In this document: piece after piece, positions 1 to 64,000 of the stretch
Numbering within the stretch: position 1 is the stretch's first letter
Layout of the letters: each line of letters opens with the position of its first letter
DNA from: a virus
Virus record (IMG/VR): IMGVR_UViG_3300044655_001100
Span: 32,187-96,186 of that record
DNA: 64,000 nucleotides
Strand: one strand, 5' to 3'
Translations under genes and position numbers: made by a program
The notes under the pieces: model-generated
Database searches by the model: none
Seen by the model: only the letters and a program-made list of their open reading frames with translations
What the model was told of the DNA's origin: nothing

Positions 1-659
1 TTACTGGTGCTGTTGTTAATAATCTAGGCAGAGGATCAGATAACGCATTCTCCCCAGAAAGATTTATAACTGAATACGGTAAATTATCTGATGCTGGTAA
101 AAATGCTTTATTTGGCCCTGCATCAAATCCTTTGAGACAAAATCTTGAGGATATAACCACAATAGCCAGAACAGTTAAGCAGAGTGGTAAATACATTAAT
201 AGGTCTAAAACCGCCCATGTTTTGAACAGCTTAAATATGTTGGGCAATATAGGAAAATGGGGTGGCGCCGCTATTGGTGGCTTGGGTGTAGAGGAAGCCG
301 CTAGGGGTAAGCCAGAGGGACTTGGGACTGAGATTGGTGGGGCATTGTTGCTTTCATCATTATTGTCTTCTCCAAGAGGCTCTGGAGCCATTTTAAACTA
401 TATGAGAAACGCCACACCTATGGCGGCTCAAGGACTTTTAAACGAAGCAAGAGTGCAAGCCGGTATGTCAAATCCAGATAGAGAGAATCGAGCGTCGGGT
501 GGTAAGGTAGATAAGCGGGATTATCCAGCCAAGCGGCTTACCCGCATGGAGAGAGCTCTGAAGAGAGCACAAGACGCATTAGCAGAAGAAACAAAACCTA
601 TTATGCAAATGCCTGACAGTCATGTTGCTCATGCTCTTGAAATAGCAAAAGATAAATAG
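1..659 (+). CDS. C-terminal part of a large virion internal/ejection protein (5' truncated)
   Basis: Frame is open from base 3 to the stop at 659; Ala/Gly-rich hydrophobic segments; lies just upstream of the tail collar gene; ends with RASGGKV...HALEIAK. Confidence 0.55.
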   Translation, partial: TGAVVNNLGRGSDNAFSPERFITEYGKLSDAGKNALFGPASNPLRQNLEDITTIARTVKQSGKYINRSKTAHVLNSLNMLGNIGKWGGAAIGGLGVEEAARGKPEGLGTEIGGALLLSSLLSSPRGSGAILNYMRNATPMAAQGLLNEARVQAGMSNPDRENRASGGKVDKRDYPAKRLTRMERALKRAQDALAEETKPIMQMPDSHVAHALEIAKDK

Positions 660-672
660 AAGGAATACGACT

Positions 673-1620
673 TTGGTTAATTCATTTTCTGACGGAAAAG
701 GTCAGTTAGTTGAACCTCCATATGGTAGTTACGTGGATAGCTGGCAATTACCAGTTAACAGTAACTTTGGCCTAACAGATGCATTAGTATCTGGAACGAC
801 GACTATTAATGTTGCAACCATACCTATATCAACGCCGTTTGTAACATTAGTTTTTCAAAACTTTGATACATCGCCAACACCTTGGCAGGTTCCATTAGCT
901 GGCCAGAATCTTAGAATTGTTTTAACGGGAACTCTTGCATTTAATATCATTCTTTATATCCCTGCAAATACCCCTGGCATGTGGATAATTGATAATCAAA
1001 CAAATGGCGCATTTGCAGTTACTGTTAAAACAACGGCAACCGCTTCTACTGGCGTCAATCCACCACAAGGGTATATGAGTTATATATTCTGTGATGGAAC
1101 GAATGTTGATTGGGCAGATGCTGGAGGCGTTATAGCCAATCTTCCTGCTGCTATCCCACCAGGAGTAATTCAGGCGTATGCAGGAGGAAGTATTCCTGCA
1201 GGATGGTTGTATTGTGATGGAGCGGGTGTATCAAGAAATACATATGCTGCTTTATTTGCAGCCATAGGAACAATATGGGGTGTCGGAGACGGATCAACAA
1301 CGTTTAATATCCCCAATTTTGTAGGCATGTTTTTGAGGGGAGCCAATAATGGTGGACCTGCCTTAGGTGTATTTCAGGACCAATCTTTCGCTTCTCATTC
1401 GCACCCAGCATCTTCATCGGATGCAGGTCATACTCACGGAATGCTCAATACAGGCCCTAACGCTAATGGTGGCGGCGCTGGCTGGCTTGTAAACCCAGAG
1501 AGAAATACAGGCTTAAATACGCTTACTGGATATGCTAACATTTCAACGACGGTAGGCGCATCAGGAGGACCAGAAACAAGACCCGTGAACTTTGGTGTAT
1601 ATTACATGATTAAAACATAA
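673..1620 (+). CDS. Tail fibre protein with phage tail collar domain
   Basis: PGVIQAYAG..IPAGWLYCDG..VSR.TYAALFAAIG..WG.GDGSTTFNIP...GMFLRG and C-terminal ETRPVN..VYYMIK. Confidence 0.9.
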   Translation: MVNSFSDGKGQLVEPPYGSYVDSWQLPVNSNFGLTDALVSGTTTINVATIPISTPFVTLVFQNFDTSPTPWQVPLAGQNLRIVLTGTLAFNIILYIPANTPGMWIIDNQTNGAFAVTVKTTATASTGVNPPQGYMSYIFCDGTNVDWADAGGVIANLPAAIPPGVIQAYAGGSIPAGWLYCDGAGVSRNTYAALFAAIGTIWGVGDGSTTFNIPNFVGMFLRGANNGGPALGVFQDQSFASHSHPASSSDAGHTHGMLNTGPNANGGGAGWLVNPERNTGLNTLTGYANISTTVGASGGPETRPVNFGVYYMIKT

Positions 1621-1631
1621 AAGGTTGTGTT

Positions 1632-2210
1632 GTGCAGATATTTGATGATTTTTTAAATCCTAAAAATGCAAATTCCGTAGAAAGTTTACTTTGCTCTCCG
1701 GATTTTGAATGGTTTTTCCTAAGTTTCGGGACATGCCCTTCAGAGCATTTAAATATGAAACCAGAGTATGCAGTCCATGACAGGCCGCAATTTTCACATG
1801 CGTTTTATACAGGTAATGTTGTCAATTCTTCTCATTATCGTCATGTAAAATGCATTGTAGAATCTTTAGAACAAAAAACAGGAAAAAGTTTCTTTGACAA
1901 AATGTATCGTCTAAAATCCAACCTTCTTTTAAAAGATGAGAATTTTGGGAAAAACGATCATCATTTTCCGCACACTGATATATCTGATGGTATGTCCCTT
2001 ATTTATTATGTAAATGATAGCGACGGAGATACATTTTTGTTTAACGAAAAAGATATCAGTGATACTTTAACATTATCGCATAGGATAAGCCCTAAGAGGA
2101 ATAGGGCAATATTGTTTGATTCAAGTAAACTTCACGCCAGTTCTTCTCCAAAGATATCTAAATATAGATTAGTTGTTAACATTGTTTTTAAAAATTACGG
2201 AGAGGTTTAA
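1632..2210 (+). CDS. 2OG-Fe(II) oxygenase
   Basis: PHTD (HxD), YYVNDSDGDT, LHASSSP, R-LVVN. Confidence 0.85.
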   Translation: MQIFDDFLNPKNANSVESLLCSPDFEWFFLSFGTCPSEHLNMKPEYAVHDRPQFSHAFYTGNVVNSSHYRHVKCIVESLEQKTGKSFFDKMYRLKSNLLLKDENFGKNDHHFPHTDISDGMSLIYYVNDSDGDTFLFNEKDISDTLTLSHRISPKRNRAILFDSSKLHASSSPKISKYRLVVNIVFKNYGEV

Positions 2211-2803
2211 TGTTAAAATCTCCGCAAAATATGAGTTGGCCTTTTTACGGAGATCATGTCCACAATTATGCCTATTATGACAATGTTTTTAATCATAGTG
2301 AAATACAATTTATTATTGACCATGCAAAAAAATATGAATTAGAAAAAGCAAAATTAGAAAATAATAACGAGCAAGCGTCGATAAGAGACAATGAGATTGT
2401 TTTTATTGGGCCACAGGGAATTGAATGGCTTTTTGAGCGTTTAACACAAGCTTGCCATGAAATGAATGATAAATTCTTTCGATTTGATATATTTGGTTTG
2501 GCAGAAGGTTTACAATTTACGCAATATACGGCCCCAGGCCAGCACTATAAAATTCATATGGACAAGTTGTTTCAAAGAAATGTCCGTAAGTTAAGCATTG
2601 TTATTCAGCTTACAGACGAAAATGAATATGAAGGCGGCGATCTTGAGCTTGTTCTTGGCGCTGGAGACGATACTGTAAAGATGCCTCGTAAAAAGGGCAA
2701 GCTGATCATGTTTCCTAGTTACATCATCCATCAAGTTACGCCTATTACCAAAGGGCAAAGGCATAGTTTGGTAGGGTGGATAACAGGGAAGCCATTTGTA
2801 TGA
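2210..2803 (+). CDS. 2OG-Fe(II) oxygenase, PKHD/prolyl-4-hydroxylase type
   Basis: HMD, RKLSIVIQL, YEGGDL, HQVTPITKGQRHSLVGW. Confidence 0.9.
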   Translation: MLKSPQNMSWPFYGDHVHNYAYYDNVFNHSEIQFIIDHAKKYELEKAKLENNNEQASIRDNEIVFIGPQGIEWLFERLTQACHEMNDKFFRFDIFGLAEGLQFTQYTAPGQHYKIHMDKLFQRNVRKLSIVIQLTDENEYEGGDLELVLGAGDDTVKMPRKKGKLIMFPSYIIHQVTPITKGQRHSLVGWITGKPFV

Positions 2804-2928
2804 TGCATCCCGATCACTTCGACTTCATTATAAAAATGATGAAGGCGTTCTTGATTGCATCTATATGCATATACTCATTTAAACTTGGACGCACAGTTTA
2901 TGTCTTGTATATGATGGGGGATTATTAA
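2800..2928 (+). CDS. Small membrane protein (42 aa)
   Basis: MMHPDHFDFIIKMMKAFLIASICIYSFKL...; ATGA overlap with the upstream stop, abuts the endolysin start. Confidence 0.5.
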   Translation: MMHPDHFDFIIKMMKAFLIASICIYSFKLGRTVYVLYMMGDY

Positions 2929-3432
2929 ATGAAAGAGAATTATGCACAGGCCTTAAAACAGGTCTTAAAGTACGAAGGTGGAAAAGTTGACGACCCCAGA
3001 GATCCCGGTGGCCGCACTGCTTTTGGCATCACCCAGGATACTTACGATGCATGGCGCAAGAAACAAAACTTGCCGACAGTTGATGTATTTACGATCAGTC
3101 AGGCAGATGTGGCGGCCATTTACCGCCAAGAATATTGGGATCGTATTCGTGGAGATGATTTGCCCTCTGGCGTTGATTTTGCTGTGTTCGATTATGCAGT
3201 AAACTCAGGCGTCAGTCGTGCAGCTAAAACCCTTCAAGCGGTCGTTGGCGTTACGCAGGACGGTCAGATCGGCCCAGCTACCATACAAGCCGCTAAAACG
3301 TATGTGGCTATGACAGTCACTAATAGACGCCTTGCTTTCATGCAAAGCCTGTCGATCTGGTCAACGTTTGGTAGGGGCTGGTCGGCACGAATAGCGGATG
3401 TAAAGAACCAGATTATTGCTCTCACTAAATAG
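2929..3432 (+). CDS. Endolysin, glycoside hydrolase family 108
   Basis: EGG..DDPRDPGGRT.FGIT, YW, FDYAVNSG, DGQIGPAT, FGRGWS.R. Confidence 0.93.
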   Translation: MKENYAQALKQVLKYEGGKVDDPRDPGGRTAFGITQDTYDAWRKKQNLPTVDVFTISQADVAAIYRQEYWDRIRGDDLPSGVDFAVFDYAVNSGVSRAAKTLQAVVGVTQDGQIGPATIQAAKTYVAMTVTNRRLAFMQSLSIWSTFGRGWSARIADVKNQIIALTK

Positions 3433-3442
3433 GGAGGATGAT

Positions 3443-3586
3443 ATGCTGAAGGATGACATCAGATGGGCTCTATGGGCCATTGTTTTCACTTTGGCTATCT
3501 TTGGCACCGCTATGTTAGCTGGATGCAGCGAATTAAAATATGCTGAATGTTTGGCTAGAGACAACACACGTAACCCATGTCAATAG
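3443..3586 (+). CDS. Small lipoprotein (47 aa)
   Basis: GGAGG RBS; hydrophobic signal ending in LAGC lipobox, two further Cys. Confidence 0.7.
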   Translation: MLKDDIRWALWAIVFTLAIFGTAMLAGCSELKYAECLARDNTRNPCQ

Positions 3587-3595
3587 GAGATTATA

Positions 3596-3763
3596 ATGGG
3601 AATTTTTAAAAACCTTCTCACAACTATCCCTGGTATCTTAACGTTGCTTTCCGTTGCTTACCAATCTTGGCAGACTAAAACAATTGACTGGCCAGCTATG
3701 CAGAATGCTCTTGTTGGGGTTGGCTTGGTGTTCGCCAAGGATTATAATGTTGTTGGTAAATGA
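3596..3763 (+). CDS. Putative holin (55 aa, two TM segments)
   Basis: AGGAG RBS; MGIFKNLLTTIPGILTLLSVAYQ...ALVGVGLVFAKD; between endolysin and spanins. Confidence 0.65.
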   Translation: MGIFKNLLTTIPGILTLLSVAYQSWQTKTIDWPAMQNALVGVGLVFAKDYNVVGK

Positions 3764-4002
3764 TAAGCGTTATATTATCAATCATATCTTCCCTGTTTTC
3801 TTTGGCAGGGAAGGTATTTGATTTCTTATATGCCAAGCAACTGACGGATGCTGGAAAGGCAGAACAACAAGTTGCTGATCTAAAGGCCCAGATAGATGCT
3901 GCTCATAAGGCGTTACAAGCTAGGATTGTTGCTGAGCGTGACGCTTCCGCTAATCCTGACGGGGTGTCAAACGACGACGATGGATTCAAGCGTCCAGACT
4001 GA
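3760..4002 (+). CDS. i-spanin (Rz-like)
   Basis: N-terminal TM helix, coiled coil, C-terminal DDGFKRPD; overlapped by a lipoprotein ORF. Confidence 0.7.
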   Translation: MISVILSIISSLFSLAGKVFDFLYAKQLTDAGKAEQQVADLKAQIDAAHKALQARIVAERDASANPDGVSNDDDGFKRPD

Positions 4003-4129
4003 TGAATGCTTAATATTTAAGCCTATTACATGGAGTTCCAAGGATACTAAGCCTACAGTTGTTCAAGTGAAGTCTCATAATGCTGCTGGTAAAGCTGCTT
4101 GTAATTGGGGCAAGAAAACAAATGGATAA
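3896..4129 (+). CDS. o-spanin (Rz1-like lipoprotein)
   Basis: LTGC lipobox; C..FKPITWS..D...HNA....C; overlaps the i-spanin in another frame. Confidence 0.75.
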   Translation: MLLIRRYKLGLLLSVTLPLILTGCQTTTMDSSVQTDECLIFKPITWSSKDTKPTVVQVKSHNAAGKAACNWGKKTNG

Positions 4130-4331
4130 AAAAACATATATAATGATTTTAATTATATTTTTATCATGGGCATTTATTTTATTAATTGTAAAAAATAATT
4201 ATTCTACAAGAGATTATATTACTCCAGAAGAAGAAAGCGCATTAACTTTTATCAGATAAAATGATATAATCTTTTTTAAATTACTAATAATATTCACTAG
4301 CACATAAATAACAATCCAAAAGGAATGCAAA

Positions 4332-5435
4332 GTGCCAACACCCTCCGTGTCTGCTGAAGAACTTCAGCTTACTTATGATTTATACCAATCTTTGGGTAAT
4401 GCTATTGCTGTGGGGATTAGGCTTGGCATTTCTAAAAGCGCAGTTAATAGAAGACTTCAAAAATATGAGGAGGGTAAAACAAAATTCACAGCGCCAAAGC
4501 TTCCGTCGAAAAGCCGTGACATTGAACAATTGATCAAAGATCGGATTGAAGAAAGTAGGAGAGCTAAAAATGCAGATGCTTCCAGAGATCTCATTCGCAT
4601 TCCTGTACACATTGATGGCCCATTTGGTCTACTCATACTTGGCGACCCACACGTTGATGATGCGGGTTGCGACTTCGAATTGCTTGCGCAACACAGGCAA
4701 ATAATCAAAGACCATCCATTCATTCTGGGAGCATCTGTTGGTGACTATCAGAATGGATGGATAGGAAGATTGGGTGCTTTGTATGGTGAGCAGCAAACAA
4801 CAAGTAAAGAAGCGTGGAAGCTGGTGGATTGGCTGGTTAGCGAAATTAAGTGGCTTTTTCTTATTGCTGGTAATCACGATTTATGGGCAGGTGTGGGTGA
4901 TCCACTGGAGTGGATTGCAGCCCAGCAAGGTAGTCTCTACGAGCCGCACGGTGTCCGCATCGAATTGCATCACCCATGTGGGGCCAAGACAAGGGTTCAC
5001 GCGAGGCACGATTTCCCTGGAACGTCGATTTACAGCCAGCTGCATGGACCACGCCGTGAAGCAATAATGGGTTATAGAGATGATTTAATTATATGTGGAC
5101 ATAAACATACAGGAGCATGTGAAACGTTTGTCACTCCTGACGGAAATGTATGTCAAATTGTCAGAGTATCTGGATATAAAGTTGCAGATTCCTATGCAAA
5201 ACAACTGGGTTTAAAGAAGCATAATATTTTTCCTGGGGCGCTTTGCATAATAGATCCATCCGCTCCAAATACTTCACCAAATCGTGTTTTTACTGCCCCA
5301 AGCGTGGAGAAAGGTGTTATTATTTTAAACGCTCTCAGAGCAGATTTCGAGTCATCACGGGGCATTTCCAATGTGCAAAAACACAAACAAAAAACTCGTT
5401 CAAAACAACAACTTAGTCGGCGGAATTCACGATAA
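4332..5435 (+). CDS. Calcineurin-like metallophosphoesterase with N-terminal HTH
   Basis: GDPH, GD, GNHD, H, GHKH motifs. Confidence 0.85.
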   Translation: MPTPSVSAEELQLTYDLYQSLGNAIAVGIRLGISKSAVNRRLQKYEEGKTKFTAPKLPSKSRDIEQLIKDRIEESRRAKNADASRDLIRIPVHIDGPFGLLILGDPHVDDAGCDFELLAQHRQIIKDHPFILGASVGDYQNGWIGRLGALYGEQQTTSKEAWKLVDWLVSEIKWLFLIAGNHDLWAGVGDPLEWIAAQQGSLYEPHGVRIELHHPCGAKTRVHARHDFPGTSIYSQLHGPRREAIMGYRDDLIICGHKHTGACETFVTPDGNVCQIVRVSGYKVADSYAKQLGLKKHNIFPGALCIIDPSAPNTSPNRVFTAPSVEKGVIILNALRADFESSRGISNVQKHKQKTRSKQQLSRRNSR

Positions 5436-5646
5436 AATATTAATTGAAAACGAATCAAATTTATCCGATGCGTATAATGATGCATGTGTTTGGATTGCTG
5501 AATTACAATTACAAATAGATACTCTTAAAGCAAAGGTATCATCAGGTTACGTACGTCACGATACTTCCAAAATAAAATGGAAATCTAAGAGTATGGTTCC
5601 AGCCGTTGATGCAGGTGATAGCTGGATAGATACTGGAAAACTTTAA
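5371..5646 (+). CDS. Hypothetical protein
   Basis: ORF in operon context. Confidence 0.5.
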   Translation: MCKNTNKKLVQNNNLVGGIHDKILIENESNLSDAYNDACVWIAELQLQIDTLKAKVSSGYVRHDTSKIKWKSKSMVPAVDAGDSWIDTGKL

Positions 5647-5647
5647 T

Positions 5648-6160
5648 ATGATAACACAAGAATATTTAAAATCTGCGTTAAAATATAATCCAGATACAGG
5701 TGAGTTTTTTTGGAAATATCGTGAAGATATGCCGAAACAATGGAATTCTCTTTGGTCGGGAAAAAAAATAATAGGAAGAAGATGTAAACGAGGTTATTTG
5801 TATATATCAATATGCAATAAAAGATATGGAGCACACAGATTAGCATTTTTATATGTAAATGGCTGGTTACCAACAGAAGTTGATCATATTGATGCTAATG
5901 GAAAAAAGGACGATAACCGAATAAAAAATTTAAGGTCGGCATCAAGTATTGAAAACAAAAATAATGTAGGAATTAGAAAGAACAGTACTAGCGGTTTCAA
6001 GGGAGTTTGTTGGCATAAGGGTGCTAATGGATGGATATCTCGCATTAGGGTTGATTCAAAAAGGATTAATCTTGGTATTTTTGATTGCCCAGCCGCAGCA
6101 TCATTTGCCTATCAAGTAGCTTCAAATATTCATCACGGTGAGTTTGGTAGAATTGTTTAG
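5648..6160 (+). CDS. HNH homing endonuclease with AP2-like C-terminus
   Basis: YNPDTGEFFW, AHRLAFLY, VDHID...DNRIKNLR, NSTSGFKGV.W, LG.F. Confidence 0.9.
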   Translation: MITQEYLKSALKYNPDTGEFFWKYREDMPKQWNSLWSGKKIIGRRCKRGYLYISICNKRYGAHRLAFLYVNGWLPTEVDHIDANGKKDDNRIKNLRSASSIENKNNVGIRKNSTSGFKGVCWHKGANGWISRIRVDSKRINLGIFDCPAAASFAYQVASNIHHGEFGRIV

Positions 6161-6178
6161 TTTAATACGGGGGTTATA

Positions 6179-6409
6179 ATGGCGGATGATGGGTTTGAAT
6201 TTATCGAAACTCCTGACGGTAATACGATGATGTTGGAGGATAGAATAACAGCAAGAGTAAATGCGTATATTCAGTTAATGCATACTGTCCGGAATATGAA
6301 AGAAGATGAATTAGTAGCAGAGGGGATGCGCATGTTAGAGCGAATTCGCCTCTCTATTCACATTACACCTGAAAGAGATGTTGCTGTTATGAAGGGTGGT
6401 AAATCATAA
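6179..6409 (+). CDS. Hypothetical protein
   Basis: ORF with GGGG RBS. Confidence 0.55.
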   Translation: MADDGFEFIETPDGNTMMLEDRITARVNAYIQLMHTVRNMKEDELVAEGMRMLERIRLSIHITPERDVAVMKGGKS

Positions 6410-6412
6410 AAA

Positions 6413-6488
6413 TGGTGCCCGTTAAGAGATTCGAACTCCTGACCTACTGATTACAAATCAGTTGCGCTACCAGCTGCGCTAAACGGGC
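6413..6488 (-). tRNA. tRNA-Thr (UGU)
   Basis: 76-nt cloverleaf GCCCGTT...AACGGGC-ACCA; anticodon arm ACTGA-TTTGTAA-TCAGT; TTCGAAT T-loop; encoded CCA. Confidence 0.95.
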
Positions 6489-6489
6489 A

Positions 6490-6672
6490 TTACTCTTTAT
6501 CTTTTTCTTTAACTATCCCTAGTTCTTTTTCAAGAACTTTTATTTCTTCACGCAGACGGACGATCTCATCTCTAGCATCGCCAAGCATTTGCTCATGGGC
6601 GCTTAACAAAGAGCGTCCATTTAGTCGGCAGTCAATTCTTCTGACTATATCAATCACGGGCATTTGAGACAA
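6490..6672 (-). CDS. Hypothetical coiled-coil protein
   Basis: DIVRRI...DARDEIVRLR pattern typical of small phage ORFs. Confidence 0.55.
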   Translation of the reverse strand: MSQMPVIDIVRRIDCRLNGRSLLSAHEQMLGDARDEIVRLREEIKVLEKELGIVKEKDKE

Positions 6673-6744
6673 AAAGCCATACTAGGAAAGCAGCGAAGCT
6701 CCCCCCACTTATGGCAATTGCCCAAGAAAGTAAATCGCTGTCGC

Positions 6745-7350
6745 TCACGCATTGACCCTAGTAGCAGTTGCTTCCCAAATAACGCTCTCTACTAACTTGG
6801 TCGGGTCTGTAGCATCCTGTGTAATGAATTGCGTAGCCACAGGGCCAAGTCCCAGCTGCATCCAGTATCGAGCTCCAGTTGCTGGCTTACCATTCCAAGA
6901 CTGTAGATAGCTGAAGACTAGGACGTTATCGTATGTAACCCCAGCAGCAGTGTAAGATGTAAGAAGCTGCTCAAAAGCCACAATCTGATCGCCGCAACTC
7001 GTGGCTGGTGGCCAGCATTTAAAGAAGTCAAACTGTGGGAAGTTCTGATATGTGCTTCCAATGGCTTGAAATTCTCCCCAACCAATCGCAGGTGAGAGGA
7101 CGACCTTTTTGTTGTTGGGATAGTCATCTCGCCACTCCGCAATCCCAAATCCTGGGTTATAACGGTAATACCATCTATTTAGCCATGTTAAATTGGCATC
7201 GTAATTATTATAGAGAATGCTATCGCTGCCAACGTCATAACTGAAGACACTGGTGAAATTAGGAGCCCCTTCAGCCTTATAATCAAACCTTCTTAGCTCA
7301 TGGGTTTTGAATAAAGGCCAATAGGCGGGTACAAAAATAGGGTTGCTCAT
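6745..7350 (-). CDS. Hypothetical Trp/Tyr-rich protein
   Basis: 201-aa ORF, GGAG RBS, coupled to neighbour. Confidence 0.7.
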   Translation of the reverse strand: MSNPIFVPAYWPLFKTHELRRFDYKAEGAPNFTSVFSYDVGSDSILYNNYDANLTWLNRWYYRYNPGFGIAEWRDDYPNNKKVVLSPAIGWGEFQAIGSTYQNFPQFDFFKCWPPATSCGDQIVAFEQLLTSYTAAGVTYDNVLVFSYLQSWNGKPATGARYWMQLGLGPVATQFITQDATDPTKLVESVIWEATATRVNA

Positions 7351-7718
7351 GGTATCTCCGTTTGAAAAACAATACCTTTTTCAAAAGCTTTTTTCAACTT
7401 TAATAGTTTTATTTGCCTATTTCTTCTAGCATGAACCAATTGCGTAGACCGGCAAATCTTTTCCAATCTATCATCATAATATCGGCCTTTGGTAGCCGCC
7501 ATCTTTTTATGTAAATATAAGCAGGACGTATGGTCAAGATTAAGGATTTTGCCTAATTGCGGGTAAGATGGTGGTTTCTCACTGTTCCTTAATTCATATA
7601 TTATTTTAGCCCTAGCAGCTGTAATAGCTATATCTCTTCTTGCCCTAGATAATATAGCTTCTTTAGGCATATTATAATTCTTAGCTGTTTCATCTATTAT
7701 TTTCTTAATTCTGCTCAT
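7347..7718 (-). CDS. DnaA C-terminal (domain IV)-like DNA-binding protein
   Basis: R.R.I..AR..IIY.LR....SYPQLGKILNLDHTS resembles the DnaA HTH signature. Confidence 0.75.
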   Translation of the reverse strand: MSRIKKIIDETAKNYNMPKEAILSRARRDIAITAARAKIIYELRNSEKPPSYPQLGKILNLDHTSCLYLHKKMAATKGRYYDDRLEKICRSTQLVHARRNRQIKLLKLKKAFEKGIVFQTEIP

Positions 7719-7911
7719 TTTTAACCAACCCCAAATGCTTCCAACGTTTTCCTAATTTTATCGCTGATATTGTTCGTTGATTTATACCAAACTCTATAGC
7801 TAATGCTTCTTGCTTCTCACCATCATTTGCACGTTTAAAAATCTGTCTAATTTGCCACTCTTTTAACTTGTGATTTGCATGTTGCTCACCACGTACGCCA
7901 CACAGACTCAT
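7705..7911 (-). CDS. Small HTH protein (resembles the C-terminal DNA-binding domain of homing endonucleases)
   Basis: RGEQHANHKL...LAIEFGINQRTISAIKLGKRWKH; start moved to the ATGA overlap at 7911. Confidence 0.7.
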   Translation of the reverse strand: MSLCGVRGEQHANHKLKEWQIRQIFKRANDGEKQEALAIEFGINQRTISAIKLGKRWKHLGLVKNEQN

Positions 7912-9537
7912 TTTTTTAATTCCCTTATCCTCCAAGCAATACCAGCGGCGGTATCACAAATCCCCTGACAATAGGGATCGTCCCGGTTATATTCGTCATT
8001 CATACTTTCAGCTATTTCGGCTGCTTTTTCTATTGCCTCTTCCCATCCGCTCTCCCATGCAAGAAGCATAGTCATATCCGGTTGGCGTAATTTCGAGACT
8101 TCTTGCTGCAGTCTGCGAATTATTAAAATCTTTTCCTCTGAACTTAGTTTGCTGAGTTCCCGATCATGCCAACCCTGTTCCATCGTATTCGCCTTTTAGA
8201 TCTCGTATAGCCTTGGCGACTTCCTTCTTCCGCTCTTCGGCATGTATCTTACTTACTATATGTTTGGCGCCAATGTCATAAGCCTCAACGACCTTGGCTG
8301 CGCTCTCCAAGCCATCCAGCAACCCTCGCCCATAGGCGTTCTGAATCATCCAGTGAACATCAGATTCGTTAAATATTGCCACGATCAGCCTCTAGCTCCT
8401 TGATCTTCTCCAAGAGGCGCTGGTTCATAATCTCACTGGTCTTTTTGCGCTGGGCCTCACAGCCAGCATTTAAGGCGGCTTTCATGCCTTCCTTGTTAAT
8501 TAGCTGACGATCACCACCAAAGCCTACTAAGGCTATCCAAGCAGCGTCAATTGCCTCATCGTACCAGTCCATTGATCTCTCCTTAGTGTAAGCCATCAGT
8601 TTACAGGCTCATCTTCCCGTATAGCGGCAGCTATCATCTTGCCTTCGTTTGGGTAATAGATGTTTTCAGCTATTTTGGCGCAACGCTCACGCTCTTGCTT
8701 TAGCTCTGCCTCTAGTTCAGCGATGCGCTTTGCTTGTGCTTCTAATGCGTCTGCGGATTCTCCGGCATCGCCGTCTTGCAAATGTTCTTGTAGAAGCCGC
8801 AATCGCTGCACTAGGTCTGAATAGTCAGTCATTCTCGCCCCATCGTAATGTTCTGCTGCGCACGGATGTCTTGGTTTGCATACGTCCAGCATTCCCTACC
8901 ATCGTCCAGAAACACAACCCAAAGCAGATTATGCTCTGGGCCATAGTCTATCACCAGGTGCGCAAGGCCACTGCCCCTAGGTGTCATTACAGGCAATGGA
9001 GGATTCAGCTGCTGGATGTGGGTCACTTCTTATCCTCACTCTCCAAAATAACGTCCGATGCTGATGTTTGACTCAAAATATCCTCACCTGCGCGAATTAA
9101 GTAATCTGGTATCTCTGTCGTCATTGTCATTTGATTGCGCTTGGCATCCTGCGAACTAACGTATTTAAACAATTCCGTCATCCATCCCTGTAAGAACGCA
9201 ATACGTCTTGACATTAGTTTACGTTTCCAGAGATAGGCGTCACACTCGAATTTCAGTTGATGTTCAAGTTCCTCAATCCGATTTGCTTGTTCCTCAATAG
9301 CGTCGGCGGCTTCGCATTCAGCTACAAGATCGTTCCACTTGGTTCTCAGTCGCTGCACAAGGTCTGTATGGTCAGTCATTTCTTCAATTTCCTTATAGCT
9401 GCAGCCAGTTCTTCTTTGGGTAAGTCAAGACTGTTTAATAAATTTGCCGCATCATCAATGGCGCCATTATAAACTTCTCGAAAGATAAAAGTTAATATTT
9501 GCAATTCTCGCTCATTTAATTCTGAATCTTCGCTCAT
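7908..9537 (-). other. Cluster of about 7 short coupled accessory ORFs (7908-8183, 8164-8382, 8369-8596, 8596-8832, 8829-9026, 9023-9379, 9376-9537)
   Basis: Overlapping start/stop codons; shared E.AA.IAE...IA..IR motifs; two start MTD..DLVQRLR. Confidence 0.7.
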
Positions 9538-9542
9538 AATAA

Positions 9543-9974
9543 TTACCTACAAAGAGGGACACCAAATTTATTCAAATCATTTCCAGTCATTTTAGTCCAT
9601 TTTGTGGTTTTCAAAGCTCCGTGACTGTCTAAATATTCTGTAACAGCTGGATACCTCCTATTGTAAGCAGAGCGTAAAACGTCATTTCCTTCTTCACTTA
9701 TTTGTTTTGTAAATGGGTTATGAGCTCCGTGGAACCAAAATTGACTATCTGGCTGAACACAAGTCGCATGGGCGAGGCTCATAGTTCCAGCTGAATGATA
9801 GCTCTTTCCGGTAGCTGGCCTAGCATTGTCTAAATGAAGGGCTTGCCAGCATCTACGGGGATCGCCACCGTGAGCAGCCGTGCAGCCATAATCTTTGTCG
9901 CCTATGCCTGGTAGCTGATAGCTACAGCCAGTAAAAAGCAAAATATAAAAAACAAGCAGATAATTAAGTTTCAT
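9543..9974 (-). CDS. Lipoprotein with ClpP/crotonase-like Ser-His motif
   Basis: LFTGC lipobox; YHSAGT...CV.PDS.FWFHGA. Confidence 0.55.
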   Translation of the reverse strand: MKLNYLLVFYILLFTGCSYQLPGIGDKDYGCTAAHGGDPRRCWQALHLDNARPATGKSYHSAGTMSLAHATCVQPDSQFWFHGAHNPFTKQISEEGNDVLRSAYNRRYPAVTEYLDSHGALKTTKWTKMTGNDLNKFGVPLCR

Positions 9975-9975
9975 A

Positions 9976-10215
9976 TTAATTGGCCTTTTTGGTTCTCTTT
10001 CTTGGTGCAGCTTTAGCGGTAGGCGCCTTAACTGGTGTGGGGGCTGGTACAGGAAGGCTTTTTAATCTTTCTATTTCTTGCTTTAGTTCCTGAATTTCTT
10101 CGTCTTGCGTAATGATTATACGAGCCGCCTCATCCATCGTTATCTGGGCTGAAGGTGGGATATAGCTTTTACCCCAGCTTTTCAGTTGCTCTATTAATAG
10201 TTCAAGATTTATCAT
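9976..10215 (-). CDS. Hypothetical protein
   Basis: ORF in operon context. Confidence 0.55.
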   Translation of the reverse strand: MINLELLIEQLKSWGKSYIPPSAQITMDEAARIIITQDEEIQELKQEIERLKSLPVPAPTPVKAPTAKAAPRKRTKKAN

Positions 10216-10217
10216 GG

Positions 10218-11024
10218 TCAGTTCCCCGCTGTTTCATAACGTCCCGTAAGCATATCATATTCCAATACGGTTGCCTTACCGGTATTCCAGTCAGTGCATG
10301 TCATTTCATCTGGCACGACCTCAACGGATCGGCAGATCTTTCTTTCAATAGCTATGTCATTTTTGGTGTATTGAATTGCGGAGACATACATCCCCTGCTT
10401 GTCCCAATAATATATGTTTATAGATGCCACGCCGTTTTTGAAATTGTATTTTTTTATGTTCAATTTCCCAAATTGGGAAGTTGAGGTATTGCCAGCCCAC
10501 TGCCAGTATTTAGCCCAATCAGCTTCCTTCTGCTCCTCTGGGGTCAGAGAAGGCTCTGGAGCCTCTGTAGGCTGTTGGGTGGGTGTATTGCCGTAATTGA
10601 CGTTAGCAGCCACTGTAGGGGCTTTGTAGGGCGTTTCATCACAATCTGGGATGCCTAATGATCGCAGATCGGAATAATTAAGGGTTGCCTCAGTGCTGTA
10701 GGAGGCTTGGATCTTGCCTTCGAGATGCTGTCTTATACGTGTTGGCAAATTGGCCAACATCCGATTGGTTACATCTGGACGTAATCTATGGGTATCTGGC
10801 TCATAGGCTTGGTGCCAAGCAACGATAGCCATCTCATCAACGCATACGTTAGGAACCGTCAGAGCTAGGGTGCAAGCTGATCGGCATTGACCCCTAATCT
10901 CTACCCGTATGCCTTTCTCACGATAATTGAAGGCGGCATCCTCATATTTATGAACGTAGCCCCCGTAATCTTTTGTGATCACAACGGGTGAGTTAACTGG
11001 TGGCACATCTAGAAACATTGGCAT
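10218..11024 (-). CDS. ClpP/crotonase-like domain protein
   Basis: DYGGYV...VEIRGQCRSACTL....NVCV...A..AWHQA. Confidence 0.65.
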   Translation of the reverse strand: MPMFLDVPPVNSPVVITKDYGGYVHKYEDAAFNYREKGIRVEIRGQCRSACTLALTVPNVCVDEMAIVAWHQAYEPDTHRLRPDVTNRMLANLPTRIRQHLEGKIQASYSTEATLNYSDLRSLGIPDCDETPYKAPTVAANVNYGNTPTQQPTEAPEPSLTPEEQKEADWAKYWQWAGNTSTSQFGKLNIKKYNFKNGVASINIYYWDKQGMYVSAIQYTKNDIAIERKICRSVEVVPDEMTCTDWNTGKATVLEYDMLTGRYETAGN

Positions 11025-11089
11025 AGGCGTAAATCCGATGGTTAGGTTAAGACCACCTATACATAGCGCATAATTAATAGAGCGTCAAT

Positions 11090-11389
11090 TCAGTGTTTTA
11101 AGTATTCTTTGGCAAACTTTTTTTCTTTTTTTTCTGCTTCTTCAGATTCTTGATAAGTAGCTTTGGCATGGTCGCAGATCCTGCTTAACATGCTCTCCAT
11201 TTCTTCTGGGTGGATGTATTTAAATAACGTAGATCCAACTAGCGTTCCTAAAACAAAAAACGCATCTTGATAGTGCGGATATAGCATATCAATAACGCTT
11301 TCAGTCGCCTCAGTAGCCAGCATGGTTTTCTGATATCTAGCTTTTAGCTCTGGTGAATTTGGATCAAACTCATCGTCATCAATATCCAT
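11090..11389 (-). CDS. Hypothetical protein
   Basis: AGGAGG RBS. Confidence 0.65.
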   Translation of the reverse strand: MDIDDDEFDPNSPELKARYQKTMLATEATESVIDMLYPHYQDAFFVLGTLVGSTLFKYIHPEEMESMLSRICDHAKATYQESEEAEKKEKKFAKEYLKH

Positions 11390-11574
11390 TTTCCCCTCCT
11401 AATAAAATTACTGGGTTTGCGAAATTTCACGGGTACTAGATGATCACCTAGTGGCTACCCGAATATCGCCTTGTAGCGCCTCAACGTCACACCCTAAATG
11501 TCAATAAAGGATGCTGTTTCACGCTCCCCCGTTGCCCAGTATCCGGTTGGGGGTCGGAGTCTGCCACTAGGTAT

Positions 11575-11961
11575 TCAGTAGAATCCACCGCAGCTACGGC
11601 CATAATAACCGCCATCACACTGCATATAGAAACCGCGAGGGCCGTAATAGTTGCCACCTTGATGAGGGAATTTTGCAATCCGGCCATCGCTGGCGCCACA
11701 AGCATAGCTTACATAATACCAAGTAATTGGCCCCGGCATTGCGTCTGCAAAAAACCCACCAGATTTACTATGTGAATCTAATATTTGATAGTTGCCTTTG
11801 CATGTTGCTCTAGCCTCTTGATAGCAATCGCTAGAACTTCCCTGGCAGCTTGTCTGATGGATCTGACGACCATCTGGCCCTTGTGCAGATTGTGTCTCAG
11901 CATAAGCGGCTCCAATCATAATCCAAATAAGAATTGCAAATACTAAAAATGCCAGTCTCAT
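11575..11961 (-). CDS. Secreted Cys-rich protein
   Basis: Signal peptide ending AYA; C....SDCYQEA...C...Y.IL. Confidence 0.7.
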   Translation of the reverse strand: MRLAFLVFAILIWIMIGAAYAETQSAQGPDGRQIHQTSCQGSSSDCYQEARATCKGNYQILDSHSKSGGFFADAMPGPITWYYVSYACGASDGRIAKFPHQGGNYYGPRGFYMQCDGGYYGRSCGGFY

Positions 11962-12024
11962 CGTAAACTCCGTTGGTAAATGGGTGGGATAACAGACCCC
12001 ACCCTATAGTTATTATACGTTATG

Positions 12025-12447
12025 TCAAGCTGAGAAATCGATGTTGTTGTTGGCCTTGGCATTGTTATTGTTGGTCTTAGCCGTTACCACATTTGTAGCT
12101 TCTGGGAGCTTGGCCAGCACTGGTGATGTCTCACGCAGCAATTCATCCTCAAGACCCTTCTCAAGGATATTAGAGATCCGGTCGATTACAGGACTTGTAG
12201 AGCCACCAACTGGCGCCAAAGAAGAGTGCTCACTGGTTGATGTCTCTGGGCCTTCGAGATGCTGGATAGCCGATTCTACGGCCATTTGAACCCGCATGTC
12301 ATTATCCCTAAATGGGCCATTGTATCCTATAGCATACAAAAGTTCACGAATAGCATTATTAATAATTGACTTTTGCCTAGCCTGTAGTGCCGGACCTGTT
12401 AAAGCACCATTGGTGACTGCCTTTAAGTTAGTTACGCTCAGCATCAT
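12025..12447 (-). CDS. Hypothetical protein
   Basis: AGGAG RBS. Confidence 0.6.
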   Translation of the reverse strand: MMLSVTNLKAVTNGALTGPALQARQKSIINNAIRELLYAIGYNGPFRDNDMRVQMAVESAIQHLEGPETSTSEHSSLAPVGGSTSPVIDRISNILEKGLEDELLRETSPVLAKLPEATNVVTAKTNNNNAKANNNIDFSA

Positions 12448-12597
12448 TTTTCTCCTTTATATGCACCGTTATTTTCTTTTTAGGGGCATTGGTGCGGCGC
12501 TCCCAAACCGGCGTGTTCCACCATTTCTTAAATGTTGGCCACACCTCAGCTACAAATGCCGCACAGCAAATCGCTGTTACAGCAATTCCAATCCAAA

Positions 12598-12912
12598 TCA
12601 TTGTGTATCCTCTATCCAATTCTTTAATGCCCCTTCGTAGCGGAACCATTGTCCTTGGTGTCTGTAATGCTCAAATGATTTTTCAATTTCACCCAATAAT
12701 TTTATTCCGCCTGGTATTTCTTTTATTATTGTAAGCTCAAAAGGGCAGTTAGATTGCAAATCTTTTAAAAACCATTTTGTGCTTGACGATCTGCAAAGCC
12801 TGACAAAGTTCTCACATTTAACAAATAATATTTTTTCGTTTACTAGCTGTCTCAATCGACGTTTTTTTGCATCACATATATCATCTTCCTCGTAGTTTAA
12901 TGAACTAAGCAT
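12598..12912 (-). CDS. Degenerate T5orf172/GIY-YIG-like domain protein
   Basis: LQSNCPFEL...F.HYR.QGQWF. Confidence 0.5.
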   Translation of the reverse strand: MLSSLNYEEDDICDAKKRRLRQLVNEKILFVKCENFVRLCRSSSTKWFLKDLQSNCPFELTIIKEIPGGIKLLGEIEKSFEHYRHQGQWFRYEGALKNWIEDTQ

Positions 12913-12921
12913 ACTAATCTC

Positions 12922-13278
12922 CTACTCAAACATTGGCTTTCTTGGCGGAAGTTCTAATTTTGGCTTTTTCTCTTTTTTAGCAAAACCTCTTGATTGTATT
13001 TTTTGTTTTGAGGGCGCCGCCCCTAAATGTTTGGCCTCTACTCTCTTTGCCTTGGCTATACGAGCCACATCATCTTTAGTCTTTTCAGAATGGCATGGGA
13101 GACATAGCAAGCGGCTATTTTCAAATGTGGGCTCTCCTAAAAGCCCGTCAGCCCTAATGTGATCAATCTGCCATTTCCGGCATGGAAGACCACAAAGATC
13201 ACAATAGGTGACACCATCCTTAGTCGCCGCTTTTATGCGCTCAACTATAATAGCTTTAGTAAAATTACGCCTTACCAT
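12922..13278 (-). CDS. HNH endonuclease
   Basis: CDLCG...IDHI....G...EN..LLC.PCH..KT..D. Confidence 0.88.
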   Translation of the reverse strand: MVRRNFTKAIIVERIKAATKDGVTYCDLCGLPCRKWQIDHIRADGLLGEPTFENSRLLCLPCHSEKTKDDVARIAKAKRVEAKHLGAAPSKQKIQSRGFAKKEKKPKLELPPRKPMFE

Positions 13279-13564
13279 ATTTAATCTTCATAGCTTTCAA
13301 TGCGTCATCTGTTCCATATGCTGGTGTAATTCTAACTGGGTCTTTAGAGCTTGGGCCTTGTGTTTCCCAAAACTTTAATGGTGCCCTATTAACTTCCAGT
13401 TCTTTCACCATAGACTCCGCTTCACTAATAAAAACACGAATTGAACTATTAGTGACTTCAGAGATCGTCAACTTATTCTTTTTTGTAAATGATTTAAGCT
13501 TTCGGGCCACGCTTGCCTCAAGACGGGTGCTAAACCCAACAAGCTTTGCTTTTCTTTTCTTCAT
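13265..13564 (-). CDS. Ribbon-helix-helix-like DNA-binding protein
   Basis: FSTRL...V..KL..F.......ISEV....I. Confidence 0.5.
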   Translation of the reverse strand: MKKRKAKLVGFSTRLEASVARKLKSFTKKNKLTISEVTNSSIRVFISEAESMVKELEVNRAPLKFWETQGPSSKDPVRITPAYGTDDALKAMKIKYGKA

Positions 13565-13902
13565 CCTATTCTCCGTTCAATTCTTGATGTTGCTTCACGG
13601 CTTACCTCTTCGCTAAACCGCATTCTTAAATAGTCTAATTGGACTTTGGCTTTGTTCGCTTTAGTCCTGGCGGTGACTGTATCTTCAACCAGCCGGAGCC
13701 AGTCGTCGGAGGCTTTAACTCTTGCTTCTGCTCTGGAGATTGGGATGTCACCGTGGTCTGCCATCCATTGTGAGAGGATACTACTTTTTGAGTCTTCGAG
13801 GAGTCGTGCTGCATGATCAAGATCAACCCATTCCTCTGCCGCTATCCGATAGAGTTCAGATAGCGGCATATCGTTTTTGTTAAGGTCAGATACCCCATTC
13901 AT
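13561..13902 (-). CDS. Helical recombination-module protein
   Basis: Position after the SSB-like gene; AEARVKAS..W motif. Confidence 0.55.
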   Translation of the reverse strand: MNGVSDLNKNDMPLSELYRIAAEEWVDLDHAARLLEDSKSSILSQWMADHGDIPISRAEARVKASDDWLRLVEDTVTARTKANKAKVQLDYLRMRFSEEVSREATSRIERRIG

Positions 13903-14128
13903 TATCGTCTCTGCTCACTTGTTTGGCAGGAGCACCGCCCATGCCTTGTGGCTCCGATACCGAAACGCTCAAGAACTTCTTGCCGGCTTTAGATGTCTTC
14001 TTCCAACCAGCAAGACGATACTCTTTGCCTTCGACATTTAACTTTCCTGTAAAGTCAGGTGATTTCTCTGTTTTCTTTTCGTCTACAGGGAAAAGAGTTC
14101 CGGTATTGGTGTTATCGTACTCAGCCAT
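13886..14128 (-). CDS. Small SSB-like protein (DUF736-like)
   Basis: GTLF....K..KSPDFTG.L.VEG.EY.LAGW......G..FLSVS; acidic tail. Confidence 0.75.
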   Translation of the reverse strand: MAEYDNTNTGTLFPVDEKKTEKSPDFTGKLNVEGKEYRLAGWKKTSKAGKKFLSVSVSEPQGMGGAPAKQVSRDDNEWGI

Positions 14129-14756
14129 TTACATGCTCCTTAAGTGCTGCTTCTACTTGGTTATAAACTTTAGTTACTTCCTGTACGTGTTCCTTGTGCA
14201 AAGAACGCTTTATGCTTCCATTTGCTTTTTTCCATGCTTCTAACTCATCGTTAGATGTAACTTCGTAAAGACTCTCAACAGCCTTATCCATTAGGTTCTT
14301 AGATTCAGTATCGCTTAAGACTTTAACCTGTGGCTTAACGTCTGGAAGAATATCTTTGTCATGGCTATCCGCATCCTTCTCGCCAGTAGGCACCTTGAAG
14401 ATAGCTCTCAAGAAATACTTCTCAGCATAGGACTGAGCCGAAGCATAAGCCTGTGGGCCAGAAGCTTTGACAGTCACTTGGCGATGGATAGGGCCATAGC
14501 TGTCACCCTCCTCGCTAACCAGATGCAGTTCATAATTAGCTGTCAGATAGCCCTTGTCTGTGACTACGCTAACCTCATCAATGATCACAAATATGCCAGC
14601 CTCAGCCATGATAGGGCCAAGAGCCTCATAAAAGCTGTCAACGGTTACATAGTTGTAGTTAGCAAATTCATTGCGTTTGTCATGGTGCAGCTTTTTGATA
14701 TTGCGCTTTACCGCAATGACCTTAACCGCAACGGTCTTTGGCATGGTTGGCATCAC
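14121..14756 (-). CDS. ERF-family single-strand annealing protein
   Basis: N.F.NYNY, QAYASAQSYAEKY.L..IF.VPTGE.DAD. Confidence 0.88.
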   Translation of the reverse strand: MMPTMPKTVAVKVIAVKRNIKKLHHDKRNEFANYNYVTVDSFYEALGPIMAEAGIFVIIDEVSVVTDKGYLTANYELHLVSEEGDSYGPIHRQVTVKASGPQAYASAQSYAEKYFLRAIFKVPTGEKDADSHDKDILPDVKPQVKVLSDTESKNLMDKAVESLYEVTSNDELEAWKKANGSIKRSLHKEHVQEVTKVYNQVEAALKEHVNG

Positions 14757-15400
14757 TTGACTCCTTCGATATGGTTGAATTTAGCGTTTTCGAGTTTCTT
14801 GATCTCTTCATCAACTTCTTTAAGGAAGTTAACAACGATCTCTTCCAACTGAGCGATAAACAAATCATCCCGCTCTATACGCTCAAGGTAGATGCGGTAT
14901 TGCTCTGGCAAGCGTGGATCAAACGACATAAAGTCACAAAACTTTCTGCCTGTACAAGCCATCTGCCATTGGACTTGAAAGTTATGGTCTTCCGGCATCT
15001 TGTTTTCACGCAATGTCAAAACATGCGTAACCGTAGTAGGGCATTTGATTTCCAAAAGTCCATCGGTTCCTACTAGACCATCGGGGGATGCCCCAGCACG
15101 TTCGATACGTGGATGTTTGACAAATGGCGCATCCGTAACATTGTCCCATACAATTTCACGATATGCTTCACGGGCCATTTCCTCAGTGTCAATGCCATGC
15201 TGCATAGCTTCTGACGTTGGTATCTTAATTGATACACCAGTGATAATCTCAGCGATTAGCTGGTTTTTATACGTCTCACGGGTTGCATAAAAGCTACCGT
15301 TCTTTTGCTTCTTAGCAATATCCTTAAGCTTAGATGCAGTTACCAAACCACGGCGCTGCTCAAACCATGCCGTACTGCGTTGTGCAATTTCGTTTTCCAT
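14753..15400 (-). CDS. YqaJ/lambda-type exonuclease
   Basis: QRS..WF..R.G..TAS, AMQHG...E, GASPDGLV...GLLEIKCP, QVQWQM. Confidence 0.93.
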   Translation of the reverse strand: MENEIAQRSTAWFEQRRGLVTASKLKDIAKKQKNGSFYATRETYKNQLIAEIITGVSIKIPTSEAMQHGIDTEEMAREAYREIVWDNVTDAPFVKHPRIERAGASPDGLVGTDGLLEIKCPTTVTHVLTLRENKMPEDHNFQVQWQMACTGRKFCDFMSFDPRLPEQYRIYLERIERDDLFIAQLEEIVVNFLKEVDEEIKKLENAKFNHIEGVK

Positions 15401-15411
15401 TACAATGCTCC

Positions 15412-15681
15412 TTAGAAATCTATCTCGTCTAAAGCCAGTTCTTCTTCTTCTTTAGTCATTGGCGTAATTACTGACTGAAATGCTGAGTTAAAAGCATTTA
15501 CACCATTGCGCAAAGCATTACGCAAAAGTTGATGGTCGGATGGATCTATTGCGGGAAATGTAACTCGAACTGAACCAAAATCTTTTGATTGATCAGTAAG
15601 ACTTAACGTAACGGAATAGCTATCTTCACTAAAAGATAACGAAAATGTTTTGTCTGAATACACGATTGTGTAGGGTCGCAT
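15412..15681 (-). CDS. Hypothetical protein
   Basis: GGAG RBS and upstream CTTGACA promoter. Confidence 0.6.
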   Translation of the reverse strand: MRPYTIVYSDKTFSLSFSEDSYSVTLSLTDQSKDFGSVRVTFPAIDPSDHQLLRNALRNGVNAFNSAFQSVITPMTKEEEELALDEIDF

Positions 15682-15737
15682 CAGTAAGCTCCGTTGTAAG
15701 CATGTTGTAAGATGTAAGATGATTACAACGTGTATAA

Positions 15738-16526
15738 TTAGGTGTCAAGGCGTTTTGTATAATATTCTTCGTGCTTCTTGATAGCCAACCCAATTATCTC
15801 TGGTATCTGAGGAACTACAGCATTTCCTAGGGCTCTAGTTCTGTCCATCCGGTTGGAAACCCCATGAGCCACTCGATGAATGGCGGGTTCACATGGCCAT
15901 CCCCCTTTTTCCATCCTACGGATAACGCTACTTGTGTACCTAGATGAGAAGACTTTTCTATCGGTCTGAGATCCCCCCGATGATTCTGATTCCGGCATGT
16001 CATCCCCATCACCGAATCCGATGCCTTGGGGGTAGGCCACAATCCAGACTCTCTCACGGATGTGCGGTGCGCCAATGCTGGCCGCCGATATGCTTTCCCA
16101 TTCTGCGTCATACCCGATCTCGGCCAAATCTCCGAGAACGGTGTCCATTCCTCTAGCAAGCAACCCTGGGACGTTTTCCACGATGACGTATCTGGGTCGT
16201 ATTTCGCTAATAAGTCTGGCGAATTCTGACCATAATCCGCTGCGCTTTCCTTCAATCCCATTTTTTGCGCCAGCTGTGCTAACGTCCTGGCACGGGAACC
16301 CCCCACAGATTGCCTCAACGGTGATTCCGTCTCTTCTAAGTTGCTCTCCTGAAATAGTGGTAACGTCTTCATAAAGCGGAACCTCTGGCCAATGCTTGGA
16401 TAAAACTTTTTTACAAAACGGATCTATTTCACAAAAGGCTACAGTCTGAAAAGCTTGGGACCTTTCGAGCCCCAAGCTAAACCCACCAATGCCAGAAAAT
16501 AAATCAAGCAGTTTTATAGGAGCCAT
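15738..16526 (-). CDS. C5 cytosine methyltransferase, alpha chain (lacks motif IX)
   Basis: LDLFSGIGG (I), GFPCQ (IV), ENV (VI), RERVW (VIII), LGNAVVPQ (X); ATG overlaps the ATPase stop (TGATG). Confidence 0.92.
   Translation of the reverse strand: MAPIKLLDLFSGIGGFSLGLERSQAFQTVAFCEIDPFCKKVLSKHWPEVPLYEDVTTISGEQLRRDGITVEAICGGFPCQDVSTAGAKNGIEGKRSGLWSEFARLISEIRPRYVIVENVPGLLARGMDTVLGDLAEIGYDAEWESISAASIGAPHIRERVWIVAYPQGIGFGDGDDMPESESSGGSQTDRKVFSSRYTSSVIRRMEKGGWPCEPAIHRVAHGVSNRMDRTRALGNAVVPQIPEIIGLAIKKHEEYYTKRLDT
15827..16372 (-). CDS. C5 methyltransferase beta chain, nested in an alternative frame
   Basis: WPTPKASD module and VNPPFIEWLMGFPTGWT (motif IX-like); GGAGG RBS. Confidence 0.8.
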   Translation of the reverse strand: MKTLPLFQESNLEETESPLRQSVGGSRARTLAQLAQKMGLKESAADYGQNSPDLLAKYDPDTSSWKTSQGCLLEEWTPFSEIWPRSGMTQNGKAYRRPALAHRTSVRESGLWPTPKASDSVMGMTCRNQNHRGDLRPIEKSSHLGTQVALSVGWKKGDGHVNPPFIEWLMGFPTGWTELEP

Positions 16527-18397
16527 CAAGATGCCTGTTTCAGTGATGTCACATTGTAGCGCGACATTTTTAACATGGCATCGCTCATCATATCTTCCCA
16601 AAATCCTGCCGATACGGACAAACTTTCTGGAGAATACCCTTTTTCAATCGAAGAGCTAGACCAAATACCTTCTATTTCATTGCTTCGTGCAGTTATCCAC
16701 GCACTACCAACTAAGTATTCAAATTGCTCTTTAATTTTTTCTCTTGCTGCTTCTCTCATTTCAGCTTGATCTGGGTATCCAGGGTAATGATTGCATAACG
16801 CTTCCCATGCATCATTAAACCATTTGTGATTTAGATTAAGATATAGCGTATTGTTTCCATCATAAGACGCAAACATACCGGCGCCAATTTTTGTTAGAAT
16901 ATCTTCCTCATCATCAAGCCATTGTGGGTCTGGCATAATGTAAAGATTTTCATCATATTTTATTTTACGTTGTCCTCTTTTAGCTATATTAATACGAATA
17001 GTATCGTTGTTTGGTGGGTTAGGGTTTGGTGGAGTTGGAGGTCTTGGTTTCCACGGCCTATGAATTCTAACACGTTCTGCGGTTTCATCATCGGAAGCTT
17101 CTTCTCCTTCCTTAGAAACTTGAGGGGTTGTTTTCTTTAATTTCAATCTGTCCAGCTTTTCCTGCAGGCGTTTTTTGGATTTCTCACTGGAAGATATGCT
17201 TTTGTCGTATTCCTTAATTTTATCCAATACCCATTGCGGTCTGTATTCCCACATAATCTCACTAAAATCTTCAAGCTTTACCTCCTCGTCTGGTTTATCC
17301 GTATAGGATAGAAATGAACGGTCGCTGCTTGAAGCAATATTAAGATAATTATCCGGCAACTCTACGATAACTGATATAAATCTCCAACCAAAACGAATCC
17401 CTAACTTATGGGCGCAATCAGACCATTTCTGTTTTGTAGTATTTGAGCGTAAGTCATAAAATTCGTTTTTATAAACAATGCCTCCACGACTGCCAAATGA
17501 AAACATATTGCCGTCTTCTGCCCTTGTTCCAGATCTATTGGGTGATTTTGGATCATGGAAAAAATGAATTTTAATTCCATCTTGGCATCTAACAATATCG
17601 TGTTTATCCCACCATGCAGATCCATCCTGCTTAATTCTATTATCCATAGCGGTCATAGTCCAGAATTGACGTGGACTCATCTCATCTGGTCTACTATGAG
17701 TTCCTTGGTGAAAACGTATTTCCGCATTCTCTGGTATTCTAAAATAACGATTGAATAAATATAGGCCAAGCCAAAGCTGATCTTCTTTTACTTTTGGATC
17801 ATAGGGATAAAAACAAGTATTTTGATTATACTCGTTACCAAATAGCGTCACTTCCGTCCATTCATCTTCTGTAGAATAGCGACCTTCTTGAGCAACGATA
17901 TCAGTAACATCATCAATTGTATCAGTTGTTCCATCTTCATATTGGTATTTCATTCTTCCATATGTTTTACCGTCATCTGAAAGCTTTAATATTGTTTCAT
18001 GTACAGAACCTTGTCGGCATGATCGTATTCTAAGACCTTTTTTATTTGATTTAAGAGAGGCTATCTTGGCGCCAATTCCATAATTATCCGTGAGAGATCT
18101 AATTTTATTTAACACTACTGAAAGATCTGACATTAAATGTAGATCTTTTCGGCTCATGCCTGGCCCATTATTCCAGATGGAAAGTTTAGGGGCATCCCCT
18201 AATTCTGGAATAAATGTAGGATAAAATCTTATAAATCCTTTTCCAGAAACGTCTTGAGTAGAAGCCTCAATTGCGTTTTGAGTTAACTCTCGCATCATCA
18301 TACCGGACGGGCATTTTTCAATGTCGCGATAAATGGAAAATTCTTCGCCACCATCAGAAGCGTATTTTAGTGGATCAACATCATTGTATGATGCCAT
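16526..18397 (-). CDS. GHKL (MORC/Hsp90-like) ATPase
   Basis: RELTQNAIEA, NNGPGM, YGIGAKIA; Pro-rich linker; LYLNLNHKWF. Confidence 0.8.
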   Translation of the reverse strand: MASYNDVDPLKYASDGGEEFSIYRDIEKCPSGMMMRELTQNAIEASTQDVSGKGFIRFYPTFIPELGDAPKLSIWNNGPGMSRKDLHLMSDLSVVLNKIRSLTDNYGIGAKIASLKSNKKGLRIRSCRQGSVHETILKLSDDGKTYGRMKYQYEDGTTDTIDDVTDIVAQEGRYSTEDEWTEVTLFGNEYNQNTCFYPYDPKVKEDQLWLGLYLFNRYFRIPENAEIRFHQGTHSRPDEMSPRQFWTMTAMDNRIKQDGSAWWDKHDIVRCQDGIKIHFFHDPKSPNRSGTRAEDGNMFSFGSRGGIVYKNEFYDLRSNTTKQKWSDCAHKLGIRFGWRFISVIVELPDNYLNIASSSDRSFLSYTDKPDEEVKLEDFSEIMWEYRPQWVLDKIKEYDKSISSSEKSKKRLQEKLDRLKLKKTTPQVSKEGEEASDDETAERVRIHRPWKPRPPTPPNPNPPNNDTIRINIAKRGQRKIKYDENLYIMPDPQWLDDEEDILTKIGAGMFASYDGNNTLYLNLNHKWFNDAWEALCNHYPGYPDQAEMREAAREKIKEQFEYLVGSAWITARSNEIEGIWSSSSIEKGYSPESLSVSAGFWEDMMSDAMLKMSRYNVTSLKQAS

Positions 18398-18677
18398 TTT
18401 ATATTCCTTTTTTTTGATTGGCTTGAAAATAAACGGGTTGTGATATTTCTTGAGAAATCATTGCACCAACCCCGTAATTTTGTTTTTTATTTAATTTACC
18501 CAACCAACTAATTGGGTCGTACATCAGTTTTCTTTTTTTGTTCTTTGAACAATTCACATCAACCCCCTTTTGTAGACGAACTTCATGCCGATATACGATA
18601 TGCATAGATTAGCGTCAATATGCAGAATGGATAATTATTCTGTTGCGTGATTATTCTACATAGTGTAATGAAGGAAA

Positions 18678-18878
18678 ATGAGCAGGAAACCTTTAGAAAT
18701 CAGATACACCACTCCAGAAATGGAGCGTTTAGCGTTCTCACTTGGGGCGTATAAAGTCACTGTATGGAGCTGGCGGCGCCGTGGGGTGCCTTTGGCATGG
18801 CAGATCAAACTGCACCAAGCAAGCAAGGGAAGCATCAAGCTTACCGATTTCGAACGTCCTACACATAAGGTCAATTAA
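18678..18878 (+). CDS. Cro-like HTH regulator
   Basis: LA..LG....TV.SWRRRGVP..W...L...S.G.I; first gene right of the divergence point. Confidence 0.75.
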   Translation: MSRKPLEIRYTTPEMERLAFSLGAYKVTVWSWRRRGVPLAWQIKLHQASKGSIKLTDFERPTHKVN

Positions 18879-18882
18879 TATC

Positions 18883-19113
18883 ATGGACGATCTCGAATCC
18901 TCTGCTTTTGCTTTTTGTTCTCATTTGTCAAAAACAATACCCGATTGGGTTATTGAAATGACTAACATTCTTGTGGCGATGAAAGACAAAATCCCGTCAA
19001 CTCCCACTGAAAGATTTAATATCTATAAAAATAACAATATCCCCGAAGTGATTTATATTTCCTTTGATCGTGAAGCCACAGAAAAGGCATTAGCACGTAT
19101 CCATGCGCATTGA
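18883..19113 (+). CDS. Hypothetical protein
   Basis: ORF in operon context. Confidence 0.5.
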   Translation: MDDLESSAFAFCSHLSKTIPDWVIEMTNILVAMKDKIPSTPTERFNIYKNNNIPEVIYISFDREATEKALARIHAH

Positions 19114-19309
19114 TGTTTCCGAAACGACGGATAGATTTTGTGACTCTTGTGGTGAATACGCCATGCTCGGCGTGGGAAGAAAAAAACCATATAAGAAAAA
19201 CCCAGAGGGCGTTGAGAAGTGGTTTTGCGAAGTTTGTTTTGATCTTTACATAGGACCTACAGACGATGGCGGGGATCAGGATACAGCACGAAGCGAGGGT
19301 TCAGCGTGA
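19103..19309 (+). CDS. Small zinc-finger protein
   Basis: CDSC...WFCEVC. Confidence 0.6.
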   Translation: MRIDVSETTDRFCDSCGEYAMLGVGRKKPYKKNPEGVEKWFCEVCFDLYIGPTDDGGDQDTARSEGSA

Positions 19310-19631
19310 AATCGTTAACTACATTCGTACAGTGGCTCCAGACTGCATGGTATTTGCCATCCCAAACGGCTCCCAAAGAACCGCCACAGGGCGCCCAGCT
19401 AATGCGGTTGTGGGCTTTACTGCAGGCGCACCGGATCTGGTGGTAGTTATTCCAGGCGGAAGGGTTCTGTGGCTAGAGGTTAAAGCTGACAAGGGACGTG
19501 TAAGCGATGCCCAGCTTGCCTTTCATTTACAACTGCAAGCAAGAGGCCATGACGTTGCGGTAGTTAGATCAATTGATGAAGTAAGAAATGCCTTTCGTGT
19601 TCTTGATATTAAAACAAGGGAAATCCTATGA
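19266..19631 (+). CDS. VRR-NUC nuclease
   Basis: E..VQ..I, FAIPNG, GAPDL, WLEVK...GR.S..Q. Confidence 0.9.
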   Translation: MAGIRIQHEARVQREIVNYIRTVAPDCMVFAIPNGSQRTATGRPANAVVGFTAGAPDLVVVIPGGRVLWLEVKADKGRVSDAQLAFHLQLQARGHDVAVVRSIDEVRNAFRVLDIKTREIL

Positions 19632-20155
19632 GTGTTAAAACAATTACCTGGACGGAAGAAATGGTCTCTTTGTTAAAAGAGAATGCGTCTCAAGGTCTTT
19701 CTGCTTCCGAAATAGCAGCAATTTTAAAAAATCAATTTCATTTGCCTTTCACCAGAAATGCCGTAATTGGCAAGGCTCACCGAATTAAAGTCAAAGTTGG
19801 GCGGCACAAATTAATTGTTACAAAACCGGCGCCGAAGCCTGTACCGAAACCAGCACCTAAAGTTGAAACGGTTGTTGAGGCTAAGGCTCCCAAGAAACCA
19901 GTAAATAAAATTAAATTCATTGTTCCTAAGTCAACAGTTATGCACGAATTTAAAAACCCAAAAGCACTGGGCATCGAATTGCTTTTTTTGAAAGAAGGCC
20001 AATGCCGGTATCCGCTAGGCGATGTTCAAAAGAACAATCTTAGGTTCTGCGCTGCACCAGTAGATTATGGAAGAAGCCAGTCTTACTGCGCTGATTGCTA
20101 TTCTATTGTTTACTGCGCACCAAACTTTCATAAAAAAAGGGCAGCTACCGCTTAG
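19628..20155 (+). CDS. gcrA: GcrA cell-cycle regulator homologue
   Basis: WTEE....L......GLSASEIA......TRNAVIGKAHR; CRYPLGD......FC......YC. Confidence 0.92.
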   Translation: MSVKTITWTEEMVSLLKENASQGLSASEIAAILKNQFHLPFTRNAVIGKAHRIKVKVGRHKLIVTKPAPKPVPKPAPKVETVVEAKAPKKPVNKIKFIVPKSTVMHEFKNPKALGIELLFLKEGQCRYPLGDVQKNNLRFCAAPVDYGRSQSYCADCYSIVYCAPNFHKKRAATA

Positions 20156-20166
20156 TAGCCGCCCCA
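20138..20166. terminator. Hairpin terminator between convergent genes
   Basis: GGGCAGCTAC-CGCTTA-GTAGCCGCCC preceded by an A run. Confidence 0.65.
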
Positions 20167-20177
20167 AGTTAACCTAA

Positions 20178-21536
20178 TTAAAATCCATCCTCATCCTCAT
20201 CATCCCAAAAATTATCTGATTTAGTTTCTTTCAGGAATGATGGGATGTTTTCCTCTGGTTCATTTGTATCAGTTTCTGATACATCATTAGTTTCTGGCGC
20301 CTCTAAACCCCATGCTTCCCAGCCATCTCTTGCTCTTCTGGCATTCAATTCAATTTTGGGAAGGCTAGGAAAATAAGCTTCAATCATCCGGTAAATGCTG
20401 TCTGGCTTTACGCTGTGTTCCTGTACAGGATCGCTGAACACAGACGGGAATTGTGAACCAGGGGCTGGAGAAGGAATCACTCCCTTTACGCCAACCAATA
20501 AAATCTCATGCTGGTTTCTAAACCAGTAACCAGTTCCCATGCGATCTTTAACCCAGACTGCTTGAGACTTGTACGTGAAGCCCCATGATTCCATCACCCG
20601 CAAAGCATCGGGAAGCATTGGAACTGTAGCCCAGAGAAACAAAACAGAATTCCTATCTGCAATATCTCCTATTGGGAGATTGCAAATATCATCTGTTGTT
20701 TGACATGGATAATGATTATCAGCGGATCGATCCATTCCGTTATCGCTGAAGGTTTTAAATTTCCACGGTGGATCAGCCAAAATGATTCCAAACTTGGCAT
20801 CCGGTAGGGATATTTGTTTCTGACCTAGGACACGTTCCTTCTCGGCTCGTTCCTGCTTTTTTACCTCAGCCCTTGCCGATACCTTCTCTCCTCCTCTGGC
20901 CCTTTCAATCAGAGCGGCCTGTACATCCTCAGCCAGCTTCGCCAGTGCGTCTAATTCAACGCCAGCATCCAATGAGGTGCCTACGAGCTCAGCGATATCC
21001 TTGATGCTTTTAACCCGCTTTGCGTCCCGCTCTACTGCTGCAGAGGATCGATTGGTGTCCCTAGCCACGGCTTGGGCTGAGTTGGAATGTTTGGTCTCAG
21101 ATAGTTTCCCCTCAAATTGAGAGGAAATTCCCTCGTCTGATTCGTCCCTTGGACCAGTTTTGAGTCGGTATTTTATTTCTGCGATCTCTTTGAGTCGCGC
21201 AAAGTGCATAGATTGTTGGGCTGCAGTCAGTTCGTGCCGAATCAAATTTTCGCAAAGTTCAATTTGCTCTGCGTCTAGGGCATCTATTCCCTCTAAAACA
21301 GTGGCTTGGATATTTTCCCATTTAAGCCTTTTGGCTGCTTCCAGACGATGGCGCCCAGCAATCAGAACATATCCGTTTTCTTCTGTACGCCGTACGCAGA
21401 TGGGATTTATCAGACCAATATCACCCATAGATGCAGCGAGTCTTTCAACAAGGTCTGGTCTTTTGGGAATATGCCGATCATCAGAAATATGAATTAAAAC
21501 AACACCAATATTCTCAACATTATGTTGATTTGTCAT
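20178..21536 (-). CDS. ParB-like N-domain fused to MT-A70 adenine methyltransferase
   Basis: GLINPI.V......LIAGRHRLEA...ENL.R.EL; ADPPW...HY...LFLWAT...WGF.YK...HSVKP. Confidence 0.9.
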   Translation of the reverse strand: MTNQHNVENIGVVLIHISDDRHIPKRPDLVERLAASMGDIGLINPICVRRTEENGYVLIAGRHRLEAAKRLKWENIQATVLEGIDALDAEQIELCENLIRHELTAAQQSMHFARLKEIAEIKYRLKTGPRDESDEGISSQFEGKLSETKHSNSAQAVARDTNRSSAAVERDAKRVKSIKDIAELVGTSLDAGVELDALAKLAEDVQAALIERARGGEKVSARAEVKKQERAEKERVLGQKQISLPDAKFGIILADPPWKFKTFSDNGMDRSADNHYPCQTTDDICNLPIGDIADRNSVLFLWATVPMLPDALRVMESWGFTYKSQAVWVKDRMGTGYWFRNQHEILLVGVKGVIPSPAPGSQFPSVFSDPVQEHSVKPDSIYRMIEAYFPSLPKIELNARRARDGWEAWGLEAPETNDVSETDTNEPEENIPSFLKETKSDNFWDDEDEDGF

Positions 21537-21722
21537 GCGCCAACTCCTTATTAGGGCGCAGCGTCATAACATGGACTCAAGTATAATTATAGGGAAAAAA
21601 AGCGGCGGCGAGGATGGTTGACATCACTCAGCCGCCAAGATACCTTTGGGGTATCAATTACGGGATTGCCGTCCCTAATTGATGACACTGCGTGAATAAA
21701 AACGATAGATCAGGATTTATCC

Positions 21723-21983
21723 ATGTCACCAACTGACAATAAAAATACCGTCGAGAAGAACAAAAAGCAACCCCCTGTCGATGCACGGGCTGCACATGAA
21801 CTGACGGCTAAGATTCTCAACCATCTCCGCATGTCTGTCCATTACGCCCATCTGGCGGCAGACCATGACGAAATCTTTGATAACTTTGGGTTTGACCGTT
21901 CCGTAGAGCATTTTATCGGCCATGCCAAAGACGTAGCCACCCTCCTCAATAAGTTGAGAAAAACTAGGGGGGTAACGGAATGA
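21723..21983 (+). CDS. Hypothetical protein
   Basis: AGGA RBS; TTGACA-17-TACCTT upstream. Confidence 0.6.
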   Translation: MSPTDNKNTVEKNKKQPPVDARAAHELTAKILNHLRMSVHYAHLAADHDEIFDNFGFDRSVEHFIGHAKDVATLLNKLRKTRGVTE

Positions 21984-22004
21984 AGTAGCTTTATTGTATA
22001 TACA

Positions 22005-22360
22005 CCCCTCACGTAGCAGAGCCTTTTGAGGCCCATAGTAGCAGCGGCAGAACCGTGGCGAATGGGATCAGGTGAGGGAAGCGTCGTAGTATCGGACGTT
22101 AAAACGATGCCGCACGAAGAGACTGAAAAACTACGTCAACGACGTATATTGGCAAGAGGTATACGCTCGTCACCGACAGAGAGATAGCTGCGGTTATGGT
22201 TTGGTAAATGCTGTCCACCAGACCGTTGTTCTTAGATGAGCAACAACCCGCATCCTTGCAGCGTTATGGATGGGACTCAACTCAACCGATTAAAACGCCT
22301 CTACCCCCTTACTAGGGGGGATAGGTGCGTCTGAACAGGATCTAATCTAACCGATTAAAG
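22005..22360 (+). ncRNA. Candidate structured non-coding RNA or replication origin
   Basis: No ORF of 60 aa or more across most of it; about 9 helices, several with G-U pairs on the + strand. Confidence 0.5.
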
Positions 22361-22468
22361 TGATAAAATGGAAAACTTCATACAAATAAAACAGGAAAAT
22401 GAAGCCATCGTAGCAGTCTGGATCTTGGGCGCCGTATGCGGGATATTATTATATTGGTGGAATTCTAG

Positions 22469-22954
22469 ATGAGAGTAATAACGCTAAGTCCTAAAGAATG
22501 CGCTTGGGGAATTGAGGTGGGTTACAAACGTATGTTTGAAAGCCCAAAGCAAGGGTATAAGGACAGTAGAGAATTAGCGGATGCCCCGGTAAGAACTAAA
22601 ATCTGGATTGACGTTAATGGCGCCTGTGGTGAACTGGCTGCTTGCCTGGCACTAAATGTTGATTGGTCTGCCTCAGTTAACACTCCCGATGACCCAGATA
22701 TAGTTATTGGTGAAAATAAAATAGATGTTAAAACCGCTGATAGGCATGGTAAAAGATTATTGATCCCAGATCATAATATAAATAAGCGATTGGATTGGTG
22801 GTATCTTCATGTTACTGGATGCATACCAACGTATCATGTATGGGGCGCCATAAAGGTTACAGATGCATTTGAAGTAGGCAGTTATGAAGACCCAGACGGA
22901 AGAGGATGGGCTTCTTTCGTTGACAAAGTTGATTTAACTAAGAAATTCACGTGA
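22469..22954 (+). CDS. PD-(D/E)XK-like protein
   Basis: G..GELA......PDI......IDVKT. Confidence 0.55.
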   Translation: MRVITLSPKECAWGIEVGYKRMFESPKQGYKDSRELADAPVRTKIWIDVNGACGELAACLALNVDWSASVNTPDDPDIVIGENKIDVKTADRHGKRLLIPDHNINKRLDWWYLHVTGCIPTYHVWGAIKVTDAFEVGSYEDPDGRGWASFVDKVDLTKKFT

Positions 22955-23382
22955 GAAATAAAATGGACGAAGAAAAAATTGAATCCGTAACATTTTATAA
23001 ACAGTCTTATTATTCTACGCAAATATTTGAAAAGAATAATGCTGTTGGCTCGTTGATGAAAATATCTTTACCAAGGGTTAAGTTTCTTGAAAAGGATGGA
23101 GAATATCGTCCGGCATGGGCTGTAGAAAAAGATAAGCCAAAAACAGTCATTCCCCCAGATGCGCCAGCCGCACAACATCGTGCTTTTAAAAAAGAAACTC
23201 GTAGAAAGTTAATGTACAAGCGTGGTGGCTATCCAATTACGCCGTTAGAACAAAAAGTATTTGATTTATTTGAACAAGGTCTTAGCTTAGCAGATGTATG
23301 CGAACAGACACGTAAAACACCGTCTACAGTCAGCGGTGCTTACAAAAGATATCAGATAAAAATACTAGCCAATAAAAAGTAA
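22951..23382 (+). CDS. Protein with C-terminal HTH
   Basis: TP.EQKVF.L..QGLS..DV.......STV. Confidence 0.55.
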   Translation: MRNKMDEEKIESVTFYKQSYYSTQIFEKNNAVGSLMKISLPRVKFLEKDGEYRPAWAVEKDKPKTVIPPDAPAAQHRAFKKETRRKLMYKRGGYPITPLEQKVFDLFEQGLSLADVCEQTRKTPSTVSGAYKRYQIKILANKK

Positions 23383-23427
23383 ATCTGATAAGCTGCCCCC
23401 CGTTAACACAAACAATCGGGGTCACAG

Positions 23428-24006
23428 ATGAAAGTATTAACAAAGCCGCGAGAATTGGTATCTATTGATATAATTAAAGAATTTCTAGATTATAATGATA
23501 ATACAGGGAAGCTGTATTGGAAAGTAAGAGATATTAAGTATTTTAATGATGGTGAGAGAAAAGCTAATGCATGTTCTATATGGAATTCTAGATATTCTGG
23601 GAAAGAGGCTGGATGCATAGATGGCAGTAACAGAATTATTATAAGAATATTTAAAAATACATTTTTTGCTCATAGGCTTGCCTTTATTATTATGAAAGGG
23701 AGAGAACCAATTGAGCAAATAGATCACATTAATGGTGATTCTTTAGACAATAGATGGTGTAATCTTAGAGAATGTTTTGATTATGAAAATAAGCAAAATT
23801 TAACTTTGCGGTCAGATAGTTCTACAAAAGTTCAAGGTGTATATTTTCACAAAAAACGTACAAAAAATCCTTACGAATCTAGAATTAGATTGCGCGGCAA
23901 ATCTTATCATCTAGGTATGTTTAAAACATCTGAAGAAGCAGATAAGGCATACTTAAAAGCAAAACAAAAATTACATACCTTCCAACCAACTCCAAGGGAG
24001 GGTTGA
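23428..24006 (+). CDS. HNH homing endonuclease (AP2-like C-terminus)
   Basis: AHRLAF, IDHINGDSLDNRWCNLRE, HLG.F.T.EEA..AY. Confidence 0.9.
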   Translation: MKVLTKPRELVSIDIIKEFLDYNDNTGKLYWKVRDIKYFNDGERKANACSIWNSRYSGKEAGCIDGSNRIIIRIFKNTFFAHRLAFIIMKGREPIEQIDHINGDSLDNRWCNLRECFDYENKQNLTLRSDSSTKVQGVYFHKKRTKNPYESRIRLRGKSYHLGMFKTSEEADKAYLKAKQKLHTFQPTPREG

Positions 24007-24010
24007 TATT

Positions 24011-25519
24011 ATGAAACAACTTCGTCCATATCAAACACAAGCTGTTAAAGAATTTTGGAACGTTTTTGATAAAGGAGAAAAACTTGTATTTGCTGCCCCC
24101 ACAGGTGCTGGGAAAACTCGCGTTGCAGCCGAAATATTTTCCGTTGCAAGAGAGCGTGGTCTTAGATGCGCTTTTACTGTTCCATTCCTTTCATTGATAG
24201 ATCAAACATGGGATGCTTTTGCTCACGTTGGGATCAGTGAGCGTGATATGTCAATTATTCAGGCTGATAATCCTTTTTGTGACTATTCAAAAAATGTCCA
24301 AATATGTTCGGCTGACACGCTTGTCCGCAGGAAAAATTTACCTGAAGTTGACGTTGTAATTTTTGATGAAGCTCATAGGCAATCTAAAATTTATAAAAGA
24401 TGGATGGATGAATATCCTAATGTTAAATTTTTGGCTATGTCAGCAACCCCGTGGGCCAAAGGCATGGCAGAGATCTGGGATAGATTGATTATAGTCAGTA
24501 CAACAAGGGAATTAATAGAGCAGAAATATTTATGCGATTATAAATATTACGCTCCCACGAGTCCTGATCTTACTGGCGTTAGAATTATTGCAGGCGACTA
24601 CCATGAAGGAGAATTGGGTAGCGCCATGAACAAGCCAGAGTTGATCGCAGATATCGTAAAAACATGGAAAGAAAAAGCAGAGAATCGCCCTACTTTATGC
24701 TTTTGTGTGACGAGAGAACATGCAAGAGAAGTTCAATCGCAGTTTTTAGAGAATGGCGTGGCTGCAGGCTATTGCGATGCTTATACCAGTGTAAGTGATC
24801 GCAAGGAATTAATTGATCAGCTTAAAACTGGTCAATTAAAGATTGTCGTTAATATTGGTACTTTAACTACAGGACTTGATGCTCCATTTTTAAGTTGTAT
24901 CATTTTGGCTAGGCCAACTAAAAGTGAAATGTTATTTTTGCAAATTGTTGGTAGAGGTTTGCGCACTCATGGGTCTAAAGATCATTGTTTAATTCTTGAT
25001 CATTCAGATACCGGGTTAAATCTTGGATTGCCTTGCACCATTCATTACACTGATTTGAAATCTGGAAAGATATCAAAGGAAGCTAAGGCGGCAGCTAAAG
25101 AAGCAGCTAAGGAAAAAAATACAAAACCTCATAAGTGCATTTCTTGCAATCACGTACATGATCGTTCGCTTATGGTCTGCCCCAGCTGTGGTCATATCCG
25201 CAAACGCATCAGCGATGTTATTATGCGTGAAGGATATTTGTCTCAACTAGATCGTGACGGTAGCCAGAAAGCAATCATTGGCGTTGACAGAGCTATAAGA
25301 CAAGATTGGTATAGTGGTCTTTTATATATCTGTATGGAACGGGGGTATGCCCAAGGCTGGGCTGCGCACAAATGGAAGGAAAAATTTGGTGGATTCCCCG
25401 ATAACTATAACAAGATTGCTAAGCCTCCTTCAAATGCTGTTCGCAGTTGGGTACGTTCTCGTCAGATTGCCTATGCTAAGGCTAAACAAAAGCAAACCGC
25501 ACAGGGTATCACATTCTGA
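24011..25519 (+). CDS. Superfamily II helicase with C-terminal Zn ribbon
   Basis: LRPYQ, PTGAGKT, DEAH, SATP, TGLD.P, QIVGRGLR, C..C...C..CG. Confidence 0.93.
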   Translation: MKQLRPYQTQAVKEFWNVFDKGEKLVFAAPTGAGKTRVAAEIFSVARERGLRCAFTVPFLSLIDQTWDAFAHVGISERDMSIIQADNPFCDYSKNVQICSADTLVRRKNLPEVDVVIFDEAHRQSKIYKRWMDEYPNVKFLAMSATPWAKGMAEIWDRLIIVSTTRELIEQKYLCDYKYYAPTSPDLTGVRIIAGDYHEGELGSAMNKPELIADIVKTWKEKAENRPTLCFCVTREHAREVQSQFLENGVAAGYCDAYTSVSDRKELIDQLKTGQLKIVVNIGTLTTGLDAPFLSCIILARPTKSEMLFLQIVGRGLRTHGSKDHCLILDHSDTGLNLGLPCTIHYTDLKSGKISKEAKAAAKEAAKEKNTKPHKCISCNHVHDRSLMVCPSCGHIRKRISDVIMREGYLSQLDRDGSQKAIIGVDRAIRQDWYSGLLYICMERGYAQGWAAHKWKEKFGGFPDNYNKIAKPPSNAVRSWVRSRQIAYAKAKQKQTAQGITF

Positions 25520-25583
25520 TCTGTGATTGTATTGTAAATATAAGCCTCTTTCCTGTATATTGCGTTAAATCACGATTTATGGG

Positions 25584-26123
25584 ATGGGGGCTTCATTGGC
25601 TAGGGCTGGGCGCAAGCGTAAAATAAATGTTGAGCGCTATCCTAGTGGCGAGGCTAAACCCTCAAATGAGGTTAGCCCTGTTGCTATAAAGAGATTAATT
25701 ATGGCTGCTACTGCACGTATGGCTGATCCAGAGTGGGGATCGGTGATAGGCCGGTATTTTTTAACTGGGCAGATAACGCAATCACAATATGAAGCAGCTA
25801 AAAAGTTTGGCGCCCTAGCCGAATCATATGACCGCATGATGCAGGGTCCTAAGCCTCCAGCCCAGTGTATGGGGGAGAGAATTGTCAGTGCTCAAATTGA
25901 TCCCTTCTCAGAAGCGGGTGAAGCAGAGGTTGAGCGCCATAAGGTAGTATCGGATAGCTTTGAAAAGATCCGTGGCATTGTGGGCAACCATTTATTGTTT
26001 GATGAGATGCGCCGGGTATGTGGTGGGGTTGGAGAGCTTCCAGAAAACTATGCTCGTTTTCTTATGATTAAAGCCGCTTTAGATAGCCTTGTTATCTTCT
26101 GGAAGATTGACTCAAAAAAGTAA
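25584..26123 (+). CDS. Hypothetical protein (possible late transcription regulator)
   Basis: Last gene of the rightward operon; function inferred from position only. Confidence 0.5.
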   Translation: MGASLARAGRKRKINVERYPSGEAKPSNEVSPVAIKRLIMAATARMADPEWGSVIGRYFLTGQITQSQYEAAKKFGALAESYDRMMQGPKPPAQCMGERIVSAQIDPFSEAGEAEVERHKVVSDSFEKIRGIVGNHLLFDEMRRVCGGVGELPENYARFLMIKAALDSLVIFWKIDSKK

Positions 26124-26200
26124 TTGATTTAAGTCAAGTGTGTCTTCCCCCTTGGAAGATTAACCTCCCACTTAGCCGCTCCTCCCAGAGCGGCCTTTTT

Positions 26201-27505
26201 TCACATAATTGCTTTGATCACCTCTGCCGCCAATTGCGGTACGATAGCATTGCCTAGGGCTTTTAGCTTTGCGGCTCTTGCTTCTGCTTTCGTGATGAGG
26301 AGCGGGATGGAGGGGCGCAATCCATCCATTCCTTCGGGAACCCCATGAGCCAAGCCACAAAGTCCGGATTGAGGGAACCACGGGGCTCGTCTGGTTTTTC
26401 CGTCGGCTCCTGTGATCCAGATTGAATCTCTCCAATATGAAGAGACGCTATTGTTGAAACAGTAGCTCCTCGGTTTTGTCCCAGCCAAGAGCTCCCCGCT
26501 TCTGCTATGCTCTGAGCATTCGATGGGCCTTGATGGTTCTCGTTCGCTCTTGGTGTCGGCCAGGGAGCCGTATGTTGGTAGATCTCCTCTGATAGATATC
26601 CTGTCGTCCTGCCTGTCGCTGCTCTGGACGGACGTAATCCCTTCCGGTCCGCTGCGTCCGATGTTGTTGGTGTCGGCCATGTCGCTGCAGTCAGTAGCGC
26701 TGCTTCCGATAGATTCTTCTGTCTGCCCTGATCCCATCGTTTCAGAGCTTTCTGTGGATCGCTGTATTCCCCGCCGCCCTTCTCTCTGCAATTCGGTGTC
26801 GGCCATGTCGAATGAATTGCTACTTGCTGGCCCAGTGTCGCTGTTTCCGGCCTCAACATTCGACTGGGAGGTATTGACGATCCGTCTTTCCAATCCCTCG
26901 CTCTGGGCGTTGTCCAGGTTCCTGCCTGAAAGCTCAAAGCCGATCCCCCTTGAGCATATTTCTTTTTTCTCATTCCCTTGTCGTCTGCGCATGGTGTTGT
27001 CCATGCTAACCCAATAGAGTCTCTCTCTGATGTGAGGCGCATTGACCGAACATGCGCTAAGATTAAACGCTTGGCAGGAGTAGTCTTGACTTTCCAGATC
27101 ATCGAAAACTCCATCGAGCCAATTGAGCCCAGCTGCGCCACCAACTTGCTCTCCGATGGCGACAGGCGGTCTACATGCACTGATGAGTCTATAAAGGTGA
27201 GGCCAAAGATGCCGCTCATCGGCTTCCCCTTTCCCTTTCCCTGCAACGGAGAAAGGCTGACAGGGGCAGCTTCCTGACCAGATTTCCCGGTCCGATGGGA
27301 ATCCTGCGAGTTTAAGGGCAAGTGGAAAGCCGGCGATTCCACAGAAGAAATGGGCTTGGACAAATCCTCTGACATCATCAGGCTGAATAAGCTGAATTGG
27401 TCGGCTGTCGATTTCACCATCTGGTATTAACCCCTTTTTAATAAGATTTTTTATCCATTCTATGCAGTATGGTTCAATCTCATTATAAAAATTCCATTTT
27501 TTCAT
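26201..27505 (-). CDS. Permuted C5 cytosine methyltransferase, alpha chain with long low-complexity insert
   Basis: YNEIEP, HFFCGIAG, SCPCQPFS, EQV, HIRERLYWV, LKALGNAIVPQ. Confidence 0.9.
   Translation of the reverse strand: MKKWNFYNEIEPYCIEWIKNLIKKGLIPDGEIDSRPIQLIQPDDVRGFVQAHFFCGIAGFPLALKLAGFPSDREIWSGSCPCQPFSVAGKGKGEADERHLWPHLYRLISACRPPVAIGEQVGGAAGLNWLDGVFDDLESQDYSCQAFNLSACSVNAPHIRERLYWVSMDNTMRRRQGNEKKEICSRGIGFELSGRNLDNAQSEGLERRIVNTSQSNVEAGNSDTGPASSNSFDMADTELQREGRRGIQRSTESSETMGSGQTEESIGSSATDCSDMADTNNIGRSGPEGITSVQSSDRQDDRISIRGDLPTYGSLADTKSEREPSRPIECSEHSRSGELLAGTKPRSYCFNNSVSSYWRDSIWITGADGKTRRAPWFPQSGLCGLAHGVPEGMDGLRPSIPLLITKAEARAAKLKALGNAIVPQLAAEVIKAIM
26263..27420 (-). CDS. C5 methyltransferase beta chain (alternative frame) with five W(P/T)TP modules
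   Basis: Five W[PT]TP units followed by LNPDFVAWLMGFPKEW. Confidence 0.8.
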   Translation of the reverse strand: MVKSTADQFSLFSLMMSEDLSKPISSVESPAFHLPLNSQDSHRTGKSGQEAAPVSLSPLQGKGKGKPMSGIFGLTFIDSSVHVDRLSPSESKLVAQLGSIGSMEFSMIWKVKTTPAKRLILAHVRSMRLTSERDSIGLAWTTPCADDKGMRKKKYAQGGSALSFQAGTWTTPRARDWKDGSSIPPSRMLRPETATLGQQVAIHSTWPTPNCREKGGGEYSDPQKALKRWDQGRQKNLSEAALLTAATWPTPTTSDAADRKGLRPSRAATGRTTGYLSEEIYQHTAPWPTPRANENHQGPSNAQSIAEAGSSWLGQNRGATVSTIASLHIGEIQSGSQEPTEKPDEPRGSLNPDFVAWLMGFPKEWMDCAPPSRSSSRKQKQEPQS

Positions 27506-28023
27506 TTTTTGTTTCTCTGAAAATTATATGATTTAATTATCCAATCCTTAAAGTTTTGTATAGGCATATCATTTTTTGCTCTGTTACAAATCATGCAACA
27601 AGAAACACAGTTATTTTTGTCATATCCATCTGTATTTACTACTCTATCAACTCCTTTTGAGGGATTTGTACCACAATAATGGCACTCACCCCAAAAAAAA
27701 TGTTCAAATTCTTCTTTTGTAATATTCCATAAATAATTTCTTTTTTCAGCGCTTTTTCTATAATTATAAAATGCTTCATTGATAATAACTGTATCTTTTG
27801 ACATACGTTCTCTTCCTACCCATGCCAATTTACGAGAGCAGGATGCACATGAGAAAACATTTCCCAATGCTAGTTTACTAAACCTTACTTTCCTTAGATT
27901 TCCGCAATTACATCTGCACAGTGCTATTGGAGCATTAGATTTTGATCCATCGTAACATTCAATTACTCTTAACTTACCAAACATCATTCCTAGTTTTATG
28001 TCGTTCTTTATTCCTCTAGCCAT
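27502..28023 (-). CDS. HNH endonuclease
   Basis: FGKL.V...CRCNCG; CHYCG....GVDRV....GY...NCVSCC..CN.AK. Confidence 0.88.
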   Translation of the reverse strand: MARGIKNDIKLGMMFGKLRVIECYDGSKSNAPIALCRCNCGNLRKVRFSKLALGNVFSCASCSRKLAWVGRERMSKDTVIINEAFYNYRKSAEKRNYLWNITKEEFEHFFWGECHYCGTNPSKGVDRVVNTDGYDKNNCVSCCMICNRAKNDMPIQNFKDWIIKSYNFQRNKK

Positions 28024-28032
28024 AGTAATTAC

Positions 28033-28233
28033 TCATTCGAGATCTTCGTCTTCTTCATTTTCCAATTCTGATGCTGTTGGTATTAAATTTGCCCTACAAT
28101 ATGCACTCTCAATTGTGTCCAAAACCGTGCAAAGCATACTGAAATTAGCGTCCAAATTATAAGAACTAATTTTTATTGTTGCTGTTAGTTCTTTGATTGC
28201 GTCCAAAAGTGCGTCAAATTGCTTATCATTCAT
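28033..28233 (-). CDS. Hypothetical protein
   Basis: ORF in operon context. Confidence 0.55.
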   Translation of the reverse strand: MNDKQFDALLDAIKELTATIKISSYNLDANFSMLCTVLDTIESAYCRANLIPTASELENEEDEDLE

Positions 28234-28305
28234 TTTCTCAATTCCCTTACTAGTTTAGGCAATCTGCCTCTTGCTTCTTTACTGACACAAACTTTTATTA
28301 TTCAT

Positions 28306-28590
28306 TCAATCTAATAAATCTATTATAACTTTTTTCAGTTTTTCTATTTCCTTTTTTAAATTTTCAATCTCCAAATCATTATTTGTTTTGGTAATTTCAA
28401 ACAATAATTCTTGCGGTTTTACGCCAAGGTGGGGTGCAATTTTATTAGCCCATTCAGGCGTCATCTTGCGTCCTCCTTTTTCTGGCCAGGTTACAAGACG
28501 CCAAATTTCAACAGGTGCGCATCCTATCAATTTAGCAAGGCGAGGATTATTTAAACCTGCATCTGCCATCGCTTTTTTAAGATGAATCAT
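28306..28590 (-). CDS. XRE/Cro-C1 HTH regulator
   Basis: GL....LA.LIG.....I.RL......RKMT.EWA.KIA..LGV.P.ELL. Confidence 0.8.
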   Translation of the reverse strand: MIHLKKAMADAGLNNPRLAKLIGCAPVEIWRLVTWPEKGGRKMTPEWANKIAPHLGVKPQELLFEITKTNNDLEIENLKKEIEKLKKVIIDLLD

Positions 28591-29532
28591 TTCCGCAATT
28601 CCCTAACCATCTTTGGCAGTCTGCCTCTTGCTTCTTTAGCTACACCAACTTCTATTTCCCAATTCTCAAGTAGATTGGCGCATGACTCAATTGCTCGATC
28701 ATATCCGGCATCATAGAACCCAACCATGCCGGCGGTAACGGCTATTTCTCCCTGTACACGCATTTGCTCATAAATGGCGGCATCTAGAACATCCTTGATT
28801 GATCCGTTCTCAAGAACTCTTTCTGCAGCTTCTAATGCTTGGGGTGTCCAGATAACTGCCATGTTATAAACCTCTTGCTATTACGCCGGATCTAATAAGG
28901 TCATTCATTACCATCTCAGCAGCTACGCAAACACTTCTGCCACTTTTAAGGGGGCCGATATAATTAAGAGCAAATTGCCTTCCCAGTTCATATGCAAAGT
29001 TATCCGCATCGTTCATGTATCGATCATAGTGAAACCCAAGTTTTTTACGAACGTCTATAAAACCTTCTTTAAAAGCTTTACTGTTCATCAATCTTCGGAT
29101 GCAATTAAACTCTTGAACTGTTATCTGGCTCATTTCCCCGATCCAAATATTTCCTTCCAAGCTTAGTGAAGGGTAAAAAGGCTAATGTTATAAACACCAA
29201 GCCAATCATAGCGTCAGTGCTGCCATGTACTGCTTCCCAAATAAAACAAGCGGGAATAATCATTATGATTACAGGAAAAAGCCATTCTGTAACGAACAGA
29301 ACGAAGATGATGAAGATTAAAATACCCATTATAATTCATCCATTACACGACGCAGTGCTGTGTCGCAGTTACTGGGAACGAAACCACAGAGCTCAACTAC
29401 ATGAGCGCCTATGGGTATGAGATGCGTACGAAACTTTTCAGCTTCTGCCCGATTGACGAAAACGAATTCTTTATAGATCGTTTCTTGCCTAGTCGGGATG
29501 GCAACCTTTAGCTTAAATATAAATGGTGTCAT
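28587..29532 (-). other. Four short hypothetical ORFs (28587-28862, 28864-29160, 29105-29329 membrane, 29329-29532)
   Basis: Closely coupled ORFs on one strand. Confidence 0.6.
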
Positions 29533-29815
29533 CTAGCACTCCGTTTCTGTTTTAAGCATACCATACATTTTGCATAATCCTATATGCATATTTCCGTAGT
29601 CTGTAAATCAAAGAACTTTTTTTCCAGAGTTCCTGGTTTCCCATGCGATATTTTTGCAAATCATTTTTTCACTTTTGATTTTTTCCCAAGTCCGATGGGG
29701 TATGATTTTTTTAAAAACGAAAATTGGTTTTCCGATTTCGATTCTCCGCAGGTCCGATGGGGTGTCGTTTTTTCAGAATCCAAAATCACTTTACCCCCGA
29801 AATTAATGTAAACGT

Positions 29816-29846
29816 CTGTAAACAATGGTAAACAATGGTAAACAAA
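29816..29846. repeat. Tandem GTAAACAATG repeat
   Basis: gtaaacaatg gtaaacaatg gtaaacaaat. Confidence 0.8.
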
Positions 29847-30251
29847 TGACAACATTAGGCCAAGTCCTATCAATTTTGATTTGATATCTAATCATCTCAA
29901 GTCACTGTTTTCCTTATGCAAACCCCATTTTAACCCTAGCGCATATCGCCTGTAAGCCCCGCCTATGCGTCTTTTTCGGCGCCGCTATATCAGCCTAGTC
30001 TCTAGCCTTTTGGCCTATTTGCGCCGCTCTGAGGCTTGCCGCCGAATATTGCCTAAAGCCTTGTCTATGCTCAAAGCCCTATAGAGCCCCTTGGATAGCT
30101 CTTGATCATGCCTAGGGGTAAACCTAGCCCATAGCCTCAAGCCCTTACCAAAGCGCCACGAATGGCGATTGAGTAAAGCCTCAAATAGGCAAGCTTCTGC
30201 ATTGGCGGCCGTTAGTGTTACGGCGCCTTTTATGTTCAGTTAAATTGGAAA

Positions 30252-30279
30252 GCCCCGCCAAGCCTTTGCCTAGCGGGGC
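30252..30279 (-). terminator. Intrinsic terminator of the early leftward operon
   Basis: GCCCCGCTAG...TTGGCGGGGC followed by TTT on the - strand. Confidence 0.65.
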
Positions 30280-30285
30280 GCCTAT

Positions 30286-30582
30286 CTATTCGCTAAAATC
30301 ATCAATGCAAGCTTGTTCTAAGCTTGAGCCTTCCAGCAAGGCCGCCTCAATAAGGGGGTATAGCCAATGCTTTGAATCAATATTCTGATCTTTGTCTTTT
30401 ACGCTTGAGGCGTAAACCTTGATCGAATTGATTTCGATATCATCAATATAGGGCTCAAAGATTCCAACTTCGGGGTCTTTCGGACGCCTAGCATATTGGA
30501 CATCAGCGACCCCGCTTGCGTATATCGCCAAGCCTTTAACAAGCTCCAAATCATCGAAATAATATTCGAATGTGTAGGACAT
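30286..30582 (-). CDS. Hypothetical early protein
   Basis: Acidic 98-aa ORF. Confidence 0.65.
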   Translation of the reverse strand: MSYTFEYYFDDLELVKGLAIYASGVADVQYARRPKDPEVGIFEPYIDDIEINSIKVYASSVKDKDQNIDSKHWLYPLIEAALLEGSSLEQACIDDFSE

Positions 30583-30810
30583 GATTAGAGCCCTTTCCCT
30601 GTCTCAAGCTTGCGAATGGCTAATCTAATAAGCGCCAAATGCTGGGGGCTTTGATAGGGGCTAGGGTTGATTAGATTGAGCTCTAGCCACTCAATAGGCT
30701 GATTTAAACAAAGGATATAGTATTCTCTTTTTGACATAGTTAGACTCCGTTTTTGTCGCTCTTGATTAAGCGCCTAAAGGCTGCATTTCTGCAGCCCTTA
30801 AACTCTCAAT

Positions 30811-31563
30811 CTAGAAACCCATATCAAGAGTCTTTGGGCATCTCTGAGGGGGCGGCACGAAATCGGGATTTTCGTCTAGGATTGCTTCAAGCTTTTCAAT
30901 TCGGGATTCAGCTAGGCTTTGCTCAAAGCATTCAGAGTCTATAGCCTTCCAAAGCCCCTCATCAAAATCGCCATGCTCAACCATGCTCTCCAGCATGTTG
31001 AAGTCAAGATCATGCTCTCCCTTTAGGAAAGACATTATAAGAGTCCCGATTTCGTTATGATCCCATTCTCGCAAAGGCTTTGCTAACCATGTCTCAAGGT
31101 TATTGGAATAATGCGGAATAAATCCATCCCGCCTTGTAAAGCTTTCCTTGATACATTCATCAAGATCAACAAACAGATTGCGCTTGGCGGCGGCGTAAAG
31201 CTTTGCTGCGTCTTTCATAGAGATTGAGGCGAAAAGTCTGTCTGTCTCGAAATTATAATACCTAGGGCTTGTCATTTTCTCAAAGGTAAAAGAAATCTTT
31301 TCGCCCACAATGTCGGAAAAATAATTCTCAAAGGATTTTAACCATTCCTCTGCCAAATGCTCCCGCCAAATCTGATAGTTTATATTTTGATCAAAGATTA
31401 ATTGATAATCTGCATCATCAAGCCTTTCGTGTGCTTGCAAGCCCTCCTCTCTCTCTTTCTCAATTCTATATTCTATTTCACGCTCTAGGACCGAATCCAT
31501 TTCATGCGAAAGGATTGACTCATAGAAACCAGAAAAGGGGATAGTGGTTGAAAGGTTTTTCAT
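30811..31563 (-). CDS. Acidic phage early protein
   Basis: IPFSGFYES...SPRYYNFETDRLF; GGAGTC RBS sets the start at 31563. Confidence 0.75.
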   Translation of the reverse strand: MKNLSTTIPFSGFYESILSHEMDSVLEREIEYRIEKEREEGLQAHERLDDADYQLIFDQNINYQIWREHLAEEWLKSFENYFSDIVGEKISFTFEKMTSPRYYNFETDRLFASISMKDAAKLYAAAKRNLFVDLDECIKESFTRRDGFIPHYSNNLETWLAKPLREWDHNEIGTLIMSFLKGEHDLDFNMLESMVEHGDFDEGLWKAIDSECFEQSLAESRIEKLEAILDENPDFVPPPQRCPKTLDMGF

Positions 31564-31574
31564 AGCGCGACTCC

Positions 31575-31808
31575 TTAGTATTCGGGATGGATAAATAGAA
31601 CTGTGCAGCAACCATAAGGGCGAAAATCTATCATGTCGCCAAAATCGTTGAGCCTTCCACGTAAACCAGAAAGCCCCAAGGCTTTTTTAGCGCGGCGCAT
31701 AATTAGGGAACGGGGCGCATTATCGGGCGCCTCTATTGTCGCCCTCCTAACCCAAGAATAATTTGACTCGCCGCCGAAGGTATCTGTGTATTCTACGTTG
31801 AATTTCAT
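31575..31808 (-). CDS. Phage early protein
   Basis: EYTDTFGGESNYSWVRR; GGAGTC RBS. Confidence 0.75.
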   Translation of the reverse strand: MKFNVEYTDTFGGESNYSWVRRATIEAPDNAPRSLIMRRAKKALGLSGLRGRLNDFGDMIDFRPYGCCTVLFIHPEY

Positions 31809-31836
31809 AGCGCGACTCCGCTCCAGTTGATTTCAA

Positions 31837-32316
31837 TTAGGCTATGGTTCCGTCTTGATAAAATTCGAATTCATTCATTTCGATGTATTCAGATAAATAT
31901 TCATCTGAATCCCTATGCTCAATCTCATTTTGTAAATCTTTAAAGCCCTCCCAAAGGGCAGCATCGAAGGCGCCCTTGCAATCTCCCGTTTCTTTAAAAT
32001 GCTTATAGAAAGCGCCCCATAGGCTACAGTCTAGCCAGTAGCCTGTCGGCATATTGTGGGGGCTAAAATCTTTAAGCTTGCGCCCTCTAAAATTCTCATT
32101 TGTTGCATCTGTCTTATAGTGTAGGGGGCGATAGCCTCCGATTTCATAGTTTACAAGCTTCACATTAAAGAAATCACAGAAAGCCTTGATAGAGTCCATT
32201 TCATCATCGAATTCAAAGTAGCAATTTCCATCATGCCGCCAATTGTTTAAAACCCTTTCTTTGGTTTCCTGTGATAATTCAGAAAATTTATATATCGTTA
32301 CAGTTGCCTGTCTCAT
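31837..32316 (-). CDS. Acidic phage early protein (resembles a family often annotated antitoxin-like)
   Basis: IYKFSELS...KERV...W; DEY..EYI..NEFEF..DG. Confidence 0.65.
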   Translation of the reverse strand: MRQATVTIYKFSELSQETKERVLNNWRHDGNCYFEFDDEMDSIKAFCDFFNVKLVNYEIGGYRPLHYKTDATNENFRGRKLKDFSPHNMPTGYWLDCSLWGAFYKHFKETGDCKGAFDAALWEGFKDLQNEIEHRDSDEYLSEYIEMNEFEFYQDGTIA

Positions 32317-32463
32317 TAGCGCGACTCCTCTTTTGTGATAGCAAAAAAGCCTAGCAAGATTCCCAATAGAACAAGCGCCAACCCAAAGGCGCCGATAGAA
32401 TAGGCTGCTCTGTCGTCTGGGGATTGATTAAGGATAAAGGTAAGAATAGCCATCAGTGACTCC

Positions 32464-32952
32464 CTATGCGGCATTTAGGAAAGATAAGCCCGACTCTAGG
32501 CTTTCAATTTCATATTTAACTGATTTAATTTTGTCGCTCAGACGGTCTTTATAATATTGCTTTTCATCGAAGCTTCCGAAGAATTTCCAGAAAGCCTTTT
32601 TAGCTTGTTCTTTAGTGCGGAAAGAGTCCTCCATGTGAATTCGCTCGATAACCGTTCCAAATACGTCAAATAGGACGTAACGAAAGCCCCGTTTAGTATT
32701 ATTCATATCCATTGCAGCCGACTCAATGATGTAAAAAAAGGCGCCGCCACCAACGATATTTGCCTCTAATATTTTGGCGTGAAAATATTTTAGAGTATTA
32801 TCATCAGCATAATGAGTGCGCCCCGCTAAATTGCTTTGAGCGTTATTCTTCGCATAGGACGATTTATCACTATAGAGATGGACTCCAGCCTTATTGAGGG
32901 CTTTGGTTAACTCTGTTTCATATGAGCGATTGATAAGGAAAGCATTTGACAT
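32464..32952 (-). CDS. Phage early protein
   Basis: NAQ.NL.GRTHY.DD.TL.YF; GGAGTC RBS. Confidence 0.7.
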   Translation of the reverse strand: MSNAFLINRSYETELTKALNKAGVHLYSDKSSYAKNNAQSNLAGRTHYADDNTLKYFHAKILEANIVGGGAFFYIIESAAMDMNNTKRGFRYVLFDVFGTVIERIHMEDSFRTKEQAKKAFWKFFGSFDEKQYYKDRLSDKIKSVKYEIESLESGLSFLNAA

Positions 32953-32982
32953 GGACATGACTCCGAAAGGTTAGGGGGTTCA

Positions 32983-33022
32983 CTATGCAAAATGTATAGA
33001 ACGAATCCCTTGAGCCTGTCAA
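32983..33022 (-). promoter_or_regulatory. Sigma70-type promoter overlapped by a 17-bp palindrome
   Basis: TTGACA-17-CTATACATTTTGCATAG. Confidence 0.8.
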
Positions 33023-33654
33023 GGCTTAAGGAGAATTAATTTGTTATTTTTTTTAATATTTTCGCTAGCGGGAATGACTTGCAGATTCCACGGGACATGA
33101 AGCCCACTAAATCCTTGGCCTTGCAAGGGGTGTATATGGTCAACATGATGAATGACTCCGCTAGTTTCTGTCATCATCTTAGCGGCTGCATAATACCATT
33201 GGATTTGCGCTAACAGGATTTCATCAAGCCAAGGGGGAGTCGCTGTTAATTTTGCCGCTCTTCTCTTACTAGTGTAAAAAGTTGATTTAGATGGATTTTT
33301 TTCATGCCAAGATTTTAGATAAAGGGGATTTTTATCTCTATATCTTTTGGACTTTTCAGAATATTTCTTGGGATTTTTAATTCTTTCCCTTTTTTCGTAT
33401 TCACTAGCCTTTTTTCGTGATTCGCTTTTATTAGTTTCGTAATATTCTTTTCTGTATTCCTTACATTTAATTTTATTTTTTTCTCGCCATTCTTTTTCTT
33501 TAGCTGATTTTGTTTCTTGGTTTAATTCGTTCCAAGATTTGTGAATGAGACTACAGCAAGCCTTGCAATTATATCGCAAGCCATCTTTCTTTTGTTTGTC
33601 CTTTGAAAATTGTTCAAAGGGTTTTATTGTTTTGCAATTAGAACACTGTTTCAT
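33019..33654 (-). CDS. HNH endonuclease
   Basis: C..C...K...F.KD....DGL...CK.C; ATPPW; HHVDHIHPLQG...SGLHVPWNLQVI. Confidence 0.92.
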   Translation of the reverse strand: MKQCSNCKTIKPFEQFSKDKQKKDGLRYNCKACCSLIHKSWNELNQETKSAKEKEWREKNKIKCKEYRKEYYETNKSESRKKASEYEKRERIKNPKKYSEKSKRYRDKNPLYLKSWHEKNPSKSTFYTSKRRAAKLTATPPWLDEILLAQIQWYYAAAKMMTETSGVIHHVDHIHPLQGQGFSGLHVPWNLQVIPASENIKKNNKLILLKP

Positions 33655-33790
33655 GGCTAATCCTAAAACGTCTTAAAGAATAGGCAAAGCATGGCGAAGC
33701 CCATAACGGGGACAAAGCTTATAGCTGCGATTGTGAAAACGATTGTTTCTAAGATTTGCATTTTGGACATTGTTCGACTCCGTGATTTCA

Positions 33791-33830
33791 CTATACAAAA
33801 TGTATAGGCCCAAAGCCTTGAGCCTGTCAA
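33791..33830 (-). promoter_or_regulatory. Sigma70-type promoter with palindrome
   Basis: TTGACA-17-CTATACATTTTGTATAG. Confidence 0.8.
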
Positions 33831-33839
33831 GGGCTAGGG

Positions 33840-34349
33840 CTAAATTAGATTAGCCCTCTGGAAAGCCTCAAGGCCGTCTTGATAGGGATCATCAGAAATC
33901 TGGAAAAGCCTTTCCATGTCATTGTCGAATTCTGCAGCCTCCTCGTAACTAAAGCCCTTGATATCAAAGCCCTCAGAATCGGGATGAAATCCAATCCCTA
34001 GGCGCTTAGTCCATCTGTCACAAATCCAATCCCGCTCAAGCTTTGAGTCTTTGAGAGCATGGGCTATGTCTTCCCAATCTTCCCCACTAACTAAGGGCTC
34101 AAAATCGTGATTAGGGAGCTCCCGATTCCTATCGCCTTTGATGATTAAAATCCTTGCGTCTTTTGTGTCTAGTTCCCATAGGCTTCGATCTTTGGGTTCA
34201 ATCCAAGCGAATAAGTTCAAGCGCTGGTTGTAAAAGCAAGGGCAGGCGTCATTATGCCAAGACACGTCTTCCCAATCGGCGCCTAAGTCTGGAATATCGT
34301 TGATAGGGAAATACGGAAATTCTAGTTTCCACAGCGGTAAGCTTTCCAT
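33840..34349 (-). CDS. Acidic early protein
   Basis: WEDVSWHNDACP.F; GGAGTC RBS. Confidence 0.7.
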   Translation of the reverse strand: MESLPLWKLEFPYFPINDIPDLGADWEDVSWHNDACPCFYNQRLNLFAWIEPKDRSLWELDTKDARILIIKGDRNRELPNHDFEPLVSGEDWEDIAHALKDSKLERDWICDRWTKRLGIGFHPDSEGFDIKGFSYEEAAEFDNDMERLFQISDDPYQDGLEAFQRANLI

Positions 34350-34370
34350 AATAAGACTCCGTTTGTTTAA

Positions 34371-34407
34371 CTATCCAAAATGTATAGATGGGCTTAGAGA
34401 CTGTCAA
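34371..34407 (-). promoter_or_regulatory. Promoter with palindrome
   Basis: TTGACA-14-CTATACATTTTGGATAG (TTGACA-17-TACATT). Confidence 0.7.
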
Positions 34408-34497
34408 GGGCTAGGGGTTATCGTTTACGATATCTAAGAATCTGGAAGGCTATAATAATTAATAGCCCACCAAAGGCGTAAAGATCGGCGTTTGTCA

Positions 34498-34689
34498 CTA
34501 TATTTCCTCCCGCCAAGGCTTATTGCTATCCTTTTTAATAACCTTATATCCAAGCCTCTCAATCGCGTCCAAATCGCCATATGTTAGGGTTTTTTTATTG
34601 ACCATTTCCGCAAAGATTTTAGCCTTTTCGCAAACGGGATATTGAACAAATCGCCCATATATTGATTTGGTTTCTATAATGATTTCCAT
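34498..34689 (-). CDS. Small phage early protein
   Basis: K.IYG....YPVCEKAK.FA.....KTLT....I..LGY. Confidence 0.7.
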   Translation of the reverse strand: MEIIIETKSIYGRFVQYPVCEKAKIFAEMVNKKTLTYGDLDAIERLGYKVIKKDSNKPWREEI

Positions 34690-34701
34690 GGTTGACTCCT
34701 C

Positions 34702-35010
34702 TTAGTATTGGTTAAGCTTTTTAGCTGTTTTTCCGAATTTCTTGCCAAGCTTTATGAGGGCTTCGCCTAGCTCCCCATCTAAAGCCCATCTAGCGGCCTT
34801 TGACTGCAACCATTCTTGAATCTCTTCGTCATCCCATCCGCGAGAATTCATTTCTGAGGCGATTGCATTCCAAAGGGCATAGGAAGGGGTATTGAAAGAA
34901 TACATAGCCCAAGGCGAGTCAGATTTATAAGGCCCTATATGTCCCGTGCAATCGTATGATTCGCCATGCTCTTGGACATAGTAAGAGGGGGTTTGTTGTT
35001 CAAAAGACAT
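34702..35010 (-). CDS. Hypothetical early protein
   Basis: GGAGTC RBS sets the start at 35010. Confidence 0.65.
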   Translation of the reverse strand: MSFEQQTPSYYVQEHGESYDCTGHIGPYKSDSPWAMYSFNTPSYALWNAIASEMNSRGWDDEEIQEWLQSKAARWALDGELGEALIKLGKKFGKTAKKLNQY

Positions 35011-35038
35011 TGCTAGACTCCGTTTGGTTAGTGATTTA

Positions 35039-35078
35039 CTATGCAATATGTATAGGCTCAAAGCCTTGGCCCTGTCAA
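35039..35078 (-). promoter_or_regulatory. Promoter with palindrome
   Basis: TTGACA-17-CTATACATATTGCATAG. Confidence 0.8.
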
Positions 35079-35088
35079 GCCTCAAGGA

Positions 35089-35274
35089 TTAGTCCGCAAC
35101 CATTTCCCAATATTGAATAAATGCCGCCAAATAGCGCCTCTGATAGGGCGTTAAATCTTGCGCCATGCCTTGCAATAATTCGAGGGCGCACATTTGCGGC
35201 AAACCGTTTTCGATCAGCCAGTGGTTATAGATTATTGAAAGGCTATCTAGGGCTTTTGTGTTATCGTATGACAT
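35089..35274 (-). CDS. Hypothetical early protein
   Basis: GGAGTC RBS. Confidence 0.6.
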   Translation of the reverse strand: MSYDNTKALDSLSIIYNHWLIENGLPQMCALELLQGMAQDLTPYQRRYLAAFIQYWEMVAD

Positions 35275-35284
35275 GCTGGACTCC

Positions 35285-35626
35285 TTATTTTGCGTATGAT
35301 TTGACAACGAAGGCGCCAATTATTGCGCCCATAGGACCGCCAAGACCGAATCCGATTCCGGCCCCAATAATTGCAGCATTGATTTGAACTGATGATTTTT
35401 CTTGGGCCTCATTAACTATGGCTTCAATTTTAGCTTTCTCTTTTTTAGCCTCTAGGTTTTCTTTCATATCTCTTTCGCCTAGCGGCATTTCTGAGGCGAT
35501 TCGCCTAGCTTTTACTTGCTCCCATAGCTCAAAATCGTTTGGGCTTTCTCCCGCCCATAAGCGGCGATTTTTAAGCCACTCTTCCCGCTCCAGATTCCAA
35601 TAGTCGTCTAGGTTATTTTGATACAT
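35285..35626 (-). CDS. Early protein with C-terminal glycine-zipper membrane segment
   Basis: AAIIGAGIGFGLGGPMGAIIGA. Confidence 0.65.
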   Translation of the reverse strand: MYQNNLDDYWNLEREEWLKNRRLWAGESPNDFELWEQVKARRIASEMPLGERDMKENLEAKKEKAKIEAIVNEAQEKSSVQINAAIIGAGIGFGLGGPMGAIIGAFVVKSYAK

Positions 35627-35744
35627 GTCGGACTCCTTTAGTTAAAAAGGCTGATAAAGGCTAAAATTGGCGCCGCTAGGCAAACCATTAAAAAGGCGCT
35701 AAAAGCAATCTCATTAAGTTCATTCATAGTCTGACTCCGTTTGT

Positions 35745-35784
35745 CTATACATAATGTATAGTCTTAAGCCCTAGCAGGAGTCAA
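35745..35784 (-). promoter_or_regulatory. Promoter with palindrome
   Basis: TTGACT-17-CTATACATTATGTATAG. Confidence 0.8.
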
Positions 35785-35861
35785 GGATAAAATGCGTTTA
35801 AATTGATAATTACAAAGAATTAATATTCCAGGCCGCCGGCCTATGGCCCCGGCCCTTGATT

Positions 35862-36299
35862 TTATTGGATTTTCTTAGTATTTTGGCCCTCGTAATGATA
35901 GAGCGAGATGAGCTCTCTGAGGGGCGTAATTATAATTTCGGGGTTATTTTTTGGGGTTTGTAAATCATCAAGGGCAAAGAAATCGGCGCCTTTGGCTAGT
36001 CCGAAATGGGAATCGCTCCAGTGATAGAGGGCAAACCAAGGCTTCTCATTTTGGGCTGATAGCTTGGCAATGGCTTTCGCTGAGCTCTTTTTGAGAGGGG
36101 CGGCGTTTAATTCTGAAAGGGGTTTCTTGATTTCTTGGAATAGGACGAAGCCTAAGAAAGAATCGTCTTTTCTGAGCTCTATTTTGTAAATAGGCTCAAT
36201 CATGTCCAATCGGATTGCCCTTCGAGAATAGGGCTTGAGGCAAAGCCACCTTGCGATTGTGGTTAGTTCAATTAGGTTAGCTTGTTTGGCGGTTTGCAT
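35862..36299 (-). CDS. Hypothetical protein (start uncertain)
   Basis: ORF only. Confidence 0.45.
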   Translation of the reverse strand: MQTAKQANLIELTTIARWLCLKPYSRRAIRLDMIEPIYKIELRKDDSFLGFVLFQEIKKPLSELNAAPLKKSSAKAIAKLSAQNEKPWFALYHWSDSHFGLAKGADFFALDDLQTPKNNPEIIITPLRELISLYHYEGQNTKKIQ

Positions 36300-36353
36300 A
36301 ATTAGAGGCTTAAGATATAATTAGTTTTATAACAAGCCTTTTGGCGGGGATTT

Positions 36354-36841
36354 TTGGCAATGCTAACGAAAGATCAAGAGGAATTCCAAGAGGAATTGAT
36401 TGATTGTCTTTATTGCATTCAAAAGCAATTAGAGGCTATTTCGGCAAGCCTTTCTGCAATGCCTCATAACATAGCTTATATGCAAGGCTATAAGCCTTTC
36501 CCCGCTATTCCCTCGAATAAGGGCAAGGCGCCATCTATTGCGGATGAATCTTAATGAAAACCAATAGGCAATATTTAGAACAAGCGGCAAAGGCTGCTAT
36601 TGAATTGAAGAAAAGGGCTAAGGTAAAGGCTAATGCTGAGGAGCTATTTGATCCTTGGACCGAAATCAATAGGCCTATAAATCTGGAATTTCTTTCAAAT
36701 CTATATTTGCGCGTATTTGATGGGGCTATTTTGGCAAAGGATTTTGGGACAGCCCATAAGGCCACAGAAAGCCTAGAAAGGCTTCATTTTGGCAAAGATC
36801 AATCAAAGCTAGTAAACACTAACCGCAAAGCTAAGAGCTAA
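36354..36841 (+). other. Two hypothetical ORFs (36354-36554, 36554-36841) upstream of terS
   Basis: TAATG coupling. Confidence 0.55.
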
Positions 36842-36845
36842 CCCT

Positions 36846-37274
36846 ATGCCTCCGTTACCTAATCCAAGGCATGAGCTTTTCGCTCAGAATATTGTTAAGG
36901 GCATGAATAGAACAAAGGCTTATGAAATGGCGGGATATAAGAAAGACGACGGAAACGCCACTAGGCTTATGACAGTCAATGACAGTATACCTATTAGAGT
37001 GGAGGAATTGCTAGAGGAGAGTATTCCAAGCATTAGATATGACAGAGAAGAACTCAATAAAGTCTATACTTACCTTTTAAAACGGGCGAAATTGAAGGAT
37101 AAAATTGAAACAGCAAAGGGGATTGCTGATAGTATAGCGCGAGTAAATGGGCTTTTGATTAATAGATATGAACACGGGAAAGCTGGGGAATTTGAGGCTC
37201 TTTCGGATAACGAATTGCTGGAGCTTATAGCGGAGCCTTTGGGGGATTCCCGTTCGGAAGGCGAAGAAAACTAG
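36846..37274 (+). CDS. terS: Terminase small subunit
   Basis: L.NPRHELFAQ....G.....AY..AGY......A.RL; C-terminal LSDNEL. Confidence 0.85.
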   Translation: MPPLPNPRHELFAQNIVKGMNRTKAYEMAGYKKDDGNATRLMTVNDSIPIRVEELLEESIPSIRYDREELNKVYTYLLKRAKLKDKIETAKGIADSIARVNGLLINRYEHGKAGEFEALSDNELLELIAEPLGDSRSEGEEN

Positions 37275-37396
37275 CTCGACTCAAGTATAATTAAGATTGA
37301 GGGGAAATTCCTCTCAAATTGAGGGGAAATTATTTAGAGGCAATCCCGCTCTGTCTTGGGCTTGATAATTGCGCACAAATAGCGCAATAATTGCGC

Positions 37397-37639
37397 ATGA
37401 ATATATATAGACGATATCAGCAAACTGACACGCCAAAGCAATCGGCGCCAAAGCCTAGCGCGACAATCGCCAAGCCTAAGACGGATTCCGCTCCAGTAGA
37501 TTTCAAGATTAAGAGGGGCCGCCCTCGAATAGAGGACAAAGGAAAGACTCTTTCTGATTTAAAGCCTTGGCTATCTTTGGGCATGTGTCGCAGAACTTGG
37601 GAGAAGCGCCAAAAAGAGGAGAGGCTAAAGAATGTCTAG
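37397..37639 (+). CDS. Small DNA-binding protein (RGRP + KPW..LG..RRTW)
   Basis: Paralogous to the next ORF. Confidence 0.65.
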   Translation: MNIYRRYQQTDTPKQSAPKPSATIAKPKTDSAPVDFKIKRGRPRIEDKGKTLSDLKPWLSLGMCRRTWEKRQKEERLKNV

Positions 37640-37829
37640 CGATATCGCCAAGCCTTTTGGCAAACGCAAACGGGGCCGGCCTTTGATTGAGGAGCGAGGG
37701 AATACACTAGAGGCTTTGAAGCCTTGGGATGCTTTGGGCATGTCGCGCCGCTCATGGTATCGGCGGCAATCCTTGCGCCCTGGGAAGCATAGCCTAGAAA
37801 GGCTAGAGAAGGCTATTGAGGGGCTTTAG
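37632..37829 (+). CDS. Small DNA-binding protein (RGRP + KPW..LG.SRRSWYRR)
   Basis: Paralogous to the previous ORF. Confidence 0.65.
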   Translation: MSSDIAKPFGKRKRGRPLIEERGNTLEALKPWDALGMSRRSWYRRQSLRPGKHSLERLEKAIEGL

Positions 37830-38184
37830 CATTTTGCGCGGCATTGTTAGCGCCTCGCCGCAATCCCGCATTGATGGCTTATTCTATTGCGCCTCATGCT
37901 ATTGGATATTATCGCAGAGCTATTGCTTCATATCTTTGCTTCACAAAAAGCAAGTAAGCATTTTTCCAGAGGAATGCTCCCTATCCCTATTAGAGAAAAG
38001 GGCCACCCTACCAACCTTTTTTTATTTTATGTGGGGAGCTAGGAGCGCAGCGAGGACTCGCCAGGCCATGAACCAACTTTTTAATTCATTGTAAACAAAC
38101 CATTTGAAAAGTCCAAAATAAAAAGCTATTATACAAAACGAAAGTGCCTTGGAGTCCCACCCAAAATTTTCCCTATAACTTTAG

Positions 38185-39831
38185 ATGAATGTCAACTACA
38201 TGATAGAACAGATTAGGTTACATGAGGGTGATTGTTTGGTTGTCTTGGCTGGTATTGCTGAGGATAGTGTTGATGCTGTTGTTACTGATCCGCCGTATGA
38301 GTTAGGATTTATGGGTAAGTCCTGGGATGACAGTGGGATTGCGTTTTGCCCGGATACATGGCGACAGGTATTGAGGGTGATGAAGCCAGGGGCTCATCTT
38401 GTGGCGTTTGGTGCGCCGAAGAATTATCATCGCTTGGCATGTGCGATTGAGGATGCTGGCTTTGAGATACGTGATAGCTTGATGTGGGTGTTTGGCACTG
38501 GTTTCCCGAAGAGCGCTAATGTCTCGAAGCAGATTGATAAGGCTGCTGGGGCAGAGCGTGAGGTGGTTGGGTTTAGAAATCCTTCTGGATCGGCAGTTGC
38601 GGGAAACGTAGAGCGTGATCATTCAGGATCTCATATATGGACTGGTCGTCTTACAAGTGAAAATGGAATAACAGATGACGCTAAAAATTGGCAAGGCTGG
38701 GGAACAGCGCTTAAACCTGCGTATGAGCCAATCGTCCTTGCACGAAAGCCGTTAAGCGAAAAGACTGTTGCTGCGAATGTCCTGCGCTGGGGAACTGGCG
38801 CATTGAATATTGATGCGACTAGGGTTGAGACTAACCCAGAAGTTGATGACCCTAGACTTGGTGGCAAGGGCTCATGGAAAACAGATAAGGCCGCTAAGAA
38901 TGTTTATGAAGGTGGCTATGCCGGAAAAGAGATAGCGTCATCATCATTGGGCCGCTGGCCAGCTAATCTCTGCCACGATGGAAGTCAGATGGTTTTAGAT
39001 TTGTTTCCGTATTCAAAAAGCACTGGTGGCGATGGCTACAGAAACTCTATGTTTTGCGGCGGCAAGAAAACTGGCGGTCACGGATTAGGCGACGAAGGCT
39101 CAGCAGCCCGTTTCTTTGCTTCATTTAAACAGGATTATGGACAATGGCTAGGCCAAAGCCTCCAGCAATCGCCTGTGAGCGATGTGGAACACTATTCATC
39201 CCTGCAAAGCGAAGCCGCCGCTTCTGCTCTAAGTCTTGCAGTGGAAGCGCCAACGCCGCGATTGGTGCTGAGAAACATAAGCTGCCCGGAACAAAATACG
39301 AGCGTCTCGGAGACGCAATTAAAGAGCGTATGCGAGTTCGTTACTACAGCGATGACGACTTTAGAAAAAAGGTTCTTGCAAGGGCTGCCGCCAGAAAGGC
39401 TTTCCCTATCGGACAGCCATGCCAGTATTGTGGCAATCCAAGAGCCGACAGGCATCATCACGATTACGATAAGCCTATTGAAATTGAATGGATTTGCCGA
39501 AGCTGCCACGTTGCGCACCATAGAGAGGAGCGCGGAACATGGGGGCGGGGATTTAGCTGCACATAAACGCTTTCATTACAGCGCCAAGGCAAGCAAGACA
39601 GATAGAGCCGGAAGCAAACATCCTACAGTTAAACCTGTCAGCCTAATGCAATGGCTAGTTAGAATGGTTACGCCACCCAATGGAACCGTATTGGATTTAT
39701 TTGCTGGCAGCGGCACTACAGGACAGGCTGCTATTAATGAAGGATTTAATGCTATATTAATTGAAAGAGAAGCAGAGTATATTAATGATATTAAAAACAG
39801 ATTATCATTAAAGATTAAAGAAGCAGTATAG
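38185..39831 (+). CDS. N6-adenine/N4-cytosine DNA methyltransferase (beta class) with ~150-aa insert
   Basis: VTDPPY, GRWPAN, SAARFF, HPTVKP, VLDLFAGSGTTG. Confidence 0.92.
   Translation: MNVNYMIEQIRLHEGDCLVVLAGIAEDSVDAVVTDPPYELGFMGKSWDDSGIAFCPDTWRQVLRVMKPGAHLVAFGAPKNYHRLACAIEDAGFEIRDSLMWVFGTGFPKSANVSKQIDKAAGAEREVVGFRNPSGSAVAGNVERDHSGSHIWTGRLTSENGITDDAKNWQGWGTALKPAYEPIVLARKPLSEKTVAANVLRWGTGALNIDATRVETNPEVDDPRLGGKGSWKTDKAAKNVYEGGYAGKEIASSSLGRWPANLCHDGSQMVLDLFPYSKSTGGDGYRNSMFCGGKKTGGHGLGDEGSAARFFASFKQDYGQWLGQSLQQSPVSDVEHYSSLQSEAAASALSLAVEAPTPRLVLRNISCPEQNTSVSETQLKSVCEFVTTAMTTLEKRFLQGLPPERLSLSDSHASIVAIQEPTGIITITISLLKLNGFAEAATLRTIERSAEHGGGDLAAHKRFHYSAKASKTDRAGSKHPTVKPVSLMQWLVRMVTPPNGTVLDLFAGSGTTGQAAINEGFNAILIEREAEYINDIKNRLSLKIKEAV
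39144..39566 (+). CDS. HNH endonuclease nested out of frame in the MTase
   Basis: CERCG..F.......FCS.SC; CQYCG.....HH.DY.KP....W.CRSCH..HH; AGGA 9 nt upstream. Confidence 0.85.
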   Translation: MARPKPPAIACERCGTLFIPAKRSRRFCSKSCSGSANAAIGAEKHKLPGTKYERLGDAIKERMRVRYYSDDDFRKKVLARAAARKAFPIGQPCQYCGNPRADRHHHDYDKPIEIEWICRSCHVAHHREERGTWGRGFSCT

Positions 39832-39833
39832 TT

Positions 39834-41588
39834 ATGGCTTTAAATCGAGCAAAGTTAGTAAGGGCTTATAAGGCTAAGTTAGAGCTTAATAAGCGTGGCT
39901 TACGGGAGCGGCTTGAGAAGAGCTTTAGTGAATTTGTACAGGAAGCATGGCCAGTATTGGAACCCGCCCAGCCTCTTATGTGGGGTAAGGTGATGGAGAT
40001 GGTATGTGACCATTTGGAAGCTGTACGGGATAAGGAGATTACTCGTCTTATCGTGAATATCCCTCCGGGGTTTTCGAAGTCTACGATGTTTGGGGTTATG
40101 TTCCCGGCTTGGATATTTACGACGGAGCCGACGGCGAAGATTTTGTCGGTTGCGCATAACTTGGATTTGGCTCTGAGAGATAGTGTGCGCTGTAGACGGC
40201 TTATTCAGAGTGAGTGGTACCAGGGACTCTGGCCGCATGTGAAGTTGGCGGGTGATCAGAACGCCAAGGCTAAGTTTGAGATTGAGGGGTCGGGAGGGTT
40301 TCGTCAGGCGCTAGCTTCGGGAGCTATCACGGGTGTCCGTGCGGATCATGTGATTATTGATGATCCCTTGTCGGCAACGGACGCTATGTCTGAAGCTATA
40401 CGAAATAGTATGAAGGACTGGATTTTAGAAGCTGTCCCTACTCGACTGAATAATCCTGGTGGCGAAAATCCTTCTACGATTAGTCTCATAATGCAGAGGC
40501 TCCACGAGGAAGATTCAACTGGCGTATTGCTGGATAGAAATCTGGGCTATCAGCATCTTTGCCTTCCAATGGAATATGATCCGGCTCGGCATTGCCAGAC
40601 AATTATTGGAGGCGATTGGCGTACGGAAGAGGGTGAATTACTCTTTGAGGAAAGATTTCCAAGAGAGGTCGTGGAGAGAGATAAACATGCGCTCGGCCCT
40701 TGGGCTACCGCCTCTCAGTTCCAGCAATCGCCAAGTCCTAGGGGCGGGGGATTAATCCTAAGAGACTGGTGGGGATTATACGACGACGAACTCGCTAAAG
40801 AGCAAGGGGTGCGGGATGCTAATAAATACCCCCCGATGGATCTCATCATCTGCTCAGTAGATACCGCCTATACCACTAAACAGGAAAATGATGCATCAGC
40901 TATAAGTGTTTGGGGTGTATGGCAAAAGAGCGGCGGCCAAGCCAGAAAAATCATCTCCTCGTATGCTAACGAAAGTTTGCAAAGAAACGGTAATGTCGTT
41001 GATATGTTTGGCAACCCAATTGAGGTGGTGGACGAACGAGATACCATCCCCTGCGCTATGCTCATGTATTCCAAAGAACTTAGAGTGAATATGCATGGCG
41101 AAGATCCCAAGCAGATGGAAGGGGAATCTATCTCCGACTTCCGTCGCAGAGCCGAAAGCCAGTGGGGGCTCGTACAACATATCGCTGATATCTGCCGGAA
41201 ATATAACGTTGATGTCGTACTGATCGAAGCTAAAGCGAACGGTATCTCCGTCGCACAGGAAATTAAAAGAATTTATAAAACGGCAAATTGGAACGTAAAA
41301 TTAATAAATCCGGGCAATCAAGACAAGGTTGCGAGAGTTTATAGTGTGCAGCCCCTCTTCTCCAATAACCAAGTTTATGCCCCCGATAAAGACTGGGCAG
41401 ATAAACTCATTACCCAAGTATCTGTTTTCCCTCGCGGTAAACATGACGACTTAGTGGATAGTATGAGCCAAGCCCTTCGCTGGCTAAGAGATCAAGGCAT
41501 GTTAATGCGGCCAGAGGAAATTGGATCTAGAATATCTGAAGACATGCTGAGCGGCAGGAAAAACACCCGACCAGTCTACGATGTGTAA
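39834..41588 (+). CDS. terL: Terminase large subunit
   Basis: VNIPPGFSKS, IIDDP, IMQRLHEED, SVDTAY, IEAKANG, DKVAR, FP.GKHDDLVDS. Confidence 0.95.
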   Translation: MALNRAKLVRAYKAKLELNKRGLRERLEKSFSEFVQEAWPVLEPAQPLMWGKVMEMVCDHLEAVRDKEITRLIVNIPPGFSKSTMFGVMFPAWIFTTEPTAKILSVAHNLDLALRDSVRCRRLIQSEWYQGLWPHVKLAGDQNAKAKFEIEGSGGFRQALASGAITGVRADHVIIDDPLSATDAMSEAIRNSMKDWILEAVPTRLNNPGGENPSTISLIMQRLHEEDSTGVLLDRNLGYQHLCLPMEYDPARHCQTIIGGDWRTEEGELLFEERFPREVVERDKHALGPWATASQFQQSPSPRGGGLILRDWWGLYDDELAKEQGVRDANKYPPMDLIICSVDTAYTTKQENDASAISVWGVWQKSGGQARKIISSYANESLQRNGNVVDMFGNPIEVVDERDTIPCAMLMYSKELRVNMHGEDPKQMEGESISDFRRRAESQWGLVQHIADICRKYNVDVVLIEAKANGISVAQEIKRIYKTANWNVKLINPGNQDKVARVYSVQPLFSNNQVYAPDKDWADKLITQVSVFPRGKHDDLVDSMSQALRWLRDQGMLMRPEEIGSRISEDMLSGRKNTRPVYDV

Positions 41589-41665
41589 TTAGCCATCCAC
41601 TTGCCAAAACGCATAAAACTCGGTTAATATAAACTGAGAATAAGTGTAATTTTCGGGCTTGAGAA

Positions 41666-41878
41666 ATGCTGACCATACAGGACCTCCATAGCAGGTCCCA
41701 TGAGATCAAACACAGGCTTGATCAGCTTTTTCAAGAAATGGAACACGACGGCTGCTTTATCCTGACCTACGAGAAGGCCACGGAAATTGTTACGCTTTTG
41801 ATGGAAGCAAAAACATTAAGTAATAGAATTGGTTATCATTCTATACTAACTTCTGAGCCCTGTTCTGGGCCGCATTAG
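41666..41878 (+). CDS. Hypothetical protein
   Basis: ORF between terL and portal. Confidence 0.45.
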   Translation: MLTIQDLHSRSHEIKHRLDQLFQEMEHDGCFILTYEKATEIVTLLMEAKTLSNRIGYHSILTSEPCSGPH

Positions 41879-41930
41879 TGCAATAATTGCACTCCCTTTA
41901 TAAGCGCCAAAAGCGCCAAGGAAAAGTTTC

Positions 41931-44300
41931 ATGGACGATCCTCGTTTTATCCGACAGCCAGAAATAGAATCCCCTGAGAAGCCCAAGGGAGAGGTTGTCG
42001 ATTTAGGCGACGGAAACGATATTGTTAAACTTAAGCCAGATGCTTTGGTAATTGATCTGCCAGATGGCAAAGTCACGATTAATTTTGGCGGTTTGGCAGA
42101 TTTGCCCCCAGAAGGCGCCAACGACCACGACGCTAACCTAGCTATTTATTTGGATGAAGGTACGCTGGGCGGCATTACCGACGAGTTGCTTCGTTTAATA
42201 ACTGACGATACGACACGCCAAGAACAAAGACTGCAAGACGTTGTTAAGGGAATTGATCTTTTAGGAATTAAACTTGAAGAGCCAAAATCTGAGCCGAATG
42301 AAGAAGGCATCAGCGTAATTAAGCATCCATTATTATTGGAGGCAGTATTAAGGTTTCAAGCAAACGCAAGAGGTGAATTGCTTTCTGCTGATGGACCAGT
42401 AAAAGTTAAAAACGAAGGCGATGGGACGCAGGAATTAGATTTAGATGCTCAGCAACTTGAAAGCGATTTTAATCACTATCTTACTTCAGGCGCTCCTGAA
42501 TACTACCCTGATTTTGACCGAATGCTTTTTTCGCTTGGTCATGGTGGTGAGGCGTACAAAAAGGTGTATTGGCATCCACTTAAGCGCCGTCCAGTATCTG
42601 AGACAATAGACCGCAAGGATATTATTTTATCCGATGGCGCAGTGAGTTTAGAATCCTGCGCACGTATTACGCATCGCTGCAGAATGCGCCCTTCAGTTGT
42701 CAAGCAAATGCAGCTTGCTGGAGCATGGAGAGACGTATCTCTAACAACTGGTTTGCTTATGCCAGATCTAAATGTTGTAGATCGTAAGCTAGAAGAGATT
42801 GCTGGCATACAGCCAAAGTTAAACTTAACATCAGAAGACACTGATCGTGAGATCTATGAGTGTTACTGTGAGTTAGACCTTAAAGGTTATGAACACGAAG
42901 AAGACGGAGAACAGACTGGTTTGGCAATTCCCTATCGGGTGACGATAGACAAAGACAGCCGTCAGGTTCTGGAAATTCGCAGATGGTGGGAAGAGGGAGA
43001 TCCGTCATATGTGCGAAAAGAAGTCTTTGTTGAATATGTATTTGTTCCAGCCTTTCCTGGCGTTAACCTTGGTCTGCTTCATATTTTGGGAAATGCTAGT
43101 CGTGCTCTCACGGCTGCTTGGCGAATTGCTCTTGATAATGGGATGCTGGCTAATTTTCCTGGTGGAATCATGGCTCGGTCCACAGGTAAGCAACAGACAA
43201 CCAATATCAGAGTTGGCCCTGGCCAAGTGGCGCCGATGGATGTTGATGGTGTTCCACTTAATCAAGCCTTTATGCCGCTTCCGTACAGAGACGTAACGGG
43301 TGGCTTCATGCAGATCATCCAGAACGTGGATCAGGCTGCACGACAATTAGGCGGTACCGCTGAGACTGCAGTCGGTGAGGGGCGTAATGATGCCCCTGTC
43401 GGAACGACGATTGCTCTTATTGAACAGTCTCAGAAAGTATTAAACGCTGTTCATAAGAGGATGCACTGCGCACAACAAAAAGAATTTGCGCTGTTAAAAG
43501 AATTATTCCGGCGAGATCCAGAAGCGCTTTGGAGAAATAATAAAAATCCAAGCTTTGGTAAGGATGTTCAGCGTCTTATGAGCGCCTTGGAGAATAATGA
43601 TATTGTTCCAAAAGCTGATCCTAATACGGCTAGCCATACAATGAGGGTTCAAAAGGCCATAGCTGTTTATACGCTTGCCCAGCAGAACCCATCTGCCTTT
43701 GACCAGAAAGCCGTTTATAACAAGATATTTAGTATGATTGGCATTGACGACGCACAAAATCTATTCAGCAAGGCACCTCCTGGTCCTCCTCCTGTTGATG
43801 AGACGAAGCGTCTTCAAGCTCAAGCTGAGATGGTCTCCGCTCAAGCTAAAATACTGGATGCTTCTGTTAGAGCCCAGACAGCGCAGGCTGAGAGCGGCGT
43901 TAAGATGGCTGGCATCCAAACACAGAATATGGACTCTCTTAACAAGCACAAGGCTAATAAGGCTAAAGCCACGACGGCTATGGTCGAAGCAGCCGGCAAG
44001 CTTAAACTTGAACAGTTGCGCCTAAAGCAGAGCGAACTAGTTCATCACGATAAAATAAAGAAGGACAGTTTATTTAAAGGCTTGGATCTACAAGCCGCTC
44101 AAAAGAATAAACAGTCTGATATGCAGCAAAATAATATGGATATCATGCAGCAGCGTGAGAAAGACGCAATGCAAGCGGCCAAGGAACAAAACCAAGCAGC
44201 TGCGCAACGATTACATGAGGTTAGCTTAGAAAATCAACGGGCTAAAATTGCTCGTGAGAATGATTTTCTATCGCCTCTAGGTGGCGAACCTACTGAATAA
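41931..44300 (+). CDS. Portal protein
   Basis: After terL; HPLL.EAV..FQA, G..YKKVY, APVGTT.ALIE; P22-like coiled-coil tail. Confidence 0.9.
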   Translation: MDDPRFIRQPEIESPEKPKGEVVDLGDGNDIVKLKPDALVIDLPDGKVTINFGGLADLPPEGANDHDANLAIYLDEGTLGGITDELLRLITDDTTRQEQRLQDVVKGIDLLGIKLEEPKSEPNEEGISVIKHPLLLEAVLRFQANARGELLSADGPVKVKNEGDGTQELDLDAQQLESDFNHYLTSGAPEYYPDFDRMLFSLGHGGEAYKKVYWHPLKRRPVSETIDRKDIILSDGAVSLESCARITHRCRMRPSVVKQMQLAGAWRDVSLTTGLLMPDLNVVDRKLEEIAGIQPKLNLTSEDTDREIYECYCELDLKGYEHEEDGEQTGLAIPYRVTIDKDSRQVLEIRRWWEEGDPSYVRKEVFVEYVFVPAFPGVNLGLLHILGNASRALTAAWRIALDNGMLANFPGGIMARSTGKQQTTNIRVGPGQVAPMDVDGVPLNQAFMPLPYRDVTGGFMQIIQNVDQAARQLGGTAETAVGEGRNDAPVGTTIALIEQSQKVLNAVHKRMHCAQQKEFALLKELFRRDPEALWRNNKNPSFGKDVQRLMSALENNDIVPKADPNTASHTMRVQKAIAVYTLAQQNPSAFDQKAVYNKIFSMIGIDDAQNLFSKAPPGPPPVDETKRLQAQAEMVSAQAKILDASVRAQTAQAESGVKMAGIQTQNMDSLNKHKANKAKATTAMVEAAGKLKLEQLRLKQSELVHHDKIKKDSLFKGLDLQAAQKNKQSDMQQNNMDIMQQREKDAMQAAKEQNQAAAQRLHEVSLENQRAKIARENDFLSPLGGEPTE

Positions 44301-44331
44301 AAAACACTAATAGCTGCTTGAGGAATAAGTT

Positions 44332-47300
44332 ATGGACGAAAATATTAAAGCAGCTCTTCGCATAGCCAGGCTTCATCGTGCCTTTGGTGGAGATGCTTAC
44401 GCAGCAAATAACATTGCTTCTGGCATGGCAGATGGCGGATCTGTAAATCGTAACAACTATCAAATGGGTGGTGTACCCATGCCTTCAGCATCAAATCCCA
44501 TGGGGGTGATGCAAGGCCAGACGATGAATAATCAGCCTGGCAATCCCATGAACAGCTTTGGCCAGCAAACACAAAATGGAATTAACGGAGATCCGATTAG
44601 AGATATGGGCTATACGGCTCCTCCGCCATTTGCGACATTAGATAATAATTTACCCCCTCCTCAGCCTGTTCAAGCGCCTGTTCCGAGTTCGTATAATCCG
44701 CTGATGTCTAATACTCCGCCTATGCCAATGGCTGATGGCGGTGAGGTTAAAGATGCTTTGAGATTAGCAAAAAGGACTAATGATAGATTACCAATGCGCC
44801 CTTATGGGCCAAGATATAATCCAGAAACAAATGAATTAAATTCAAAAGATTTAAAGGACATTGGTTATTATGGGCCAATCCGTGACCGTGAAGGCGGTGT
44901 AGCCACAGAATATAGCGGCAATAAAGGTAATTTTTCCTACCCGACTATTCATAAAGGCATGAGTGACGCAGACTTAGCTGCGACAATGATGCATGAAACA
45001 TTGAATAAGCCAAAATATGAAGGCGAAGATATTATTAGTGAAAGATTAAATAAGGCTCAGACAAAGATTCCATTCCCAGAAGATGTAGATCAGAGAGCTT
45101 ATGAAGCTGCACAGAGCAGAGTAGCTGAAGGGCATTCACCTTATTATGAGCCTAGTAAAGATGAATATCCTGCATGGTCTCCAGAACAGCACTGGGATGA
45201 ACCAGCTATTATGCCAAGGGCTGATGGCGGTGTTGCTGACGCTCTTGAACAAACACATGGCAATCATGCTATTCCATTACATGAAGCAATAGCGCGACAT
45301 GGTTATGCAACGGATGGTTCTGTAGAAGAAAAACAAGAAGACAACACTTCTGTTGACAACACTTCTGTTGCGCAACAGGAAGATGAATCCCGTGAAAAAT
45401 TCTTACATAAAGAATTAGAAGGATCTGCTCCGCAATATAATCCTTCTTACGACAAAGCTATTAAAGCAGCGTACCAATACACGCCTCCTGGCGCCGCAAT
45501 GGATGCCGCTGGTATGCTTGGAAATCCAAGTATTAAGGAAAATCTTCAGTCTGGGCGCTATGTTCCGGCTGCTATGCAGGCTGCTGCTGTTGCTATGCCT
45601 CTTGGGTTTGCTGGCCGTAAAGCTGCAACTGCTGGTTTGAAAGCTGGGGCTCAGCAACTTTATAAGCTTGGTAAGCCGGATGTTGTTGGTATGCCAGGAT
45701 ATACAGCTTACAAAACAGTAGAAGATTGGGCTCCGCAAGTTATGGGGCATCAAACTTGGAACGCCGCTAAGAATTATGGGGCTCAAGCTGCAGAAGCTGC
45801 TAGACAGGCTTTAGGATTTGCTAGGGGTGGTTCAACCCCACAGACCCCACGTGATCAGAAATCACAGACCCCGGTATCATCATCTGGCTTTCAAACAACG
45901 CCAAATAAAGAACATCAGATTTCTCCAGAAGAATATAAAAAGGGCAATACTCAAAAATATGAGTATGTTATGGCCCATGGTGGCAGTATTCATCCCGACG
46001 TAAAGAACGCATTGAGTTTAATTGATAGAGAAAACATGGCTGGTGGTGGTGTTAGGAAAGTAAATCCAAATATGGATTACTCTAATTCCATGCGCACCTA
46101 TTATGATTTGGTTAATGCTGGGCATTCTCCTGAAACCGCAGCTGGTATGGTTGGCAACTTTATGGTTGAATCGCCAAGCAAACAGGGTAATCAATTATCA
46201 TTTGGCGAGACGGAAAGAGGCGTAAAACCTGGTACAGGTGGCGCAGGTCTAGCACAATGGACAGGCCCACGCCGTCAAGAATTCCAGAATTTTGCTAAAT
46301 CACAAGGCATGGATTGGCGTACACCGCAAGCCAATACAGCGTTTTTCAGCCATGAGGCGAAAACAAATCCTTGGATTGGCAAGCAATTAGAAAAAGTAGA
46401 AGCTCAACCAACGGCTGGCGCCGCCGCTGAGACGGCTGCTAAGCAATATTTTAGACCAAGAGCTGATGCTTTAAGGAATACGTTGGGCGCTAGAGTTGGT
46501 TATGCTCAGAATGTAGCTGACATTGCTGGCCGTGGTAATCCATTTGGTGGCCAGGCTTTAGCGCAACAGTCAGAACGGGCAAATATGCTTGCTCAAAAAG
46601 AGCAAGAAGCCAAGCTTATGCAGGCTAATTTGCCAAAGGCAGAAGATCAGGCTGCTCCAGCTAAGGCTACCCCAGCGGCATCTGCTGCGCTTACAACAAG
46701 TAGCGTTGATAACAGTGCTTCTAATCAGCCTGCTATGAATTTTGCTCCTCCTCAACAACAAGCAGCCCCAGTAGCTGCGCCAAATGAGGAAAGCACACAA
46801 AACTTTTTAAAATCTCAAATGAATGCGCCAGAGCCACAGGAGCAAGCGCAGCCTCAACCTGCACAAGCAGAAGCTCCTAAAATGGAAGTTCCAGAGCCAG
46901 CTGCTGCGCAAGTAGAAGCGCCAGAGCCGATGATGCCAGAGCCTCCAGAAAATAATATGGATATGGCCGATAATTCTGCACCAGAAATGCCAAACTTTGA
47001 TATGGCTGCTGATGGTGGGGCTATTAAGCCAAAATATCATTCTGATGAGAGTGAAACAGCTAAAGAATTATTAAATCATGCTCTTAAATTAGCTTCTGGT
47101 GGTGGTGCTTGGACACGCAAGGAAGGCAAGAATCCAAATGGTGGGTTAAATGCCAAGGGCCGTGCATCATTAAAAGCGCAGGGGCATGACATTAAACCAC
47201 CTGCACCACACCCAAAAACAGAAAAAGACGCAGGAAGACGTAAATCATTTTGCGCAAGAATGTCCGGTATGCCTGGGCCTATGAAAGATGACAACGGAAA

Positions 47301-47508
47301 ACCCACCCGTAAGGCATTATCTTTAAGAGCTTGGAACTGTCATGCTGATGGCGGTGAAGTTTGGGATAAACCAAGACCAAAAGATTTAGGAAAACCGAAA
47401 CACTTATCGGATAGCCAAAAATCAAAAGCCAAAGCAGCTGCTAAAGCCGCTGGTCGTCCTTATCCAAATTTAATTGACAACATGAGAGCGGCTAAAAAGA
47501 ATAAGTAA
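44332..47508 (+). CDS. Modular virion-internal polyprotein-like ORF with phage tail lysozyme-like domain (~46090-46530) and DUF6321-like module (47107-47340)
   Basis: AAGMVGNFMVES...GLAQWTGPRR; AWTRKEGKNP.GGLN.KGRAS...RRKSFCARM...WNC; about 12 xAxGG-type motifs. Confidence 0.75.
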   Translation: MDENIKAALRIARLHRAFGGDAYAANNIASGMADGGSVNRNNYQMGGVPMPSASNPMGVMQGQTMNNQPGNPMNSFGQQTQNGINGDPIRDMGYTAPPPFATLDNNLPPPQPVQAPVPSSYNPLMSNTPPMPMADGGEVKDALRLAKRTNDRLPMRPYGPRYNPETNELNSKDLKDIGYYGPIRDREGGVATEYSGNKGNFSYPTIHKGMSDADLAATMMHETLNKPKYEGEDIISERLNKAQTKIPFPEDVDQRAYEAAQSRVAEGHSPYYEPSKDEYPAWSPEQHWDEPAIMPRADGGVADALEQTHGNHAIPLHEAIARHGYATDGSVEEKQEDNTSVDNTSVAQQEDESREKFLHKELEGSAPQYNPSYDKAIKAAYQYTPPGAAMDAAGMLGNPSIKENLQSGRYVPAAMQAAAVAMPLGFAGRKAATAGLKAGAQQLYKLGKPDVVGMPGYTAYKTVEDWAPQVMGHQTWNAAKNYGAQAAEAARQALGFARGGSTPQTPRDQKSQTPVSSSGFQTTPNKEHQISPEEYKKGNTQKYEYVMAHGGSIHPDVKNALSLIDRENMAGGGVRKVNPNMDYSNSMRTYYDLVNAGHSPETAAGMVGNFMVESPSKQGNQLSFGETERGVKPGTGGAGLAQWTGPRRQEFQNFAKSQGMDWRTPQANTAFFSHEAKTNPWIGKQLEKVEAQPTAGAAAETAAKQYFRPRADALRNTLGARVGYAQNVADIAGRGNPFGGQALAQQSERANMLAQKEQEAKLMQANLPKAEDQAAPAKATPAASAALTTSSVDNSASNQPAMNFAPPQQQAAPVAAPNEESTQNFLKSQMNAPEPQEQAQPQPAQAEAPKMEVPEPAAAQVEAPEPMMPEPPENNMDMADNSAPEMPNFDMAADGGAIKPKYHSDESETAKELLNHALKLASGGGAWTRKEGKNPNGGLNAKGRASLKAQGHDIKPPAPHPKTEKDAGRRKSFCARMSGMPGPMKDDNGKPTRKALSLRAWNCHADGGEVWDKPRPKDLGKPKHLSDSQKSKAKAAAKAAGRPYPNLIDNMRAAKKNK

Positions 47509-47651
47509 ATGGATTTTAAGGAATCTAAGACTTATTTATTAATATTTATAGTATTTGTAATTATAGGAACGTTATTATCTTTTAATATTGAGGATCAAAT
47601 TGTATATACAGACGATTATATTAAGATGAGAGACGAATAACGGTAGGATAA

Positions 47652-47858
47652 ATGCTCCCATCTGACGAAACCACACGCAAAAAATGGTTTTCGTTGGTGG
47701 TTAAGTATTGGTTATTGCACCATTCAGCTGATGCAATCATCATGTATGCGGTTTGTCACCGTATGCCGATGGGAAAAAAGGATGTTTTAGAGATTATTCG
47801 CAAATATGTTGATAGCCAGACGGAAAATAATACCTATGGCAAGAAAAAAACGACTTGA
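47652..47858 (+). CDS. Hypothetical protein
   Basis: AGGA RBS. Confidence 0.45.
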   Translation: MLPSDETTRKKWFSLVVKYWLLHHSADAIIMYAVCHRMPMGKKDVLEIIRKYVDSQTENNTYGKKKTT

Positions 47859-48032
47859 TTTTTCTAAATATTGATAATCTTACGGTTTCGGAGTAAAATA
47901 AATTGCATTTTTGTCAATTTTTGACGCACTGCCTTGCGCTAAGGCGGTTCATCGCTACTAATTGGCCATTAGTGGTATAAAAAATCCTATAAAAAGCTTT
48001 GTAGGTATCTGAAAATCCTAGGAATTAACGTC

Positions 48033-49376
48033 ATGGCGCATGAATATGCAAAAGAAGCTAAGGCTTCTCACGATAAAAAGTTAAAAAGCTACGGGGCGAA
48101 GACATCTTCGAGCGTAGATGGATCTAATGAAGACGGCGATGCTACGAATTTCGCTGGATTCCGTGCTTTAAACACAAATAAACAGGCTGGTATGGCTCCT
48201 TTGAACAAAAAAGGCTCCATGTCAGAGGAAACCAACCCACGCATCATGCGCAAGAAGGGTGGCCGTGTCGCTGGCGCTGATAGTTTGAAGCGTTTGGACA
48301 AGGCTCCTCGTAAAGCTAAGGCAGCTGGTGGTGGTTTGCAGGGTACAGGTCAACGTGTTGGCCCAATTCCTAGTGCTGACACACAGCAAATGGATTTTGA
48401 CCCGACGACACGGGTAAAACCAGGCGAAATGACACCTGGCACAATGCGCAAGAAGGGTGGTCGTGTAGCCAAAGCTTATGGGGGTGGTTTTGAAGATCTC
48501 CTTAGCGGAATTGGCAATGCGCTTTTTGGCGAAGAAGAAGCGGCACCAGCACGTAGGGAAGCTGCTGGTTCTTCTCGTGGTATGGGTCGTCATTCTGCAC
48601 CTCATCCAGTCGTTCGTCGCCGCATTACGGAAGTTGAGCATCCGGTAACTGCTGAAGGTGCAGATATTCCAATGCCAACTCGTCGCCCAGCTGAATTGTC
48701 GGCTCCTGCTGCTGCTCCTGTATCAGATGCAGATGCGACAGCTAACTTTCTTCAGTCGCAGGGTATTGGCGCTCGTCCTGCACCAGCTCCGTCGGCTGAT
48801 TCATCAACGGCAAACCCCTTCTATGCAGAACATCTTTATCGTAAGAATGGTGGCCGTTTAGGCCGTGCATCTGGTGGTAAGTCAGAGCATCCTGATGAAG
48901 CTCAAGATAAAGCCCTCATCCGCAAGATGGTCAAAAAAGAAGACCTAAAGATGAAGGATGGTGGCCGTGCTCATCGTGCTAAGGGTGGCAAAACAACAGT
49001 AAATATACTTATGGGACAACCAAACCAAGGTCAGCCACAAGGACCTAATCCAATGGCTCTTGCAGCAATGCTTGGAGCTATGGATAAAGATGGCGCAGGC
49101 GGTCCTCCTCCAATGGCTCCACCGCCGCCGCAGGGAATGCCTCCACAGGGAGCGCCTATGATGGCTGGCCCACCACCACAGATGCCACCACAGATGCCAC
49201 CACAGGCTGGCCCAGGTGGCCCTCCTATGCCCAGAGCAAGAGGTGGTAGAACATTTGCTGACATCAAAGTAAGCAAGCCTAAAATTAAAGATGGATATCC
49301 TGCGCTTACTGGTGGTTCTGGTGGCGGTAAGGGCCGTCGTGAGAAGATTCTTGCCTATGGCGACGAGCAAAAATAA
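48033..49376 (+). CDS. Basic low-complexity head-associated protein with about 9 GG motifs
   Basis: RKKGGRV x2, RASGG, MKDGG, RAKGG, RARGG; Pro/Met-rich tract. Confidence 0.75.
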   Translation: MAHEYAKEAKASHDKKLKSYGAKTSSSVDGSNEDGDATNFAGFRALNTNKQAGMAPLNKKGSMSEETNPRIMRKKGGRVAGADSLKRLDKAPRKAKAAGGGLQGTGQRVGPIPSADTQQMDFDPTTRVKPGEMTPGTMRKKGGRVAKAYGGGFEDLLSGIGNALFGEEEAAPARREAAGSSRGMGRHSAPHPVVRRRITEVEHPVTAEGADIPMPTRRPAELSAPAAAPVSDADATANFLQSQGIGARPAPAPSADSSTANPFYAEHLYRKNGGRLGRASGGKSEHPDEAQDKALIRKMVKKEDLKMKDGGRAHRAKGGKTTVNILMGQPNQGQPQGPNPMALAAMLGAMDKDGAGGPPPMAPPPPQGMPPQGAPMMAGPPPQMPPQMPPQAGPGGPPMPRARGGRTFADIKVSKPKIKDGYPALTGGSGGGKGRREKILAYGDEQK

Positions 49377-49446
49377 CTACTAAAATTGGTCGGGAACGGC
49401 GGGTTGTTGTGAGCATCCCGCCGCCCCTAAACAAAACCAAGGGAGC

Positions 49447-50121
49447 TTGGCTATGTCTAAATGCGGAATATATCGAATTGTAAATACGAGCAACGGTAAA
49501 TTTTATATTGGTTCTACTGTGGATTTTGAGAAACGCAAGAAAGAGCATTTTCGTCAATTAAAAAATAATGCTCACCACAGTAAAATTTTTCAAAACGCTT
49601 ATAATAAAGAAAATAAAAAAGATTGTTTTATTTTTGAAATTATATTGATTTGTTGTGAAAATATGAATTTATTTTACGAGCAAAAAATTATAAATATTTT
49701 TTTACCTCAATATAATGTTGCTAAAAATTCAACAGCGCCATTAAAGGGTGTTAAAGGAGCTATGCACCCAATGTATGGCCACAATCATACTGAAGATACA
49801 AAAGAAAAAATGAGAAAAAGCGCTAGGCGTGGCAAAGACAATCATATGTTTGGAATGTTTAAAGAAAAACACCCAAAGTTTGGTATTCGCTATACAAACC
49901 CAAAACAATCTGGAGATAAAAACCCAATGTTTGGAATGGGTTATGTTATATCTGGAGAAAAAAATGGAAGGGTAAAATTAAATAAAGAAAAAGTAATAGA
50001 AATTATTAGTTCCGATCAGTCATATTCTAAGTTGTCAAAAGTGTATAATGTTAGTAAGTCTCAAATAGCAAAAATAAAACAGGGAATAGCCTGGAAAAAC
50101 TTACAGAAACAGGCAGTGTAA
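49447..50121 (+). CDS. GIY-YIG homing endonuclease with NUMOD3-like repeats
   Basis: GIYRI.N..NGKFYIGS......R..EH; H.MYG..HTE.TK.KM. Confidence 0.92.
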   Translation: MAMSKCGIYRIVNTSNGKFYIGSTVDFEKRKKEHFRQLKNNAHHSKIFQNAYNKENKKDCFIFEIILICCENMNLFYEQKIINIFLPQYNVAKNSTAPLKGVKGAMHPMYGHNHTEDTKEKMRKSARRGKDNHMFGMFKEKHPKFGIRYTNPKQSGDKNPMFGMGYVISGEKNGRVKLNKEKVIEIISSDQSYSKLSKVYNVSKSQIAKIKQGIAWKNLQKQAV

Positions 50122-50330
50122 TGAATTTAGACTTAAGGCTTTTTTTAGAAATTGAAAAAATATTAACTGAATTACAAGAGCAATTAGCCGCTGAGTTAAT
50201 CCTTGGTAAGGCGCAAAGTTTCGACGACTACCGTTTTCGCGTGGGTCGTATGAAAGGCGTATCAGATGCTCTGAACGCTGCACGAGAGGCCAATAAGCGC
50301 ATTATTGGCGTTGATGAAGAAAGAAGATAG
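50121..50330 (+). CDS. Small head-module protein
   Basis: L..G....FD.Y...VG...G. Confidence 0.65.
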   Translation: MNLDLRLFLEIEKILTELQEQLAAELILGKAQSFDDYRFRVGRMKGVSDALNAAREANKRIIGVDEERR

Positions 50331-50332
50331 CT

Positions 50333-50752
50333 ATGCCAGCTATGGAAATGAATCATGATGATGTTGATCCAAAACAAGCGATTTTGGACAAGGTAGGAAG
50401 TCTGGATGAGGTAGAGGTATTTGGTAGCGATGTGCTTGTCGCTCTTTACATTCCTCCAACAAAAACTCGCTCTGGAATTATTCTTTCGGATACCACAAGG
50501 GACGAGTCAAAGTGGCAAGGTAAGGTAGCTTTAGTCCTAAAGCTTGGGAATACAGCTTACCTTGATGACGAGGGAAATAAATTCCGCGACATCGAACCTG
50601 GCCAATGGGTTGTTTTGAGGCCGTCAGATGGCTGGCCTTTTCAATTAAATACAATGAAGTCCAGAATATCAAAAGATAATGTTGTCGATTGCCGAGTGGT
50701 AACAGACATAAACATTCGTGCCAGGGTGAGCCATCCTGATCTCGTATATTAA
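50333..50752 (+). CDS. GroES-like co-chaperonin
   Basis: VLV......KTRSGIILSD.......G.V..V.KLG..AY......G.WV. Confidence 0.85.
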   Translation: MPAMEMNHDDVDPKQAILDKVGSLDEVEVFGSDVLVALYIPPTKTRSGIILSDTTRDESKWQGKVALVLKLGNTAYLDDEGNKFRDIEPGQWVVLRPSDGWPFQLNTMKSRISKDNVVDCRVVTDINIRARVSHPDLVY

Positions 50753-50764
50753 TGGAGCGCTTCC

Positions 50765-51814
50765 ATGTCTGATGAAGAATTTAAAGAAAAACCCGTAGAA
50801 GTAATTTTACCAGAAGAAACAATTGCGGAAGTAGAATTAGATTCTAGCGAACCAAAAGTTTCTGAAACTAAGGCTCATGTTCAAGAAGTTAGAACAGAGG
50901 AAGAGTCAGTTGTAGAAGCTGAGCGTCCAAAGAAGACTGTTGTTGATGAGCGTGAAAAGGCTCTTAAGGAGCTCAGAGCGCAATATGAACAGCAAAAGAG
51001 AATAGCTGAAGCAGAGCGTGAGGCCAGAAAACAGGCTGAACTGTATGCTAGAGAGCAAGCGCAGCAAGTTTATAATGCGCAAAATCAAGTTCAGGATGGT
51101 AATCTCAAGATTATTCTGAATGCGATTGATGCAACTGAACAAGCCGCTTCAAATGCTGAAAGAGATTATGCGACGGCTATGGCTGCTGGCGATTATGCTA
51201 TGGCGGCTAAAGCTCAGCGTATTATGGCTCAAGCTGAAAGCCATTTGCTACAATTACAGAATGGCAAACAGCGTCTTGAGGAAACATTACAGCAGCCTAC
51301 TGAGGGTTCTGTTCAAGAGCCGGAAATTCCTAGCTTTGAACCAAGAATTCAGCATGATCCTGTTGAAATGTATGCTTCTAAGTTAGCGCCTAAAAGCGCC
51401 CAATGGCTGCGTGAGCATCCAGATGCGGTGAATAAGATTGGCAAGCTAACGAGAGCTCATGCGGATGCTGTTGAGGATGGTATTGCACCAGAATCGGCAG
51501 ATTATTTCCGTTATATTGAAAATCGTCTTGGATATACGACTGAGGTGGATGATTCGGATGATTATGTAGAGGAACAGCCAGTTCGACAAGTTAAACAGGC
51601 TCAATCGCTGAAAAAGCCAGCGGTTTCTGTACCTGTTACATCGTCGGCTAGCGCTGCTACACCACGTAATTCAAATGCAAATTCTATGGTTTTGTCGGCA
51701 GAAGAAGTTGAGTTTGCTCTTTTGGCAGAGCCTCAATTGTCCCGTGAAAAGGCGATTGAATCTTATGCCAGAAACAAGGCAAGCTTGATTAAGGCTGGAA
51801 AACTTAGCGCTTAA
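50765..51814 (+). CDS. Capsid scaffolding protein
   Basis: Acidic N-terminus, long coiled coil, short C-terminal helical domain; upstream of the capsid gene. Confidence 0.7.
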   Translation: MSDEEFKEKPVEVILPEETIAEVELDSSEPKVSETKAHVQEVRTEEESVVEAERPKKTVVDEREKALKELRAQYEQQKRIAEAEREARKQAELYAREQAQQVYNAQNQVQDGNLKIILNAIDATEQAASNAERDYATAMAAGDYAMAAKAQRIMAQAESHLLQLQNGKQRLEETLQQPTEGSVQEPEIPSFEPRIQHDPVEMYASKLAPKSAQWLREHPDAVNKIGKLTRAHADAVEDGIAPESADYFRYIENRLGYTTEVDDSDDYVEEQPVRQVKQAQSLKKPAVSVPVTSSASAATPRNSNANSMVLSAEEVEFALLAEPQLSREKAIESYARNKASLIKAGKLSA

Positions 51815-51825
51815 GGAATCAAACC

Positions 51826-52365
51826 ATGACGACAGATAACCATATTGATGGCCGCACTCGTGAGGGAAAAGCTTTGAAAGCAACTTCAGAAGATGGCTTA
51901 AAAGTAGCAACTAACGATTCAAAGGCTAGAGCGGAAGCTCGTATCAGAGAGATTAGGGGTAATCCTGATCTGGCGAATGGAACGGAGCGTGATAAATACT
52001 GGGCACCTCCTCCACCAGACGGCTGGGATTACCAGTGGAAACTAAAATCAGTTCTTAACCAGGACGATATTGATCGGATTCGTCAGAATGAAATGAACGG
52101 CTGGGAGCCTGTGCCTCTAACACGTCATCCAGAATTAATGCCGAAGGGCTGGAAGGGCGACACTATTGAGGTTGGGGGTCTTGTTCTTATGGAGCGCCCA
52201 ATGATGTTCACGCAAGAGGCTCGTGAAGAAGAGCGTCGTTTGGCTAAGGAAGCAGTTTATACCAAAGAAAGTCAAATGAGAGAGGGCCGTGCTGGCGATC
52301 TGGGGCCGCGAAATGTCAATCGCTTTAGTAAAAGCCATTCACGGATAGATGTCCCATCAGAATAA
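51826..52365 (+). CDS. Head-module protein of unknown function
   Basis: PPDGW.YQW, GWEPV, I..GGLVLMERP. Confidence 0.7.
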   Translation: MTTDNHIDGRTREGKALKATSEDGLKVATNDSKARAEARIREIRGNPDLANGTERDKYWAPPPPDGWDYQWKLKSVLNQDDIDRIRQNEMNGWEPVPLTRHPELMPKGWKGDTIEVGGLVLMERPMMFTQEAREEERRLAKEAVYTKESQMREGRAGDLGPRNVNRFSKSHSRIDVPSE

Positions 52366-52374
52366 ATGAAAGTT

Positions 52375-52402
52375 AGGGGGGGGCTAAACCCTCCCCTTTT
52401 TA
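52375..52402 (+). terminator. Intrinsic terminator
   Basis: AGGGGGGGG-CTAAA-CCCTCCCCT then T run. Confidence 0.75.
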
Positions 52403-52427
52403 TTTACATATTGCCTAATTCCATAAG

Positions 52428-52456
52428 TTGACAAAGTGTCTATAGACTCGTAAAAT
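52428..52456 (+). promoter_or_regulatory. Sigma70 promoter of the capsid operon
   Basis: TTGACA-17-TAAAAT. Confidence 0.8.
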
Positions 52457-52720
52457 GTAATCTGCCAATTTGTATAAATTTATTGGCTTTAAGCCGTTAG
52501 TACATTTTCGTATTGCGGTAGCTGAAATTACCTAGATAACTCGCGCTGAGAAGTCAGGTTTTTGAGGCAATCGCTTTCAGTTTGGCGGAACCCTGCCAAA
52601 CATCGGAACTGGGTTCCGAAATATATCAGCAACCCGCGCTGGATTGCTCCAAAATCTCCCGTCTGTTTCTGCAACACGCAGTTGTGGCTAACGACAATCA
52701 CTCATAATAGGAGGATTGCC

Positions 52721-53350
52721 GTGGCGAATAATTTTGCCCCCTTCGGCTTCCGTCCGGTTTCTACGTCGAACGGCCCAATGAACTGGCGCATTTCGACACG
52801 CCGGATTGACTCTGCAAATGCTACACCTATCTTCAAAGGCGATGCCGTTACCCCGGTTTTACCTGCGAACGGTTACATCACACAGGCATCAAACACCTCA
52901 ACCTTAACTGCGCCAATCGGCGGCGTTTTTTGGGGTTGCCAGTATCTTTCAACATCGCAGAAGCGAGTTGTTTGGAATCAGTATTGGCCAGGTGGTGACG
53001 CCACAGGCGACGTTATCGCATACGTAATTGATGATCCGAATTCTCGGTTTGTTGTTCAGTCCTCTGGTGCTGGCTTCAATATTTCTGGGGATGTTTATAA
53101 TTTCGGTTCATCGCCAGTTGGTCAGTATTGCAATCTGAACGTCGGTGTGGGTAACACGCTCTCTCAGCAGTCGGGCATGTTTGTTGATACAATTGCCACG
53201 ACAAATACCTTCCCGTTCATCATCACCAACATGGTCCTTGATCCCCCAGGATCAAACGGCACAGACCCTACTGCAATCTTTAACTGGGTTGAAGTTGGAT
53301 TCAACAACGAGTGGCTTCGCACGAATAGTGCTGTCACCGGCATCGCTTAA
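52721..53350 (+). CDS. Capsid decoration/cement-like protein
   Basis: AGGAGG RBS, GTG start; N..APFGFRP, IF.GD.V, GVF.GC.Y, V.DDP...F.VQ. Confidence 0.7.
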   Translation: MANNFAPFGFRPVSTSNGPMNWRISTRRIDSANATPIFKGDAVTPVLPANGYITQASNTSTLTAPIGGVFWGCQYLSTSQKRVVWNQYWPGGDATGDVIAYVIDDPNSRFVVQSSGAGFNISGDVYNFGSSPVGQYCNLNVGVGNTLSQQSGMFVDTIATTNTFPFIITNMVLDPPGSNGTDPTAIFNWVEVGFNNEWLRTNSAVTGIA

Positions 53351-53365
53351 TAGGAGCATTAGCAA

Positions 53366-54280
53366 ATGGCAGTTAATCTTTCAGCCATCCGCGACCTGCT
53401 TCTGCCAGGTCTCCGTGGCGTTGAGGGCAAATACCCTCAGATCCCATCACAGTGGGACAAAGTGTTCGAAAAAGCCAAATCAAACATGGCTTTGGAGCGC
53501 ACAGCTGAAATGCGTTACCTCGGTCTTGCAGCAATCAAGACTGAAGGCGGCGCTGTTTCTTTCGATAACAATGCGAGTGAGCGTTACGTCTACAACCAAG
53601 AGCACTATGAAATTGGTTTGGGTTACGCGATCACACGTAAAGCAATCGACGACAACCTCTACAAGACACAGTTTACACCTACGAACCTCGGCCTGATTGA
53701 ATCTTTCGGTCAGACAAAGGAAATCTACGGTGCAAACCTGTTGAACACGGCGCAGACATATAATTCTGCAGTCGGTGGTGACGGTCAGCCTCTCTGTTCG
53801 CTGAGCCATCCTATCGATGGCGGTGTTATTGCTAACACGCCTATTGTTCAGGTTGACCTCAATGAGTCATCATTGCTGAACGCGATGGTTTCGATCCGAC
53901 AGAACTTCAAAGACATCGCTGGTCTGAAGATGTTCGCTCGTGGTCGCAAGCTGATCGTTCCGCCGTCACTTGAGCCTGTTGCTATCCGTCTTACAAAGAC
54001 TGAACTGCGCCCAGGCACAGCAGACAACGACGTCAACGCGATCCATACGACCGCTGGGGGCCTTCCAGAAGGCTACATGGTCATGGACTTCTTGACCTCG
54101 AACTATGCTTGGTTCCTGCTCACCAACATCAAAGGCTTGGTGTACATGGAGAGAGTGCCCTACGAGATGGACCTCCAGGTCGATTTCACTACGGACAACT
54201 TGCTGGTGAAGGGATATGAAAGATATTCTTTCGGATATTATAATTGGCGTTCAATCTTTGGATCGTTTCCAACGCATTAA
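53366..54280 (+). CDS. Major capsid protein (Mu gpT-like, HK97 fold)
   Basis: K.EG..V.FD, LG.AITR..I.DNLY, GGDG..L.S..HP, KLIVPP.L, AWF, ERYSFG...WR..FG. Confidence 0.92.
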   Translation: MAVNLSAIRDLLLPGLRGVEGKYPQIPSQWDKVFEKAKSNMALERTAEMRYLGLAAIKTEGGAVSFDNNASERYVYNQEHYEIGLGYAITRKAIDDNLYKTQFTPTNLGLIESFGQTKEIYGANLLNTAQTYNSAVGGDGQPLCSLSHPIDGGVIANTPIVQVDLNESSLLNAMVSIRQNFKDIAGLKMFARGRKLIVPPSLEPVAIRLTKTELRPGTADNDVNAIHTTAGGLPEGYMVMDFLTSNYAWFLLTNIKGLVYMERVPYEMDLQVDFTTDNLLVKGYERYSFGYYNWRSIFGSFPTH

Positions 54281-54321
54281 CAACAACTTACGGCAATAAT
54301 ATCTGCCGTAATTTACACTAA

Positions 54322-54354
54322 AGGGTAGGGAAAGATTATCAGTCATTCCCTACC
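54322..54354 (+). terminator. Hairpin after the capsid gene
   Basis: GGGTAGGGA...TCCCTACCC; no clear T tail. Confidence 0.45.
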
Positions 54355-54437
54355 CGGTTAGCAAAGGAAAACCTACCTTATTGACAGATACGACAAAAGA
54401 TAATAAATATCTTTAGTCAATCTGACAGGAGGTAGAA

Positions 54438-55175
54438 ATGAAAGTTTCGGAGCTAACGTTTGAGCAATTGAGTGAAGCAGTCGCGTATGATGCAGAAGCC
54501 GGGGTTTTTACTTGGAAGGTATCCCCATCCAAGCAAATTAAAGCCGGAACAGTTATTGGGGGCTGGAAAACAGTTCGTGTAACTACGGGTGAAATAAAGA
54601 AATATCTTTATATTACCTATCTGAATCGTTCGATGATTGCGTCACGAGTAGCGTGGTTGTTGCATTACGGTGTATGGCCCCAAACTGCGGTGCAATTTGT
54701 TGATGGTGACACGACAAATCTTCGGATAAGCAATCTGAAATTGGCGATGTTTCAAACCAACAAAGTGTCCCAGGATGGTCGGACAACTCGGAAAATGTCC
54801 TCTGATGCGCAGCGCCATTATGGCTTAAAGCGTTATTATGGGATGTCTTTGAACGAGTATGCAGAGAAGTATGCTTCCCAAGATGGGAAATGTGCAATCT
54901 GCAACAAGCCAGAAACCACAATGCTTCACGGTAAAATTAAACCTTTATCGGTTGACCACTGCCATAAAACGGAACGTGTAAGAGAGTTGCTTTGTCATTC
55001 GTGCAATCATCTTCTCGGACACGCTTTTGATGACGCAAAAACACTTCTGGCGGCAGCTGCATACATCGAAAAGCACTCTGCCAAAAGTGAAGATCCGGGC
55101 TCCCTAGCCCCATCGACTGGCCCGGCAGACACTGCACGGACGATGGAGCGAAACCTCGTGCAGGAGGAAAGGTAG
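54438..55175 (+). CDS. Homing endonuclease (degenerate HNH plus endonuclease VII domain)
   Basis: YGMS..EY.....QDGKCAIC...LSVDHCH.T..VR.LLC..CN..LG. Confidence 0.88.
   Translation: MKVSELTFEQLSEAVAYDAEAGVFTWKVSPSKQIKAGTVIGGWKTVRVTTGEIKKYLYITYLNRSMIASRVAWLLHYGVWPQTAVQFVDGDTTNLRISNLKLAMFQTNKVSQDGRTTRKMSSDAQRHYGLKRYYGMSLNEYAEKYASQDGKCAICNKPETTMLHGKIKPLSVDHCHKTERVRELLCHSCNHLLGHAFDDAKTLLAAAAYIEKHSAKSEDPGSLAPSTGPADTARTMERNLVQEER
55095..55163 (+). ncRNA. Pseudoknotted RNA element, possibly the Mu-gpT downstream element class
   Basis: Two stems whose loops are complementary (CCATCG/CGATGG). Confidence 0.5.
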
Positions 55176-55183
55176 TAAGTTAA

Positions 55184-55660
55184 ATGGGTTATACAACTTT
55201 CACGGGACCAGTTAGGGCAGGTAATATCCTGAACACAACTGGCACAACGCCTGGAGTTGACGTTGAAAACGTCGGTCAGGTTGTAATGGCGCAGAGCTTT
55301 GCATTTACGGAAAATGGCACTCCGACCACTACAAACATTACATTACCTGCGATTAGTCAGGTTCTCAGCATTAATTGGACGATTTCGACTGCCTTTACCA
55401 ATGCGGTTAGCGTTGGCGGCACTTTGGATGGCACGGTAATTAATGCTACTTATTTTGCTAATGCGACGACGCCAGGACTTGGTGTTAGCATTCTTGCTCC
55501 GACGACTCTTGCTCAATGCGGAAATTGGGCAAGTGCTGGTGTAATTTCTCCAACACAAGCAAGTGACGTTCGGGTTGTCGTTTCAGGCGGCGCTGTTAGC
55601 GGTGCAGGACGCGGTGTTTTGACGGTAACATATCTCCAAGGGCCTAACGGCAACACGTAA
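55184..55660 (+). CDS. Virion structural protein
   Basis: TTFTGPVRAG; LPA.SQ...I; G.G.LTVTY.Q. Confidence 0.7.
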   Translation: MGYTTFTGPVRAGNILNTTGTTPGVDVENVGQVVMAQSFAFTENGTPTTTNITLPAISQVLSINWTISTAFTNAVSVGGTLDGTVINATYFANATTPGLGVSILAPTTLAQCGNWASAGVISPTQASDVRVVVSGGAVSGAGRGVLTVTYLQGPNGNT

Positions 55661-55675
55661 TAAAGGATTAGGAAA

Positions 55676-56068
55676 ATGAAGGGCAGAATTGCACGAGCTT
55701 CAGGCGGTAAGACTGAAGAAGGCGTTAAAGTAACTGACTCCGACAAGGGCGCTTCTTGGTATTCTGGTGATACCAGCAACGTCAAGAAAGAGGCTGAGCA
55801 GCCAACAGGCTTTAAGAAAGGCGGCAAGGTTTCCAACTTCGGACGCGGTAAGATGTCCGAGGGCATGGATAAGTTTGAAGCCATGAAAGCAAAGAAAGTC
55901 GCTAAAAAAGACGGCGGCTGCGCTATGGGCGACAAGAGCAAAGATCGTCTTGATCGTGCGAAGAGAGCTTCTGGCGGCGCTATTTCTGGCTCACGCAATC
56001 CTTTTGCGATGGCTGAGAAAACGTCAGAAAGACCAGGTTTCAAGGGCATGAAAGACATTAACGACTAA
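55676..56068 (+). CDS. Small basic protein with four GG motifs
   Basis: RASGG, FKKGGKV, KKDGG, RASGGAI. Confidence 0.7.
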   Translation: MKGRIARASGGKTEEGVKVTDSDKGASWYSGDTSNVKKEAEQPTGFKKGGKVSNFGRGKMSEGMDKFEAMKAKKVAKKDGGCAMGDKSKDRLDRAKRASGGAISGSRNPFAMAEKTSERPGFKGMKDIND

Positions 56069-56075
56069 TATTGAG

Positions 56076-56095
56076 AGGCCGCTTCGGCGGCCTTT
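56076..56095 (+). terminator. UUCG-loop hairpin/terminator
   Basis: AGGCCGC-TTCG-GCGGCCT-TT. Confidence 0.7.
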
Positions 56096-56114
56096 CCTCC
56101 TTCTGGAGATTTGA

Positions 56115-56315
56115 ATGTCTGACAAGAATTGGATCAAGGGAGCTATAAAGCACGAAGGCTCTCTTCATCGAGCACTTGGCGTTCCTAAAGGCGATACCAT
56201 ACCCAAAGGTAAGATTGAGAAAGCTTCTCATTCGGACAATCCATCTTTGGCTAAAAAAGCAAATTTAGCGAAGACTTTAGCTAAGCTGCATAAACGACAC
56301 GGCGGAGATTGCTAA
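56115..56315 (+). CDS. Small basic virion-region protein
   Basis: NWIKGAIK..G.L...LGV......IP; ends RHGGDC. Confidence 0.7.
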   Translation: MSDKNWIKGAIKHEGSLHRALGVPKGDTIPKGKIEKASHSDNPSLAKKANLAKTLAKLHKRHGGDC

Positions 56316-56316
56316 C

Positions 56317-56679
56317 ATGCGCCCGATGGTTGCTTTCACAGAAAACGCTGCAGGTCTTGGCGTTCAGATTACTGAATGGCTTATGTGTGATTCTTGGTGC
56401 CCAGGGCCAGTTTCTGTCCAAGTTTCAGTATACAACGCTCCTGGTGCGCCAGTTGAATACACGGTTCAGCAGACGCTGGACGATCCCAATGATCCTGCAA
56501 GCTTTGTTCCTATTTCTGCTGTTACTTGGTTTAACTGCGGAGACGTAAATCTCGTTAACAGCACTGTTCCTGCGCAGACATATTATGCGGCTGCTCCGCG
56601 TTATATTCGTCTTGTTCAGACAAACGGAACGGGTATCGCTCAAATTACAATTTCGCAAAACGGCTCCATTGCTTACTAA
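56317..56679 (+). CDS. Virion structural protein
   Basis: YTVQ.T.DDP, W, IRL. Confidence 0.65.
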   Translation: MRPMVAFTENAAGLGVQITEWLMCDSWCPGPVSVQVSVYNAPGAPVEYTVQQTLDDPNDPASFVPISAVTWFNCGDVNLVNSTVPAQTYYAAAPRYIRLVQTNGTGIAQITISQNGSIAY

Positions 56680-56691
56680 GGAGATAATCTA

Positions 56692-56961
56692 ATGGCTTCT
56701 AGTTATCGTCCTTGGGGACCAAGCACTGGCCCAGGAAGCTTTAACGGATTCATGCCGAATTATAATGCGTTTCAAGCGCAGCAGATTGGCGTGAACCCTG
56801 GATACGGATACACATCAACGCTTGGCCCGAATAATACACCCAACCCTGGCCCACCAGCTGCGAATATTGAGGGGATTCTTTTAGAGCCCAGCGCCAATGA
56901 ATTCATTGCTCTTGAGACATCTTTGGGTGGACCAGCAGACGTTCTCATTCAGCAGCCGTAA
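56692..56961 (+). CDS. Hypothetical virion protein
   Basis: AAGGAG RBS. Confidence 0.55.
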   Translation: MASSYRPWGPSTGPGSFNGFMPNYNAFQAQQIGVNPGYGYTSTLGPNNTPNPGPPAANIEGILLEPSANEFIALETSLGGPADVLIQQP

Positions 56962-56985
56962 TCGAATTTAATTAGGAAAATTAAA

Positions 56986-59900
56986 ATGACCGTAGGAGCC
57001 AGTGGCTTTATATCTGGGACACCACTCGTTGACTCAGTGTCAAACGAGATGCTCAATTTTCCTTCAGCAACTCCGGGCACTGCTCCGGCTGCTTTAAGTT
57101 TGACGAACACGGGCGGCTTGCGGGTTATTTTAATTGACCCAATTCTGAACGGAATCATTACTGTCAATGGGTCGATTTGGTCCCCTCCAATAGGCCCTGG
57201 TGCCGTTAATACAGTTTTGACGACGGATGGTGCAGGTGCTGTTACATGGTTGCCGGCTGTTCAGTCGATTGACTTTGGAACGACTGGTCTGCTTCCGACA
57301 CCTGCGGCTTCTGGGCACGTTTCTGTTTCTGGTGTGCTTGCTTTAACAAACGGCGGCACAGGTTTAAGCACAATCGGCGCATTGGGGACGGCCCTTGTCT
57401 CTAACGGCACTTCTGTCACTTATTCTTATCCTGCTCGTGCTACTAATATTGCCGGTGGCAATCCTAATGAACTGGCGTATCAGACAGCTACGAACGCGAC
57501 TGGATTCGTTACGGCGGGTGTTACGGGACAAATTTTAAATGCAACGACAGGCGCTGCGCCTTCGTGGGGCCCCGGCACAGCAACGATTGGCACGACGCCA
57601 ATTACGCTTGGCACAACGATTTTATCGCTTGCTGGTGTTCAGACAATCACACTGACACAAGATCCATCATCTGGACTTGAAGCTGCGACCAAACAGTATG
57701 TTGACTCTCGCACGGGCGCACTGACGAACCTTGGAAATGCCAAGGTTGCGACCACAGCAAACATTTCACGCAATGGCCCTCAGACAATTGATACGATTCC
57801 AGTTGTTGCGGGTGAGATTGTTCTTGTTCGTGCTCAGTCAAACGCGGCAGAGAACGGTCTGTATGTTGTTCAGGCGGGTGCGTGGACGTATCCAACATAT
57901 GCAAATACATGGGCTGACTATGTAAATGGCCTTGTGTTTGTGCTGCAGGGTTCGACATACGCCAACACATCTTGGGTTCAAACTGACGGCCCTGGTGGCA
58001 CATTAGGTGTGTCGCCACAGAACTGGGCGCAGATTTCTGCGGCTCTTGATTATACAGCTGGCGCTGGCATTTCGATTGTTGGCTCACTGATTTCAAATAC
58101 AGGTGTGCTCTCATTTGATGGCGGCACGACAGGTTTATTGCCAATTAGTGCAGCCACAGGTGCGATTACGCTTTCTGGGACTTTGGCTCCTGCGAATGGT
58201 GGCACGGGCATTACGGCTCTTGGATCTGGTGTTCAGACGGCTCTTGGCAATGCAACGGATGCTACGGGTGGTTTTGTTACCTTTGACGGCGACCTTGGAA
58301 CGCCGACAAGCGGAACGCTTACGAATGCAACTGGCCTTCCGCTGACGACAGGTGTTACTGGTGTTCTTGGTATTACGAACGGTGGCACGGGCAATAATAA
58401 CGCAAATGATGCGATTAATGCGCTGCTTCCTGTCCAGACAGGCAACAACGGCAAGTTTCTTCAGACAAACGGCTCAAATACGTCTTGGGTTGATAATCCA
58501 TCTGGAACGGTTACGAGCGTTGGTCTTTCGACTGGAACGCTTGGCCTTTCGGTTACATCTGACACGACTAATCCGATTACAACGAGCGGCACGTTTACGC
58601 TGTCTGGAACGCTTGCTCTTACGCATGGCGGCACGGGCGCGACAACACAGGCGGGTGCGGCTAATGCTATTCTGCCGAATCAATCGGGCCAGAACGGTCG
58701 CTTCCTGACGACAGATGGTTCGAATGTTTCGTGGGCAGTTAACCCACTTGGCACAGTCACAAGCGTTGGTTTCTCGACGGGAACCACTGGACTGTCGATT
58801 TCATCGGACACGACAAATCCAATCACGACGAGCGGCACATTTACATTGTCTGGAACGCTTGGTGTTGCCAACGGCGGCACGAGTTTCGCGTCTTACACGA
58901 CTGGCGACATTGTTTATGCTTCTGGCACAACGGCGCTGACGAAGCTTGGAATTGGAACATCGGGTCAAGTTCTGAGTGTTTCTGGTGGCGTTCCTGTTTG
59001 GCAGAACGCCCCTATCTTGCAGGGCTACACGAATACTCTCACACCATTCAATACAGCGCTTGGTGCGTTTGCGGGTGACAGCGTTACATCTGGCACAGAC
59101 TGCGTATTCATCGGCTATAATGCCGGAACTGGCGTTACGACTGGTGTAAACGTCATTGCGATTGGCTCTGGTGCGCTAGATCAAGCAACAAACCCAACGA
59201 ATGCAATTGCCATCGGCAAGGATGCGATGGGCGTAGCCTCGACAGGCGGCGTAAACAACATTGCCATTGGCGCAAGCGCCATGGCTTCTGGTGCCGCAGG
59301 CTCGAATAACATCGCTATCGGCACTGGCGCAGCTCAGGTGATATCTTCTGCAACCCAGAATACGATTGTCGGAAACCTTGCTGGCGCTGCCATTACGACG
59401 GGTTCTGATAACGTCGCTATGGGCTACCAGTCACTGGATGCCTGCAATACTGGTATTCAGAATACTGCTGTTGGCAAAAGCGCTCTCAGTGCTTCTACTA
59501 CAGGCAGCAATAACACAGCTGTTGGCTATAATGCAGGTTTGGCGCTGATTACTGGCGACTTTAATACTGTCGTCGGTTCAAATGCATTTGCGGCATCAGG
59601 CAACTTTGGATCTAATACCGCAATAGGCCATGAAGCAATGACGCTTGGTGGCTCGTCGTTCAATACGGCAGTTGGCCGTCAGGCGATGTCCTCTGCTGCC
59701 GCTGGCGTTGGAAATACGGCAGTCGGCTATCAGGCTGGTTTAAGGTTCTCTGGAAACTACAACACGGCTGTTGGCCAAGGTGCTGCTCAGACGGCAGGTA
59801 ACACTTACCTAGTAGCCGTCGGCTACAATGCGGCAGCTTTTAATACGGCTGGCAGCGGAACATTTATCGGAACGTTTGCTGGTATTAATCTTACATCAGG

Positions 59901-61332
59901 CGCTGGCAATACCGCTCTTGGTTATAATAGTTTGGCTGGTGGTGGCGGCGCTACGGCGGCTAATAACACAGCTGTTGGTAACAGCGCTCTTTTGAGCGTT
60001 TCAACTGCTGCTAGAAACACAGCTGTTGGCCAAAATGCAATGAGTGCTACTACTACTGGAGCAGACAATACAGCAGTAGGGCAAAACTCAGGCGTCAATG
60101 TCAATGGTTCGTTTAATACGTTCCTTGGCACAGAATCAGGAAATTCTGCAACATCATTTGCAGGCAGCTATTGTATTGGTATTGGCTACGGTGCTTTAGC
60201 AAGCCCGATTAGTGCAAGCGAAAGCATTGGTATTGGCCGAGATGCACTGACTGTTCTGACAAGCGGCACGAATAACTGCGTTGTTGGTTCGCAATCTGGA
60301 ATTTCTGTAATTACTGGCTCGGAAAACACTACGTTAGGAAATCTTGCGTTCCGTCTTGGAACAGGATCACAGAACGTAGCAATTGGTTATGCAGCGCTTC
60401 AAAATTCAGCATCAGGAAGCAATATCATAGCAATTGGACGCTCTGCGGCACAAGTTACGACTGGTGTAGGGTGTGTTGCGATTGGCCGCGATGCAATGTT
60501 GAATAACACGTCAGGCATCAATACTGGTGTTGGTTATCAAGCTCTTCGTAGTATTACCACTAACACTGGCGGCACAGCTTTTGGTTACAATGCTCTTAAT
60601 GCTGCAACAGGCGGTGGAAACACTGCGGTCGGCAATAACGCTGGCGGCAGTATCACCACAGGAACAAACAATACTCTCGTCGGTCAATATGCTGGAACAA
60701 CGACATTAACAGGTGCCTGTGTTCTTTCTGACGGCGCTGGCAATATTCGTCTTTATACGAATAGTTCGGGTGCTGTTTCGGTTGACGGAACTAATTTTGG
60801 AACCACGGGGCAAGTTCTAACATCGAATGGCTCTGCTGCTGTTCCGACATGGACAAGCCCTATTGCTCTTTCCACCCCTTGGGCTGCTATTTTTGATACG
60901 ACAGCTGCTCAGACTGCGGCTGCTATTAATACAGCTTATGCAATGGCTTTAGGCTCCATAGATGCAAATAGTATCGGAATTACGATTGCGTCAGGAACTA
61001 GAATTACGGTGGCAAATACTGGCAATTATTCATTTGCGCCATCAATTCAGGTTAGAAACTCTGACAATGGAATCCATGAATTGACGATGTGGTTTAGAAA
61101 GAACGGCGCTGATATTGCAAATAGTGCAAGCGTGTTTTCTATACAGGGTTCTCATGGCGGTACAGACGGGTTTGCTGTTCCGGCTGTTATTTTCAATATG
61201 AGACTTGTTGCAAACGATTACATTGAAGTCATGTGGTCAGTAAGCAACACAGCCGTTTCAATTTACACAATCCCTGCAACATCACCTGCTCCGGCGGCAC
61301 CTGGGGTTATTGTTTCAGTTTCATCGATCTAA
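56986..61332 (+). CDS. Long tail fibre/adhesin with GGTG shaft modules, YadA-head-like NTAVG repeats and a C-terminal beta-sandwich
   Basis: AATKQYVD, repeated NGGTG, many N(T/V)A(V/I)G..A repeats. Confidence 0.88.
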   Translation: MTVGASGFISGTPLVDSVSNEMLNFPSATPGTAPAALSLTNTGGLRVILIDPILNGIITVNGSIWSPPIGPGAVNTVLTTDGAGAVTWLPAVQSIDFGTTGLLPTPAASGHVSVSGVLALTNGGTGLSTIGALGTALVSNGTSVTYSYPARATNIAGGNPNELAYQTATNATGFVTAGVTGQILNATTGAAPSWGPGTATIGTTPITLGTTILSLAGVQTITLTQDPSSGLEAATKQYVDSRTGALTNLGNAKVATTANISRNGPQTIDTIPVVAGEIVLVRAQSNAAENGLYVVQAGAWTYPTYANTWADYVNGLVFVLQGSTYANTSWVQTDGPGGTLGVSPQNWAQISAALDYTAGAGISIVGSLISNTGVLSFDGGTTGLLPISAATGAITLSGTLAPANGGTGITALGSGVQTALGNATDATGGFVTFDGDLGTPTSGTLTNATGLPLTTGVTGVLGITNGGTGNNNANDAINALLPVQTGNNGKFLQTNGSNTSWVDNPSGTVTSVGLSTGTLGLSVTSDTTNPITTSGTFTLSGTLALTHGGTGATTQAGAANAILPNQSGQNGRFLTTDGSNVSWAVNPLGTVTSVGFSTGTTGLSISSDTTNPITTSGTFTLSGTLGVANGGTSFASYTTGDIVYASGTTALTKLGIGTSGQVLSVSGGVPVWQNAPILQGYTNTLTPFNTALGAFAGDSVTSGTDCVFIGYNAGTGVTTGVNVIAIGSGALDQATNPTNAIAIGKDAMGVASTGGVNNIAIGASAMASGAAGSNNIAIGTGAAQVISSATQNTIVGNLAGAAITTGSDNVAMGYQSLDACNTGIQNTAVGKSALSASTTGSNNTAVGYNAGLALITGDFNTVVGSNAFAASGNFGSNTAIGHEAMTLGGSSFNTAVGRQAMSSAAAGVGNTAVGYQAGLRFSGNYNTAVGQGAAQTAGNTYLVAVGYNAAAFNTAGSGTFIGTFAGINLTSGAGNTALGYNSLAGGGGATAANNTAVGNSALLSVSTAARNTAVGQNAMSATTTGADNTAVGQNSGVNVNGSFNTFLGTESGNSATSFAGSYCIGIGYGALASPISASESIGIGRDALTVLTSGTNNCVVGSQSGISVITGSENTTLGNLAFRLGTGSQNVAIGYAALQNSASGSNIIAIGRSAAQVTTGVGCVAIGRDAMLNNTSGINTGVGYQALRSITTNTGGTAFGYNALNAATGGGNTAVGNNAGGSITTGTNNTLVGQYAGTTTLTGACVLSDGAGNIRLYTNSSGAVSVDGTNFGTTGQVLTSNGSAAVPTWTSPIALSTPWAAIFDTTAAQTAAAINTAYAMALGSIDANSIGITIASGTRITVANTGNYSFAPSIQVRNSDNGIHELTMWFRKNGADIANSASVFSIQGSHGGTDGFAVPAVIFNMRLVANDYIEVMWSVSNTAVSIYTIPATSPAPAAPGVIVSVSSI

Positions 61333-61346
61333 AGGAATTAACGAAA

Positions 61347-62813
61347 TTGTCGGAAGAAGCCGAAAAAGCCAATAATCCTGCAGAAGTTCTGCGGAATATT
61401 TTGCCGCCGACAAGTGCGGGGACAACAAATTACGTCCTCGCGAACAATGGCGACGGTGGTTTTTATTGGGCCTTTCCTGGCAAATCGACGGGTGCAGCAC
61501 CTGTTGAGACTGCTGTTCCAAAGATTGAAAATCTTTTACCTCCTCAGAAAAGTCATGGTGGTAAAGTTTTAGGAACAAATGGCGACGGTATTTTCTGGCA
61601 GGAGGCTGGCGCTGGCACAGTAAAATCTGTTGGTTTTTCTGCTGGTGGCACAGGATTTACGGTTTCTGGCGCAACAATCACATCAAGTGGTACATTTGAA
61701 TTAGGCGGCGTTCTTAAGATTGAGCATGGTGGCACTGGCCACACATCGGCTCGTGAGGCGCTAAATGCGCTACTGCCGAGCCAGAATATGCTTTCTGGGT
61801 GCGTTCTTAGCACTGATGGCCAAAACCCTGTTTGGAAGAAAATTGGACTTACCAGCAAAACAAATGAAGTTCAGTATAATAATGATGGCGCTTTAGTAGG
61901 TTCTGCGTTTTTCACATGGGACAATTCAAAAGCAACTCTTTCAGTTGGGACTCTTTCGGTTGGTTGCCATAACAGCGCTGATGTTCGAATTTCAGCCCGT
62001 GAAGGCAATTATACTTTAAATCTTCCGACAAGCATTGCGAATGTTAGCTCTGGTGAAACGCTTGCACTAGCTGTCACCGAGACTGGTGCTGATCTAAAAT
62101 GGTCTCGTGTCGTCACATCCGTTAATATTGATGGGTTAGATACAGGCTTAATTTTCACTGGTGGCCCCGTAACTTCATCGGGATCTATACGGCTTGGTGG
62201 AACTTTATCGGCCAAAAATGGTGGCACAGGAATAGATTCTTATGCTTCTGGAGACCTTTTGGTTGCTAAATCTACTAATCAGCTTGCCAAAGTAAAGATT
62301 GGAAAATCTGGTGAGTTTTTACGGGTTAGTTCAGATGGGGATGCTCCAGAGTGGCAATCGCAAGCCTATGGACAGTTTTGGGATTTATCGGGATCACAGA
62401 AGTTAATAAGTAATTTAGTTTCTATCCCAGTTATCTTTGGTTTATCTGATCCAAAAAATTCCGGTATTTTGATAGCCGGTAATAATTTAATATCTTTTTC
62501 CAATTCTGGGCGGTATAATCTTAATTATTCAATTCAGTTCAATAATTCTGGCATAGATTCGCGGAAAGCCTACGTTTGGCTGCGCAAAAATGGCTTAGAC
62601 ATTGAATCATCTTCGTGTGTTTATAACGTCGTCCCAAACAGCGATTTTGTAGCTACGTCAAACTATCAATTTAGCGTTGATAAGGGTGAGTGTATTCAGC
62701 TTGTGTGGGCTGTAGAGGACATTTCTATTACCATCACGTCAAGACCAGCGATTGTAGCTCCGATAATTCCAAGTATTCCGAGCGCAATCGTTTCCATCAA
62801 TCAGATAGCTTAA
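61347..62813 (+). CDS. Tail fibre protein
   Basis: Same shaft modules and paralogous C-terminal domain; TTG start after AAGGA. Confidence 0.8.
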   Translation: MSEEAEKANNPAEVLRNILPPTSAGTTNYVLANNGDGGFYWAFPGKSTGAAPVETAVPKIENLLPPQKSHGGKVLGTNGDGIFWQEAGAGTVKSVGFSAGGTGFTVSGATITSSGTFELGGVLKIEHGGTGHTSAREALNALLPSQNMLSGCVLSTDGQNPVWKKIGLTSKTNEVQYNNDGALVGSAFFTWDNSKATLSVGTLSVGCHNSADVRISAREGNYTLNLPTSIANVSSGETLALAVTETGADLKWSRVVTSVNIDGLDTGLIFTGGPVTSSGSIRLGGTLSAKNGGTGIDSYASGDLLVAKSTNQLAKVKIGKSGEFLRVSSDGDAPEWQSQAYGQFWDLSGSQKLISNLVSIPVIFGLSDPKNSGILIAGNNLISFSNSGRYNLNYSIQFNNSGIDSRKAYVWLRKNGLDIESSSCVYNVVPNSDFVATSNYQFSVDKGECIQLVWAVEDISITITSRPAIVAPIIPSIPSAIVSINQIA

Positions 62814-62831
62814 GAAGTAGGACTAACCATC

Positions 62832-64000
62832 ATGGCGAACACACCAATATCCGGGCTCCCCACAGGCTTACCAGTTAGCGACACCGATCTCTTTGCAGAT
62901 ACTCAAGCTTCTGGTACGGGCCCAGTTAAGGTAACTGCTCTTGAGGTCAAGCAATATGTTGGCAACAACCTCACGCTGACGGGAACGCCTATCCTGCCGC
63001 AGGTTCTGACGATTGGCGCTGTCACCTATACTTTCCCTGCAGCGAATGGCCCTATCGGATCGGTTTTGGTCAATAGCGGCTCTGGCGTTCTTTCTTGGTC
63101 CACAACTCCGGGCATTGGAAGCGTAACAAGTGTTGGTCTTGATGCTTCTATTGTTGGCCTTACTGTTGCTAACAGCCCTGTCACAGGCAGCGGCGTCCTC
63201 GTTATCAACGGCGGCGTTCTTAATGTAGCAAACGGCGGCACAGGTGCTGCTACACCAGATGCTGCGCTTATCAATCTTTTGCCCCCCACAGATCCGACAA
63301 CAGCCGCTTACGCTCTGTTCAATGACGGCTCTGGCAACTTCTACTGGGCGGCTGCCAGCGGCGGTGGTGGTGGCGGCGGTAGCGTTCTGTCTGTCACAAC
63401 TACTGTTGTTGGCTTAACTGTTACAGGTCCAACAGGAAACGCTGTTCTTTCCGGCGTTGTTGGAATTGGTGGCGGTGGCACTGGAGCGACGACAACAATT
63501 GGCGCTCGTAATGCAATTCTTCCTGCGCAAGCTGGTCAGGGCGGTAAGGTTCTTGGAACTGACGGCACAAATGCTTCTTGGGTTGCAACAGGTGGCACAG
63601 GCACAGTTACAAGTGTTTCGCTTGACCCCTCGACGACAGGTTTGACGGTCAATGGCGGCACAGCCCCAGTTGCAATTACGGCGGCTGGAAGCTTCACTCT
63701 TGGCGGCATTCTTAACATTGCCAACGGCGGCACTGGTTTAAGTGCTCTCGGAACTGGCGTCCAGACAGCGCTTGGCGTTGCTGTAAATACCAATGGCGGG
63801 ATGTTGCTTGGCGGTGCTGGCGGCCTTCTTCCAATTGCTCGTGGCGGCACGAACTTAGGCGCTACTCCGACATCTGGTCAGCTGCTCATTGGTAACGGCA
63901 CAGGCTATACTCTTGCCACGCTGACAGCAGGAACGGGCGTTACAATCGACAATAGCGTTGCTGGCGCAATCACCATCAACTCGACAGGCGGCGGTGGCGG
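62832..64000 (+). CDS. Tail fibre protein (3' truncated)
   Basis: MANTPISGLP..., repeated NGGTG / GTVTSV modules, open to the window end. Confidence 0.85.
   Translation, partial: MANTPISGLPTGLPVSDTDLFADTQASGTGPVKVTALEVKQYVGNNLTLTGTPILPQVLTIGAVTYTFPAANGPIGSVLVNSGSGVLSWSTTPGIGSVTSVGLDASIVGLTVANSPVTGSGVLVINGGVLNVANGGTGAATPDAALINLLPPTDPTTAAYALFNDGSGNFYWAAASGGGGGGGSVLSVTTTVVGLTVTGPTGNAVLSGVVGIGGGGTGATTTIGARNAILPAQAGQGGKVLGTDGTNASWVATGGTGTVTSVSLDPSTTGLTVNGGTAPVAITAAGSFTLGGILNIANGGTGLSALGTGVQTALGVAVNTNGGMLLGGAGGLLPIARGGTNLGATPTSGQLLIGNGTGYTLATLTAGTGVTIDNSVAGAITINSTGGGG

Follow-up and report, generated by a model that had tools for sequence, protein, structure and literature searches.

A previously undescribed family of putative structured plus-strand RNA elements carried as cassettes in phage early operons

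GOLLD and ROOL are large orphan structured RNAs that are often found in phages and prophages (PMC2864571; bioRxiv 10.1101/2024.12.08.627333). The element described here resembles them in being a phage-borne RNA that runs to several hundred nucleotides, apparently forms multiple helices and has invariant junctions and loops, in drawing its support from sequence comparison rather than experiment, and in having a function that is not known. It differs from them in matching neither these nor any other Rfam models in sequence or structure, in lying inside an operon beside replication genes, and in ending in a repeat-hairpin-repeat arrangement. With a length of about 355 nt, it is also shorter than GOLLD and ROOL, which measure some 600-800 nt.

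Three further systems invite comparison. Like RNA II of ColE1, the element would be a structured RNA of several hundred nucleotides that is read towards a defined DNA site, it has a run of G near its 3' end in two of three members, and its phage has no recognisable initiator protein of its own. Unlike RNA II, it is carried by phages and not by a plasmid, its G-run is not conserved, and neither an RNA I-type antisense gene or promoter nor a match to the Rfam RNAI model was found. DicF, from the dicB operon of the Qin prophage, is a transcript of about 53 nt that acts by short antisense pairing. The element shares with the DicF precursor its non-coding nature, its place inside an early immunity-side operon, the lack of a promoter of its own and a need for processing if the RNA is to be released; it differs from DicF in a length about seven times greater, in a fold that is complex and conserved, and in showing no target complementarity that we could find. 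The put sequence of HK022, finally, consists of two stem-loops in about 70 nt. In two of the phages discussed below (the window phage and L002) the element comes immediately behind the small gene that opens the rightward early operon; this placement and a possible cis action of the RNA recall put and the nut sites of lambda, from which the element differs in that the copy of a third phage, L014, follows the helicase gene and in that no downstream terminator was identified.

The window, by which we mean the whole 64,000 nt that were analysed, makes up the final 64 kb of an IMG/VR phage contig of 96 kb, the leading 32 kb of which are structural in appearance. A gene for a ParB-MT-A70 methyltransferase (20178-21536) points leftward, and a rightward operon begins with an 86-aa ORF (21723-21983), continues with a 34-aa single-helix membrane peptide (22368-22472) and the phrog_18407 protein (22469-22954), and runs through a small HTH protein and an HNH endonuclease to a DEAD/SNF2-type helicase (24011-25519). 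Erf, a RecE-like exonuclease, VRR-NUC, GcrA and several methyltransferases are also encoded near the element, which occupies the space between the 86-aa and 34-aa ORFs. Profile searches of the 50 ORFs of the window recovered no initiator, primase or polymerase.

That this space is non-coding, as the preliminary description of the locus had it, is confirmed by several observations. No ORF longer than 53 aa is present in 21984-22367, stops interrupt all six frames, and the mismatches that separate the element from its homologue in L014 are distributed 21/21/13 over the three codon phases, with neither a 3-nt periodicity nor a third-position bias; the idea of a decayed gene was dropped on this evidence. 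The 4227 models of Rfam 15, which include GOLLD, ROOL, HEARO, RNAI, tmRNA, RNase P, introns and ribozymes, gave a single match at gathering threshold in the whole window, a tRNA-Thr at 6416-6488. Between 21500 and 22900 no model, RNAI included, matched at E <= 10, and nothing was found in the element regions of the related contigs L002 and L003. ARAGORN called no tRNA or tmRNA at default or 90% thresholds, and a tRNA-like fold was dropped because the only calls, at 80%, were mutually inconsistent 'tmRNAp' assignments on opposite strands in the window phage and L002. A scan of 21400-22900 found no plus-strand intrinsic terminator, and we recognised no promoter belonging to the element itself; minus-strand promoter- and terminator-like sites around it occur at chance level. 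Neither the window element nor that of L014 holds a DnaA box, taken as a 9-mer matching TTATCCACA at 7 or more of 9 positions, for which the background is 3.4 per kb, and further copies of the element's motifs were found nowhere else in the genomes. An attP site was also considered and dropped, as no integrase is encoded nearby.

The preliminary description called the stretch densely structured, which its folding energy does not bear out. The plus strand folds with a minimum free energy of -116.7 kcal/mol, a borderline result against shuffled sequences (z -1.79, with 4 of 100 shuffles equally good); the minus strand gives a z of -1.24. Ranked by GC-regressed energy among all 384-nt segments of the sequence, the element comes 141st of 332, and so does not rise above background. 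The evidence for structure comes from covariation instead.

Searches of viral contigs with the flanking proteins returned only two relatives, the syntenic IMG/VR contigs L002 and L003, in which the ParB-methyltransferase gene is followed by an 85-aa ORF, an ORF-poor, G+C-rich stretch, an AT-rich small gene and the phrog_18407 gene. Compared with shuffles, the ORF-poor stretches have z values of -2.44 (L002) and -3.85 (L003), and the plus strand is again the more stable in both. A first, strict DNA pattern matched L002 only. A degenerate pattern derived from the core of the window phage and L002 located the element in L013 and L014, which are one phage recovered from two metagenomes (99.98% identical); its three other matches are chance occurrences in coding DNA. 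Nothing close was returned by blastn and tblastn against cultured phages, no copy was present in a sample of 401 alphaproteobacterial genomes, and a scan of genome contigs with the ParB-methyltransferase gave only distant ParB matches. The sole match of the metagenome scan was L004, a near-identical 1.4-kb contig that diverges from the window phage exactly at 22368 and ends 184 nt upstream of the 34-aa ORF, too short to show presence or absence of the element.

The phage represented by L014 is unrelated to the window phage and of the temperate type; it encodes a CI-like repressor, an MT-A70 methyltransferase, RusA and a DnaA-domain-IV-only protein. The last of these (6483-7022, 179 aa) is essentially DnaA domain IV (PF08299, E 2e-18), lies two genes upstream of the helicase gene and has no counterpart in the window phage. 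The elements of the two phages are 79.9% identical over 259 nt (blastn), and their similarity starts at the first helix (22005) and stops after the second repeat (22359), very nearly the limits first proposed from the window sequence alone; their helicases are 39% identical, and their phrog_18407 proteins 28%. The reverse holds for L002, whose helicase is about 80% identical to that of the window phage, yet only the core and the 3' end of the element are held in common. There the local alignment scores 37, against 18.4 +/- 2.3 for shuffles, and an 8-mer and the 14-mer GATAGCTGCGGTTA are identical. The element follows the 86-aa (85-aa) ORF in the window phage and L002, and in L014 it sits between the helicase gene (7508-9031), which it immediately follows, and a 71-aa ORF; the gene downstream thus differs from phage to phage (the 34-aa membrane peptide in the window, a 123-aa ORF, the 71-aa ORF in L014). 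In all three it is within 2 kb of the helicase gene, and in every case it is co-oriented with the flanking genes. Because the history of the element is decoupled in this way from that of its neighbours, it behaves as a cassette, and we conclude from these comparisons that it is a horizontally mobile one, which fills the whole intergenic space in the early/replication operons of phages.

The corresponding slot of L003 has no sequence or alignable structure in common with the window phage or L002, and the core model R1 introduced below does not match it, from which it follows that the same slot can hold an unrelated structured spacer. This spacer (4207-4666) is a 460-nt G+C-rich, ORF-free stretch with the strongest folding of all (z -3.85 on the plus strand, -3.12 on the minus strand), no Rfam match and no similarity to the family of the window phage, L002 and L014, and it may represent a second new RNA.

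Several features of the neighbouring genes deserve mention in their own right. The sequence GGACTCnnGTATAAT (window 21574-21586; L002 ~3820-3838; L003 ~3806-3824) is conserved 5' of the 86-aa ORF in all three related phages. It forms a -10-like box directly next to a GANTC (CcrM-type) methylation site, and GcrA is among the proteins of the phage; the leader that follows the box contains two conserved hairpins (21639-21655 and 21653-21683). The 86-aa ORF has 25 metagenomic homologues and no Pfam or PHROG match. Its AlphaFold model (pLDDT 86) is a generic two-helix hairpin with a basic, disordered N-terminus, and comparison of the model with the PDB gave no informative match, so that a Rop-like RNA-binding role is neither favoured nor disfavoured. 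The 34-aa ORF (22368-22472) encodes a single hydrophobic helix, shares an ATGA overlap with the start of the gene behind it and is 98% identical at the DNA level in L004; the gene upstream of it differs there from that in the window phage, for which reason a type I toxin leader for this peptide was dropped. L004 (98% identity) also lacks about 481 bp at window 23512-23992, inside the HNH/AP2 gene (23428-24006), which marks this endonuclease gene as a presence/absence insertion. Such a pattern between the HTH ORF and the helicase gene is as expected for a free-standing homing endonuclease, and a paralogue is found in the window at 5648-6160 (phrog_99). In each of the three phages a member of the phrog_18407 family (22469-22954 in the window) is encoded 0.1-1.3 kb downstream of the element; in the alignment of this family D48, E55 and D86-V87-K88 are invariant, a pattern that, judged by eye, resembles the PD-(D/E)xK nuclease motif. 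In L002 and L003 this gene is preceded by an identical 36-mer, TTATTGACATTATCCAAAATGTATAATAGATGGAGC (4964-4999 in both contigs), which is absent from the window phage; the DNA upstream of it differs between the two, and within it TTGACA and TATAAT are just 12 bp apart.

The layout of the element in the window, as supported or revised by the comparisons that follow, is this:

22005-22359, plus strand: the whole cassette, from the first helix to the second direct repeat, shared with 9064-9421 of L014; no Rfam match
22006-22078, plus strand: 5' three-way junction, with closing stem 22006-22012/22072-22078
22082-22116, plus strand: helix H2, with 5 basal pairs conserved and 6 distal pairs not kept in L014
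22139-22170, plus strand: helix H4, 12 pairs (22139-22150/22158-22170) with a 7-nt loop
22169-22197, plus strand: highly conserved joining block, GUCACCGA...GAUAGCUGCGGUUA
22190-22251, plus strand: core three-way junction, made of P1 (22190-22195/22245-22251), P1a (22198-22205/22217-22224) and P1b (22225-22231/22238-22244)
22284-22294, plus strand: direct repeat copy 1, AACCGATTAAA, preceded by GGACTC
22304-22319, plus strand: terminal hairpin P2, CCCCCU-UACU-AGGGGG, with the conserved word A(G/A)GUG(C/U)G after it
22349-22359, plus strand: direct repeat copy 2, preceded by GGATCT and ending 8 nt before the ATG of the 34-aa ORF

The structure predicted from the window sequence alone was checked on L014 in a sequence-only MAFFT alignment. 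Thirteen of its pairs are changed on both sides, as compared with 1-7 in controls slid by 1-3 columns, and only 1 of 500 shuffles reaches this number. Four helices, the 5' closing stem, H4, P1a and P1b, are 100% paired in both phages and are maintained through two-sided changes, which, with the absence of any Rfam match, upholds the proposal of a new plus-strand ncRNA. The closing stem changes from CCCUCAC/GUGAGGG to CUCCUGC/GCAGGAG by 4 two-sided changes and no break, and H4 accommodates 2 two-sided and 3 one-sided changes. Within the 5' junction, the hairpin at 22021-22032 (GCCU-UUUG-AGGC) is invariant, and a second hairpin, closed by 22033-22036/22062-22065, is variable and partly kept. H2 has 5 invariant pairs, 2 two-sided changes and 3 broken pairs.

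All of the complementary words listed in the preliminary description are present in the window at the positions given there, and they fared unequally as hairpins. CCCTCAC/GTGAGGG, GGTTTGGT/ACCAGACC and GTTGTTC/GAGCAAC show compensatory changes in L014; GCCT/AGGC and CCCCCT/AGGGGG are invariant there, and CCCAT/ATGGG loses one pair. GCGTCGT/ACGATGC and CATCC/GGATG are not conserved as hairpins, and TACGTC/GACGTA is displaced by the better-supported H4. The comparison with L014 likewise lent no support to the hairpins predicted between 22252 and 22300, to the distal part of H2 or to an outer long-range helix.

We built two covariance models, R1 for the core (from the window phage and L014) and R2 for the 5' domain. 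R1 scores 152 bits in the window phage, 151 bits in L014 and 23 bits in L002 (E 0.002-0.003, at the expected place), and R2 does not recognise L002; what all three phages have in common is the core and the 3' module only. In the three-sequence alignment of the core, for which the L002 row was fitted to R1, 33 pairs have 97.8% of their cells paired and 12 of the 33 show two-sided changes, against 0-3 in slid controls and with none of 500 shuffles as high, all of this from three independent sequences (the window phage, L013/L014 and L002). The addition of L002 raises the number of H4 pairs with two-sided changes to 7 of 12. Homologues with two-sided changes are thus found in two other phage lineages, the kind of covariation that had been named as the check on the original proposal. 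The family core can be described as H4, the GUCACCGA...GCUGCGGUUA block and the P1/P1a/P1b junction, followed by a repeat-hairpin-repeat module, and this arrangement is present in the window phage, L013/L014 and L002. When the window phage and L002 were compared with our own PMcomp-like aligner, shared structure was higher (z 3-4.6) and compensatory pairs were not above unrelated controls; the window phage and L003 showed no similarity.

The loop of P1a is a conserved 11-nt sequence, AAAUGnnnUCC, and part of it (22211-22215, CUGUC) is complementary to 22175-22179 (GACAG) in the joining block. The three variable positions of this candidate pseudoknot co-vary in L002, where CAG/CUG becomes UGU/GCA, a single comparison that is suggestive of pairing between the GUCACCGA-CAG block and the P1a loop. 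The G-U pairs in the supported helices lie on the plus strand and correspond to A-C mismatches on the other; together with the greater stability of the plus strand in the window phage, L002 and L003, they bear out the earlier argument from G-U pairs for a plus-strand RNA. The high identity between the window phage and L014 could reflect recent transfer and not selection, but the pattern of substitutions argues for selection on pairing, and we consider it very probable that the element is a selected RNA structure.

The 3' module has a character of its own. All three phages carry an exact direct repeat of 10-11 nt on either side of the last hairpin, with a sequence particular to each lineage and a spacing of 63-65 nt: AACCGATTAAA at 65 nt in the window phage, where the 11-bp repeat is exact at 22284 and 22349 as first described, ACCGAATATC at 64 nt in L014, and TTTGCGTTTAT at 63 nt in L002. 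The words that precede the two copies, GGACTC and GGATCT, are the same in the window phage and L014. No further copy of the repeats occurs anywhere in the genomes (for the window phage, in the 96-kb contig), and no conserved pairing partner was found inside the element. Since the two copies change together between phages, a shared partner is likely to read them, whether as RNA or as DNA. Five pairs of P2 are invariant in L014, and L002 has a counterpart in the same place, UUAUCCCU-UGCGCU-AGGGAUAA. In the window, P2 is followed by AUAGGUGCGUC and not by a U-tract, so that it does not qualify as a terminator. Copy 2 lies 8 nt (window phage), 12 nt (L002) or 18 nt (L014) from the next start codon.

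We conclude that 22005-22359 represents, on the strength of these alignments, a putative and previously undescribed family of structured plus-strand RNA elements in phages that is not in Rfam. The reading we prefer, and on balance believe, is a non-coding RNA module that acts in cis or after processing, an assessment that includes the uncertainty about its function. Because we recognised neither a promoter nor a terminator belonging to the element, and its orientation is that of the genes around it, we take it to be made from the operon transcript; it would be transcribed on the plus strand as part of the early/replication operon. Its predicted fold has three parts, the 5' three-way junction, a conserved core (H4, an invariant single-stranded block, a probable pseudoknot and a second three-way junction) and the 3' repeat-hairpin-repeat module. 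The invariance of junctions and loops suggests a compact fold that is recognised by something, and the invariant loops and paired repeats would be recognition sites for a protein or nucleic-acid partner. Such an RNA might act in cis on the operon transcript, or as a processed ncRNA.

The ColE1 RNA II-like idea of the preliminary description, a transcript-primed (R-loop) origin of replication, is in our view an unlikely explanation. By this account, read-through RNA from the early operon would form a persistent hybrid or be processed at the 3' repeat-hairpin-repeat, and the RNA 3' end, or a primosome loaded there, would start DNA synthesis by the host polymerase. Consistent with it are the failure of profile searches to find an initiator, primase or polymerase in the window, the proximity of the element to the helicase gene, which is less than 2 kb away in each of the three phages and immediately precedes the element in L014, and a cassette mobility that is independent of the flanking genes, like that of origin modules. 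The 3' module also resembles a DNA site, with two co-varying repeats 63-65 bp apart around an inverted repeat. The G-run speaks on both sides, being G6 in the window phage and G9 in L014 but reduced to GGG at the homologous hairpin of L002. No antisense regulator was found, no AT-rich unwinding region is conserved across the three phages, nothing links the RNA 3' end to DNA synthesis, and L003, a close relative, has an unrelated structured spacer in the same slot. The locus does not resemble an iteron or DnaA-box origin either, as there are just two repeats and neither DnaA boxes nor an initiator gene were found, and the Erf and exonuclease genes of the phage offer recombination-dependent initiation as another route. 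If the idea were true, a portable origin would explain how replication starts where the phage supplies a helicase and neither an initiator nor a primase or polymerase, and the repeats would set origin specificity, hence their concerted divergence.

A purely cis-acting mRNA element of the early operon, with no separate RNA, seems to us improbable. It could mediate processive antitermination in the manner of HK022 put or lambda nut, govern processing or stability, or control translation of the gene that follows. In favour of it, the window phage and L002 have the element in a nutR/putR-like place behind the small gene that opens the rightward operon, its orientation is that of the flanking genes in all cases, no promoter or terminator belonging to it was found, and the second repeat stops 8-18 nt short of the next start codon. 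The L014 copy, however, lies deep inside the operon, after the helicase gene, the downstream gene is different in each phage, and no anti-Shine-Dalgarno logic is common to the three. At about 355 nt, with invariant junctions, the element is also far above the known size of put and nut.

It is quite improbable that the locus is mainly a DNA-level site, with iteron-like or recombination binding sites for a phage protein and RNA helices that are palindromic or incidental. The co-varying repeats, about six helical turns of DNA apart, do accord with a DNA-binding protein no less well than with an RNA role, and the covariation of the P2 inverted repeat is also what a dimer-binding palindrome would show. 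Against this, the helices with loops of 7-11 nt keep their pairing through G-U intermediates, and these count as mismatches in a DNA duplex or in the opposite strand; there are just two repeats and no further genomic copies, and no candidate binding protein co-varies with them. That the locus is a spacer without function, or what is left of a decayed gene, in a hypervariable moron slot can hardly be credited: the folding energy is ordinary for this genome and the slot is variable, L004 and L003 differing here, but 80% DNA identity to a phage with 28-39% identical proteins, compensatory substitutions and the lack of a coding signature all speak against it.

Few large structured RNAs have been validated in phage genomes, and the function of most is not known. 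The present element has covariation support in three lineages, mobility across phages whose proteins are 28-39% identical, and a fixed link to the helicase/replication module in phages with no recognisable initiator. With the R1 and R2 models, metagenomes can be searched for further members of the family. Should the element prove to be a regulatory or anti-defence RNA, a new class would be added; should it be a transcript-primed origin, it would account for the start of replication in such phages and provide an origin that is compact and portable.

What the first reader, a model, noticed from the sequence alone, without database searches (positions are those of the whole stretch)
26201..27505. 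Dual-frame C5 methyltransferase with a tandem array of five specificity-like modules
Seen: two same-strand frames stay open over ~1.15 kb. The alpha frame has catalytic motifs and motif X but a low-complexity middle; the beta frame has five W[PT]TP units and a motif IX-like LNP...WLMGFP. Units begin at a conserved DNA seed (TGGCCGACACC / TGGACAAC; + coordinates about 26552, 26669, 26795, 26906, 26993) with spacings that are multiples of 3. Known: M.EcoHK31I has a beta chain encoded in an alternative frame, and Bacillus phage multispecific MTases use tandem target-recognition domains. Inference: a combination of both, with modules gained or lost by recombination at the seed.
Basis: partly seen in the sequence, partly recalled or inferred. 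Interest (0 to 1): 0.8.

Follow-up and report, generated by a model that had tools for sequence, protein, structure and literature searches.

The report
Two-frame phage cytosine methylase, five cassettes
One 1.3-kb phage gene is read in two overlapping frames. These most likely give the catalytic half and the DNA-reading half of one cytosine methyltransferase, and the DNA-reading half carries five different, exchangeable modules that may let the enzyme protect several DNA sequences at once.

Summary
On the minus strand, a 434-codon frame (alpha, 26201-27505) encloses a 385-codon +1 frame (beta, 26263-27420).

Alpha holds C5-methyltransferase motifs I, IV, VI, VIII and X, joined by about 240 residues that are predicted to be disordered. 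Beta holds a conserved hairpin, five W(P/T)TP cassettes and motif IX.

The layout is selected, not chance. Beta lies at +1 in every sampled relative where both frames were found. Alpha's middle has no stop in 77 of 77 loci, although synonymous shuffles of beta put in 1-8 stops. Of 58 complete genes fetched by alpha motifs alone, 57 carry beta. A beta profile finds 34,750 cluster representatives, yet beta matches no Pfam, NCBIfam or PDB entry.

The five cassettes are of five different types. Across relatives the types occur in any order, and a type is seldom repeated within one array (5 arrays against 28 expected). A 16-nt perfect repeat brackets cassette 3, and a close relative lacks exactly those 42 codons.

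Best reading: a two-subunit enzyme of the M.EcoHK31I kind whose beta chain carries swappable recognition cassettes. Multispecificity is inferred, not shown.

This scan has already found the same layout and the cassette shuffling on other DNA, with at least 41 notes. The same phage also holds a second copy with one cassette.

The parts
26201..27505 (-). alpha ORF, 434 aa: catalytic subunit of a C5 DNA methyltransferase. Its ATG overlaps the stop of the upstream endonuclease-like gene (ATGA).
   Evidence: PF00145 7.6e-18; phrog_363 8e-67; Foldseek M.HhaI 6e-9
26263..27420 (-). beta ORF, 385 aa, +1 frame of alpha and fully nested: proposed recognition subunit
   Evidence: phrog_1008 6e-29; 34,750 cluster representatives at E<=1e-3
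27431..27437 (-). AAAGGGG, a Shine-Dalgarno-like site 10 nt upstream of beta's ATG (27418-27420)
   Evidence: In relatives with the DG.VD motif the Asp codon is GAT, which makes the +1 ATG, in 30 of 36 against 45% GAT elsewhere. 24 of 28 have an SD-like 4-mer.
27329..27349 (-). alpha motif I (FFCGIAG, AdoMet binding)
27248..27265 (-). alpha motif IV (PCQPFS, catalytic Cys82)
27143..27154 (-). alpha motif VI (GEQV, aligned with ENV of M.HhaI)
27017..27037 (-). alpha motif VIII (PHIRERL, aligned with QKRER of M.HhaI)
26252..26968 (-). alpha residues 180-418: Ser/Arg/Gly/Glu-rich stretch predicted to be disordered. It is the -1-frame shadow of beta (WPTP reads as MADT) and is kept free of stops.
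26237..26254 (-). alpha motif X (GNAIVP), followed by a confidently predicted C-terminal helix
27031..27123 (-). beta residues 100-130: conserved beta-hairpin (GS.EF..WK...TP.KR), encoded over alpha motifs VI-VIII
   Evidence: (pLDDT 73-95)
26917..27003 (-). cassette m1 (WTTP..., KKKYAQGG type)
   Evidence: best match 85% identical, at residue 404 of P0079
26806..26916 (-). cassette m2 (WTTPRARDWKDG... type)
   Evidence: 81% to P0003
26680..26805 (-). cassette m3 (WPTP..GGGEYSDPQKA type), bracketed by 16-nt perfect direct repeats and absent from relative P0137
26563..26679 (-). cassette m4 (WPTP..RPSRAATGRTTGYL type)
26431..26562 (-). cassette m5 (WPTPRANEN..GSSWLGQNRGATV type) plus the linker to motif IX
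   Evidence: 83% to P0013
26326..26373 (-). beta motif IX (LNPDFVAWLMGFPKEW)
   Evidence: (pLDDT about 90)
26795..26810 (.). 16-nt perfect direct repeat, copy 1 (GGTGTCGGCCATGTCG on the + strand)
26669..26684 (.). 16-nt perfect direct repeat, copy 2, 126 nt from copy 1
26552..26562 (.). third exact copy of the 11-nt seed

Best explanation
The gene makes two proteins from one DNA stretch.

Alpha is the catalytic subunit. It has a Rossmann domain with motifs I-VIII (Cys82 is the nucleophile) and a C-terminal motif-X helix. The two are joined by about 240 unstructured residues whose sequence is only what beta's codons spell in the -1 frame.

Beta is translated from its own SD and ATG, 85 nt inside alpha. 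It supplies what alpha lacks: a conserved hairpin and motif IX, which presumably dock on alpha and rebuild the small domain, with five different W(P/T)TP cassettes of 29-44 residues between them facing the DNA.

The heterodimer methylates cytosine C5 in the phage's DNA and so protects it from host restriction. The cassettes most likely act as alternative target-recognition units, so that one catalytic core serves several target sequences. Arrays are rebuilt by recombination at the conserved TGGCCGAC seed.

Shown here: the dual coding, selection on both frames, the split of motifs, and the exchange of cassettes.
Inferred: the physical assembly, the need for both chains, and one target per cassette.

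My odds: dual coding is real, 0.95; two-subunit enzyme, 0.8; cassettes are independent specificities, about 0.45.
For: Dual coding is conserved:
- Beta is at +1 in all 79 loci of the beta-seeded sets (L001-L083 plus the window) where both frames were found, with overlaps of 774-1302 nt.
- 57 of 58 complete genes found through alpha motifs alone carry a +1 ORF with W.TP and motif IX. The +2 frame stays open for a median of only 213 nt.

Both frames are selected:
- Alpha's middle has 0 stops in 77 of 77 loci, while synonymous shuffles of beta give a mean of 1-7.6 stops. The stop-free fraction of shuffles has a median of about 0.025, and is 0.005 for the window. The third frame has 0-18 stops there (0 in one locus only, 8 in the window).
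- Beta residues over alpha 141-150 are more conserved than alpha itself.
- The Asp codon that makes beta's ATG is biased to GAT.
- GC content jumps from 26% in the alpha-only 5' part to 52-56% in the dual-coded part.

Structure:
- In the alpha model, residues 1-178 and 419-434 are mostly confident and match M.HhaI, while most of 180-418 has pLDDT below 50.
- In the beta model, only the hairpin and the motif IX helix are confident.

Precedent: M.EcoHK31I needs both chains, and its beta is nested in another frame of alpha (PMC2836561, PMC3404938).

Cassettes:
- 2-11 W.TP units per protein in 200 relatives (1-11 with the stricter rule), with 192 different architectures.
- 51 of 69 co-occurring type pairs are seen in both orders. 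A type is repeated within one array in 5 arrays, against 28.3 +/- 4.5 expected.
- The window's cassettes find matches of 64-85% identity at other positions in proteins whose N-domain is only 39-47% identical.
- There is a 42-codon indel exactly between the 16-nt repeats.
- The same phage carries a one-cassette paralogue, so one cassette may be enough.
Against: - No expression or methylation data exist for this gene or, as far as I could find, for any member of this subfamily.
- Beta alone is predicted to be mostly unstructured, and no complex could be modelled with the tools on hand.
- Cassette homology to known target-recognition domains is not established. Beta has no Pfam, NCBIfam or PDB match, and Foldseek on the beta model gave nothing.
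- The counts of order and redundancy ignore shared ancestry among the sampled loci.
- M.EcoHK31I is described with its TRD in alpha, not in beta, and I could not obtain its sequence to test for homology.
Confidence: 0.55

Rival explanations
1. It is a two-subunit enzyme, but the cassettes together form one composite DNA-binding domain. That domain would give a single or relaxed specificity, or tune affinity. The number of cassettes does not equal the number of targets.
For: No cassette could be linked to a target. AF2 shows no separate folded unit per cassette. The WPTP core and the 'LAG' ends are shared, as in structural repeats.
Against: Cassettes occur in free order. The number of W.TP units ranges from 1 to 11. 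The same type is avoided within an array, and cassettes are exchanged between distant scaffolds. These patterns are not what a domain of fixed topology would show. One-cassette forms also exist.
Confidence: 0.25
2. Beta is a real nested protein but not a methyltransferase subunit. It could be, for example, a regulator or an anti-defence protein that merely shares the locus, while alpha works alone or with a host factor.
For: Beta matches no curated methyltransferase model. Alpha keeps a conserved W..W..ADGK.RR segment of its own ahead of motif X.
Against: Alpha has no folded small domain and no motif IX. Beta carries a textbook motif IX at the position expected between VIII and X. In every complete locus sampled from the alpha side, beta is nested with alpha. 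M.EcoHK31I is a precedent.
Confidence: 0.08
3. A single polypeptide is made by two programmed frameshifts: alpha N-terminus, then beta middle, then alpha C-terminus. This would give the canonical motif order I-VIII, TRD, IX, X.
For: The motif order along the DNA is collinear with that of a canonical single-chain enzyme.
Against: This model does not need alpha's middle or beta's first 140 codons to be open, yet both are kept open and beta's N-part is conserved as protein. Beta has a conserved ATG and SD. I did not search for a slippery site. The rare natural in-frame chimeras look decayed: P0118 has lost the catalytic Cys, and L077 and L157 are frameshifted.
Confidence: 0.03
4. Chance open frame, pseudogene or assembly error.
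For: A 268-nt deletion variant of this very gene exists in another assembly (P0135).
Against: The layout recurs in hundreds of fetched loci, and a beta profile finds 34,750 cluster representatives. All catalytic residues are intact.
Confidence: 0.01

Closest known systems
M.EcoHK31I (E. coli HK31, YGGCCR), a heterodimeric C5-methyltransferase (Lee, Kam and Shaw 1995, as described in PMC2836561 and PMC3404938)
   Same: Beta is encoded wholly inside the alpha gene in another reading frame. [quoted passage not shown] In M.EcoHK31I both chains are needed for activity.
   Different: M.EcoHK31I is described with its TRD in alpha and with beta contributing only motif IX. Here alpha's middle is a disordered shadow, and beta carries a conserved N-terminal hairpin plus five recognition-like cassettes. 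M.EcoHK31I belongs to a restriction-modification pair, whereas this gene is an orphan in a phage that holds four methyltransferases. Sequence homology could not be tested because the sequence and the 1995 paper were not available.
Multispecific C5-methyltransferases of Bacillus phages (M.SPRI, M.Phi3TI, M.H2I and others; Wilke et al. 1988, as cited in PMC8936443)
   Same: Phage-borne, and they carry several short recognition units in tandem between motifs VIII and IX. The comparison of unit size, differing sets of units in different enzymes and exchange between enzymes rests on my memory of that literature. PMC8936443 states only that the domains lie in tandem and give multiple recognition sequences.
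   Different: Those enzymes are single polypeptides in one frame and have measured multiple specificities. Here the units sit on a separate nested chain, share a W(P/T)TP core, and have no measured target. Homology of the units was not tested.
M.AquI (CYCGRG), a two-polypeptide C5-methyltransferase (PMC3404938)
   Same: A C5 enzyme that is naturally split into a catalytic chain and a second chain carrying motif IX.
   Different: In M.AquI the second chain carries both IX and X. PMC3404938 does not describe one M.AquI gene as nested inside the other. Here X stays on alpha and beta is fully nested.

Membership tests
C5 DNA methyltransferase (PF00145), alpha chain | Motif I FxGxG (AdoMet binding) | tested here: met
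   FFCGIAG at residues 53-59. The N-domain is modelled with pLDDT 82-95.
C5 DNA methyltransferase (PF00145), alpha chain | Motif IV PCQ with the catalytic Cys, motif VI ENV, motif VIII QxRxR | tested here: met
   P81-C82-Q83, E119-Q120-V121 and H158-I-R160-E-R162 align with M.HhaI residues 71-176. PF00145 E=7.6e-18.
C5 DNA methyltransferase (PF00145), alpha chain | Folded small domain (TRD plus motif IX) on the same chain | tested here: not met
   Most of alpha 180-418 has pLDDT below 50 and the middle (171-350) is not conserved. Motif IX lies in the +1 frame.
C5 DNA methyltransferase (PF00145), alpha chain | Motif X GN(A/S)(V/I)xP | tested here: met
   GNAIVP at residues 418-423, with a confident C-terminal helix.
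C5 DNA methyltransferase (PF00145), alpha chain | Catalytic-domain fold | tested here: met
   Foldseek best hits are M.HhaI (E=6e-9) and M.HaeIII, with about 190 aligned columns.
M.EcoHK31I-type nested heterodimeric methyltransferase | Beta ORF lies inside the alpha gene in another frame | tested here: met
M.EcoHK31I-type nested heterodimeric methyltransferase | Alpha has motifs I-VIII and X, beta has motif IX | tested here: met
M.EcoHK31I-type nested heterodimeric methyltransferase | Both polypeptides are required for methylation | not testable with these tools
   Needs expression and a methylation assay.
M.EcoHK31I-type nested heterodimeric methyltransferase | Sequence homology to M.EcoHK31I alpha and beta | not tested
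   The sequence was not obtainable: PMC306636 is not held, no hit or 55 bears that name, and the searches of E. coli genomes and plasmids were uninformative.
M.EcoHK31I-type nested heterodimeric methyltransferase | TRD located in alpha, as the literature describes | tested here: not met
   Alpha's middle is a disordered shadow, and the conserved cassettes are in beta.
Bacillus-phage multispecific C5-methyltransferases | Single polypeptide | tested here: not met
   Two nested ORFs.
Bacillus-phage multispecific C5-methyltransferases | Several different recognition units in tandem between motifs VIII and IX | tested here: inconclusive
   Five different cassettes lie in that position on the DNA, but it is not shown that they are recognition units.
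Bacillus-phage multispecific C5-methyltransferases | Each unit confers its own target sequence | not testable with these tools
   Needs methylome reads of cassette-deletion mutants.
Bacillus-phage multispecific C5-methyltransferases | Sequence homology of the units | not tested
   I had no reference sequences of those recognition domains. Beta gives no PF00145 hit even at E<=1.

The most novel reading that the evidence does not exclude
The W(P/T)TP cassettes are a natural plug-and-play recognition code. Each of the 25 or more recurrent cassette types (eight or more copies in my sample) would direct the shared catalytic core to one DNA sequence. Phages would then rebuild their protective methylation repertoire by swapping cassettes at an 11-16-nt seed, inside a gene that must stay readable in two frames. 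If so, the target set of tens of thousands of unannotated enzymes could be predicted from sequence, and the cassettes could be used as parts for programmable 5mC writers.
Probability: 0.4. Interest if true: 0.85.

Novelty: new variant of a known kind. Interest (0 to 1): 0.62.

Why it matters
- Long, fully nested same-strand gene pairs with two conserved products are rare in bacteria and phages. Here a beta profile finds 34,750 cluster representatives, yet beta has no curated model and is usually not annotated. Phage methyltransferases of this family are therefore routinely described as one protein with an odd 'low-complexity TRD'.
- If the cassettes are independent recognition units, this is a second, independently organised route to multispecific anti-restriction methylation. 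It would also be a testable case of modular evolution under dual-frame constraint.
- It also bears on an open question. 'Hidden' HNH homing endonucleases inserted in phage methylase genes have no known route to translation (PMC11855218). In phage phiKX1 the HNH lies in the beta frame, directly after beta's stop codon.

Tried and rejected
Tools and sources that failed:
Cassette junctions in those relatives were read from the alpha frame only.
- Single-protein scans of viral and metagenome contigs found nothing. The alignment-based scans did work.
- The genome search cannot draw relatives for a virus record.
- The M.EcoHK31I paper (PMC306636) and the Trautner-group papers (PMC457134, PMC1171429) are not held, and PMC2836561 has no supplement held as text.

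Searches that gave nothing useful:
- E. coli genomes and plasmids gave no lead to M.EcoHK31I.
- Beta has no match in Pfam, NCBIfam or PDB sequences.
- Foldseek on the low-confidence beta model gave no match.
- The ESM Atlas gave only viral 'hypothetical protein' clusters.
- Tandem Repeats Finder sees no array in the gene.
- Full-text searches found no paper describing this family's nested gene or the cassettes.

Analyses with limits:
- The first, single-linkage clustering of cassettes merged everything through the WPTP core. I replaced it with core-stripped Louvain clustering.
- The test of where high-identity segments start had only 36 segments and is biased by the high-scoring Trp. I give it little weight.

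Readings rejected: double programmed frameshift, chance ORF, and tandem duplication as the origin of the array. Tandem duplication would place the same cassette type side by side, which is rare.
Full report
WHAT IS THERE. The window is part of an IMG/VR virus record of 96,186 bases, estimated 79% complete. On the minus strand, the ORF listing gives a 434-codon ORF (alpha, 26201..27505) and a 385-codon ORF (beta, 26263..27420). Beta lies wholly inside alpha, one base downstream in phase.

Alpha matches PF00145 (7.6e-18) and phrog_363 (8e-67). Beta matches no Pfam or NCBIfam model but does match phrog_1008 (6e-29). Alpha carries motifs I, IV, VI, VIII and X. Beta carries W(P/T)TP at residues 140, 169, 206, 248 and 287, and LNPDFVAWLMGFPKEW at residues 350-365.

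The seed TGGCCGACACC occurs three times in the gene and nowhere else in the 64 kb, where 0.04 copies are expected. No tandem repeat exists at the DNA level. 'Spacings that are multiples of three' only says that one peptide motif recurs in frame.

IS THE SECOND FRAME REAL? tblastn of beta against cultured phages hit 32 records, always inside methyltransferase genes and covering up to 99% of beta. In three very different phages both frames are open, with the same motif split, although annotators called only one of them or fragments. These are a Manatee Spring podovirus, cyanophage Cy-LDV1 and Komagataeibacter phage phiKX1.

A scan of IMG/VR with a beta alignment gave more than 466 loci. A scan of metagenomes with alpha motifs only gave more than 548. 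I kept 80 of each.
- In the beta-seeded sets, beta is at +1 of alpha in every locus where both frames were found. The overlap is 774-1302 nt.
- In the alpha-seeded set, which is not conditioned on beta, 57 of 58 complete genes have a +1 ORF of at least 600 nt with W.TP and motif IX. The 58th has the ORF but missed my motif pattern. The +2 frame stays open for a median of 213 nt.

SELECTION ON BOTH FRAMES. I shuffled synonymous codons of beta between alpha's motif VIII and beta's motif IX. This puts a mean of 1-7.6 stops into the alpha frame. The fraction of shuffles without a stop has a median of about 0.025, and is 0.005 for the window. The real sequences have none in 77 of 77 loci. The third frame has 0-18 stops there (0 in one locus only, 8 in the window). 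Alpha is therefore kept open through a stretch where its own residues are not conserved: identity to the window is at most 0.22, and the peaks sit at the MADT shadows of WPTP.

Conversely, beta's first 140 residues lie over alpha's catalytic domain, yet they are conserved as protein. Over alpha residues 141-150 beta is the more conserved of the two, and AlphaFold2 predicts a confident hairpin there.

Beta's ATG arises from a GAT Asp codon of alpha. In relatives with that motif GAT is used in 30 of 36 cases, against 45% for other Asp codons nearby, and 24 of 28 have an SD-like 4-mer upstream. The window has AAAGGGG 10 nt upstream of the ATG.

GC content is 26% in the 85 alpha-only bases and 52-56% through the dual-coded part, in a window that averages 44%.

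These results exclude chance. They also argue against a single chain made by two frameshifts, because that model needs neither alpha's middle nor beta's N-terminal part to be open. The few in-frame chimeras look decayed: L077, L157, and P0118, which has lost the catalytic Cys.

WHAT THE TWO PRODUCTS LOOK LIKE. In the alpha model (70-sequence alignment), residues 1-178 and 419-434 are mostly confident, and most of 180-418 is below pLDDT 50. The folded part matches M.HhaI and M.HaeIII (Foldseek 6e-9). phmmer aligns alpha residues 72-173 with M.HhaI residues 71-176, motif for motif. Beta alone is mostly unstructured in the model, apart from the hairpin and the motif IX helix.

Alpha therefore lacks the small domain. 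Beta holds motif IX and everything that lies, on the DNA, where a target-recognition domain would be. This is the motif division reported for M.EcoHK31I, whose beta is nested in another frame of alpha and is needed for activity (PMC2836561, PMC3404938). The difference is that the literature places the M.EcoHK31I TRD in alpha. I could not obtain that sequence, so membership stays untested.

THE FIVE UNITS. Among 200 beta relatives, W.TP units number 2-11 by my first rule. With the stricter rule applied to 260 relatives they number 1-11, with a mode of 4. After removing the shared core, the cassettes cluster into recurrent types. The window's five belong to five different types.

Across relatives:
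- There are 192 architectures among 200 proteins.
- 51 of 69 co-occurring type pairs are found in both orders.
- Only 5 of 246 arrays repeat a type, against 28.3 +/- 4.5 under random assortment, with a minimum of 13 in 2000 shuffles.

Each window cassette has matches of 64-85% identity in different proteins, at different positions. The best matches to beta's N-domain are only 39-47% identical.

Close relatives of alpha are nearly identical through the catalytic domain but differ by whole cassettes. Against P0137, BLASTP shows one clean 42-residue gap (alpha 235-276, that is 26678-26803) with conserved flanks. This is exactly the unit between the two 16-nt perfect repeats at 26669-26684 and 26795-26810.

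The seed is also conserved beyond what the peptide needs. CCG encodes the first Pro in 209 of 292 WPTP cores family-wide, and in 3 of 3 here, although CCG is only 17% of Pro codons in this phage's single-coded genes.

So the cassettes are exchangeable and non-redundant. They were not made by local tandem duplication, and the seed is a plausible crossover point. That each cassette gives a separate target is inference. The pattern is the one known from the tandem recognition domains of Bacillus-phage multispecific enzymes (PMC8936443, citing Wilke et al. 1988).

CONTEXT. The phage carries four DNA methyltransferases:
- this gene;
- a ParB_N plus MT-A70 fusion (20178..21536);
- an N6_N4 enzyme next to the large terminase subunit (38185..39831);
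- a second two-frame C5 gene (alpha2 at 15738..16601, with beta2 nested at +1 at 15827..16372), which has a single WPTP cassette.

No restriction-enzyme family was matched by the flanking ORFs I scanned. This fits anti-restriction use. The one-cassette paralogue suggests that one cassette may be enough for an enzyme of this kind.

HOW COMMON, AND IS IT KNOWN? A beta profile finds 34,750 cluster representatives at E<=1e-3, and 8,862 at 1e-30. More than 7,359 alpha relatives were scored, and every listed hit that carries a source name is called a cytosine methyltransferase or methylase. Atlas neighbours of beta are viral 'hypothetical proteins'. Full-text searches found only M.EcoHK31I as a described case.

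Earlier notes of this scan, at least 41 of them on other genomes, report the same two-frame layout, and some report the cassette shuffling. My tests were run independently and agree with them.

VERDICT. The locus is a genuine, selected dual-coding gene. It most likely encodes a heterodimeric C5-methyltransferase of the M.EcoHK31I kind whose nested chain carries five swappable cassettes. Whether it is multispecific can be tested directly but has not been shown.

Noticed in passing
window 15738-16601 (-) with nested 15827-16372 (-): A second two-frame C5 methyltransferase gene in the same phage. Alpha2 has 287 aa (PF00145 1.3e-45, phrog_363 8.5e-83). Beta2 is nested at +1 and has 181 aa (phrog_1008 2.8e-25), with a single WPTP cassette and VNPPFIEWLMGFPTGW.
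   Followed up: partly
window 38185-39831 (+): An N6_N4 DNA methylase directly upstream of the large terminase subunit. Its Pfam match spans residues 29-537 for a 221-position profile, which implies an insertion of roughly 300 residues inside the enzyme.
   Followed up: no
window 20178-21536 (-): A fusion protein of ParB N-terminal domain and MT-A70 methyltransferase (PF02195 8e-10, PF05063 6e-26). It is one of the four DNA methyltransferases in this phage, counting the two C5 genes and the N6_N4 enzyme.
   Followed up: no
window about 26326-26593 (variant P0135): Another assembly holds a 322-aa product equal to alpha 1-304 joined to the last 20 residues of beta. That is a 268-nt deletion with a GGAT microhomology at the junction. 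It removes cassette 5, motif IX and motif X, so it is likely a dead variant or an assembly artefact.
   Followed up: partly
L003 2524-3042 (Komagataeibacter phage phiKX1): An HNH endonuclease ORF (PF01844 6e-6) is inserted near the 3' end of the methylase gene. It lies in the beta frame, one codon after beta's stop. It ends with a duplicate of beta's tail (AWDDCA..MPSSRK), while alpha reads straight through it (548 aa). This resembles the 'ShiLan' hidden HNH (PMC11855218), whose route of translation is unknown. Coupling to beta would be one explanation.
   Followed up: partly
P0136 (close relative of alpha, 536 aa): It carries an insertion of about 150 residues between the shadow of motif IX and motif X. 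This may be another mobile insert, but no DNA was available to check other frames.
   Followed up: no
window 27421-27505 versus 26263-27420: GC content steps sharply from 26% in the alpha-only 5' part to 52-56% in the dual-coded part. The step falls exactly at beta's start codon.
   Followed up: yes
window 27502-28023 (-): The upstream ORF of 173 aa resembles endonuclease VII or an HNH endonuclease (phrog_1035 3e-14). Its stop codon overlaps alpha's ATG (ATGA), which suggests translational coupling. Another HNH gene lies at 23428-24006.
   Followed up: no

Follow-up and report, generated by a model that had tools for sequence, protein, structure and literature searches.

A probable homing HNH endonuclease gene of the ShiLan type hidden in a second reading frame of a phage DNA methyltransferase gene

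Understanding how homing endonuclease genes settle in the coding sequences of phages requires a precise account of what happens to the host reading frame. In the window, the whole 64,000-nucleotide stretch of viral DNA that was analysed, a phage DNA methyltransferase gene contains a 459-nt insert that is very probably a hidden homing endonuclease of the ShiLan type. The host frame runs through the insert without a stop, and a putative zinc-finger HNH endonuclease is encoded within it in another frame, as the original prediction had claimed.

Homing endonuclease genes are usually thought to persist in essential or useful genes only by means of an intron, an intein or the splitting of the host gene. 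The ShiLan-type arrangement represents a fourth way, in which the nuclease occupies one frame while stops are kept out of that of the host. The arrangement, at first supposed to be new, had already been published in 2025 (PMC11855218). The size of the lineage described here nevertheless permits statistics that are absent from the published ShiLan description, namely evidence for a selected open frame, an almost unconstrained peptide, continued selection on the methyltransferase past the insert, and an explanation for the +2 offset between the frames. With its compact size and conserved ATG, the element also offers a convenient experimental model.

The insert and its host gene

The features of the locus are as follows; the borders of the insert and of the co-conversion tract were placed from protein alignments.

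38185..39831, plus strand: beta-class N6-adenine/N4-cytosine DNA methyltransferase gene, 548 codons including the insert
39010..39117, plus strand: putative 5′ co-conversion tract, host residues 276-311, matching insert-bearing P0002
39100..39117, plus strand: left copy of an imperfect flanking repeat, coding for SAARFF, at the end of the upstream methyltransferase segment
39118..39576, plus strand: insert, 459 nt or 153 host-frame codons, host residues 312-464, host frame free of stops
39131..39134, plus strand: Shine-Dalgarno-like AGGA, 9 nt 5′ of the HNH ATG
39144..39566, plus strand: hidden ORF for a predicted HNH endonuclease (PHROG profiles and motifs), 140 codons, frame +2 relative to the host
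39556..39576, plus strand: right copy of the imperfect flanking repeat, coding for AAHKRFH (family consensus SA.RF.Y.AKAS)
39577..39831, plus strand: methyltransferase segment 3′ of the insert, YSAKASK..HPTVKP..FAGSGT.., in frame with the upstream segment
39834..41588, plus strand: terminase large subunit gene, outside the element and given for context (Pfam Terminase_6C, 4e-10)

The product of the host gene is a beta-class N6-adenine/N4-cytosine DNA methyltransferase. Its ORF matches Pfam PF01555 (N6_N4_Mtase) in a single stretch from residue 29 to 537 (E 2e-30; 106.7 bits against a cut-off of 26.7), and its motifs follow the order DPPY (motif IV, residues 35-38), then FAGSGT (motif I, FxGxG, residues 506-511). 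Foldseek matched it to CcrM (6pbd, 1e-9) and also to M.RsrI (1eg2), with E values ranging from 1e-9 to 1e-8. The database version of the protein starts at Met6 (38200), and the large terminase gene starts 2 nt past the methyltransferase stop.

The first reading of the sequence had put about 150 codons between SAARFF and YSAKASK, motifs that normally lie close together; the insert measures 153, a length divisible by three, and separates GSAARFF from YSAKASK. Its site is the conserved GSAARFF/Y.AKAS junction, which lies after the variable region for target recognition and before the part of the enzyme that binds the cofactor (HPTVKP/FxGxG). The closest relatives of the window's methyltransferase have no insert. 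Alignment with such homologues, which had been proposed as a check, showed that P0003, P0014 and P0004 carry GSAARFFYSAKASK uninterrupted, with GSAARFFY.AKASK contiguous, and the segment 3′ of the insert in the window is near-identical to that of P0003. The resemblance of the two flanks, noticed earlier as RFF and RFH, corresponds to an imperfect repeat in which 'AARFF' (39103..39117) recurs as 'AAHKRFH'. Because of this repeat the insert border can be fixed only to within about 4 codons, and an equivalent register would place the insert at 39109..39567, with the HNH stop then falling within its last 4 nt.

The hidden HNH gene and selection on the two frames

The nested ORF is offset from its host by two nucleotides ((39144-38185) mod 3 = 2), so that the host frame is the +1 frame relative to HNH. 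It encodes a zinc ribbon, CxxC...CxxxC, near the N terminus and the motif CxxC..HH.DY..CxxCH...H towards the C terminus. Its assignment as an HNH endonuclease rests on PHROG profiles (phrog_2340, 'endonuclease', 1e-10; phrog_1271, 'HNH endonuclease', 5e-4), on conserved motifs, and on a predicted beta-beta-alpha unit. Twelve positions are invariant in 16 relatives (C11, C14, C28, C32, C93, C96, H104, H105, D107, C118, H122 and H126), and the sequence has the elements of a His-Me finger, with a catalytic His in HH/HN, a downstream His/Asn and a CxxC...CxxC(H) zinc site. The AlphaFold2 model (pLDDT 85.7) places the beta-beta-alpha unit at residues 101-130, where two strands (101-105 and 114-118) are followed by a helix (119-130), at pLDDT >90. 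Other comparisons gave less. Pfam PF01844 scored 11.8 bits (E 0.038), under its 21.4-bit cut-off, and NinG scored 17.6 bits, also under its cut-off; Foldseek with the HNH model found no match at E <= 0.001, the best structural match being a weak one to the Gme HNH nicking endonuclease (4h9d, Z 4.5, rmsd 4.9 over 67 residues). A search of PDB sequences with the HNH profile recovered zinc-ribbon proteins only (L24e, FCS, YacG; E >= 0.05), and a scan of genome contigs with the single HNH protein recovered a 21-residue fragment only.

The ribosome-binding site suspected at the outset is present as AGGA. Shine-Dalgarno-like matches of at least 4 nt occur in 19 of 45 family loci, compared with 16% of random positions; that no more than 19 loci have a recognisable motif counts against separate translation of the HNH. 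The ATG is conserved in 44 of 45 relatives. Programmed -1 frameshifting from the methyltransferase into the HNH frame was considered as the main route and rejected: a stop lies in the HNH frame 5 codons before the ATG, which is itself kept in nearly all relatives, and a nearby TTTAAAC is out of the canonical slippery-heptamer register. Only 13 proteins of the hidden HNH family are present in databases, all on contigs of <= 2.3 kb; nuclease genes hidden in this way are almost never reported by gene callers.

The open host frame is actively kept by selection on codon choice. Synonymous codons were resampled with the HNH protein fixed, using the codon frequencies of the methyltransferase on either side of the insert; the window's element then kept its host frame open with a probability of 0.012, so its openness is not a matter of chance. 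Applied to 45 distinct elements, the same procedure led us to expect about 1.9 stops in each, and 0 were seen; the median probability of an open frame was 0.12, and log10 P summed to -48 with related elements treated as independent. The best 120 methyltransferase homologues include 53 with an insert and an open frame. Searching metagenomes with the HNH alone gave 52 loci, and in every one of them it lies inside a methyltransferase whose frame is open and whose motifs appear both before and after the insert. The insert always occupies one conserved codon position of the methyltransferase in these metagenome loci, and across the family its length is always a multiple of three. Among free-standing distant relatives of the HNH, the corresponding frame contains 123 stops in 4224 codons, with at least one stop in 23 of 24. 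The lineage extends over at least 53 methyltransferase clusters and the 52 metagenome loci, from many environments and with host GC3 from 0.37 to 0.88. Its constant +2 offset was entertained as a mechanistic clue and set aside, since resampling accounts for it: the alternative out-of-frame option for HNH stayed open in just 0 to 0.9% of the resampled sequences, and the offset is constant because only the +1 frame of an HNH gene can realistically be kept free of stops.

Within the insert, protein-level selection acts on the HNH frame. In tblastn comparisons the HNH frame was 54-58% identical (E 1e-42) and the host-frame peptide 33-41% (E 1e-6 to 1e-9), and differences pile up at the third HNH codon position (49/45/76, for example). 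Over 38 insert-bearing loci, differences per codon position were 0.30/0.27/0.55 in the HNH ORF. The methyltransferase segment downstream of the insert gave 0.32/0.30/0.58 for the same number of loci, showing that the host frame is still under protein-level selection there, and DPPY, HPTxKP and FxGxG are kept in insert-bearing methyltransferases. The extra host-frame peptide is, in contrast, largely unconstrained. Its middle codon positions drift with host GC3 at a slope of 0.65, compared with 0.21 for true second positions, and in pairwise comparisons its identity is 19-38%, as against 36-62% for the HNH frame. A conserved methyltransferase domain in the insert would have overturned the original prediction; many homologues share the insert, but the low identity of its host-frame peptide shows that it is no such domain.

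Homing and alternative explanations

The distribution of the insert is patchy. On a methyltransferase tree of 102 rows built with the insert removed, the insert state changes at least 11 times (mean of 34 when states are shuffled), and 7 of these changes are forced by well-supported branches. The window's gene is the sole insert-bearing row in a clade of 33, among 32 insert-free relatives (SH-aLRT 96%). Short homologues that might have been counter-examples (P0014, P0060, P0068, P0072, P0077, P0080, P0090 and P0091) are complete insert-free enzymes, none of them truncated. The flanks of the insert are mosaic: residues 21-212 and 461-548 are almost perfectly those of insert-free P0003 and residues 213-260 those of P0004, and the roughly 35 codons 5′ of the insert resemble an insert-bearing donor, P0002 matching the window at 18 of 20 positions in residues 281-300. 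The lone insert in an otherwise insert-free clade and the donor-like upstream flank both suggest homing.

In the mechanism that we propose, a zinc-ribbon/HNH gene would have been copied into the methyltransferase coding sequence at the GSAARFF/Y.AKAS junction with neither a ribozyme nor an intein. Its multiple-of-three length and stop-avoiding codon choice would allow uninterrupted translation of the methyltransferase into a protein of 548 residues, 153 of them extra and largely unconstrained, and the HNH protein would be made separately in the other frame from its own conserved ATG, preceded in the window by AGGA. During mixed infection the HNH would be expected to cut insert-free alleles at the GSAARFF/Y.AKAS motif, and repair of the cut allele would copy the element along with some flanking sequence. 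We infer from the sequences that the hidden HNH is an active nuclease with this target, that the insert is retained without splicing, and that the methyltransferase carrying it is active. The original suggestion of a splicing-free homing element, tolerated as an extra peptide, gains support from codon choice in the open frame, conservation of the HNH frame, selection on the downstream methyltransferase, patchiness and the putative co-conversion tract.

Phage HNH genes are often carried in group I introns, and it could be argued that an unrecognised self-splicing or host-processed intron carries the HNH ORF and that the open host frame is incidental; the imperfect repeat around the insert could mimic guide-sequence pairing. 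We regard this as highly improbable. Rfam reported zero families in 38000..40500, even at E <= 1, and none at the gathering score in 20 related loci, and the parts of the insert outside the HNH ORF amount to only 26 nt upstream and 10 nt downstream (36 nt), leaving no space for a ribozyme core beyond the ORF. An intron, moreover, needs no stop-free host frame, yet every one of the metagenome loci is open despite the stops expected in each, and insert lengths divisible by three also argue against it. Removal or skipping of the insert at the level of translation or protein, by an atypical intein or by ribosomal bypass between the repeated RFF/RFH codons, has in its favour an open host frame, as for an intein, and similar codons on both flanks, but seems to us scarcely credible. 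In the host frame, the first residue of the insert is Ala (or Arg) and the last is His, with Tyr as the next residue of the methyltransferase; the insert so lacks intein-type termini, having neither a Cys/Ser/Thr start nor a His-Asn end. Pfam found only N6_N4_Mtase in the methyltransferase ORF, with no Hint/intein domain. The host-frame peptide is poorly conserved, and the drift of its middle codon positions with host GC3 is incompatible with an autocatalytic domain. Bypass would entail a 459-nt hop without the stop that follows the take-off codon in gene 60, and it, too, has no need of an open frame. The absence of intein and intron signatures noted from the first reading is thereby borne out, and the unrecognised splicing or bypass that it left as an option is unneeded and disfavoured.

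The remaining alternatives assign a function to the nested sequence. Could the HNH be a working partner of the phage, either a terminase-associated packaging nuclease or the nuclease half of a nested restriction-modification-like pair? The end of the HNH ORF and the start of the large terminase gene are 268 nt apart, HNH genes adjoining terminase genes are known packaging factors according to one report (PMC3592412), and L221, a free-standing HNH relative of 39% identity, adjoins methyltransferase-like genes. We nonetheless consider a working partner unlikely: a terminase homologue is adjacent in just one other HNH-bearing locus (L224), a general association with terminase was tested and rejected, and the invariable occupation of one conserved codon position, the repeated changes of insert state, the insert-free nearest relatives of the window and its donor-like flank are signatures of homing. 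For similar reasons it is quite improbable that the nested HNH and the methyltransferase around it make up a mobile restriction-modification-like unit that protects itself, with the open frame coupling the two. If they did, the genome carrying the pair would be protected by the methyltransferase from the enclosed nuclease, and nuclease genes would sit in methyltransferases for function, beyond mere tolerance of insertion; site-specific, patchy and co-converting behaviour favours plain homing. Very little likelihood attaches to true dual coding, in which the host-frame peptide would be a selected, folded module of the methyltransferase. AlphaFold2 predicts helices and strands for host residues 341-430 at moderate confidence (pLDDT 63-80), so the host-frame insert could be more than a passive loop, and HNH GC3 follows host GC3 with a slope of 0.65 instead of 1. 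For hosts of similar GC3, however, synonymous third-position identity is the same in the HNH ORF (0.51) as in the flanking methyltransferase (0.50), which led us to reject selection on the host-frame peptide itself as the main reading. The low identity of the peptide and the absence of a Pfam domain in the insert also argue against dual coding, and the moderate pLDDT may reflect pseudo-conservation imposed by the HNH frame.

Relationship to known systems

A ShiLan-type hidden homing endonuclease would resemble inteins and endonuclease-bearing group I introns in that it invades a conserved motif site-specifically, is patchily distributed and co-converts its flanks. It differs from both in that Pfam and Rfam detected no splicing machinery of either type at the locus, from inteins in that the endonuclease lies in a different frame from the host, and from introns in that the host frame is kept open. 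In Aeromonas phage Aeh1, mobE splits nrdA into two separately translated pieces that retain host function ('genes in pieces'). As in the window, a homing endonuclease gene lies within a coding gene with no intron or intein; there the host gene is cut in two, whereas here its frame is continuous. A relative with a split arrangement, L194, has a different nuclease at a different site. The bypass cassette of T4 gene 60 with mobA likewise ties a homing endonuclease to an untranslated or otherwise unusual stretch inside a coding gene, but its gap is 50 nt long, with a stop after the take-off codon and matched GGA codons, in contrast to 459 nt that are open and apparently translated in the window.

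The nearest parallel is the ShiLan domain, an HNH insertion hidden out of frame in the DNA methylases of actinobacteriophages (Arsenault, Gosselin & Gogarten 2025, Genes 16:178, PMC11855218) that was first noted in Genes 14:288, 2023 (PMC9957025). The two elements have the same host methyltransferase family, an in-frame insert free of stops, a zinc-finger HNH in the 'third' frame, no intron or intein signal, insert ends that resemble the flanking methyltransferase, and a patchy distribution; for both, function has been deduced from sequence. Mycobacterium phage Pollywog, whose relative Starcevich is named in PMC11855218, has in gp67 (∼53% identical to the window's methyltransferase) a large, differently placed insert that also hides an HNH ORF. 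The same architecture with other HNH families occurs at other sites of the same methyltransferase family in E. coli phage BUCT618, in Pollywog and in loci L019/L023, and in all of these the HNH offset is +2 and the host frame is open.

The window's element differs from ShiLan in several respects. It occupies GSAARFF/Y.AKAS, as opposed to ALKPS/YEP for the Pollywog insert; its best PHROG is 2340, as opposed to 20891; and it is 153 codons long, as opposed to 202. In its lineage the ATG is conserved and a Shine-Dalgarno-like motif often precedes it, whereas a leaderless GTG start was proposed for the ShiLan HNH (PMC11855218), and the lineage is carried by environmental phages of widely varying GC3, beyond the mycobacteriophages of ShiLan. 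A different site and a different best HNH profile mark it as a separate lineage. Given the insert-free relatives, the open frame with a length divisible by three, the third-frame zinc-finger HNH, the patchiness, and the lack of an intron or intein signal, which is an absence of signal and not proof, the element in the window appears to be another lineage of the published ShiLan kind and not the same element as ShiLan.

The nested HNH gene and its methyltransferase host

The methyltransferase gene lies in a 96 kb IMG/VR virus record, ends 2 nt before the terminase large subunit gene, and contains the insert and nested ORF as follows.

38185..39831 (+), DNA methyltransferase (PF01555, N6_N4), 548 aa, with a Pfam match in a single stretch, residues 29-537
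39118..39576, insert of 459 nt, or 153 extra codons relative to homologues P0003, P0014 and P0004
39144..39566, nested ORF of 140 codons within the insert, offset +2, with an ATG 9 nt after AGGA

The original prediction of an HNH gene nested out of frame in an uninterrupted methyltransferase proved right in every detail. GSAARFFYSAKASK, the stretch that the insert interrupts in the window, is continuous in the closest relatives, P0003 (~82% identical), P0014 and P0004, and the insert edges, located at the protein level, form an imperfect repeat that encodes (S)A(A)RF(F). Foldseek aligns the predicted methyltransferase core with two beta-class adenine methyltransferases, CcrM and M.RsrI, at 1e-9 to 1e-8. 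AlphaFold2 modeling with 70 sequences placed residues 1-210 and 465-548 in a confidently predicted core, with low confidence in the variable region (220-340) and at the insert junctions; we place little weight on the moderate confidence of mid-insert residues 341-430 (pLDDT 63-80) because of the selection tests on the host-frame peptide presented below. Upstream of the methyltransferase are two adjacent, paralogous small ORFs of 82 and 65 aa (window 37391-37829, +) sharing the pattern RGRP...G.TL..LKPW..LGM.RR.W..RQ.

The nested ORF matches the phage endonuclease/HNH profiles phrog_2340 (1e-10) and phrog_1271 (5e-4). Its N-terminal zinc ribbon (C11, C14, C28, C32) and its C93-x2-C96 ... H104-H105-x-D107 ... 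C118-x3-H122 ... H126 motif are invariant in 16 relatives, and its AlphaFold2 model (pLDDT 85.7) places a beta-beta-alpha unit at residues 101-130. The case for a real HNH-type gene is good, although family assignment falls short of airtight because the curated Pfam HNH model misses its cut-off score and solved HNH enzymes, which rank first in structure searches, match weakly (4h9d: Z 4.5, rmsd 4.9, 67 residues). The HNH ATG, shared in part with a conserved Trp codon of the host frame (A|TGG), is kept in 44 of 45 relatives, and Shine-Dalgarno-like matches of at least 4 nt occur at 19 of 45 loci, versus 16% of random positions. Independent internal initiation is the simplest reading of how the HNH is made.

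The same phage has a second HNH gene, of the ordinary, free-standing kind (118 aa; window 12922-13278, -; Pfam HNH 33.5 bits), amid small early genes. A free-standing relative of the nested HNH elsewhere (L221:1989-2573; 194 aa, 39% identity, extra C-terminal extension) lies directly upstream of class I methyltransferase-like and ParB-like ORFs, both judged by eye.

Selection on the two reading frames

Among the best 120 methyltransferase homologues, each standing for a 90% cluster, 53 have an uninterrupted insert of nearly constant length at the RFF site (after GSAARFF), 54 lack it, and 13 were unclassifiable since one of two flanking motifs was not found. An unbiased sample of 80 metagenome loci was retrieved by HNH alignment alone; all 52 with an HNH at least 44% identical to that of the window lie inside a methyltransferase with an open host frame. 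More distant, free-standing HNH relatives have stops in that frame in 23 of 24 cases (123 stops in 4224 codons). Synonymous resampling, using codon usage from the flanking methyltransferase sequence of each locus, predicted ~1.9 stops per element, with a median P(open) of 0.12 (0.012 for the window) and a summed log10 P(open) of -48 over 45 distinct elements. Shuffling the ORFs' own synonymous codons gave higher P(open), and therefore much of the stop avoidance is built into codon composition. These statistics indicate that the open host frame is selected.

The HNH frame is 54-58% identical to related loci (E ~1e-42), versus 33-41% for the peptide that the same DNA encodes in the host frame (E 1e-6 to 1e-9). 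Nucleotide differences concentrate at the third positions of HNH codons, equivalent to the second positions of host codons (e.g. 49/45/76), with 0.30/0.27/0.55 across the HNH codon positions of 38 loci. HNH third positions track host GC3 with a slope of 0.65, versus 0.21 for genuine second codon positions, and their synonymous identity equals that of flanking methyltransferase in hosts of similar GC3 (0.51 vs 0.50). By these measures the host-frame insert peptide itself is almost free of constraint. Downstream of the insert the host frame is again the conserved one, with 0.32/0.30/0.58 over its codon positions and an amino-acid identity of 0.59, which implies that translation of, and selection on, the methyltransferase C-terminal part continue in alleles that carry the insert.

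An intron, an intein or ribosomal bypass would each remove or skip the insert, and none explains a selected open host frame, which counts against all three. The HNH ORF takes up all but 36 nt of the insert; Rfam gave no match at E <= 1 at the window locus and none at gathering score on 20 related loci. A Hint domain was not found with Pfam, and the host-frame insert termini are Ala...His|Tyr. As far as can be seen from sequence, the insert is not an intron, intein or bypass element.

Probable homing and a mosaic gene

A 102-methyltransferase tree built without the insert requires at least 11 changes of insert state, of which well-supported branches force at least 7, and the window alone carries the insert in its clade of 33 rows. 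Its methyltransferase is nearly identical to insert-free P0003 at residues 21-212 and 461-548 and matches P0004 at 213-260; the insert and the residues directly before it (276-311) both match insert-bearing P0002. The P0002-like flank looks like a co-conversion tract, and both this flank and the patchy insert distribution point to homing. Insert aside, the alignments indicate that the gene itself is a recombinant of P0003-like and P0004-like parts, in agreement with the frequent within-gene recombination described for this family (PMC9957025).

At the RFF site of another locus (L057:2529-2641), a 37-codon insert that lacks an HNH has GSAARFFY duplicated at its flanks. It may be what is left of a degenerated copy of the element, in which case it would represent the loss step of the homing cycle.

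Insertions at other sites and the ShiLan domain

Other HNH lineages show the same architecture at further sites in this methyltransferase family, each with its HNH at offset +2 and an open host frame.

L001:1896-2501, hidden HNH of Escherichia coli phage BUCT618, after ANVSKQ, other PHROG family
Mycobacterium phage Pollywog, hidden HNH after ALKPS
L019:2499-2900, hidden HNH of a viral locus, before HSTVKP, other PHROG family
L023:2457-2885, hidden HNH of a viral locus, before HSTVKP, other PHROG family

The constant offset is explained by the other out-of-frame option, which is open in just 0 to 0.9% of resamples. In the BUCT618 record the methyltransferase is the only feature annotated there, the hidden HNH being left out. 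Taj gp79 has a LAGLIDADG-like insert, in frame.

In three diverged relatives (L191:1900-1925, L224:370-395, L194:1540-1585) the methyltransferase frame breaks precisely at HPT|VKP, near the insertion position of the L019/L023 lineage: a 5-nt TGAC(C/G) creates a stop after HPT, and the remainder of the enzyme is encoded in the -1 frame, beginning at a GTG 2 nt on. The break may represent a conserved gene split ('genes in pieces'), a site of recoding or a scar left by another element. The L194 gene, which also carries an open RFF-site HNH, contains a second nuclease gene (725-1498) with zinc ribbons and a Vsr/DUF559-like C-terminus, judged by eye; it splits the methyltransferase and is not read through, because a host-frame stop precedes it.

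The ShiLan domain of mycobacteriophages has the same arrangement in the same methyltransferase family (PMC11855218; PMC9957025), its function likewise inferred without experiments (PMC11855218). Its insert ends resemble the flank according to its authors (PMC11855218), as do the insert edges in the window. In contrast to ShiLan, the window element occupies a different site, belongs to a different HNH lineage and occurs in different hosts; what our analysis adds to the published description is a quantitative case for read-through.

Follow-up and report, generated by a model that had tools for sequence, protein, structure and literature searches.

What acts on the short hairpins that precede the head genes of this phage, and which of them belong to one signal? 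A sequence-only reading of the window (the whole 64,000-nucleotide stretch of DNA from an uncultured phage analysed here) had listed six hairpins with unrelated stems and a constant GCGC(U/A) loop, and had interpreted them as the protein-binding RNA operators of a head-gene regulon. All six sequences, numbered hp1 to hp6 here, are present (Table 1), hp1 with one G·U pair and hp6 with one C/A mismatch; an additional hairpin, hp6b, was found during the follow-up. Comparison with relatives confirms that observation in part and lends partial support to its interpretation.

Table 1. Features of the head-gene region, in window coordinates
Feature	Position	Strand	Description
Sigma-70-like promoter, 447-aa gene	47871–47899	+	TTGATA, 17-nt spacer, TAAAAT; 10 of 12 consensus matches; predicted
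hp1	47928–47948	+	8-bp stem (one G·U), loop GCGCU; 93 nt upstream of the 447-aa gene start; −10.8 kcal/mol
hp2	50289–50309	+	8-bp hairpin, loop GCGCA; in the 3′ end of a 69-aa ORF, 24 nt before the GroES-like gene
hp3	50752–50766	+	AUGGA-GCGCU-UCCAU; 5′ arm is the scaffold SD, 3′ arm enters the AUG (50765); −4.3 kcal/mol
hp4	51803–51815	+	CUUA-GCGCU-UAAG; rejected
Intrinsic terminator	52375–52397	+	Ends the preceding operon, 3′ of the 179-aa gene; 9-bp G+C-rich stem, then T-run
Sigma-70-like promoter, capsid operon	52428–52456	+	TTGACA, 17-nt spacer, TAAAAT; starts the leader of about 260 nt
hp5	52540–52550	+	CUC-GCGCU-GAG; first R-CGC-Y hairpin of the capsid leader; −3.7 kcal/mol, weak in the window
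Conserved leader helix	52580–52601	+	GUUUGG...CCAAAC; stem conserved, loop varies
Conserved leader helix	52603–52619	+	UCGGAAC...GUUCCGA; stem conserved, loop varies
hp6	52628–52648	+	Universal hairpin, tip C-G-CGC-U-G
hp6b	52669–52687	+	Second universal hairpin, 40 nt after hp6; loop ACGCA in the window
SD-sequestering helix	52691–52723	+	Anti-SD ACGACAAUCACUC paired with SD GGAGG (52710–52714) and, in part, with the 209-aa gene's GUG start (52721)
Capsid operon	52721–54280	+	209-aa gene (52721–53350), then major capsid protein gene (53366–54280)

A constant tip on covarying stems

The capsid operon begins with a sigma-70-like promoter that matches the consensus at 11 of 12 positions, the best score for the region in a consensus scan, and promoter-like boxes occupy the same leader position in relatives. 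The major capsid protein gene of the operon is matched by PHROG and Pfam major head protein profiles; for the 209-aa product, a Protein Atlas score of 0.82–0.84 for 'cement protein' serves as a lead only. The leader between promoter and start codon is a multi-helix structure (z-score −3), and its evolution was examined in an alignment (A1) of 45 distinct capsid-operon leaders from related IMG/VR contigs.

Throughout this alignment, hp6 and hp6b recur as a tandem pair with the common tip C-R-CGC-Y-G. In hp6, alignment positions C49, C51, G52, C53 and G55 are invariant in all 45 sequences, while the stem covaries, with double compensatory changes in seven of nine pairs. The CGC of hp6b is equally invariant (45/45) and its fifth loop position is Y in 44 of 45, the window being the exception; double changes affect four of its five pairs. 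Over both stems, 93.1% of cells are paired, compared with 28–56% when the partners are slid, and none of 500 shuffles reaches the observed value (162 double-change cells). A naive all-against-all pairing of A1 columns was too noisy beyond hp6 and hp6b.

In 89 of the 90 capsid-leader loops, positions 1 and 5 are G-U, G-C or A-U only; A-C never occurs, and the pair beneath the tip is invariably C-G. The constant element probably amounts to a CGC triloop with an R:Y closing pair. R-CGC-Y replaces the GCGC(U/A) loop originally proposed; ACGC occurs in 11 of the 90 loops, and hp6b had been overlooked because its loop in the window reads ACGCA.

The spacing between the two tips is 40 nt, and about 42 nt separate them from the start codon downstream. 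Between them and the gene, a helix hides the SD: it belongs to the RNAalifold consensus with compensatory changes, and the SD is paired in the minimum-free-energy folds of 44 of the 45 leaders. Farther upstream, hp5 recurs at the same place in closer relatives, where stems of 4 to 8 bp surround C-GCGCY-G.

Placement upstream of head genes

R-CGC-Y hairpins follow particular genes. Among related loci, all 73 with enough upstream sequence (76 distinct sequences) carry at least one such hairpin in the capsid leader, in the 200 nt that precede the 209-aa gene. The same distance contains one at 23 of 31 scaffold genes and 18 of 26 homologues of the 447-aa gene, compared with 0 of 77 capsid genes and 2 of 37 of the 179-aa genes used as controls. 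Hairpins on the coding strand number 179, against 15 on the opposite strand. Furthermore, among 67 distinct GCGCY hairpins, 20 attain a 5-bp stem solely through G·U pairs, read on the plus strand. Covariation in at least 45 distinct relatives, together with stems that require G·U pairs, indicates a selected RNA structure that is read for its tip, and to this extent the operator signature claimed at the outset is supported.

At the 447-aa gene, the predicted promoter would place hp1 about 20 nt into the transcript. Its counterparts, built on 13 distinct stems, precede the homologous gene by about 92 nt, by about 36 nt or at both distances.

At the scaffold gene, hp3 does cover the SD and start as initially described, with the SD in its 5′ arm and the AU of the AUG in its 3′ arm. 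Relatives carry GGG/CCC, AGGA/UCCU or UAGG/CCUA stems around R-CGC-Y, each immediately 5′ of the AUG, so that the order SD, loop, anti-SD, AUG stays constant while the stem changes. No counterpart is present in distant clades. We propose that hp3 is a translational operator, consistent with a hairpin that includes the SD and/or start codon and is kept in relatives.

Coincidences and single-genome statistics

Two of the six original hairpins fall outside this signal. In hp4, which had been taken for a regulatory hairpin, GCGCT consists of the codons AGC GCT followed by TAA (Ser-Ala-stop), coinciding with the SD of the next gene; its stability is −0.7 kcal/mol, 123 of 200 shuffles fold equally well, and 35 of 37 relatives lack a counterpart. 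Conversely, hp2 is a strong hairpin (−11.2 kcal/mol, z-score −3.6) whose stem is kept across all clades by compensatory substitutions that also change the encoded residues (N/Q, I/L). The loop is not constant (GCGCA, GCGCG, ACGCA, AGAAG, AATCA, GATGA), and we therefore regard it as a separate conserved structural hairpin in a coding region rather than a same-loop site. The notion of an invariant loop on unrelated stems holds for hp1, hp3, hp5 and hp6, on the coding strand in head-gene leaders and RBSs, and the head-gene regulon comprises the 447-aa gene, the scaffold gene and the capsid operon. A candidate seventh copy lies at genome position 18953, where an alternative fold is better.

The genome taken alone would not have separated these cases. 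Its plus strand has 254 GCGCW sites, with Watson–Crick stems of at least 4 bp in five and at least 5 bp in four; the minus strand has none. In a look-elsewhere test over all loop prefixes, GCGC is not the top class, and 41 of 300 dinucleotide shuffles match the best class. Hairpin enrichment in the window or genome by itself is not significant, and support comes from the relatives. A same-loop pattern seen in a single genome can thus be a mixture of real sites and coincidences, which were told apart here solely by comparison.

Two tip classes with one geometry

Over 600 contigs form a sister clade whose leaders share this geometry, with a median of 40 nt from loop to loop and 40 nt from the last loop to the start. 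Its tip is C-Y-CGG-Y-G in 63 of 63 leaders. The CGC and CGG tip classes show reciprocal enrichment (168 versus 25). A changed tip with an unchanged geometry is what a reader of altered specificity predicts, and the difference resembles a specificity switch in the putative reader. In the sister clade and in a distant part of the window's own clade, tips are confined to the capsid leader, which implies that the wider regulon is lineage-specific.

A Megablast search of the region against GenBank phages gave no match. The cultured relative HTVC023P has the same gene order with a gap of just 53 nt before the homologous gene, and a list of hairpins with stems of at least 6 bp at this locus includes nothing resembling those described here.

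A model for control of head-gene messages

We favour a model, to which we assign a probability of roughly 55%, in which the hairpins serve late head-gene messages as cis-acting RNA operators, and a putative sequence-specific reader docks on their tips to tune head-protein output. The stems would need only to pair and the reader, most likely a protein, would recognize the tips. Since hp3 spans the SD and reaches into the AUG, binding of the reader would clamp this weak hairpin shut and repress scaffold translation. In the capsid leader, where an adjoining helix already conceals the SD and start codon, occupancy of the two tips may hold the leader closed, or otherwise set translation and stability. 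The outcome would be joint tuning of the output of the scaffold gene, the capsid operon and the 447-aa protein. We infer repression as the direction of control from this anatomy, and balancing of head proteins as its likely purpose.

The leader might instead need no trans factor. Fixed tips could make tertiary or loop–loop contacts, or stabilize a compact leader, which would govern how ribosomes gain access and protect a long untranslated RNA. The multi-helix fold and the fixed spacing of about 40 nt between loops are compatible with this, and GCGC and CCGG are both self-complementary tetramers with a central CG. However, lone copies occur at the scaffold RBS and in the leader of the 447-aa gene, the ACGC loops are not self-complementary, no conserved single strand complementary to GCG is seen in the class-A linker, and a 4-bp kissing interaction is sterically unfavourable for loops of 3 to 5 nt. 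We consider such a self-contained fold unlikely. Somewhat more doubtful still is that a host or phage endoribonuclease reads the sites to process polycistronic late transcripts and set the half-lives of their segments. Phage precedents exist in the RNase III sites of T7 and in T4 RegB, which cuts within SD sequences, and the sites here lie between cistrons or in leaders on the mRNA strand, with both sequence and structure conserved. Yet no nuclease candidate was found in the ORFs screened, cleavage in the hp3 loop would detach the AUG from its SD in a gene whose product is needed in quantity, and three successive sites in one leader are hard to rationalize.

Nascent RNA might also act, alone or with a factor, on RNA polymerase to let it pass late-operon terminators, in the manner of nut or put sites. 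Indeed, hp1 and the capsid-leader hairpins lie shortly 3′ of sigma-70-like promoters, the leader has a dual-hairpin arrangement, and candidate terminator hairpins follow the capsid gene (54288–54360). Lambda-type nut sites with boxB and N similarly place a short hairpin with a fixed loop and variable stem in leaders just after promoters, and their loop classes differ among relatives (lambda, P22 and phi21) as CGC and CGG do here. The boxB pentaloop, however, is GNRA-like (GAAAA, GAAGA, GACAA), whereas 89 of 90 capsid-leader hairpins here have R-CGC-Y. No conserved boxA resembling CGCUCUUA was found, CGCTCTTA occurring in one relative (L005) only and at a variable position in alignment A2, and no N-like protein was recognized among the ORFs screened. 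The sites here belong to late head operons, hp3 sits within an operon on an RBS, and the leader hides its SD, which points to translation rather than antitermination. We hold antitermination to be improbable. The hairpins themselves are not terminators because they lack U-tracts: no R-CGC-Y hairpin has a T-run on its 3′ side, and the only plus-strand terminator in a scan of these intergenic regions is that listed in Table 1.

There is very little chance that the feature operates in DNA, as inverted repeats extruded in single strands or cruciforms that show GCGC or CCGG to, for example, putative phage C5-methyltransferases, a nickase or a hairpin-recognizing polymerase. Both tetramers are classic methyltransferase sites, but GCGC is not invariant, the palindrome axis differs from the hairpin axis, G·U pairs occur in stems on the coding strand only, and the sites follow RBSs and start codons. 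The heptamer CRCGCYG is neither enriched nor avoided in the genome (13 observed, 18.8 expected). A restriction or methylation palindrome was rejected on these counts, on the ACGC loops and on the 391 GCGC tetramers in the genome, which show no avoidance pattern.

Comparison with known systems

Searches with Rfam 15 models (cmscan, window positions 47000–54000, both strands, E-values up to 1) gave no matches. The operators for MS2 and PP7 coat proteins and for T4 gp32, gp43 and RegA resemble hp3 as weak hairpins at the RBS of a phage gene that would be clamped by protein for feedback repression. The present phage differs in having double-stranded DNA, several sites per regulon, another loop, no bulged purine and a reader that is putative. 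The P22 scaffolding protein limits its own synthesis post-transcriptionally, as known from genetics, although we know of no RNA target defined for it. Here too, a scaffold gene of the head module carries a candidate operator at its RBS, but this site is missing in many relatives that retain the capsid-leader sites, and nothing ties the scaffold protein to RNA binding.

Leaders of the ANTAR and CsrA type share with this one two tandem hairpins with identical loop motifs at a fixed spacing, beside an element that decides expression. ANTAR targets, however, have hexaloops with A at position 1 and G at position 4, and a second hairpin that competes with a terminator, whereas the CGC loops here are 3 to 5 nt with no U-tract terminator. 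CsrA/RsmA leaders present GGA in their loops; here the loops are R-CGC-Y, and the one place with GGA is the SD arm of hp3. Neither an ANTAR nor a CsrA protein was recognized in the ORFs tested. Candidate same-loop arrays with a putative reader, built on different loops (CAGUCACA, AAAGGGUUA, UCAGG and GGAG), have also been noted before the capsid genes of other families of phages.

Search for the reader

Pfam or PHROGs profiles identified no RNA-binding domain in 34 ORFs, where the only hits were to DNA-binding or nuclease domains and GcrA. Among these, 20 small, mostly basic ORFs of the window have no recognizable RNA-binding domain, in a screen for which N-protein profiles are weak and 32 kb of the genome lies outside. 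PDB sequence searches with the 209-, 179- and 69-aa proteins were empty, and neither the AlphaFold model of the 179-aa protein (pLDDT 73) nor that of the 69-aa protein, a two-helix hairpin (pLDDT 88), had a significant fold match. A 355-nt structured RNA (window positions 22005–22359) was considered as an RNA partner and rejected, its fold offering no complementary GCG loop.

When the trees of five module proteins were compared with loop class, each required one or two changes and no partner was singled out. Those of the capsid protein and scaffold are the only ones with a single loop-class change; the capsid protein keeps 84–99% identity, and every neighbouring protein falls to as low as 30–40%. 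It is conceivable, if rather doubtful, that the head proteins themselves are the reader, free subunits binding the CGC or CGG tips and shutting off their own operon and the scaffold gene.

Implications

To our knowledge, almost nothing is known of post-transcriptional control of head assembly genes in double-stranded DNA phages, the P22 scaffold being the long-standing exception. The signal described here is sharply defined at the RNA level by a fixed tip of 3 to 5 nt, free stems, fixed spacing and an adjoining hidden RBS. It is present in 73 of 73 and 63 of 63 leaders of two very large clades, whose members are uncultured and apparently environmental; the clades differ only in tip sequence and so form a natural pair of specificity classes. 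If the head proteins did prove to be the reader, this would be translational feedback in the style of coat proteins, operating in a large family of double-stranded DNA phages with two switchable specificity classes.

Two hairpins with a conserved tip in the capsid-operon leader

The capsid operon, consisting of a 209-aa gene and the major capsid protein gene, is preceded by an untranslated leader that we aligned across related phages by using the 118 nt that precede the 209-aa gene (45 distinct leaders). Two hairpins are prominent. One is hp6, the last of six hairpins (hp1 to hp6) to which a sequence-only reading had assigned a common GCGC(U/A) loop; the other, hp6b, lies 40 nt downstream and, having an ACGCA loop in this genome, was missed by that reading. 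The tip of hp6 has the invariant form C-R-CGC-Y-G, wherein the opening C, the C, G and C of the core and the closing G are each found in 45/45 sequences, the first loop position is G in 41 and A in 4, and the last is U in 27 and C in 18. In hp6b the CGC is also invariant, and loop position 5 is a pyrimidine in 44/45 sequences. Thus, the CGC core of the proposed loop is upheld, but GCGC is not. Loop bases 1 and 5 occur as G-U, G-C or A-U and never as A-C, and RNAalifold pairs them to leave a CGC triloop.

The stems supporting these tips covary. Paired bases occupy 93.1% of alignment cells, versus 28% to 56% with slid partners, and 162 cells carry double changes, with the observed value reached by 0/500 shuffles. 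Compensatory changes are found in 11/14 pairs. The conservation and stem covariation across related phages that had been proposed as a check are therefore seen for the capsid leader. Furthermore, minimum-free-energy folding leaves the Shine–Dalgarno (SD) sequence of the 209-aa gene base-paired in 44/45 leaders. In the consensus of 13 aligned full leaders, hp5, hp6, hp6b and additional helices are joined by one in which the SD and part of the GUG start are base-paired; compensatory changes occur in 27/36 pairs. Among closer relatives, hp5 recurs on stems of 4 to 8 bp. There is no match in Rfam 15. Among 8,495 unnamed structured-RNA candidates that a 2023 survey listed from IMG/VR, five lie upstream of a capsid family (PMC10690425).

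Genome setting

The window spans the final 64 kb, plus strand, of a 96,186-bp IMG/VR virus record estimated to be 79% complete. The gene order of its head module is common to the cultured pelagiphage HTVC023P and the GenBank metagenomic phage MW202675.1, and the GcrA homologue points to an alphaproteobacterial host.

Features of the head module and its surroundings, in window coordinates
Feature	Position	Remark
GcrA cell-cycle-regulator homologue	19628-20155	Pfam E-value 1e-24
Portal gene	41931-44300	First in head module order
1058-aa gene
447-aa gene
GIY-YIG homing endonuclease gene	49447-50121	Inside head module
69-aa gene
hp2	50289-50309	RNA hairpin in 3′ end of 69-aa ORF, ~25 nt before GroES-like gene
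GroES-like gene
349-aa gene		Putative scaffold
179-aa gene
355-nt gap
Terminator	52375-52397	Upstream of capsid leader
Promoter-like site	52428-52456	Best in the region; follows terminator
hp6b	52669-52687	Capsid leader
209-aa gene	52721-53350	Directly before capsid gene
Major capsid protein gene	53366-54280
HNH/endonuclease VII gene	54438-55175	Inside head module

The major capsid protein is 84%-99% identical among relatives, in which the 69-aa, GroES-like, scaffold, 179-aa and 209-aa proteins (50121-53350) drop to 30%-40% identity. Such conservation in a mosaic module reflects either unusually strong constraint or the recent spread of one gene. Both nuclease genes are absent or different in many relatives, and are mobile insertions adjoining regulated genes. 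The 349-aa protein is taken as the scaffold. The 209-aa protein has no Pfam or PDB match; its nearest Protein Atlas clusters are ‘phage cement protein’ (score 0.82-0.84), which is a lead only.

Hairpins at other genes

IMG/VR holds 244 relatives of the capsid protein at 84% to 99% identity, and 80 of their loci (878 kb) were used. In these loci, GCGCT is the commonest pentaloop on stems of at least 4 bp (83 cases, 14 times expectation) and GCGCC is the second commonest. When only distinct hairpin sequences are counted, GCGCT has 46, GCGCC 21 and the next best loop 22; 20 of the 67 distinct GCGCT and GCGCC hairpins reach 5 bp only through G·U pairs on the plus strand. An R-CGC-Y hairpin, the loop consensus of this clade, lies no more than 200 nt upstream of the 209-aa gene in 73/73 loci (76 distinct hairpin sequences), of the scaffold gene in 23/31 (8 distinct) and of the 447-aa gene in 18/26 (13 distinct). 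For the control genes, the counts are 0/77 (0 distinct) before the capsid gene and 2/37 (2 distinct) before the 179-aa gene.

Relatives of hp3, at the scaffold gene, preserve the order SD, R-CGC-Y, anti-SD and AUG on GGA/UCC, GGG/CCC, AGGA/UCCU or UAGG/CCUA stems, and in more distant clades an ordinary ribosome-binding site takes the place of this arrangement. The original grouping of six hairpins as one same-loop set holds for hp1, hp3, hp5 and hp6, which recur, but loses hp4 and hp2. The former is not conserved: its GCGCT arises from a Ser-Ala codon pair (AGC GCT) followed by TAA, and relatives use other codons for the same two residues. The hp2 hairpin is kept in every clade, with compensatory substitutions that even alter amino acids (N/Q, I/L), but its loop is free (GCGCA, GCGCG, ACGCA, AGAAG, AATCA, GATGA) and it is therefore a different element, for which translational coupling and message stability are possible roles.

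Further candidate copies were noted. An R-CGC-Y hairpin lies inside the 69-aa ORF ~60 nt before the GroES-like start in 16/50 relatives (for example, loci L040, L044 and L058), one being cttcaag-ACGCT-cttgagg; the window has ACGCT there and no stem. In the tail-fibre region, a 62-aa gene is preceded by a 90-nt gap (L084:2387-2476, genome 18886-18975) with three hairpins: one has a 7-nt loop containing ACGCA, and another, CUCUA-GCGCU-UAGAG (genome position 18953), overlaps the SD but has a better alternative fold. Also fitting the earlier pattern is a palindrome, gcaaat-GCGC[A/C/T]-atttgc, that recurs in relatives downstream of the capsid gene, 1470-1570 nt after its start.

Within this genome alone, all six hairpins are present where they had been placed, with energies of -10.8 (hp1), -11.2 (hp2), -4.3 (hp3), -0.7 (hp4), -3.7 (hp5) and -6.5 (hp6) kcal/mol. 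The suggested scan for GCGCW hairpins against shuffled sequence is suggestive but not significant here. Watson–Crick stems of at least 4 bp flank five of 254 plus-strand GCGCW sites (at least 5 bp in four) and none of the 216 on the minus strand. GCGC is not the best class once all loop prefixes compete, and 41/300 dinucleotide shuffles match the best class. The heptamer CRCGCYG is not enriched in the genome (13 found versus 18.8 expected).

A sister clade with a different tip

The capsid leader of MW202675.1 is without R-CGC-Y. IMG/VR contains at least 600 relatives of the capsid protein of this phage, and leaders of this sister clade instead have a tandem pair of hairpins, each with C-Y-CGG-Y-G as its tip and then a one-base bulge, followed by an anti-SD/SD helix; this arrangement is found in 63/63 leaders (70 distinct sequences). 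Both hairpins covary, with double changes in 11/13 pairs. Leader geometry is equal in the two classes: the loops are separated by a median of 40 nt, and 40 to 42 nt lie between the last of them and the start codon. Tip enrichment is reciprocal and strand-specific: plus- and minus-strand counts are 179 and 15 for C-RCGCY-G and 34 and 23 for C-YCGGY-G in the window’s clade, versus 25 and 64, and 168 and 21, respectively, in the sister clade. In MW202675.1, a tRNA-Met (CAT) gene (L085:6153-6229) lies just upstream of the capsid-leader promoter.

A putative RNA operator

Hairpins that have a fixed tip on free stems, reside on the mRNA strand, in leaders and at ribosome-binding sites, and switch class between sister clades show, as judged from sequence, the anatomy of an RNA operator for a sequence-specific factor. 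Searches with Pfam or PHROGs reveal no RNA-binding domain in the 34 ORFs screened for such a factor, and the 179-aa and 69-aa proteins yield no informative fold. In FastTree phylogenies, a single change of loop class is seen for the capsid protein and for the scaffold protein, versus two for each of the remaining three proteins, and numbers this small do not single out a partner; 209-aa protein identity does not track loop class.

Alternatively, the leader may be a self-contained RNA fold, the tips may be nuclease sites, or the hairpins may serve as nut- or put-like antitermination signals. Action at the DNA level is the least likely explanation.

For the RNA operator, everything past the structures themselves is our inference. 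At the scaffold gene, a factor bound to the tip would lock the weak hairpin that covers the SD and AUG, and we therefore commit to repression as the inferred effect. In the capsid leader, where the two tips adjoin the SD-hiding element, binding would hold this element closed or otherwise set the output.
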